DNA of 37,876 nt. Source: Octopus sinensis. Taxonomy: Eukaryota. Position numbers and translations under genes: made by a program. The stretch covers positions 1-37,876 of the forward strand of contig NW_021835883.1 of NCBI RefSeq assembly GCF_006345805.1, given 5' to 3'. Every line of letters begins with the position of its first letter. Within the stretch, counting starts at the first letter, position 1. The notes beneath the pieces were generated by a model. The model made no database searches and was not told the origin of the DNA. It saw only the letters and a program-made list of their open reading frames with translations. Shown one piece after another: positions 1-37,876 of this stretch.

Positions 1-691
1 GCTCTATGTGATTTGAACTACGAACACGTAGAGTCAGGACATATACAGAGTTGCATAATTTCGCCAATAAAGTTCCCGCCCAATTAGCCGCCAATTCGCC
101 GCTGTTTTTCCGCTTCTAGACAGTAAACATCGACAAGCTTAAGAGCATACTGTATATCTTAACGTTGATATGGTGTAGGGAGTAGGAAAACGGCGAAGCC
201 CCTCCTGAGAAAGTATCTCGTGCAGAAAAAAAATGTCCACCGGCAGTATTGGAATTGTTTTATTAACATTTCTTCTTCCTTGGGCATCAATAAAGAAAGT
301 ATCCACCAGCAACAATATGGTGAAACAAAACTAGTTCATACTGATATAAAATAAGTGTGATTAACAAATCACTGGTGTCACAAACAATAGGTAGGCTGGA
401 TAAAACATATTATTTGCTACGACGCAGTATAATTTCAAATAGCCTTCTTTATATCTGAGTTAACGATAATTTAACTCAGTTAAAATCCGCATCTTGTGCA
501 TATTGACTTTCTGCTCTGCCTACCCAAAGAACACCTAGATATTGAACAGATGTTCAATATATAACATCCAGTATCTATTCAATCAACACATACATCGTTC
601 TGTGGCTACAGGCCGCCTATTAATTTGAGCTTATTCATGTTGACACCTTTCGACAGCTATATTTTAAATATATTATATATATATATAATAT

Positions 692-736
<45 letters not shown>

Positions 737-1147
737 AATGTAATGTGTTTAATAAAATCTTTGGCTTGTGTTGTCCATCTTAGATGACATTTTCCCAGCT
801 ATTTTAGTCTTATTTTATATTCAGTCTGTTTAGCAGGCTGTTTATTTCCTTTCTACAAAAGAAAAAAAAGAAATAGTGAAACCCAAGAATACAAAACAAA
901 AATTAATATTCAATTTCCCATTGATTCGACACCAACATAACTGATCTTCGACATTAGGCAGTCTAAAAGTTGTATCTTACTCGAGATACTCCATGAACTC
1001 GTAGAAGCCTTTAAAAATATAGAATTAATAAACAGATGTCAACGGAGATGAATGAAAATAGAATTTGATAAAAATAAACAACGCTAAAAAGGAAATATCT
1101 CCAGTTGCATAATACCCTTTCTCTGTTTTTCGTTGTGTTGTTTTTAG

Positions 1148-1278
1148 ATTTGAAATGCTTCCGTCTGTATCAGAAGGAAAGATGGAAATATCTGATGCAT
1201 TCTTATATATCAAGTTATGAAATCGATAGAAAAATTGCAGCAGATTCTTGTAGCTGGGTACACCAATGTGCAGTATGA
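1148..1278 (+). CDS. Candidate terminal coding exon of an unknown gene
   Basis: Pyrimidine-rich acceptor (tttctctgtttttcgttgtgttgtttttAG, AG at 1146-1147), then an open frame LKCFRLYQKERWKYLMHSYISSYEIDRKIAADSCSWVHQCAV* with TGA at 1276-1278. No homology recognised and no upstream exon identified. Confidence 0.25.
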
Positions 1279-1594
1279 TAAACAGAGAGTGAAATGTATT
1301 GTTTCTTAGTATGAATGTTGAATGAAACATTGTTGCAAACTGTTGTTTTTGTTTGTGTTATTGTTGCTACTGTTATTTTTAGAGTAGATGCATCTCCAGT
1401 TTTCCAGACCTAAGACAAAAAGCATGCTTATTGTGGCCAACCATTGTAATATTTTTAAAAGAAAACATGTATTTAGATTTACATTATCTCATATGTCATG
1501 CGTGTATTTATGAATATTGGCTGTGATTCGAAACAGATTTGGCTGTCTTTCGAGGCAGATCAAAAAACAAAAAAGCCAGTACAAAATATATAAG

Positions 1595-1880
1595 CTTGCT
1601 TGGTGAGGAGGGTGTTTATTGGACACCCTGCGAGATGAAAAACAAAACCCGACAAAAGGCGGAGGAACTCTTGAGAGTCAACGGCCATCCAATAAATGTC
1701 TTAAGGATGTATCATGCGCGGGGACATAGAAATAATCGGACTGAAACCCCGATCTCGCGGTTAAGCCATTGGGATGGACGACTCCTAGCCTTTGTTAGGG
1801 CATTATTCTAGGAGAAGGTAATTCATGTAACTGGGATAAATCCGACATAAAACCTGCGGCTCAGTGGTTACCGATGATGT
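1595..1880 (+). mobile_element. Probable non-autonomous RTE-related short element (SINE-like)
   Basis: Contains gactcctagcctttgttagggcattattctaggagaagg, which resembles the RTE 5'-UTR block (a similar block is on the minus strand at ~17405-17445), and ends in gatgatg. Boundaries approximate. Confidence 0.4.
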
Positions 1881-2519
1881 TGACTTGTATTTCTTTTCGG
1901 ATTATGGCTGCTGTTGCTTAGTGAATGGGATTGATTCAGTGCACAGCCTTTCCTCACTTTACAAAAATCTTCTTGCACAGACATTGCACGATAACAACAT
2001 TGATTAAGCTTCGTGCGATGGCCATACTCGATAAAGAGGGGGCAGCCACCAATGTATATAGATACACGTACATGCATGTCGTCATCTTCTCTACCACGGT
2101 TCTCAACGTGGTGCAGTTAGTCTTCTATGCTGTAATCTTCGATTGAAGGCATGCAGTATATAGAGGGATGTGTAAGTATGTGACCGCTTCTGAGTGTACG
2201 TGTTAGTGTATATGTGAGTGTATGTGTATGTGTGTATGGTTGTGCTTTTTCTGTATGTCAGAGAGAGAGAGTATGTAAGAGTGTGTGTGCATGTGTGTGT
2301 ATGTGTGTGTGTGTGCGTGTGTGTGCATGTGCCTGAATGTGTGCACCCAATGTCTGCCGTATATATTAGTATGTGTGTATTTCAATCATTCTTTCTCATA
2401 TCTGTAGCACTGTACACTGACTCGCACATTCATATATACTTACATATATATCCACGTGAGTGTGTCTGAATGTATATATATTCGTATTTGATTATTAGCA
2501 TGTATACGCAGACGCATAT

Positions 2520-2537
2520 GTACACATATATATGTGC

Positions 2538-2606
<69 letters not shown>

Positions 2607-2842
2607 TATATATGCATATACATGGACATGTGTGTGTGTGTATGTGTGTGTAAGTGTGAATGTATGTATATGTGTATCATCTATTCTTCCGATGAATAAG
2701 TATCATTTATCAAAGTCGAATTTATATCTGCCATCTTTGAACCCCGATTTAACGAGAATAAATTCATATTCGTGTCAGCTCTCGCATGTGCTTGTATGTG
2801 TGTAATTAGGTATCCCTGTACGTTCTCTCTCTCTCTATCCCC

Positions 2843-2916
<74 letters not shown>

Positions 2917-2930
2917 TATAATATATATAT

Positions 2931-3001
<71 letters not shown>

Positions 3002-3058
3002 ATATATATATATACATATATATATACGTATACATATATATATATATATATATATCAA

Positions 3059-3132
<74 letters not shown>

Positions 3133-3197
3133 GCTAGATAGATAGATAGATATACATACATAATCCATGTCAAAATACGGATATATATAGAGAGATA

Positions 3198-3255
<58 letters not shown>

Positions 3256-3912
3256 TACTTACACACATAGATACATATATATTTATATATATATACATAC
3301 ATGCAATATGCATATATTGATAGACAGGTATACATGTAGTTCAATTATGCATTTCATTCTAGTATTATCGCTATCATTGATATTATTATTATGAATATCA
3401 TTATTAATATTATCATTATTATTATCATCATCATTATCATCATTATTATTATTATTTTTATTATCGTCGTTATTATTGTTATTACTACTACTACAACTAC
3501 TGTAACTATTCATTTTTTAGTCTGAATCTCTCTGAGGTAACTACATTGAATTGAACAGATACACACACACAAAAACCCAACATATTAAAAAATAAAAACC
3601 AAAAATATATTAAAATATTAGTTATTATTTATGTTTTTGCTTTTGTATTTTTGATGTTAATTTTCTGTTATTTTTTTTTTAGCTCGTAGTTGTTTTACTT
3701 TTTTTTTCTTTTTTGCTTTTGTGTTATCTTTCATAAACTGAAATAAAATAGATGACGTATCTCTGATTAAGTTGTGAACCACATTAGTTAGTATGGGCTG
3801 CTAAATGTAGGTATTCCCACAGCGATCGATATTGATCACAACTGTTAATGAGATCCTAAAAGGAACGTATAAAGATTTTGGGGTGAGATAAAATGAGAAA
3901 AGAAAACTGCAG

Positions 3913-3971
<59 letters not shown>

Positions 3972-4282
3972 GATAATAATAATAATAATAATAATATAAT
4001 AATAATAGCAGTAATAATGCACACACCAAAAGTTAAGCCGAAATAATTTTGATAGAAAATACAGGAATAGATATATATATGTATATATATATATAGATAT
4101 ATATATATATATATATATGTATATGTATATATATATATATGTATGTATGTTCGTATATCTATATATATATACGAACATACACATATATATATATACATAT
4201 ATATATATGTGTATATATATACATATAATATATATATGTATATATATATGTTTATATATGTATGTATATATATATGTGTGTA

Positions 4283-4320
<38 letters not shown>

Positions 4321-4391
4321 CTATATATATATATATCTATACATGTATATATATATAATATACAAGTATAAGTATTTATATAATATATATG

Positions 4392-4451
<60 letters not shown>

Positions 4452-4811
4452 TTTTTTCATTATTCATTTGTTTCATTTTGTGGCATCATTTCATCTCAAT
4501 TCGTCTTTTTATTTCTGTCATGTAGTTTTGTGGTTAATCATATGTTACTCGTAATTCGGTGATCTTTTTTTTTGGGGGGGGGGGGTAAGAGGCGAGTTTA
4601 AATTCGTTCTAAATTTTTTTTATATTTTCATTCCACGGTGTTGTATTTTTTTTAAAATATATCTTTTTTTTTCTTTCTCTATATTAGAGGGAGAGGTGAT
4701 GGACATGTTAGTGTTCCCATGCTATTTTAGCAGAAAACTTGAAGATAATAATATTCCTGTGATCTCCAAAACTCTTAAAGTTAACTGAAAGCAACTGATA
4801 TATCACAAAGG

Positions 4812-4869
<58 letters not shown>

Positions 4870-4952
4870 TAACAACAATAATAATAATATTAGTAATAAA
4901 AATAATAATGATAATAATGATAAGAATATTAGTAATAATAATAATGATGATG

Positions 4953-5004
<52 letters not shown>

Positions 5005-5138
5005 TAAGAATATTAATTATAATAATAATGATAAGAATATTAGTAATAATAATAATAATGATGATAATAATAATAACAATAATAATAATAATAATAATAA
5101 TAATGATAACAATATTAGTGATAATAATAATGATGATA

Positions 5139-5214
<76 letters not shown>

Positions 5215-5225
5215 TAATAATAATA
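2520..5225. repeat. Compound microsatellite field: (TA)n, (CA)n, (ATT)n/(AAT)n
   Basis: Directly visible long (TA)n runs (e.g. 2840-3300, 4070-4445) and (AAT)n runs (3913-4015, 4812-5225). Confidence 0.95.
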
Positions 5226-6131
5226 GCAACTGCGATAAAAACAACAACAACAGTAAGATTTTCTGTTGGACATTCAATACCGATCTGTGCAGGATTTTGT
5301 GGGTTTTTTTTTCTATGTGTTAAGGGTAGAATTGTCCGGCTTAGTGGGGTGGATATTTTTGATGTAGTAATGAAAAAGTAGTCATTTATTCCATCGGAAA
5401 TATATCCAAGCCCTTCTCCACCACCAACACCAACAGCAACACCAACGTCATTAACATCATCATAATTGTTATTATCATCATCATCATCATCAGTATCGTA
5501 ACTGTCGTAGTTATCACTATCATAGTCATCATCATCGATATGAAAGTCATTATTGTTCAATGACGTCGTCACCATCCCCCCCCCACATCAGTAGTCACAT
5601 CAGTATCACTTCCATCGGTATTAAAGTTCTCATCGTCGTTATCACCATCATCTTCACCATCATCATTATCATCGTCAATCTCGTTAACATCATCACCTTC
5701 GTCGTCTTCGTAGTTGCCGTCGTCGTCGACGCCATCTTGTCATTATCAATGTACAAGCCATAAAATTACAAAATAAATGTCAGAAAGCTGTGTGAAACAG
5801 AGAAAAGAAATAGAAAGATACAAATATACAACTTCTCACGTTACATAATTGACTGTGAGAGTTCTAACCCTGGGTATAGCACTGCCGCTAATGACACTGA
5901 TTTTTTTTTTGTTTTTTTTTTGTTTGTTTGTTTTTGCTGTCACCGCTTGATATGTTTGGCGCTAAAGTTATTACCACCTAAAGCAGATACGTTAACTGGA
6001 TTCTCCACCGAGGTCCATCGCAAGTTCATATTCAGTTAAACTCTATCTAACATCTATTTAATATCATATGGTAAGATTCGAGGTTCAATTTGCAAACATT
6101 ACGTGCAGGGTCCCTAATTACCTATTGTTTT

Positions 6132-6660
6132 TTAGTTAGTTAGTTAGTTAATTTGGCTCAAAAGCAAATAGCAAGGCCATGTAGGGGGACATGGAGTTAA
6201 GTACAGGGTGGTGTTCATGTAAAGAGTTCAGGCCACTTGAGGGCAAGGGAGACTTTGAACAAAGCGGTCGTCGGCATCTTCACTATCTCGTCTGGCAGCT
6301 TGTTCCACGGATCCGCAACCTTCGATTGAGATGAAATCGTCGCAGGTAGAGCTTTTCGACGCTCTGGAGCAGGAGTGAAGAACAGCTCTTTCGAGAGGTT
6401 ACACTTTCCGCTTATGATGTTGTGAGCGAGAATGAGATCACCACGGCGGCGGCGTTTTTCTAGAGAATAAAGGTCGAGCGTCCTCAGCCTTTCTTCATGA
6501 ACCATGAACCATGCGGGTAGCCAGCTTCTGGACTCTTTCGAGATGCTGTATGTCTTTGAGGAGATAAGGAGAAGAGGCTTGAATCCCGTACTCCAATATG
6601 GGTCTCGCCAGCGTGACATAGAGTGGTAGGAATATGGCTGCTGTTACAGCCTTTGCGGTT
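6132..6660 (-). mobile_element. 5'-truncated CR1-clade LINE, 3' end of ORF2, frameshifted
   Basis: Minus-strand peptides LYVTLARPILEYGIQASSPYLLKDIQHLERVQKLATRMV and EERLRTLDLYSLEKRRRRGDLI match the typical CR1 ORF2 C-terminal motifs. (TAAC)n tail at 6132-6150. Confidence 0.85.
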
Positions 6661-6917
6661 GCTCGTGCTCTTACAGCTTGGCTCCATGTCACATCTGATT
6701 AACCAGATCTAAATATTAACCAGATCTAAATATTTGGCGAACTAATAATTCTGACTATTCCATATAATTATCAGACCTCAGTATTCTGTGGACTGGCGCA
6801 ATATCCACATTTAAAGTGGGATAAATATTACACTTCTGTATTAATATGTTTTCATTCGCAAATGATAATAACGTGTCTGTATATACATACATATATATAT
6901 GTATCTATGTATATATA

Positions 6918-7128
6918 TAACGGGAAGCTTTATGAAAATAAACAAAAGACGAAGGCAGGTGGAATACAAACAAACAATTGTATTAGTATGGCGCTCAGTA
7001 ATATAAATAAAACAAGTCTTTTACGTTTCGAGCCTACGCTCTTCAACAGAAAGATACACAGAAAAGAAACACGGAGTGAAACAAGGAGAGAAAAAATGCG
7101 TGCAGAAGCTAGCGAATCAACATGGCGA

Positions 7129-7130
<2 letters not shown>
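6918..7130 (-). mobile_element. Short non-autonomous Penelope-like element with a hammerhead-like motif, copy 1
   Basis: About 210 bp flanked by (TA)n on both sides. Clearly homologous to 28731-28891 and more distantly to 11775-11980. Confidence 0.6.
7017..7054 (-). ncRNA. Minimal type I hammerhead ribozyme-like motif (core variant CUGUUGA)
   Basis: Minus strand reads UCUUU CUGUUGA A GAGC GUAG GCUC GAAA CG UA AAAGA: stem I UCUUU/AAAGA, stem II GAGC/GCUC, palindromic ACGU stem III. A6 of the core is U. Confidence 0.55.
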
Positions 7131-7202
<72 letters not shown>

Positions 7203-7838
7203 TATGTATATCCAGTTTGACATCTGTAGCTATTATTCCTCTGTCAAGCCTATAATCCTTAATAAAGCTCTATGGTTCGCACATTATAAGGCCGGTCTAA
7301 CCCGTGACGAAATTAATGTTGTCCTAGCGACGAGAAAATCTACCATCCAATTTGATAATAAACTATGGATTCGTAATGATCAACCTCATTGCTACGATAT
7401 TCCATTGGGACGCTCACATACAGACTACGTGCGTGAAGCTTGAACACACACACTATTCAATCAATATTCAAGCATAAACACACATAATACACATGCACAT
7501 TAGAGTGCCGCACGCACAATTGTCATTCAGAACCACATACACACACGCACATATACAACTGCGTTTTACACGCGCACACACTCACACACACACACACAAA
7601 CACTTAAAAAACACACGACAGTACGCATCCTACCCGTACCATATATGCATGCATACATTAAATTCTACACACATGTGTTTAGAAATAAACACACACACAC
7701 ACATATCTGATAGACTCACGCACATACGTCTGACATACTCACACACTCCAACACATATACACATGTCCACACATACGCACATACATACATAAACACACAA
7801 AGAGCAAAAGAGCGTAGTTGCCTATCCAAACACACACA

Positions 7839-7872
<34 letters not shown>

Positions 7873-7969
7873 GAGGCATGCATACGCATTCTGCAATATA
7901 TACACATACACGTGCACTCGGCCATACATAAATCTACTCAGGAAACTCCTTACCCTTACCTATTCTTTT

Positions 7970-8208
7970 ATTCGTTTATTCCTTTATTTTTTCAGTCATT
8001 TGACTGCGGCCATGCTGGAGCACCACATTTAGTCGAGAAATCGAATCCAGGACTTATTCTTTGTAAGCCTAGTACTTATTCTATCGGTCTTTTTTCCCGA
8101 ACCGCTAAGTTACTGGAACGTAAACAGACCTGCATCGCTCGACAAGCGATGTCGGGGGGGACAGACACAGACACACAAACACAGACACACAAACACATAC
8201 ACACACAG

Positions 8209-8243
<35 letters not shown>

Positions 8244-8450
8244 CACGCACACATACATATATATATATACATATATAAAACGTGTTTCTTTAGGTTTCCG
8301 TCAACCAAATCCACTCACAAGGCTTTGGTCGGACCGAGGCCATATAGTAAAAAGACACTTGCCCAAGGTGGCACGCAGTAGGACTGAACCCGGAACAAAG
8401 TGGTTGGTTGGTTGGTTGGTAAGCAAGCTACTTACCCCACAGCCTAGCGC
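7970..8450 (-). mobile_element. tRNA-derived SINE family B, near full length, with internal (TA)/(TG) microsatellite
   Basis: Homologous to 31158-31625, 33736-33960, 30540-30815 and 37349-37495. Head has a B-box-like GGTTCAGTCC. Confidence 0.8.
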
Positions 8451-8735
8451 AACCCTCTCTATCCAGGTTACATCTGTCTACCTGGCCACCAAACATTTCT
8501 TTCTTTCCAGTCAATTCAACATGTAAAACTATTAATCCAGTTATGTCTTTTTTTTCTCTCCGCTATATTCCTCTCTTCATTGTTTTTTTTTTCTTCTTTA
8601 CTTATTCATGTCTTTGTATGAGTGTAGGATTCAAATCAAACTAATTCATCTTCTTTTTGTTCTCTCACCTGTCTCTATCTTCCATTTTGCTTTGAATAAT
8701 GCTGAACCATATAAGTAAATCTAGATAGATAGATA

Positions 8736-8769
<34 letters not shown>

Positions 8770-8784
8770 GTTTATATTATATAT

Positions 8785-8851
<67 letters not shown>

Positions 8852-8909
8852 TGTAATGATAATATGTATATATATACATTATATATATACAGGTATATAT
8901 ATATAGATT

Positions 8910-8951
<42 letters not shown>

Positions 8952-10210
8952 ATATATACATACATATATGTATATACCTACATAATTTATAATACTATAT
9001 TGGTACATGACGTCAATAAAACGTCAAAAAAGTCTGAGCTAAATGAGAAACGAGACAGCAACCTAAAGAACATTCCCTTCATCAGTTGTTCCCTGTTTTA
9101 TCTGCTCCGCATATCGAACGTAGGGACAAGGCGCGATTTCGTTAAACCAGTCGCTTTCGCAAAACGAATTTTCAAAAATTGGGATTTGCGGAGGGTTGAA
9201 GTGGTGACAAAAACAGGACAGTGAGAACAAAAGAGCGAAAAGAAACGGTAAGGGCTGTTAAGCCATAATGAGTTGAAGTGCTGAATGCAAAGGAGAAAGG
9301 AGCTTTGAGAAGAGACAGGCAAAAGCACGTCTTGTCTTTAGGAGGGATGTGGAATAAAGAAAGATAGATAGCCGTTGGTCACGTGTGAGCAATGAGAGTC
9401 AAGGAGGAAGAGTGAGGGAGAGAGCAGGAAAGGGGAAGGGGAGAGGAGAAGAATTAATTTTTTAAAATTCCAATACTAAAGGGTCTAAACAAACCGCAAC
9501 GATGGGCGATAATTCTAGTATCATATAAAATATATTGTGTGAGTGTGTGTGTGTGTGTGCGTGTGTGTGTGTGTGTGTGTGTATGTGTGTGTATTATACA
9601 TTATCGTATATTTTTCTGCGTAGTGTTAAATTCATTAGCTTAGCTAGCATCTAGAAGTAATGACTTGTATAGACTCGTATGAAAAGCAGATGTTTCAAAC
9701 ATACTTAGAGACAGCGAAGCACGTCTGCATATGTTAACAAACAGTCTACTTTACAAAGAAAATGAAGCAGAAATCATAGATAGTACCCGCAAGAAATGAA
9801 TAAATAACGAAGTGAATAAACCAGCATACACAGCAGACGACAGATGAAAAGAAAGACTCGAATATAAGCCAAAAGTTATGTTGTCATCATCATTATGGTT
9901 GCTTCTTGTGTCTTTAGTTGAAGTTTGAATAACACAGATTTTTGTTCCGTTATTTCATTATTTTTCTTCTTCCTTTATTTGCATTCCTGGTTAAACTGCA
10001 GCCAAACTGAGACAACGACTTGACGACATTTAGTTGAAAGAATCGACACAAGCTCCTTTTTCTTCTTCTTATTATTATTAATTTTTTTTTTTGAAGCATG
10101 TTTCTCATTCTATCGAGCTCTTTTGTTTGACAAATAACAGTGTAAGAGTGACGTAGATATACCAGCAGCGGTTGCCAAGCATCAGTACATATATATATGT
10201 ATTATATATA

Positions 10211-10275
<65 letters not shown>

Positions 10276-10291
10276 CATATATAATATACAC

Positions 10292-10367
<76 letters not shown>

Positions 10368-10402
10368 AATATACATATATATATGTACATATATATATAT
10401 AT

Positions 10403-10439
<37 letters not shown>

Positions 10440-10463
10440 GAATATACATATATATATATGTAC

Positions 10464-10528
<65 letters not shown>

Positions 10529-10590
10529 TACATATATATTATGTGTGTACATATATATATATATATCTATATATATATATATGTGTGTAC

Positions 10591-11736
10591 ATGGGCGCTC
10601 AACGCTGAGCCAGATACTATGCCTGCGCAGACTTATTGAAGAATCAAAAGCATTTAATCGCGATCTTGCAATGGTATTTATAGACTTTTCTAAAGCGTTC
10701 GATTCTGTAGATAGGTGCAAGATGTTTGAAATCCTTAAGCTCTATGGGATACCAGACAAAATTATTTCTGCCTCTACACAGATACGTCTTCAACCATCTT
10801 AACCCCTGATGGAGAAACATCATCTTTCTCGATCGAGGCCGGAATACTGCAGGGAGACACACTCGCCCCATTTCTTTTCATCATTGTTGTTGATTATGTG
10901 CTTTGAAAGGGCTTTGAAATAAAACCAAGAAGAAGTTCCAGACACCCAGCTGAGTACTTGACAGACACTGACTTTGCTGACGACATCGCTCTTATCAGTG
11001 ATTCTCTCTCCAATGCCCAGTCTCTTTTACAATCTCTTGAACAAGCCCCAAATTGTGTAGGTCTTTACCTTAATGAGACCAAAACTGAATACATAAACAA
11101 GTGCCTGTCCAACAGTGATTGCATCATCCACACTCTCAACAGTGCACCTTTAAATATGGTTTCTGATTATAAATATCTTGGGTCATACATATCATCATCT
11201 GGAAAAGACTTTCTAACTAGAAAGGGTATGGCCTGGTCAGCCTGTAATGACATGCATAAGATCTGGTCATCAAATCTGAGTAGAGACTTCAAACTTGAAA
11301 TATTCAAAACCACAGTCGAACCAATCCTACTATATGGCTCAGAAACCTGGACGTTATCAAAGAAGCTTGAGAGGCGGTTGGATGGAACCTACACTCGCCT
11401 CCTTATGAGAGCTCAAAATCTCTCGTGGAGGCGCCATCCAACTAAAATGCAAATATATGGGAAATTACCACCTGTGTCATCTCTTGTGAAGGGTAGGAGA
11501 GTCCAGTTTGCTGGACATTGTTGTAGAGCTGAAAAAGAAGTAATTTCTACTCTTCTCCTCCGGAAGCCATCTACTCGCAACACCAGAGGGCGCCCACTCT
11601 CCTACCCTGATGTAATCTCCAGGGATACAGGCATCCAGCAACAGGACCTCCGTAATGCTATGATGGACCGTGAAGTCTGGCGCAACATGGTAAATTCCAT
11701 TGTCTCGACCACGGTCGAACAATGATGATGATGATG
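10591..11736 (+). mobile_element. 5'-truncated RTE-clade LINE, reverse transcriptase and C-terminus, disrupted
   Basis: [80 protein letters not shown] across frames with a frameshift and a stop. (TGA)n tail at 11723-11736. Inserted in (TA)n. Confidence 0.93.
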
Positions 11737-11774
11737 TACATATATATATACACATATATATATATATATGAAAA

Positions 11775-11975
11775 TGTGACCTCGTGTGTACCGTCGGCGA
11801 TTTTTTTTCCTCTCTCTTCCCTTCTCTGAATCTTTTCTCCTTTTATGTTTCCGACGAAGAGCTCAGCTTGAAACGTTAAACCCTCCTTGTTTCCTTCTTT
11901 CCTGAGCGTCCAATAATACTATATTTGTTCCACGTCCTCGCGTTGTTGTGTTCTTTTGTGCCTTCTTGTTTAGAT

Positions 11976-11980
<5 letters not shown>
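11775..11980 (+). mobile_element. Short Penelope-like element with a hammerhead-like motif, diverged relative of 6918-7130
   Basis: Same layout: pyrimidine tract, hammerhead motif, ctgagcg..taatac block, T-rich end. (TA)n on both flanks. Confidence 0.55.
11847..11881 (+). ncRNA. Minimal type I hammerhead ribozyme-like motif (core variant CCGACGA)
   Basis: GUUU CCGACGA A GAGC UCA GCUU GAAA CG UU AAAC: stem I GUUU/AAAC, stem II GAGC/GCUU, palindromic ACGU stem III. U4 is C. Confidence 0.55.
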
Positions 11981-12029
<49 letters not shown>

Positions 12030-12032
<3 letters not shown>

Positions 12033-12342
12033 GATGAGCCTATTTCAGTTTCCCTTAGATAAATCCATTCACAAGTATTTGGGTGACCCGAAGTTATTGT
12101 AGAAAACAATTCAGCAAGTTGCCCTGCATACATACACGCATGCACACACATATACACACAACGCACACACATACACACGCACACTCACATATGTATTATG
12201 ATCTTTCAGTTTCCATTAGCGAAATCCAATAACTAGGATTTGGTAGGCCCGAAGCTATAGTAGAAGTTACTTGCCCAAATTGACACGCAGTGGAACAGAA
12301 CCATGTGGTTGATAAGCTAGCTACTTACCACACAGCCACTGC
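12030..12342 (-). mobile_element. Two decayed fragments of SINE family B (12030-12124, 12201-12342)
   Basis: ttcagtttcc..aaatcca..tagtagaag..acttgccca..gctacttaccacacagccact matches the reverse complement of 33736-33900. Confidence 0.7.
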
Positions 12343-12609
12343 AACGTAACGTAATAAAGCATACAGAGGATATATTATAAACAATTAAGATTATTTATGA
12401 ATATATCAATGACCAAATATGTTATAAAATACAAAGAAGAACTTATATAATTATGAACAAATCACAATTTTAAATGAGAGAGCTTCAAAACCTTACATGT
12501 TAAAAATACCAACCAAACCCGCTATAAAGTCATTTTATCACACGTATTATTTTTCTTCACAATAAAAACTGACTTCAGGTGACATGAGAAATAGAATTCA
12601 CAACTTAAA

Positions 12610-12736
12610 TGTAGCTGGTAAATTCCCTGGAGCGGCAGCCGAACGCGTAGAAGACCAGCGACAATGGAAAATCCGGGTCGTGCAAGCAGCTACTGACGGC
12701 GGCTTCGGCGTCACCGCGCTACCAGAAGAACACTAA
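12610..12736 (+). mobile_element. Possible extreme 3' remnant of a LINE ORF
   Basis: GC-rich island translating to AAAERVEDQRQWKIRVVQAATDGGFGVTALPEEH*, reminiscent of the A.DR..W+..V C-terminus of RTE-type ORFs. Confidence 0.3.
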
Positions 12737-13054
12737 ATTATCCATATATAAACATGTATATACGAATTGAAGCTGTATTTGTGTGTGTATCGGTGCCACA
12801 CGTTTATGTGTGTACATGTGTGTGTGTGTGTGTGAGCACATGTAATCATATATCGCAGCATGTAAGAAACTAATCGCAGATTTGTCACGTTCGTTAAATA
12901 ATTTTAAGTTCCAATTACGCCTGCGCAAAGTAACCTCTTCCTCCCCCGAGTGAATGCCAAACCCCGAAGAATTCGATAATTGGATGAGGAGTAAATTATT
13001 ATAGAAACACTAATATAGGCTAATACAGGCTCACGTAACTTGCATATATATATA

Positions 13055-13111
<57 letters not shown>

Positions 13112-13144
13112 TATATGTATATATGTAAATATATATATATATAT

Positions 13145-13179
<35 letters not shown>

Positions 13180-13413
13180 GTGTGTATATATAAATATATA
13201 TACATAAATAGATAGATAGATATATATATAAGTGTGTATATATATATACATACATATATATATATATATTATATATATATACATGTATATACATGTGTAT
13301 ATACGCATATATATGTATATATATGTGTGTATATATAAATATATATACATAAATAGATAGATAGATAGATAGATAGTAGATAGATAGATAGATAGATGAT
13401 AGATAGATAGATA

Positions 13414-13457
<44 letters not shown>

Positions 13458-14202
13458 TGAATGTTCTGTCGGATAGTGTCCATCGGTGATCGATAACATA
13501 TCTGAAGAGGGTCCAATTTGGAATGGAATTCATTGATTTAACCCAATACATAGTAAATACATTTTCTTCTTATAATATGTATTCGGCGTTGAGGAAAACA
13601 TGTATGGTAAGTAGTTAATTCGTCATTAGATACAAATTCTTCGGAAATATCTCCATAATCGTGCTGAGAGTCCTTTGTATATATGAACATTGCTTTTACT
13701 ACAGAATATTGTGGTTTTAATTCTTTGTAAGACCAAACACTCTGCTTTTACAAAGAACTACTTTCAAAAGAACGCACTGAGTTCCGTATTTCCTGAAAGC
13801 ATAATCCTTGAAAATGTCGATATGTTTCTCAATAGGAACCATTTTCTCCTATAATGTCTTTCTTGAACATATCACAGACATTATCCTAACCTTCTACCCA
13901 TCAAGAACGTAATTCAAATATGTACGTATTGAATTGATGTTAGAAAATTCAATAGAGCTATTTATTCTGACATAGCAATTTATTTAGCCAAGTAATCTCC
14001 CTTTATAACATATACACTATCCACTGGCTATGGCGAAACATTAAAATATATCGTCAGACAGATAGGATTTATATGACAAGCGGTAGAAGCCTTAATATTT
14101 CGGTGATATTAGGTTAACATTGATGCTGTACAGTAAGAAATGGCTCTCGGTTTCATTACATAATACACACACATACGTATATGCATGTACGTACATGCAT
14201 GC

Positions 14203-14262
<60 letters not shown>

Positions 14263-14264
<2 letters not shown>

Positions 14265-14558
14265 AGGCGCAATGGCCCAGTGGCTAGGGCAGTGGACTCG
14301 CGATTTCAGTTCCCAGACCGGGCGTAGTGAGTGTTTATTGAGCGAAATCACCTAAAGCTCCACGAGGCTCCGGCAGGGGGTGGTGGCGATCCCTGCTGTA
14401 CTCTTTCGCCACAACTTTCTCTCACTCTTTCTTCTGTTGGCCTGCTCGCTTAGCCAGCGGGGCGGCGTCATTTGAAGGCTAAAACAATGCGAAGTGCATT
14501 TTGACCAGTGATGTGTAGCAACATCTGATAGCCTGGTCGGTCATGGTGGTCACGGTGA
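14263..14558 (+). mobile_element. tRNA-derived SINE family C
   Basis: Head ggaggcgcaaTGGCCCAGTGGctagggcag (A-box-like). Its 3' ~100 bp recurs inverted at 33601-33698. Flanked by (TG)n and (TA)n. Confidence 0.75.
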
Positions 14559-14724
14559 TATATATATATATATATATATATATGCATATAAATAAATATA
14601 TACACATGTATGTATGCGCGTCTGTGCTTCTGTGGGTGTGTATTGTACATATTTGCATATATGTATGTGTTTGTGTGTCTGTGTGTGTGAATACAGACAC
14701 CTTAATAGGCAAATAACATAGACA

Positions 14725-14772
14725 TACAGACAGATAGATAGATAGATGCATAGATAGATAGATGGATGGATG

Positions 14773-14835
<63 letters not shown>

Positions 14836-14873
14836 GGATGGATGGATGGATGGATGGATGGATGGATAGATAT

Positions 14874-14950
<77 letters not shown>

Positions 14951-14952
14951 CA
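14725..14952. repeat. (GATA)n/(GATG)n tetranucleotide microsatellite; similar tracts at 13350-13415, 19195-19460, 20820-21040
   Basis: Directly visible. Confidence 0.95.
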
Positions 14953-15014
14953 GTGCGTGAGTCAGGGAATGAGTGAGTGAGTGAGTGACTGAGTGAGTAA
15001 GTAAATGAGAAGGA

Positions 15015-15067
<53 letters not shown>

Positions 15068-15206
15068 TGAGATTAGGTTTCTTGAGTAAATTTTCCACGT
15101 AATCTTGAACTATCAAATATTCTGATTACTTCCTCGGCTTTCGCTGACTGTGTTTGTTCAGTTATTTTACGATATATGAACAGAAATACAAATGAATCTA
15201 ATATCT

Positions 15207-15614
15207 TATTTCTTTATTGCCCACAAGGGGGCTAAACATAAGGGAAGAAACAAGGACAGACAAAAGGATTAAGTCGATTACATCGATCCCAGTGCGTAAC
15301 TGGTACTTGATTTATCGACCCCGTGAAGATGAAAGGCAAAGTCGACCTTGGCGGAATTTTAACCCAGAACGTAACGGCAGATGAAATACCTTCTTCTTTA
15401 CTACCCACAAGGGGCTAAACACAGAGAGGACACACAAGTACAGACAAACGGATTAAGTCGATTATATCGACCCCAGTGCGTAACTGATACTTATTTAATC
15501 GACCCCGAAAGGATGAAGGGCAAAGTCGACCTCGGCGGAATTTGAACTCTGGACGTAACGGCAGATGAAATACCGGTGAACAATTCGCCCGTCGTGCTAA
15601 CGTTCTTGCCAGCT
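15207..15614 (-). mobile_element. Head-to-tail dimer of SINE family A (15207-15390, 15393-15614)
   Basis: Two consecutive reverse-complement matches to 27842-28071. The left copy lacks the first ~50 nt of the head. Confidence 0.85.
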
Positions 15615-16257
15615 TTTTTCGTTTTGCATGTAATAATAAGGAATGTTTTATCCGAGAATTATCCCTTCATTTTACTGATATATCCCATTCACTTGTACAC
15701 AGAATACAACTCCGAAGTGGAATCAAACATTTCAAGGGCTAGTTCTGTGGCGCACCAACAAATGGTATCACAATGTTGCGTGAGAAATGCGTGCTAGCAG
15801 TGACCTTATAGAAGCAGTGTGCTGAATTGTATATGTGTGTTTATGTGAAATGTGTGTTTTTTGTGATTACGTGTAAGTTGTAGTCTACGATTTTGTCATG
15901 TACAAGAAGATAGAACAAAGAGCCAACGAGAAATGTTGCCCTCGTAGGCAATAAAGAAATAAGAAAATTATGCTACACTCAGCAGTAACTTATTTATAAA
16001 CAGCCCGGTAGTTATTGACTTTGTTGTCGTTCGCATTGTTGTTGTATATTCCGTTAGCTACCCTGATTACGTGGTTTATTGAACCGCATATGATGAGTAT
16101 TTTAATAATGTGCATATTACCAGATAATGTATAGGATTAACATATAATGCCTAGCGCAGAGTCAACAGCAAGAATCAACGTGATGGTATTCAACCTTAAT
16201 ACACCCCTGCACATTCGATCGTGAACATGATATTCTTAGTCGTATTTTCTCATTGTA

Positions 16258-16363
16258 CTACAGCCTTCGGGCGAATTTGTGTTCATAACACACTCCATTC
16301 TTTAGCTTAAAGAAAACTTGGGACCCCAGGTATTTCCACATCCTTATGTCTGCTCTGTCAAAC
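16258..16363 (-). CDS. Candidate terminal coding exon of an unknown minus-strand gene
   Basis: Acceptor ..tttcattaatccggtgtAG (16364-16365), phase 2, FDRADIRMWKYLGSQVFFKLKNGVCYEHKFARRL*. Minus-strand AATAAA at 16075-16080. Confidence 0.35.
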
Positions 16364-17230
16364 CTACACCGGATTAATGAAACTAACAAAATGGCGTGAA
16401 TCTTATTTATAAATTCAGCAAAACGATTTATCGGCTGATGCGGGCTGATAAGTGGAAACTGATATAAAACATCATGTACAGTGAACAATATGAATTAAAA
16501 CGGTAACTTCCATACTATTTCTTCATCCAGCAGACAATGGATCGCATTTGCAAGACAACAACATTCCCAGTTTCGATCGCGAAAATATTAATCCTTGTTT
16601 GTGTCTAGTCAAGAAGAACAAGTTTTCCATTTAGAAGAATGTACAATCATCGAATTCATTACATTAATGAAAGGAGACTTTAAAACACCCGGTGTTTCAA
16701 CATTATTTTGTCTCCTCATACACAGATACAGCGGATCACTGAGTCTAACAAGAATTAGTAGCTCATGTTTATAAATTTGGTGAACATATTATCTGCTGGG
16801 GCTGTTGATGCGTAGCAGTCGTTAATAAATCGCCGGTGAACATCATGAATCAATATGGTGATTTACATATTTATAAATATATTATAAAATATGTCGGCCA
16901 TTTTTATTTTCTGGGAGTAGAAGATAATTTAAATGAAATTTAGCTGCTATTTCTGCCGATCAATTATTCATGTGAAATCATTCAGACTATATTCATTGCT
17001 CTGTTACGTCCAATTAGAATGAATAATTGATATGTGGCAAAGGTTTTTTATGTCCTTGTTTACTTCTTATTCGCCACATATTCCCATTAATTCACAAAAT
17101 CTTTCTGCAAATTAAGTAGTATCTTTCATTAATAGAAATTACGATGAAAGCAGGCAGTTGACTACAGTTTTGGGGAAAATTTTGACCAACAGTTCTGAAA
17201 ATTTATTGTCACTACATTTTAGATAATAAT

Positions 17231-17460
17231 CATCATCATCATTGTTCGACCGTGGTCGAGACTTTCATAGTATTTTCAAATGGCTAATAATGTGTGCACG
17301 CGCCACTGCTACACACATTGGAAAGCATTGTACAACCAAGTACTAAAGAAGATCTTTCCTCCTCCATGAAACAAAGCTGTTCCCGCTGGACGTCAACCCA
17401 GTATTTCTCCCTAGATAGATTGCCTTCACTACGGCTAAGGAGCCCTTTCTACCCCATAAT
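17231..17460 (-). mobile_element. Bipartite non-autonomous RTE element (RTE-tailed SINE)
   Basis: 3' end GTCTCGACCACGGTCGAACAA(TGA)n is identical to the RTE LINE end at 11702-11733. The 5' part has an RTE 5'-UTR-like block gggctccttagccgtagtgaaggcaatctatctagggagaa. Confidence 0.7.
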
Positions 17461-17772
17461 AGATAATAATAGCGTCCTATATGTTTCTTGGTTCTGTCGG
17501 AAGATAAACAGTGGCAGGAAATCATAATTGGGTGTTAAGAAGAAGAAAACAACGATGACCCATCAGTGAGTGTCATTTCTTATGCTGGACAAGAGCCACA
17601 TGTTTAAACGTTCCACATGAAACAGATTCTAATGACCCCAGTAGAGATTATGGGCCAAAGCCTGGCAGAAAACTCGAAACAATAAAGGTAACTCTGATTG
17701 AAATCTAATGTTAACACTCTTGCTTACAAGTTTCCGGAGCCAGTAAACTTTTGTTGCTGTTATCATTGAATA

Positions 17773-18130
<358 letters not shown>

Positions 18131-19056
18131 TTGAGGTCTTTGAAGTTTATCACAGATCAGCTTTCATCCAGCAGACAATAGATTAGATTTGCAAGACAAC
18201 AACTTTCCGGTGTATTTTGCAATATTTTTTCCCTCCAGATGAAAGGTATCTATCCACATGCTTAACGTATACGATCTATTCGGGGAACTGTGGTTTCCCT
18301 CTAATTTTCTTGTGGGTAAGAGTCAAAATCTATTTCTAGAAAGTTCTGACCTACAGTTGTTCAAAACAGATATTTAATGAGATCCCTACATATGTCAGGC
18401 TCCGCTAGCATCAAATAAGATAAATTATAATCTGTTGCTAAAGTTCTTTCCAAACAAAATGATTTAGATTTCATGTTACAGGATTTGGAGCTTTCCAAGA
18501 TATAAAAGCTTCACAGGGACTTTATTCTGTCCAGATAATATTCTATGGATTCAAATCAATGACACTTTTTACCATTAGATCAGGCGACCTGTCATAGCTA
18601 GCAGCAAATCTTGTGTAAATTATAATCTGACATCACAAACAAAAAAAAATAATAATACACAAGAAAGATGAATTAGATAATGTGAACCGCGTTAAGGATG
18701 ATAGCAAAACAAAACATCATAGCCATGACTGTGATAATTCCAGAAATCCTATCCTACACGGTGTGTGGCTAAGGGATAAATAGAAAATTTTACAGACACC
18801 AGGCTGTCTTCAACATATACGCAACACACTGCCGTTCAAAATATATTCCAGTGTTATTATTAGGTAGAAGAGCTTTCTCAAAATGAACATAAATAACGGT
18901 CACAGAATGTCAGATAATTAAACGTTGAACAAAAAAAAAAATAATGGTTTATTCTTTTATTCAAATGTGTTGAACTGTGTGGGAAGTGAATTCGGATGCA
19001 AACACAAATCGACCATTTTTTCCTTCAAGATGTAAATTTGAATATTGCAATAGCTC

Positions 19057-19147
<91 letters not shown>

Positions 19148-19194
19148 TGTCTGTATATGCATATATGTATATATGTATATATTATATATATATA

Positions 19195-19226
<32 letters not shown>

Positions 19227-19369
19227 GTAGATAGGTAGATAGATAGATAGATAAGTAGATAGGTAGATAGATAGGTAGATAGACAGATAGACAGATAGAT
19301 AGACAGATAGATAGATAGATATGCAGATAGATAGATAGATAGATAAACATGTAGATAGATAGATAGATT

Positions 19370-19441
<72 letters not shown>

Positions 19442-19664
19442 TATAGATAGATAGATAGAAATATATAGAAAGAGAGAGATTTATTAGTAGAAGGAAAAGG
19501 CAGATACCATGGCAATGAGAAGATATTTAAGTGCGAGTGTTTACACAGAAACGTGTGTGTATGTTTATGTGTGGTTTCGTCTATGTGCGTGCATGCGCAG
19601 ACGCGCGTTTGCATGCTTTTTTTTATGTATATATATATATATATATATACGAATATATACTTAC

Positions 19665-19690
19665 CTGTTTCTATTAGAGTTTGTTTGCGG
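19665..19690 (-). CDS. Candidate 26-nt micro-exon (alternative acceptor gives 19665-19740)
   Basis: Consensus donor CAG|GTAAGT. Acceptor ctctcgatttgtttatctgttcatcaaattcaatAG. Encodes PQTNSNRN+AG, phase 0 to phase 2, compatible with both neighbouring candidates. Confidence 0.4.
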
Positions 19691-19818
19691 CTATTGAATT
19701 TGATGAACAGATAAACAAATCGAGAGACAGATATTTGACTCTAAAGATACGTTTTAGTATATAAATTCACACACACACACACACACTAGACCAAGCACCT
19801 AAATTACATACGTCTGCA

Positions 19819-19853
<35 letters not shown>

Positions 19854-19955
19854 GTGTGTGTGTGTGTGTGTATGTGTGTGTGTGTGGTGTATGTGTGTTT
19901 GTGTGTGTGTATGTGTGTGTGTGAGTGTATGTATATATACATTTATAAATATAAA

Positions 19956-20017
<62 letters not shown>

Positions 20018-20390
20018 GGGGGTGTTTGTGTGTGTGTATTTGCGTATAGGTGCATGTATATATATATGTATAGATATATAATATATGTATGTATGCTTAT
20101 ATGCAAATTGTTGCCAGTCGTATTCAGCAAATATCTTCACATGAATAAGATGTTAATTCGCCGGATGTTAAACGCGAAATAGATTTAGTGTGAAAAAGCA
20201 AAAACTGTCACCGTCATATTTTTTTCCCTTTCCATTCAACATAGACTCATAATATATACCGATGCTGTTTTTAAAAATATATAACGACAATAGCAATTTT
20301 GTTGTTGCTGTTGTTGTTATTGCTGTTATCATAATCATCATCATCATCATCATCATCATCGTCGTCGTCGACGTCGTCGAATTTGCTTAC

Positions 20391-20460
20391 CTGAGCTTCT
20401 GGCGTCTTCTTCATTAGTTCCATCCAAATCGAAGGTCCATACGGAGCCGAGCAGCTGTCA
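20391..20460 (-). CDS. Candidate 70-nt internal exon
   Basis: Acceptor cataattttttAG, donor CAG|GTAAGC. Only one frame is open: DSCSAPYGPSIWMELMKKTPEAQ. GC-richer than the flanks. Confidence 0.5.
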
Positions 20461-20952
20461 CTAAAAAATTATGATGGAATATAAAGGCTGAAGTATTCTC
20501 AACTCCAACATATAAAATAAGAAAAGAATGTAGATGTATGTCCATTTAACCTTATGGAACCATGGCGCTGTTTAGAATAAATATTGATTTGCGTTTTATA
20601 CACGCATATATACATATATATATATATATATATATTAATGTGTATGTGTGTGTGTGTCTGCGTGCGTGCGTGGAGGGAGAGAAAGAAGGAGAGAGATATG
20701 CGTTTATATATTTATCTATTTATCGACTTATTGATCTCTACATCTCTCCCCCCTCTCTCTCTCTCTCTCTCTTGATATATATATATATATATATATATTT
20801 GTAGATAGAAAGATTGATGGATAGATAGATATACAGACAGACAAACAGATAGGCGGACAGACAGACGGACAGACAGACAGACTGACGGACAGACAGACAG
20901 ACTGACGGACAGACAGACAGACTGACGGACAGACAGACAGACAGGTAGATAA

Positions 20953-21042
<90 letters not shown>

Positions 21043-21229
21043 GTATACATACATACATACACACATATATATAAATTGTAAGAAGGCGTCCGACAAAATT
21101 AAAAAGATATTACCATCTGATTTGTCTTAGCACATTTCAATGCTGCAGTGGAGATTATAATAGAATATATAAGAACTTTTTAAAGCATTTCCTCCATTGC
21201 AAACCACAGTGAAAATGGGTTTTACAAAG

Positions 21230-21352
21230 TCTACCTCGGGTGAATTTGAACCCAGAACGCAGTGATGGACGAAAGTATCAAGAAAGCAATCTGCTTGTGC
21301 ATTTGGCAAAGAGTTTCGTCCAGCGTTGTAAAGTTTCTGCCAGCTCGCTGCC
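21230..21352 (-). mobile_element. Decayed head of SINE family A containing a 36-nt foreign insert
   Basis: Minus strand reads ggcagcgagctggcagaaac..cgaaa[insert]cgtccatcactgcgttctgggttcaaattcacccgagg. Confidence 0.65.
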
Positions 21353-22060
21353 TTATGAGAAGTAATGTATATTGGCCAATAATGGACCGTGACATTGAAG
21401 AACTAGTGGAAGCATGCGGAGGTTGTGCCCTAGCTGAAAACGCACCAAGCAGTAAATAGCAACCGTGGCCTAAAGGAAAGCAGATATTCCATGGTCCACA
21501 CTGCATGTTGATTACGCAGGTTCACTAAAAAGGTTCATATTACTTTGTTTTAGTGTACAGTTTACAAAATGACCTGAACTGCATAAGTGAAAAAATCCTA
21601 CGCCTGCGATTACAGTAATTATTTTACACGAACTGGTCGCCAGATATGGTTTTCCTGATATCATTGTGTCTGATAATGGAACTCAGATATTTCAGACGGG
21701 TTCAAAGAACTTTGTAAAACTGTTCGTTATCGAACATGTCACTACGCCGTCGTATAATCCTAGGCCAAATGCACAAGCAGAGTGTTTTCTTGATACTTTT
21801 AAGTGCGTTTTCAAAAAAAGGTGAAGGATGAAGTAATGGATGATCTAGTACTTCAACAATTTTTAAGAGCGTACCGAGTAACACCTAATCCGAATAACCC
21901 GCCTGGAATATCACCCGCAGAATTGATTTTTTCCAGAAAGATCAGATCAGTCTTTGATAAGCGGATACAGAGAGGAAATAGGAAAAAAGGCGAACAACAA
22001 AGCTACTTCAAAACTCTTCAAGACAGGTGATAAAGTATTTTTTAAAAATCGTATAGATAT
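21352..22060 (+). mobile_element. Decayed Ty3/Gypsy LTR-retrotransposon integrase remnant
   Basis: LMRSNVYWPIMDRDIEELVEACGGC (zinc-finger CxxC), PWSTLHVDYAG, RYGFPDIIVSDNGTQ, HVTTPSYNPRPNAQAE, FLRAYRVTP..GISPAELIFSRKIRS. Multiple stops and frameshifts; no LTRs seen. Confidence 0.9.
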
Positions 22061-22099
22061 GGTAAAGAAAGCAGTGAGGATGCTGTAATACGTCTTTAC

Positions 22100-22137
<38 letters not shown>

Positions 22138-22649
22138 GTTTTTGTGTGTGCGCGCGTGTGTGAGTGTGTGTGCATGTGAATGTTTGTGTGTTAGTGTGTG
22201 AGGGGGGAAAAGAAAGAGAAGAATGTGTAAATGAAATTGAATAAATTTTTTGACACATTTTTCATCCGTAAAACCTATTTTCACTGTGGTTTGCAATGTA
22301 GAAAATCCTTTAAAAAGAAGCAGTAGGTGTCAAGACAGCATCAGTCAAGTCGTAGCTCCCTCGGGTATACCGATGATTCTATTTCTTGTTATTTCTTTAT
22401 CATCAGCACCAGATACTACACAAGTGAAAGAACCGTGAGGTGATTCCTAAGTTATAACTTGCTTTATAGAAAATCAGAAAAAACTAATTACTAACTCGTG
22501 CGATCGGCCTCCAAGGTGGAATAAGATATATATTATTCACCCTCACCTCTGAGGTGAACTAAACAAACACTTTAGTCATTGCAAATATGTTTGTGAAATA
22601 TTTGTCAGCTAGAAACCTAATACGGAATTCTCATGTTAATTTAAAATTT

Positions 22650-22780
22650 TTGCAGAAGGCCTGCGGTTTTGAGGGAGGGGAAGTCGATTACATCAACCCC
22701 AGTGCTCAACTGGTATTTATTTTACGTCACTTAATATTACGAAGGACAAAATCGACCTAGGCGAAATTTGAACTCAGAAA
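22650..22780 (-). mobile_element. Decayed SINE family A variant (alternative tail)
   Basis: aagtcgattacatcaaccccagtgc..actggta..aaatcgacct..aatttgaactcagaa matches the family A core. Confidence 0.6.
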
Positions 22781-22962
22781 AAAAAACGGACAAAATGCTG
22801 CAGATATCATATCTATATCCGATATACTAACTATACTGCAAGATGGCCATCTTATACCTAAATTTAATATTAAGATATAGATGGAGGCAACAAGCTGGCA
22901 AAATCTAATGCATAGAGACTTTACAACGATTGGCATATCGCTGATCATGCCATTAATGAAGC

Positions 22963-23340
22963 TCTATGTATATATAAACAGCAAAATGTCTGTGTGCGTG
23001 TCCTTTAATACAAATCCCCAATTCTTCAATGAGAGGGCTCGCACTTTCTATGGTCATTTAAAACCGTTCAAGGGTGGTCGTGCACATCTTTACATTTCCC
23101 CAGTCACCACGCAAAGCCATTAAAAAATAAATATAGAAGTGGCATTTTCTGAATTTTGTTATCCCAAACCCAATAAAAATGCCCGAAACTTGATACGCCA
23201 ATTGAATGCCAGCTAGCTATATGTGATTGGTCGGAGATTTGGACAGTACTCACGTGTAAGTGTGCACGCACGCACGCAGCTGTAAAATAATATATAACGG
23301 AATTTTAATAAGTATTCTTGCTTGCAAGCACATCAGAGAG
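22963..23340 (+). mobile_element. Possible non-autonomous Helitron-like element, 5' portion
   Basis: Begins TCtatgtatatataaacagcaaaatgtctgtgtg, resembling Helitron-type 5' ends (TC, TA run, GTCTGT). No 3' hairpin or CTAG identified. Confidence 0.3.
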
Positions 23341-23381
23341 TTTGAGAAAAGGGCCTGGGAATTGAGGTGTACACTGATGCA

Positions 23382-23917
23382 TTGGGTTGTCCGGGAAGTT
23401 CGTGCTGATTTATAGTAGCTTACATTTCGACTTATTTTAGAACACAGTTGAGTACATAAAACAGGATTTGACTACACCTCCATCTAGAGCAGAGTTTAAG
23501 CTATCTTTTCGTGGAAGAGGATTTATGTTTCTGTAACCTGTGCTAATTCTGTAACCCTTTAAAATGGAAGATAAGAAAGTTCATTTTCGGCACTTGATGT
23601 TTTGGGAACCAGACAAAAATTGCTGCAGCTCGGCTGTGATGTGTTACCCCACCCTCCATATTCACCAGATATTACTCTTCGGATTTCCACTTATTCAGGT
23701 CTCTGCAGAATTGTCTTAATGTTAAAAATCTCAATTCCTTGGATGACGTGAAAAGATACCTTGTTCTGGGAAGAGGGTATTTGCAAGTAAAAGGAAAGAT
23801 GGAGACGCATTGTGCAACAAAATGGTTCATAGTTGGTTGATTAAAAATATAATGGCAAGTATTTATTGACCTTTTTCTTTCCTTTAAAAATCGGTACGAA
23901 GTTTACTGACAACCCAA
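23382..23917 (+). mobile_element. Internally deleted mariner transposon (mellifera-like) with both TIRs
   Basis: TIRs ttgggttgtccgggaagttcgtgctgattt and aaatcggtacgaagtttactgacaacccaa, followed by TA. N-terminus MEDKKVHFRHLMFWE (ATG 23564) is joined to RQKLLQLGCDVLPHPPYSPDI..SDFHLFRSLQN..ERWRRIVQQNG. Confidence 0.9.
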
Positions 23918-24537
23918 TATATTGCGTGACTCTTGTATTCTTTTTCAGTTCCCGATATAACATAGTACGATACGTGTATTTCTACACCTGTGACATCGGG
24001 TTTAGAAGCGTTTCGGTTTGTGCCATTGTAGAAAGTTTGATGGCAGGTCACAAAGTCTCTCAGAAAGTGAATTTTTGCTCTGTTACTGAGATTAACAATC
24101 GTCTAATATTTCGATGTGACATCCGTGTTGATGCAAGTGGTGATCACCCTGGATCCATTGAGTGTGATGGTCTTTCATGTTAGTGTGACTACTTGAAATA
24201 GCTGGGTCAGTCGTTTCAAAATCTTCTGTAACATACATAGCATAGAATAGATTGTTGCTTTAAAGTTCATATATAAATTTTTTCCTTTATGTCTATTTCT
24301 CTTTGGTTCCAATCCATCAAACTACTTTCAATTAAAACTGTGAATAAGTGCAGTACACAAAACATCTTTGCAATATATAGAACGCATATAATGCGATTGG
24401 CCTTTCAGTTTCTTTTAAAATGCCGTCATTATGACAACACGGGTATGCTGGTGCGTATGTATGAATATATATATATATATTCGTTTATCTATTTCGAAGT
24501 ATATACCGTAATATACATATACGTATATATAAATGTA

Positions 24538-24635
<98 letters not shown>

Positions 24636-24646
24636 ATATAATATAT

Positions 24647-24677
<31 letters not shown>

Positions 24678-25315
24678 TGTTGGCATCCTTTTTGTCTCAC
24701 AGTATATTATATCACCTTGCTATTGATAGTCATACACACACGTGCGTCTGCACACACACACAACCCGTGCACCGGCGCAGATATTATTCATATATAAATG
24801 ACAATGTTGTCACTAAGATAGAAGACCATAAATACATGTAAATATTCTAACGCTGGTGCACGATGTATAAAATGGCGGTTGAGCTACGTTTTCTCAAAGA
24901 ATTCCTTTAGACTAGCTGTCAACACTCTTCAAGGGCGGATTAAAATACGTCTTTGCTTTTCTCTGTTTTCTTTATCATCTTAAGATCTGAAGAAAACTCT
25001 TTGACTTTTTATCCATATCTTCCTTACTTTAAAGATAAAGAAAAAACGTGAAAAATGAAAAAAAAAAAAAATAACACAGAATTTCGGATTATCAGCTTTG
25101 TAGAATTTTTCTTTTACGTTTGTTATTCAATATATATATTTTTGTCACTCGTTCTATTTCGTTGGTTTTAGTTATTCGATTTTTCCAATCGAGAAGATAT
25201 CCTGTTTGTATTGTGAAATATAAATATAATACAGTTATGACCGAAACGCACGACACTAAACCCTAGATACATATGAATGTGTGTGTGTGTATATATGAAT
25301 GTATGTGTGTAGGTA

Positions 25316-25410
<95 letters not shown>

Positions 25411-25576
25411 GCATTTACGTACAGATATATATGTGTGTGCGTGATATGTGTGGCATGTGTGTATATGTATGCATTTATATATATGTATCTATCTACACAT
25501 GCATGAACGTATGTATGTGTATATATACATATGCATAGATGTATACACTTATATGAATAAATATATATGCATATAA

Positions 25577-25633
<57 letters not shown>

Positions 25634-26304
25634 CGTATATATGCGTATATGTATATCCATATTTGTATATGTATATACGTATTGTCACAAAAGCACATTT
25701 AATCCTACATATAAGTTTATGAATCATACACAAATAACTTCTCCACTGGCGCTTATTCAATGTGTATTGTTGATACAAATGTTATTTCGTTTTTCACTCT
25801 CTAAAGCATTAGTCAAATAATACTTTACTATCATTTCCAACTTTATTTGCAAACAGTATACAGAATTTCAGCAATGTAGTTTTACTTCTTCGCTCGACCT
25901 GGTAAAAAGTGTATATCTACAGAAAATCTCTTACCTAGTATTTCGCAGATTAATATAAACAAATTTTTCAAAACGTAGACTTTTTTAATTCTGTTGTCAT
26001 AGTTACAAGGTTTCCGTGGAGCTGCTGCCATGAGGAACTCAGGATATTATTTCGTCATAACCCTTCTGGATTGTAACTGGTATGAGTCTAATGAATTAAC
26101 CAAGAAATAATACGTTTTCTTATGCATAGCCTGAAATTCGGTGTCTGGAATTATCCAGTAATTTTTTGCAAGTTTATTTTGTTTTTTGTCTTTTCACCTG
26201 GTGCTGTACGAACATTTAGAAGTACTAGGGCTACAAAGAATAAGTCTTAACTAGTGCCTCAACTTTGCCGCAGTCCGTCGACTAAAGCAAGTAAAGGAAT
26301 ATAT

Positions 26305-26356
<52 letters not shown>

Positions 26357-26357
26357 G

Positions 26358-26424
<67 letters not shown>

Positions 26425-26429
26425 ATATG

Positions 26430-26461
<32 letters not shown>

Positions 26462-26904
26462 ATATATGTGGGTATATCTGCGTTTTTATCTGTGTGCGTA
26501 AATTCATTCGACACAGGAAATAGTGTTCTATCATATAGTATAATTATATTTCTGCCAATACCATGTTGGAAGACGAAATCCTTGGAAGAATTTGGAAAAC
26601 AAAAAGTAAACAAACAAATATGTCTTTACGAACAGCAAAATATGTATTTGTTTAACATTTATAAAGATGGAATATTTTACCTTGGAGCAGACTATTTCTG
26701 CGCTGTTTCGCCTAAATAACCAATCCTTGACTTTACCAACCCACAATAATAATTGCATATCAAAATAAATATATATATATATATATATATAAACAATAAA
26801 TAAGGAGTGAAAAAACAAAATTTTATATCTTTGATGTAGGTGCCCAATGGTAACGTAAACAAAAATATCATAGATGTTAAAATTAGAAGGAGAAGGAATA
26901 TTTT

Positions 26905-27550
26905 AGAGGTTTTGAGACTTTTTCAAGGAATACAACTATAAATTTCAAACACGTACAAACTATAGTCTCCTTCAAAGTAGAATCGCCTGAATTCAGTGCA
27001 CTTGTCGTAGCCCTCCTGCTACATTGTGGATACCCCATGGATGTCATCTAAATTCAGGTGTCCAGAACCAATATCAAAGCCTATTTTAGCTTGGCGAACA
27101 ACCAAAATTCACAGAGAGTAAGATCTGAACTGTAGAGGGGGTGAGGGAGCGGTTTGGTGCTCCTTTCTGCAAGTGTTTGGTTACCAGGGTGAATCGATGG
27201 ACAAGTGCATTGTTGTGTTGAAGGGCTTCTAGGCTTTTGCTACGAAACCTCTTCCTGAACTTCCTCTCGACACATTCACAAAATACTTTTTTGTTGAATG
27301 TCAGGCTAGAGGGAATCTAACGGATGAGGATGCTACTGCTAATGGTTTAAAAGAGGATCATCATGAGATTCCCTGCGTTAAACAGATGCTTGGGTCTTAC
27401 AAGTTCATCCATGAGCACTTTGAAGCTCCCTTTCTCCTACTCTCACATCCACTCAGTTTCGGTCCAGTCAGTCTGACGAATCTTCTCACTTTATCACACT
27501 TCTTCTGAACCTGAAGAAAGGTATATCAGAAATCAAAACATCAGAATTTT
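26905..27550 (-). mobile_element. Highly decayed second mariner transposase remnant (different subfamily)
   Basis: Minus strand: GNLMMILF..KFRKRFRSK..QHNNALVH..LPHPLYSSDLTLCEFWLFAKLK..YDKC..YFEGD. Confidence 0.75.
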
Positions 27551-27841
27551 GATACTTACATCACACCCACCTCTCCAAATCTCTTTCTCCCATTCTTCCT
27601 CTCTCTATTTCATATTCTTGTTTTTACCTAATGAAGCGAAACAATATACGAAACAATACACGGAACCTACGGTCAAACACGGTCCAGCAGTCAGATTGTA
27701 TTTCCTATTTAAAATCTACATTTACGATTGCCTTTTCCAGCCTCTCTCTCCATTCACAAACATTATGCAGTGGAATTTGAACAAGATGTATACACTATCT
27801 TTGGTAGTAAGTCGGGTAAACATTCAGGTTGAAGCCATTAA

Positions 27842-28071
27842 GGCGGCGAGCTGGGAGAAGCGTTAGCACGCCGAGCGAAATGCTTTGCGGTATTTCGCCT
27901 GCCGTTACGTTGTGAGTTCAAATTCCGCCGAGGTCGACTTTGCCTTTCATCCTTTTGGGGTCGATAAATTAAGCACCAGTTACGCATTGGGGTCGATGTA
28001 ATCGACTTAATACCTATGTCTCTCCTTGTTTGTCCCCTCTATGTTTAGCCCCTTGTGGGTAATAAAGAAAT
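27842..28071 (+). mobile_element. Full-length tRNA-derived SINE family A with 16-bp TSD
   Basis: B-box GAGTTCAAATTCC. Central gtcgactttgcctttcatccttttggggtcgataaattaagcaccag resembles the MetaSINE core (from memory). TSD aggttgaagcca(t/c)taa at 27826-27841 and 28072-28087. Confidence 0.9.
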
Positions 28072-28308
28072 AGGTTGAAGCCACTAAATTCCTGTGTAAA
28101 TAAATGTTCCAAAATATATATTTCTTTCTTTTGTTTTGTTTGATTATTGTTTCGTTTGGTTTTTGTTTCGTTTCTTTTCTTTTTTACAATACTTTATGCT
28201 ATTTCGTTACATTCACATTTATGTTTATATTACAAAGTTTGTCATACCATCTGAAATCCATCTCCCTTATTCTTCAGATGCCAAATAATTTGTATGTCTT
28301 TATATATC

Positions 28309-28539
28309 TATTTCTTTACTACCCACAAGGGGCTAAACACAGAGAGGACAAACAAGGAGAGACAAACGGATTAAGTCGATTATATCGACTCCAGTGCGTA
28401 ACTGGTACTTATTTAATCGACCCCGGAAGGATGAAAGGCAAAGTCGACCTCGGCGGAATTTGAACTCAGAACGTAACGGCAGACAAAATACCGCTAAGCA
28501 TTTCGCCCAGCGTGCTAAGGTTTCTGCGAGCTCACCGCC
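28309..28539 (-). mobile_element. Full-length SINE family A with probable 16-bp TSD
   Basis: Reverse complement of 27842-28071. Flanks tatgtctttatatatc (28293-28308) and tatgtatttctatatc (28541-28556). Confidence 0.9.
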
Positions 28540-28569
28540 TTATGTATTTCTATATCGTTAAGCCTAGGT

Positions 28570-28710
28570 TTGTAGTAAGATGTTTCCCCCGACCACGTGA
28601 TTCCGGATTAAGTCCCACTCTGTATAACTGTCTTCTACTATAGTCTTAGGGCGACCAAAAGCTTTGAGAGTGGATTTGATAAGCCGAGGCTTATGGGCGC
28701 TTGTCGTGTA
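28570..28710 (+). mobile_element. Decayed SINE family B 5' half
   Basis: agtcccact..tgtcttctactatagtcttagggcgaccaaaagctttgagagtggatttg. Confidence 0.6.
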
Positions 28711-28730
28711 TATATACATATATATATATA

Positions 28731-28891
28731 GGGAGAGTTTACGAAAAAAAATAAAATAAAATACGAAAACAGGTGGTGTACAAAACAAACAGATGTATTA
28801 GTATAACGCTCAGGAATAGAAAAAGTATTTTACTTTTCGAGCCTACGCTCTTCTACAGAAAGGGACACAGAAAAAACAAGGAGAGAAAAAA
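28731..28891 (-). mobile_element. Short Penelope-like element copy 2, truncated by the palindrome; hammerhead-like motif at 28826-28863
   Basis: Homologous to 6918-7095. Minus strand reads UUU CUGUAGA A GAGC GUAG GCUC GAAA AG UA AAA. Confidence 0.6.
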
Positions 28892-29032
28892 GTATATATA
28901 TATATTAATAAAAGGAATTCCAACCTTGTCTGATTTTCACGTTTTATTTACAATCTTATAATGATATAATATAAGATAATATAATATAATAAAATGAAAT
29001 TAAATAATAGAATGTTAAATGTTCATTCTGAT

Positions 29033-29077
29033 TGAACTAGTACTTTCATGCATTAAATTATGCAATCTTCAGGTTCA
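29033..29077 (-). ncRNA. Type I minimal hammerhead ribozyme, left arm
   Basis: Minus strand: UGAAC CUGAAGA U UGCAU AAUUUA AUGCA U GAAA GUAC UA GUUCA. Intact CUGANGA/GAAA/UH core. Confidence 0.7.
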
Positions 29078-29154
29078 TGTAGTAGTGGCGACAGTCATGC
29101 TTCACAATTTTTGACTGTCAAAAATTGTGAAGCATGACTGTCACCACTACTACA

Positions 29155-29199
29155 TGAACCTGAAGATTGCAGAATTTAATGCATGAAAGTACTAGTTCA
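29155..29199 (+). ncRNA. Type I minimal hammerhead ribozyme, right arm
   Basis: UGAAC CUGAAGA U UGCA GAAUUUAA UGCA U GAAA GUAC UA GUUCA: stem I UGAAC/GUUCA, stem II UGCA/UGCA, palindromic stem III AGUACU. Predicted cleavage after A29194. Confidence 0.7.
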
Positions 29200-29364
29200 A
29201 TCAGAATGAACATGTAACATTCTATTACTTTATTTTATTTTATTTTATTATATTATATTATATTATATTATATTATATTATATTATATCATTATAAGATT
29301 GTAAATAAAACGTGAAAGTCAGACAAGGTTGGAATTCCTTTTATTAATATATATATATACTTTT

Positions 29365-30199
29365 TTCTTCAGAGATTTGGTTCAAAACGACAGACGAAAT
29401 TCCATGTAACATGATTGCCACATTGGAAAATCCTGATTTAAAGTACCTGCTTAGGAGCGCGAGCGTTAACTATTCAAGTACATATCATAAAAGAACAAAC
29501 TTATAACGGACAAAATAATTAAGTAAAAGATAATCCACAACTGTCAAAGCGTTTCTATAATATCTCCATTAATATTAATTCAAATGCGTTTTGGTCGAAA
29601 ACAATCGCTGGCCATTTAATAAAGTATCAGGGACTTACTATTCTATATATTTGCCTATGTATGTTCAATAAAAAAACATATTTCTTGTATATCAACTACT
29701 TATTTATTTATATGCCATACTTGTCCGATATTAATAATGACTCAAAGAAAAAATATATAAATTATATATAATGATAATATAGTATCATATTAATACAATG
29801 ATGAAATATAATAACATTTTCTATTTATTTAAAGTTATTTCTATACAGGTATTTTCAGGGTAATTAATAAATAATGGTCCTCTAAAACTAAGTAAGACTC
29901 TGATACTTTATTAAATGGACAGTGATTGCTTTCGACTTAAATGCATTATTGGAAATATACAGAAATATTATTGGAGGCATAGATATTATTATAAATATTA
30001 TTGGAGATATACAGAAACAATTTTTGACAGATTTAAGCATTTTCTTCGTTATAATTTTGTTCTTTTATGGTATTTGTTATGTATTTGAATGATTAACGTT
30101 CACGCACCTAAACATCGGTATTTTCAATCACTATTTTGCAACCTGGCAGTTCTTTTACATGGAATTTTGTTTGTCTTTTTGAACCAAAACCCTGAAGAG
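29365..30199. repeat. Old, diverged inverted repeat: arms ~29365-29640 and ~29890-30199, AT-rich spacer
   Basis: tcttcagagatttggttcaaaacgacagacgaaattccatgtaa vs ttacatggaattttgtttgtctttttgaaccaaaaccctgaaga; ccatttaataaagtatcagggacttact vs agtaagactctgatactttattaaatgg. Confidence 0.85.
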
Positions 30200-30266
30200 A
30201 CTTGTATACATGAATATGAATTGCTTATTAATCAAATAATCTATATAAGTTGAAACACATTTTTGG
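30184..30266 (+). ncRNA. Degenerate hammerhead-like motif with a long stem II
   Basis: CCAAAA cc CUGAAGA GACUUGUAUA..UAUAUAAGUU GAAA CACAU UUUUGG. CACAT could be CpG-decayed CGCGT. The stem I junction is imperfect. Confidence 0.4.
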
Positions 30267-30469
30267 CTTTTATTGGCTTTTTAATAATTTTTAATGTCAT
30301 CTTACCTATATTATATTTATATTATATTATATTATATTATAATATAAATAAATAGTATATATTATATTTATAGTATATTATATTATGATATAAATAAATT
30401 GTTAGTTTGTCCATTGAATTGCTCTATGCTATTTAATGTTTGTAATTTATATATATATATATATATATC

Positions 30470-30503
<34 letters not shown>

Positions 30504-30539
30504 ATATTATATATATATATATCTGTGAATGTGTGTATG

Positions 30540-30815
30540 TGTGCGTATGAGTGTGTATTTGTATGAGTGTGTGTGTGTGTGTATGTGCGTGTGTCTGTCT
30601 GTGCGTCTCTGTCCCCCACACACACACCACCACTTTCCAAACGGAGTTTGTGTGTTTACGTCCTTGTAACCTAGCGGATCGGTAAAAAAAGACCGATAGA
30701 CTAATTAGCGGGATTAAAAAGAAATTAAGTACTGTGGTTGATTCTTTCAATTAGAAATTTTTTCCGGGTGGAGTTCCAGCATGGCCGCAGTTTAATGACT
30801 GAAACAAGTAAAAGC
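30540..30815 (+). mobile_element. SINE family B 3' half
   Basis: gtgtgtttacgtccttgtaacctagcggatcggtaaaaaaagaccgataga..tccagcatggccgcagtttaatgactgaaacaagtaaaag. Confidence 0.75.
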
Positions 30816-31157
30816 TAAAAAAATATGGTTGTTATATTACACTTTAGATATTCACATGTAGGATTGCATATATTTATATATTTAACTACATGGACTAAGA
30901 TTAGCAAATGGAGACTGATTTAGTGTTATATCTGTCTTGTGTGGGATTTTTAGTCTCATCTAACGGCTTATTCAACAGACGCATCCTGATATAGACATAG
31001 CAATTCTTTTGAAAAATAATTTGTCAGTGTAAGGTGAGTATGAAAAGTTATAAACTTTGAACAAAACAATAAAATTCTCCTTCATTTTGCGGTCAAGAAG
31101 AGTCATTTTGACAGAAAATATGAGTTGTCTGCTATTTGTAACCGGCATTCATGTAAT

Positions 31158-31367
31158 GTTCTTTTAGTCTTTTATTTGTTTCAGGCATTTGACTGCGGCC
31201 ATATTGGATCAACGCTTTTAGTCAAGTAAACCGACCCCAGGACTTATCCTTTGTAAGCATAGTACTTATTCTATCGGTCTCTTTTGCTGAACCGCTAAGT
31301 TACGGGGCTGTAAACACACCAGCATCGGTTATCAAGCGATATTGGTGGGACAAACACAGACACACAA

Positions 31368-31430
<63 letters not shown>

Positions 31431-31625
31431 ATATATAATATATATATATATACATATATACGACAGGTTCATTTACGTTTCCGTCTAACAAATCCACTCA
31501 CAAGGCTTTGTTCGGCCCGAGGATATAGTTGAAGACACTTGCTAAATGTGCCACGCTGTGGGACTGAACCCGTAACTATACGGTTGGTAAGCAAGCTACT
31601 TACAACACAGCCACTCATACGCCTA
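31158..31625 (-). mobile_element. Full-length SINE family B
   Basis: Collinear with 7970-8450 and with the reverse complement of 33736-33960. Confidence 0.85.
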
Positions 31626-31671
31626 TATAAGCTATACATGCAGAAACAAAGCTTAATTATGAGTAAAATAT

Positions 31672-32240
31672 ACCAAAACATGAGTGACCCAACTTATCTC
31701 TGAAGACTCCATAACCTTGTTATAACTTATCAGCCGGTCGTACTTTATTTTTTTACCAGTATGTATATGAATAACAAGAGAAGCTATAGCATTATTTAAG
31801 GATCGCTCATTGACTGGCAAGATAACATGTGAATAGCCGGGGTAATATCACCACGGAATCACCAAACCATGAGAGACGCAACTTAGCTCTGAAGACTCCA
31901 TAACCTTGTTATAACTTATCAGCCAGTCGTACTTTATTTTTTTTACCAGTATGTATATGAATAACAAGAGAAGCTATTGCATTATTTAAGGATCTCTCAT
32001 TGACTGGCAAGATAACATGTGAATATCCGGGGTAATATCACCACGGAATGACCAAAACATGAGAGACGCAACTTAGCTCTGAAGACTCCATAACCTTGTT
32101 ATAACTTATCAGCCGGTCGTACTTTATTTTTTTTACCAGTATGTATATGAATAACAAGAGAAGCTATAGCATTATTTAAGGATCGCTCATTGACTGGTAA
32201 GATAACATGTGAATAGCCGGAGTGATATCACCACGGAATC
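31672..32240. repeat. Tandem repeat, three ~190-bp units (31672-31860, 31861-32050, 32051-32240)
   Basis: Three near-identical copies of accaaaacatgagagacgcaacttagctctgaagactcc...atatcaccacggaatc. Confidence 0.97.
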
Positions 32241-32562
32241 CAGCTGCACGAATCAGGCGTACTAATATATGTCAATTAGGAAATATCATCGTTTATATGA
32301 AAGCATTCAGCTAATATACGGAATATAAAGACCACATGACCTGAGAGCATGAATGAGGTCGAGTCGTATATCGTCATATTCAATTTCAATACCAATGTCA
32401 ATTGATAAAAGCGAAGATCGAGTGATTCTCAATATAGAGATGCAAAGTGCCAGCTGCTTATTAAGAAATATTTAAACTCTACAATATGTATTGAATGCTA
32501 TTTCCTCCTTTATGGAATAAGAATAGAGCCTGCGTACTTAAACTCACACACACATCTATATA

Positions 32563-32622
<60 letters not shown>

Positions 32623-32637
32623 TGTGTGTACGTATGA

Positions 32638-32679
<42 letters not shown>

Positions 32680-33600
32680 CTGTGTATGTATGCGTGCATA
32701 CAAATGTATATATGAGTATGTACGCACATTCCCTTTCAAGAACATATGCGTATATGCATGTCTGTATGGATTCTGAGATAGATTTTAAGAATACAACAAA
32801 CGTATTTAGCCTTGGAGCGACAGCTTAAATATTTGAGTTAAAACCCATTGTGTTAGAAGTATATATATATATATATATATATACAGATATATATATGTAT
32901 ATGTATGTATATGTATATGTATGTATGTATATGTATGTGTATATATGTATATATAAATACAATGGTATACATATAGATTTGCATATATATATATTCATAA
33001 CCGGAGTTGTAATCCTCTTTACAATATGCTACTTTATTCTTCATAAGAAACAAAAAAAAAAATAACCTCTAAGAATTTCAATATCTTCGAAAGACAACGC
33101 AAAATCTGACATTGCAACCTACTTCAACTCCGTTTTCCCTTTAAGTAGCTGTGACGTAATAATCTCTTTACGTCATCAGAACACTGTTTTATCACAACGT
33201 TTGTTTGATTTATTTAATTATCTATATTCTTTTCTGTTCTTTTTCTTTTCTCATCTGTGACATTGTGCAATTTGTGACCTAAGTTGTCACTCTACTTCTT
33301 CAACAATCTACCTGTAAGACGTAGTAACGTTCGGCTTTTTTTAAACAAGTCTTTCAGATATTCAGTGCTTCCCCATTTCTCAGCTTCTCAGTTTCACTCT
33401 CTTTCTCTCACTCCTTCTTCTTCTCTCTCTCTCTCTCTCTCTCTCTCCATGCTTCCCCTCTTTCTCTCTGTCTTTTTTTCCCATACCTCTAATCTGCTAA
33501 TGAACACCCCACTCTTCTTCACTCTTCTAGCATATGTGTACACATACATGCACAAATACAAATATGTATATATATATATTATATATATATATATATATAT

Positions 33601-33698
33601 ATCACCGTGATCACCGTGACCGACCGGGCCATCAGTTGTTGTTACACACCGCAGGTCACAATGCGCTTCGCATTGTTTTAGCCTTCAAATGACGCCGC
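33601..33698 (-). mobile_element. 3' fragment of SINE family C
   Basis: Reverse complement of ~14462-14558. Confidence 0.75.
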
Positions 33699-33735
33699 AT
33701 ATGTATGTATGTATATATATATACACTTATATGTA

Positions 33736-33960
33736 GGCGCAGGAGTGGCTGTCTGGTAAGTAGCTTGCTTACCAATCACATGTTTCCCGTTTCAGTCTCT
33801 CTGTGTGGCACATTGAGCAGGTGTCTTCTTCTATAGACTCGATCTGGCCACAGCCTTGTGAGTGGATATGGTAGACGGAAACTGAAAGAAGCCCGTTGTA
33901 TATATATATATATATGGTTGCGCGTGTCTGTTTGGCCACACAACATGGCTTGTCAATCGC
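33736..33960 (+). mobile_element. SINE family B 5' part
   Basis: ggcgcaggagTGGCTGTCTGGtaagtagcttgcttaccaatcac.. head, then gccttgtgagtggatatggtagacggaaactgaaagaagcccg. Confidence 0.8.
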
Positions 33961-34119
33961 ACACATATTCCTTCCTTACATTCTTATCTTTTCTTCCTAC
34001 CCCCTATTTCTCTTATCCTGATAGCTCTCCCTTCCCAACCCCATCGCAGGATCTTGACTACCATCTAGCACCCCTTTTTTCATTTTACTTCCTAGCTCTT
34101 TCTTTCGTCATCTTCTTAT

Positions 34120-34217
34120 TCGTCTTCTTCTTCTTCTTCTTCTTCTTCTTCTTCTTCTTCTTCTTTCTTCTTCTTCTCTTTCTTCTTCTTCTTCTTCTTC
34201 TTCTTCTCTTTTTTCTT

Positions 34218-34248
<31 letters not shown>

Positions 34249-34316
34249 TTATTATTATTATTATTATTATTATTTTTTTTTCTTCTTCGTCTTCTTCTTC
34301 ACTCTCTCTCTCAATC

Positions 34317-34347
<31 letters not shown>

Positions 34348-34420
34348 TCTCCTCCTCCTTTGTTCCATGTTCCCCTTCTTTCTCTCTTCATCTGTCCCTC
34401 TTTTCCTCTCTCTTTCCCTC
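34120..34420. repeat. (TTC)n/(TTA)n/(TC)n polypyrimidine tract; a second long CT-rich tract spans 35150-35765
   Basis: Directly visible. Confidence 0.9.
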
Positions 34421-34885
34421 ACGTGACTAGCCACTGATTGCTGGCCTCTTCGTGGCCAGTAGCCGTTGTGGCAAGACACATTTTTTTTTCTCTCTGTAGC
34501 CCTAAGGCTTTCTTCTAACGCCAACTCAAAAATTTACTCGTCCTGTCGAAAAGACGCCTGTCTGTGACGTCCTGTTTTTGTTGTTATTATTATTATCATT
34601 ATTGTTTTTACGTATTTTTGTATTTTTACTCGTGTAACATCGTCCGTTTTTCCGTCCTTGTTTTGTATACATTCGAGGCTTTCTTCCAAGGAATCTAATG
34701 CGCTTGGCTTAGATTTTCCTTTGGGGCTGGCCAGATCGGAGCAATCTCAAGATTAATCAGCCGAAATTGCGAAGATGATCCGGTTCTTCACTGAAGATTG
34801 AAGGCTTCGAATGTCCCGTCCGTGTTTTTTGTATCGTCTTCTAAATGTTTCACGTTCTTGTCCCAGTGTGTATTTTTTAACATTT

Positions 34886-34916
<31 letters not shown>

Positions 34917-36598
34917 CACAGACACACATACACACACAAACACACACACACACACATACACACACACATACATATATATACAAGCACGCACAAAATCTGG
35001 AGTACAATGCATACATAAAGAAAATGACTGCAGGAATACAAGAGGTAGAAGAGGACCACCAATAAGAACTTCACCGAATAAGTGAAAAAATATAGTATCA
35101 CGTGTAACTTCAGACGTAAAGGAACTTCCTGCGTGTTTTACTGTTTTGCCCCTTTCTGAACTTTGCTTTTCTCTCTCCTTCTCTCCATCTCTGTCCCCTC
35201 TCTCCCTATCTAACTATTGGCCAATCACCCTTTCTCCCTATCTCCCCCTCTCTTACCACTCTCGTTTTTTCTCTGTCTCTCCACTTTCTTTTCTAGTGTT
35301 CTGTATTTCCCTCTTAAATCTCGATTCTTCTCGCTTTCTTTTTCTAATCGAATTTTCTTACTCTATCTCCCCCGCTCTCTCCATCTCTCTCTCTGCCTTT
35401 CTCTCTCTCCATCCCCTCTCTCTCTCTCTCTCGCTCGCTCTGTCTGTCTCTTTCTCATATAGTTTTCTTTATTTCTTTCAAACTTAGTCTTTCTCTTACA
35501 CTATGTTTCCCTTTCTGTCTCTCTGTCTCTCTATCTATTTCTTATCTCTCTCCTCCCTCCTTCTCTCTCCTCTCTCCACCTCCTCCTTTCGTACCCCATT
35601 TTTCCTCATCTCTCTCCCACTTCTCCTCTACCTACCCTCTGCCTCCCACCCTATATCACTCTCTTTCTCACTCTGTCTCCCTCTCTCCATCTGCCTTTCT
35701 GTCTCTTTCCCTCTCTCTCTCTATCTCTCTCTTTCTCCCTCTCTCCCTATTCTCTCTCTCTCCTGTCAATGAACAATCAGTGATATATATTGCATTCACA
35801 CGCACCACAGAAATTGCAGTTTGCGATGATCACCAATCGAAATTCCTGCTCCAGAAGATAGATGACACGTAATACTATCATCCCTGACCCCAGAAATAGA
35901 AAAATCTATGGCGCATGATTTTGAACTCAGATCGTAAGAAAACGAAACACGAAAACTGTTCGACCGACTGTCTCAATAGGTTTCCTTTCACCCTTCACTT
36001 TTCCTCTCTACCTATTTTGTTAATCCACTGCTTTTACAGATTTGACTGTAAGCACACACAGTATGATGTATGATTTAATTAAACACTCATAATATATCGC
36101 AAACTGGTTAATTTGAAATCTGTAGAAACCGCTATAGTAATTGTATAAATCAACAGAGACCGCAGTTTATTAATTGAATAAAAACAATCTGAGTTATATG
36201 TTTTAGAATTAAACAACAATCTTTACAAACTTGTTGGATTATATTTAATGTCGACTTCGGATCGCATAATTATTAATTACTTGGTAACATAACAACAGGA
36301 AGACGTTGCCATAATTCGTAAAAACATGTATGTATAGGTGGTTAGGAATTTGTCTTATGTGTATGTGTAGGTGTGAGTGAGAGAAAGAAAGAGCGACAGA
36401 GAGAGAGAGGGAGAGAAACAGAGACAGACAGACAGACACAAAGAGGGAGAGAGAGCAAGACTCTGCGTGTGTCTGCGTATATACCTGTGTGTTTGAGTGA
36501 TTGAATCTGTCTGTGAGATATAAGTACACATCTATGCTTATAAATCTATCGTATGTATATTTGCACTTATATATCTATATACATATGTATAAGCATTC

Positions 36599-36649
<51 letters not shown>

Positions 36650-36668
36650 GCATACATGTGTAAATATA

Positions 36669-36710
<42 letters not shown>

Positions 36711-36901
36711 TATATATACATGTATGTGTGAGAGATACATATGTATGTGATAACATGTCAGAAAGAGAAAAGAGCTAGAAGAAGAGAGAAGTGGGTATAG
36801 AGAGAGAAAGAAGGGGACAAGAAGAAATTATATAACATCATGTCTATACATATCTATCTCTGTATATGAAGGTATGTATATATGTATATATATATATACA
36901 C

Positions 36902-36946
<45 letters not shown>

Positions 36947-37348
36947 CTATTTCATATATACGTATAGTAGATAGAATCATATATATATATACATATATAT
37001 ATATAAATACATATACATACATATATTTATATATGTATGTGTTTTATATATATTATATGTATGTATATATATATATATATATGTATGTATATATATTATC
37101 TATATATATATATATATATATATATACGTATACACCCGAAGCAATGTCTGGCGACGTTGTTAGTTTTTGAATTATGGCAACATATAAATAGAAGCCGCCA
37201 TGATGCGAAGCTATAAAAGGGTGAGTGTTTGATTAATTTGAAACTCTTGCAGCAACCAGATTGTTTGTAGGCCTAATGTCATCAGTAACAACGTTATATA
37301 TCAATGCTTTAACTAATAAAGAGATATTTTATACATTGTGCAAACGTA

Positions 37349-37495
37349 GGCGCATGGTTGGCTTTGTGGTAAGAAGCTTGCTTCCCAACCACATGTTCCC
37401 TGGTAAGTCGTACTCCGTGGCTCCTCGGGTAGGTGTCTTCTACTAAAGGCTTGTCAGACCAAATCCTTGTGAATGGATTTGGTAGACAGAAACTT
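37349..37495 (+). mobile_element. Decayed SINE family B 5' half
   Basis: tggtaagaagcttgcttcccaaccacatg..gtgtcttctact..ccttgtgaatggatttggtagacagaaact. Confidence 0.7.
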
Positions 37496-37497
37496 AA

Positions 37498-37712
37498 GGC
37501 GGTGAGCTGGCAGAAACGTTAGCACGCCGGGCGAAGTGCTTAGCGGTATTTCGTCTGCCGTTACGTTCTGAGTTCAAATTCCGCCGATGTCGACTTTGCC
37601 TTTCGTCATTTCGGGGTCGATAAATAAAGTACCAGTCATGCACTGGGGCTGATCTAAGCGAATGGCTACCTCCACAAAAATTTCGGGCCTTGTACCTAGA
37701 GTAGAAAAGAAG
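37498..37712 (+). mobile_element. SINE family A, alternative-tail subfamily, abutting or inserted into the family B copy
   Basis: Head and core nearly identical to 27842-27995; the tail differs (..aaaatttcgggccttgtacctagagtagaaaaga). Confidence 0.85.
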
Positions 37713-37876
37713 GAAGCTTCTGGAAAGTATTTAATTAAAACCGATCATCAAAATAGACAAATGTTTCTGAAGGACCTAAGCTCCCTCCTGTCATCAGATC
37801 GATATTACTTGTTAAACAGGATTCAGTGTCTTTCGGCAGGGGTCGAATTGATGGTATGGTCATCAAAATTCCTTTC

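Follow-up and report, generated by a model that had tools for sequence, protein, structure and literature searches.

Insertions of endonuclease-bearing (EN+) Penelope-like elements (PLEs) have been described in some detail in Craig et al., 2021 (PMC8557442): in the parts of that paper drawn on here, insertions frequently have an inverted 5'-truncated copy next to their 5' end, (TA)n is a common target and how the inverted repeats form is left to future work. Palindromes at head-to-head junctions of rotifer Penelope elements, interpreted as self-priming, are reported in the part used of Arkhipova et al., 2013 (PMC3846280); a literature search on PLE fold-back priming returned this paper and otherwise unrelated work, and we make no claim that the mechanism is unpublished. 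PLE ribozymes are covered by Cervera and De la Pena, 2014 (PMC4209133), the passages used here describing minimal hammerheads whose stem I is short and whose stem III is palindromic and which cleave weakly, as dimers, as well as dual minimal hammerheads on opposite strands, 100-700 bp apart, in Schistosoma. The head-to-head arrangement with opposite-strand hammerheads is an already published pattern. For the Anolis PLE Poseidon PAc, Frangieh et al., 2024 (PMC11167929, in part) found that the hammerhead relies on protein to cleave and that in vitro insertion does not require this cleavage. PLEs are also abundant in Octopus vulgaris, making up 6.83% of the genome, some of them recently active, according to the portion used of PMC13282606.

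The stretch of Octopus sinensis DNA analysed here (37,876 nt, the window) contains a 485-bp palindrome (28884..29368) in which a single unpaired T at 29116 separates two arms, each with a hammerhead motif, and this palindrome is a real feature of the sequence. We propose that it is probably the end of a 5'-truncated PLE pseudo-LTR (pLTR), which fold-back priming doubled into a head-to-head pair while the element inserted at a TA site. The element type is likely the stub of an endonuclease-bearing PLE insertion, consisting of the ~220-bp 3' end of a pLTR with a minimal hammerhead motif. The features are as follows:

6911-7115, minus strand: family B repeat between TA runs, with a variant hammerhead whose core is at 7049
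28731..28891, minus strand: left flank, a truncated family B repeat, 80% like 6935-7085, its own hammerhead broken in stem III
28884..28892: 9 bp of left flank, flank-derived and outside family A, with an exact reverse complement beyond the right TA run
28893..29115, sense on the minus strand: left arm (family A), 3' end of a PLE-like pLTR with a 13-nt TA run at its end
28943-28948, minus strand: mirror of the putative AATAAA signal
around 28961-28991: left-arm counterpart of the (TATTA)n tract, shorter and interrupted
29033..29077, minus strand: mirror hammerhead motif with a 5-bp stem II, predicted cut after 29038
29090..29119, plus strand: 8-bp stem with a 14-nt loop (29090-29097 with 29112-29119) over the centre, candidate trace of fold-back priming
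29116: centre, a lone unpaired T
29117..29359, plus strand: right arm, which repeats the left one in inverted orientation; (TATTA)n tract longer than on the left, TA run of 13 nt
29155..29199, plus strand: minimal type I hammerhead motif with a 4-bp stem II on a U-U base, predicted cut after A29194
29246..29285, plus strand: (TATTA)8 tract of the right arm
29304..29309, plus strand: AATAAA, putative signal
29369..30330, no strand assigned: right flank (element C), an older inverted repeat

Alignment of the reverse complement of 28884-29115 with 29117-29368 gives 232 paired columns, 6 substitutions and 20 gap columns, the gaps falling into three indels (1, 4 and 15 nt), every one within an AT-rich tract; 26 perfect pairs flank the central T on each side. 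One of the 6 substitutions is a CpG-type change, and the arms also differ in microsatellite length. With the outer 9 columns left out, the substitution divergence of the arms is 2.7% (6/223 columns; 95% interval 1.0-5.9%). The window holds no other non-microsatellite palindrome with arms of at least 12 nt and a spacer of 0-4 nt, nor a second copy of the family A arm. Given that the outermost 9 bp of each arm lie beyond the TA runs, in the flanking repeats, the element proper spans about 28893-29359. An earlier note on this DNA had described near-identical arms around T 29116, each with a full type I hammerhead core 39 nt from the centre and, outward of it, (TATTA)n, AATAAA and a (TA)n end; the alignment bears out the arms, and the whole layout could be located on the plus and minus strands, with a TA run of 13 nt at each end. 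Its extent of 28884..29368 holds for the palindrome and has to be cut back for the element, the outer 9 bp coming from the flank. No target-site duplication other than TA was found, the only candidates being AT-rich direct matches of 6-7 nt inside the arms; TA runs can mask a duplication. A one-sided tail of 30-40 bp, a feature that comparison with other copies would bring out, was not found at the locus either.

Both motifs start 39 nt from the palindrome centre, and on both arms the CUGANGA core, the GAAA and a U-H cleavage site are set between stems I, II and III. On the plus strand, stem I pairs 29155-29159 with 29195-29199 (5 bp), the core CUGAAGA occupies 29160-29166, U 29167 faces U 29184 at the base of stem II, stem II itself has 4 bp (29168-29171/29180-29183) and the GAAA (29185-29188) runs into the self-complementary stem III hexamer (29188-29193). 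Stems I and II are predicted to pair with P of at least 0.9, save for the outermost stem I pair (about 0.5). A relaxed hammerhead pattern matches 3 times in the real window and never in 200 block-shuffled windows, both strands included. The folding energy of the single motifs is no better than that of shuffles (z 0.14 and -0.25), so that energy alone gives no support for a hammerhead and it is the core pattern that does. Closing stem III in the monomer costs ~5 kcal/mol in the folding predictions, in which two sense strands reach their minimum free energy as the active dimer, with stem III formed over 6 bp (-17.0 vs -10.8 kcal/mol for two monomers). A dimer made up of two sense copies is predicted to be the only form in which the ribozyme sequence can cleave. 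Dimer-cleaving PLE hammerheads are reportedly the subject of a paper in RNA Biology.

The earlier note had also proposed a check against the Rfam hammerhead models, which came out negative: there were no matches in the window at the gathering score, no hammerhead among the 18 matches around the locus at E up to 10, and no match to the hammerhead motif alone. The miss probably reflects the unclosed stem III. The weak matches include 16 microRNA-precursor models on or near the hairpin, far below gathering, which we set aside as generic hairpin matches. Both the consensus G10.1-C11.1 pair and the extra base after position 9 are absent, bearing in mind that the consensus is not absolute. The U-U opposition must be older than the arm doubling because it is common to both arms. 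As a caveat, U-U had been noticed before; the mispair is there, and what falls is the weight given to it, since natural and active precedents exist. Perreault et al., 2011 (PMC3088659), in the part used, report natural U10.1-U11.1 motifs and cite U-U as the best-tolerated mispair, and in the corresponding part of Cervera and de la Pena, 2020 (PMC7229834), monomers of the axolotl type I motif HHR_Amex2, which has U-U, reached 22% cleavage in one hour, the dimer cleaving better.

What the palindrome would do to its ribozymes can be approached by folding. The sequence 28921-29330 folds into a hairpin with 91-94% of bases paired, including perfect duplex runs of 26, 28, 41, 40 and 27 bp, and forcing the hammerhead stems within this hairpin is predicted to cost 67-68 kcal/mol. 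The earlier reading was right that a transcript of either strand holds a sense ribozyme and its own antisense copy; to this an order can be added, because the arms stand head-to-head and a transcript from either side always makes the antisense copy before the sense ribozyme. Simulated nascent chains indeed pair with the upstream antisense arm as they grow. The same reading had self-cleavage competing with a ~240-bp hairpin, which the folding does not support: with the antisense copy made first and the hairpin favoured by 67-68 kcal/mol, cleavage would be shut off. Dimerisation within one RNA is precluded as well, since the motifs lie on opposite strands. A free ribozyme would be expected only in a transcript that starts within ~40 nt of the centre, and at this locus the motif is predicted to be a silent passenger, any read-through RNA folding into the long hairpin. 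If the locus is transcribed, the perfect duplex runs would be suitable substrates for ADAR or Dicer.

The repeats that make up the two flanks are older and carry hammerhead motifs of their own; these, together with the centre stem-loop, are the new details at this locus. On the left, the family B repeat has its fuller counterpart at 6911-7115, where the variant hammerhead has its A6 replaced by U and one additional A, stem II being G-C-rich and 4 bp long and stem III a 4-nt palindrome; a weak partial match to family B also occurs at 16847-16894, and Rfam gave no match to the family B motif. On the right, element C consists of two arms (~29369-29639 and 29891-30221) of 70% identity around a ~250-nt spacer. 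At 30192 (+), its right arm carries a hammerhead-like motif that has decayed; stem II of this motif has 10 bp, and a (TATTA)n tract comes after it (motifs of this type, with a stem II of at least 9 bp, occurred in 0 of 200 shuffles), and its left arm ends just past the core heptamer. Element C is likely an older head-to-head PLE fold-back. When the two are anchored on the core heptamer, the young TA run is in register with the TA-containing hexamer of the element C stem II (in the intact arm, 30204-30209). The TA site that received the young element was therefore probably located where two older PLE-like remnants meet. Elsewhere in this region, a SINE-like 235-bp repeat forms two inverted copies (27839-28073 and 28308-28542, 234 bp apart, 89%), with further copies at 15201-15614, 22681-22779 and 37492-37661, and a short dispersed repeat ending in a TA run is found at 28626-28730, 31438-31540, 33822-33915 and 37434-37484.

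The 9 bp beyond the TA runs deserve attention of their own. They are exact reverse complements of each other, and even 8/9 is reached by none of the other 188 TA-run flank pairs, a comparison in which 20/262 flanks passed the microsatellite filter. On the left side they are part of family B (17 nt are identical in the other B copy). Their origin may be a copy-back overshoot, a later quasi-palindrome correction or a short palindrome left by the B insertion, and as these three are inseparable we make no claim about which arm came first. A reading in which the 9 bp prove the left arm to be the earlier one was dropped, given that the register with element C allows a short palindrome from before the insertion.

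The centre itself suggests how the priming happened. An 8-bp centre stem arises by chance in 875/200000 shuffles (0.4%), and the centre 9-mer (29112-29120) has one further occurrence in the whole window, at 29135. As DNA, a 4-bp version of the stem is marginal (-1.0 kcal/mol) and the 8-bp version reaches -6.2; as minus-strand RNA the stem reaches -10.7. Two readings may account for this. The parent RNA may itself contain the centre stem-loop, in which reverse transcription stopped; alternatively, the DNA end may have mis-primed on a 4-bp hairpin, been extended by four bases and then primed again at the closest GAC. Each would lead to the 1-nt centre. We infer the fold-back mechanism from this one copy, and it would run as follows: a PLE protein from elsewhere would have nicked the TA site and reverse-transcribed a pLTR from its 3' end; the stem-loop would have halted synthesis ~39 nt beyond the ribozyme; the 3' end of the DNA would have self-primed, first on the hairpin with 4 bp and a 14-nt loop or on a native mini-palindrome; and a second priming on the nearest GAC/GTC would have let the arm be copied back, leaving the 1-nt centre. 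Such a copy would go no further, short of being transcribed and mobilised in trans.

A parent element was sought in the window and beyond. No PLE reverse transcriptase (RT) or GIY-YIG remnant was found among the screened frames of the window (146/574), so the PLE link is one of motif and layout; in a truncated stub an RT/GIY-YIG ORF is not expected. The earlier suggestion of a head-to-head pLTR duplication with a dimer-type minimal hammerhead therefore agrees with the anatomy and with the published PLE patterns, the ORF link being the part not found among the screened frames of the window. Other protein traces are weak RT matches (RVT_1, DUF6451) at 10524-11722 (+), from a broken LINE-type remnant that we take to be RTE-like, and a weak integrase core (rve) match at 21591-21821 (+) with E 0.0005, below the curated cut-off; one further protein-domain match (E 0.009) was taken as noise. 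Promoter and tRNA scans gave nothing useful.

Relatives were looked for in several collections. The motif scan of the viral collection returned 5 loci, none with both stems and none a family A copy; a hammerhead-like string in the one that looked closest (L003, 1501-1534) falls within a phage ORF of 895 aa encoded on the opposite strand and was treated as chance. In the metagenome collection the strict motif pattern gave 0 matches and the relaxed one 117 loci from 19/64 parts of the collection; none of 118 matches in 122 loci had stems I and II both of at least 4 bp, leaving chance matches only. Among public sequencing runs, 20/24 rows share part of 28880-29700, a stretch that includes a flank repeat, and 4 rows (2 studies, 3 organism labels) share 0.55-0.57 of 82 words, which is word sharing and carries no junction information, and one of these runs may come from the source itself; no RNA runs are among the listed runs that share part of this stretch. 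The family A, B and C motifs had 0 matches in paper supplements, where long cells were covered in part and one PMC4209133 file was excluded. The repeats look octopus-like, although a stretch of flanking SINE had 0 matches in the full text of papers.

Could the whole palindrome be the mobile unit, as in a non-autonomous fold-back family with many copies sharing the same centre? Both ends stop at equal 13-nt TA runs, the arms are merely 2.7% apart, and the outer 9 bp could be an older short palindrome at the B/C junction, in which case family A would have inserted cleanly at TA. Against this, there is no second copy in 37.9 kb, the read-through RNA would be a long hairpin with a locked ribozyme and hence a poor template, and published PLE insertions yield such palindromes copy by copy (PMC8557442 and PMC3846280, in the parts used); we regard such a family as unlikely. 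The inverted identity that crosses the TA run and 9 bp of flank might instead point to local copying without reverse transcriptase, in which a solo pLTR inserted first and was later duplicated in inverted orientation when replication or repair switched template at the stem-loop. A stem-loop does lie at the switch point, and had an older solo copy undergone such an event, the resulting sequence would look much like this one. Yet fold-back during insertion is expected to overshoot in the same way, and the head-to-head structure is a PLE family trait (PMC8557442 and PMC3846280, again in part) that recurs in the adjoining element C. A template switch is thus an improbable origin of the palindrome.

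Palindromes with no spacer are known to arise as artefacts of long-read sequencing and of amplification, and a fold-back chimeric read could in principle have doubled a solo pLTR in the library or assembly. Such a chimera would mirror the flank, whereas the flanks here differ beyond 9 bp; the TA site is in register within the element C hammerhead stem; and the arms differ by 6 substitutions, one of them CpG-type, and in microsatellite length. The earlier note had already held the arm differences against a simple read-foldback artefact, an argument that the unrelated flanks reinforce, and we consider an artefact very unlikely. The TA ends would also fit a Tc1/mariner MITE, so that one may think of a DNA-transposon MITE with long TIRs, or else of a non-LTR retrozyme monomer, with the hammerhead incidental or used for circle formation. 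A MITE gives no reason for a complete ribozyme, an AATAAA and a 1-nt spacer. Retrozymes do carry type I hammerheads, one of them with U-U (PMC7229834, in the part used), but their defining feature, at least two head-to-tail units with same-strand hammerheads, is absent at the locus. We view these last two origins, taken together, as the least probable of all.

If a truncated pLTR end doubled by fold-back priming is the right explanation, its 1-nt centre on a stem-loop is a clean fossil of the event and makes a specific, checkable prediction about the parent sequence that lies upstream of this centre. Three repeats with hammerheads nested together would further speak of repeated use of one TA site, and the U-U motif is a small addition to the variety of PLE hammerheads. 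As one locus without parent, copies or expression, it leaves current knowledge unchanged; the centre stem-loop and the U-U motif are features that merit genome-wide attention. A bolder idea, doubtful though not negligible, is that a stem-loop 5' of the ribozyme acts as a built-in stop-and-fold signal: it would give reverse transcription a fixed end point and yield repeated spacer-less palindromes, each insertion locking its own U-U hammerhead through the antisense copy and becoming a source of long dsRNA for editing or small-RNA silencing of the family.

How does the locus compare with known systems? The relatives considered here are known from the portions of the sources cited, and the comparison extends as far as these. 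HHR_Amex2 and metazoan non-LTR retrozymes (PMC7229834; Li et al., 2026, preprint 10.64898/2026.07.22.740005) share with the locus a type I hammerhead and a U-U stem II base, and better cleavage as a dimer is a feature of HHR_Amex2 (PMC7229834), the dimer form at the locus being a prediction. However, retrozymes form head-to-tail tandem arrays on one strand, in contrast to the head-to-head arms with motifs on opposite strands seen here. Poseidon PAc (PMC11167929) has a similar AT-rich target and a hammerhead in the pLTR; its ORF starts inside the hammerhead, whereas the motif at the locus is followed by stop-rich AT tracts. The minimal hammerheads of PLEs (PMC4209133) differ from the locus in the base of stem II, which is U-U here with no extra base between positions 9 and 10.1; counted by eye in 44 PLE rows from part of Fig. 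S3, this pair is G-C in 34, G-U in 6, A-U in 3, U-A in 1 and U-U in 0. They resemble it in the CUGANGA core, the GAAA, the palindromic stem III, the 5-bp stem I and the AU-rich 3' side, and the shrimp row of the same figure has a similar 6-nt stem III and CUA site. With respect to EN+ PLE insertions (PMC8557442, PMC3846280), there are two differences: (i), no ORF, second direct pLTR, tail or discrete target-site duplication is seen at the locus; (ii), its junction is a 1-nt centre on an 8-bp stem-loop. Judged by its sequence, the locus nevertheless appears to work like a truncated EN+ PLE insertion, formal membership lacking the ORF link and the clade not being assignable: the inverted 5'-truncated copy at the 5' end, a trait of these insertions, is present, and the two have in common head-to-head inverted arms, a palindromic junction, 5' truncation, a TA-rich target and a hammerhead in the terminal repeat.
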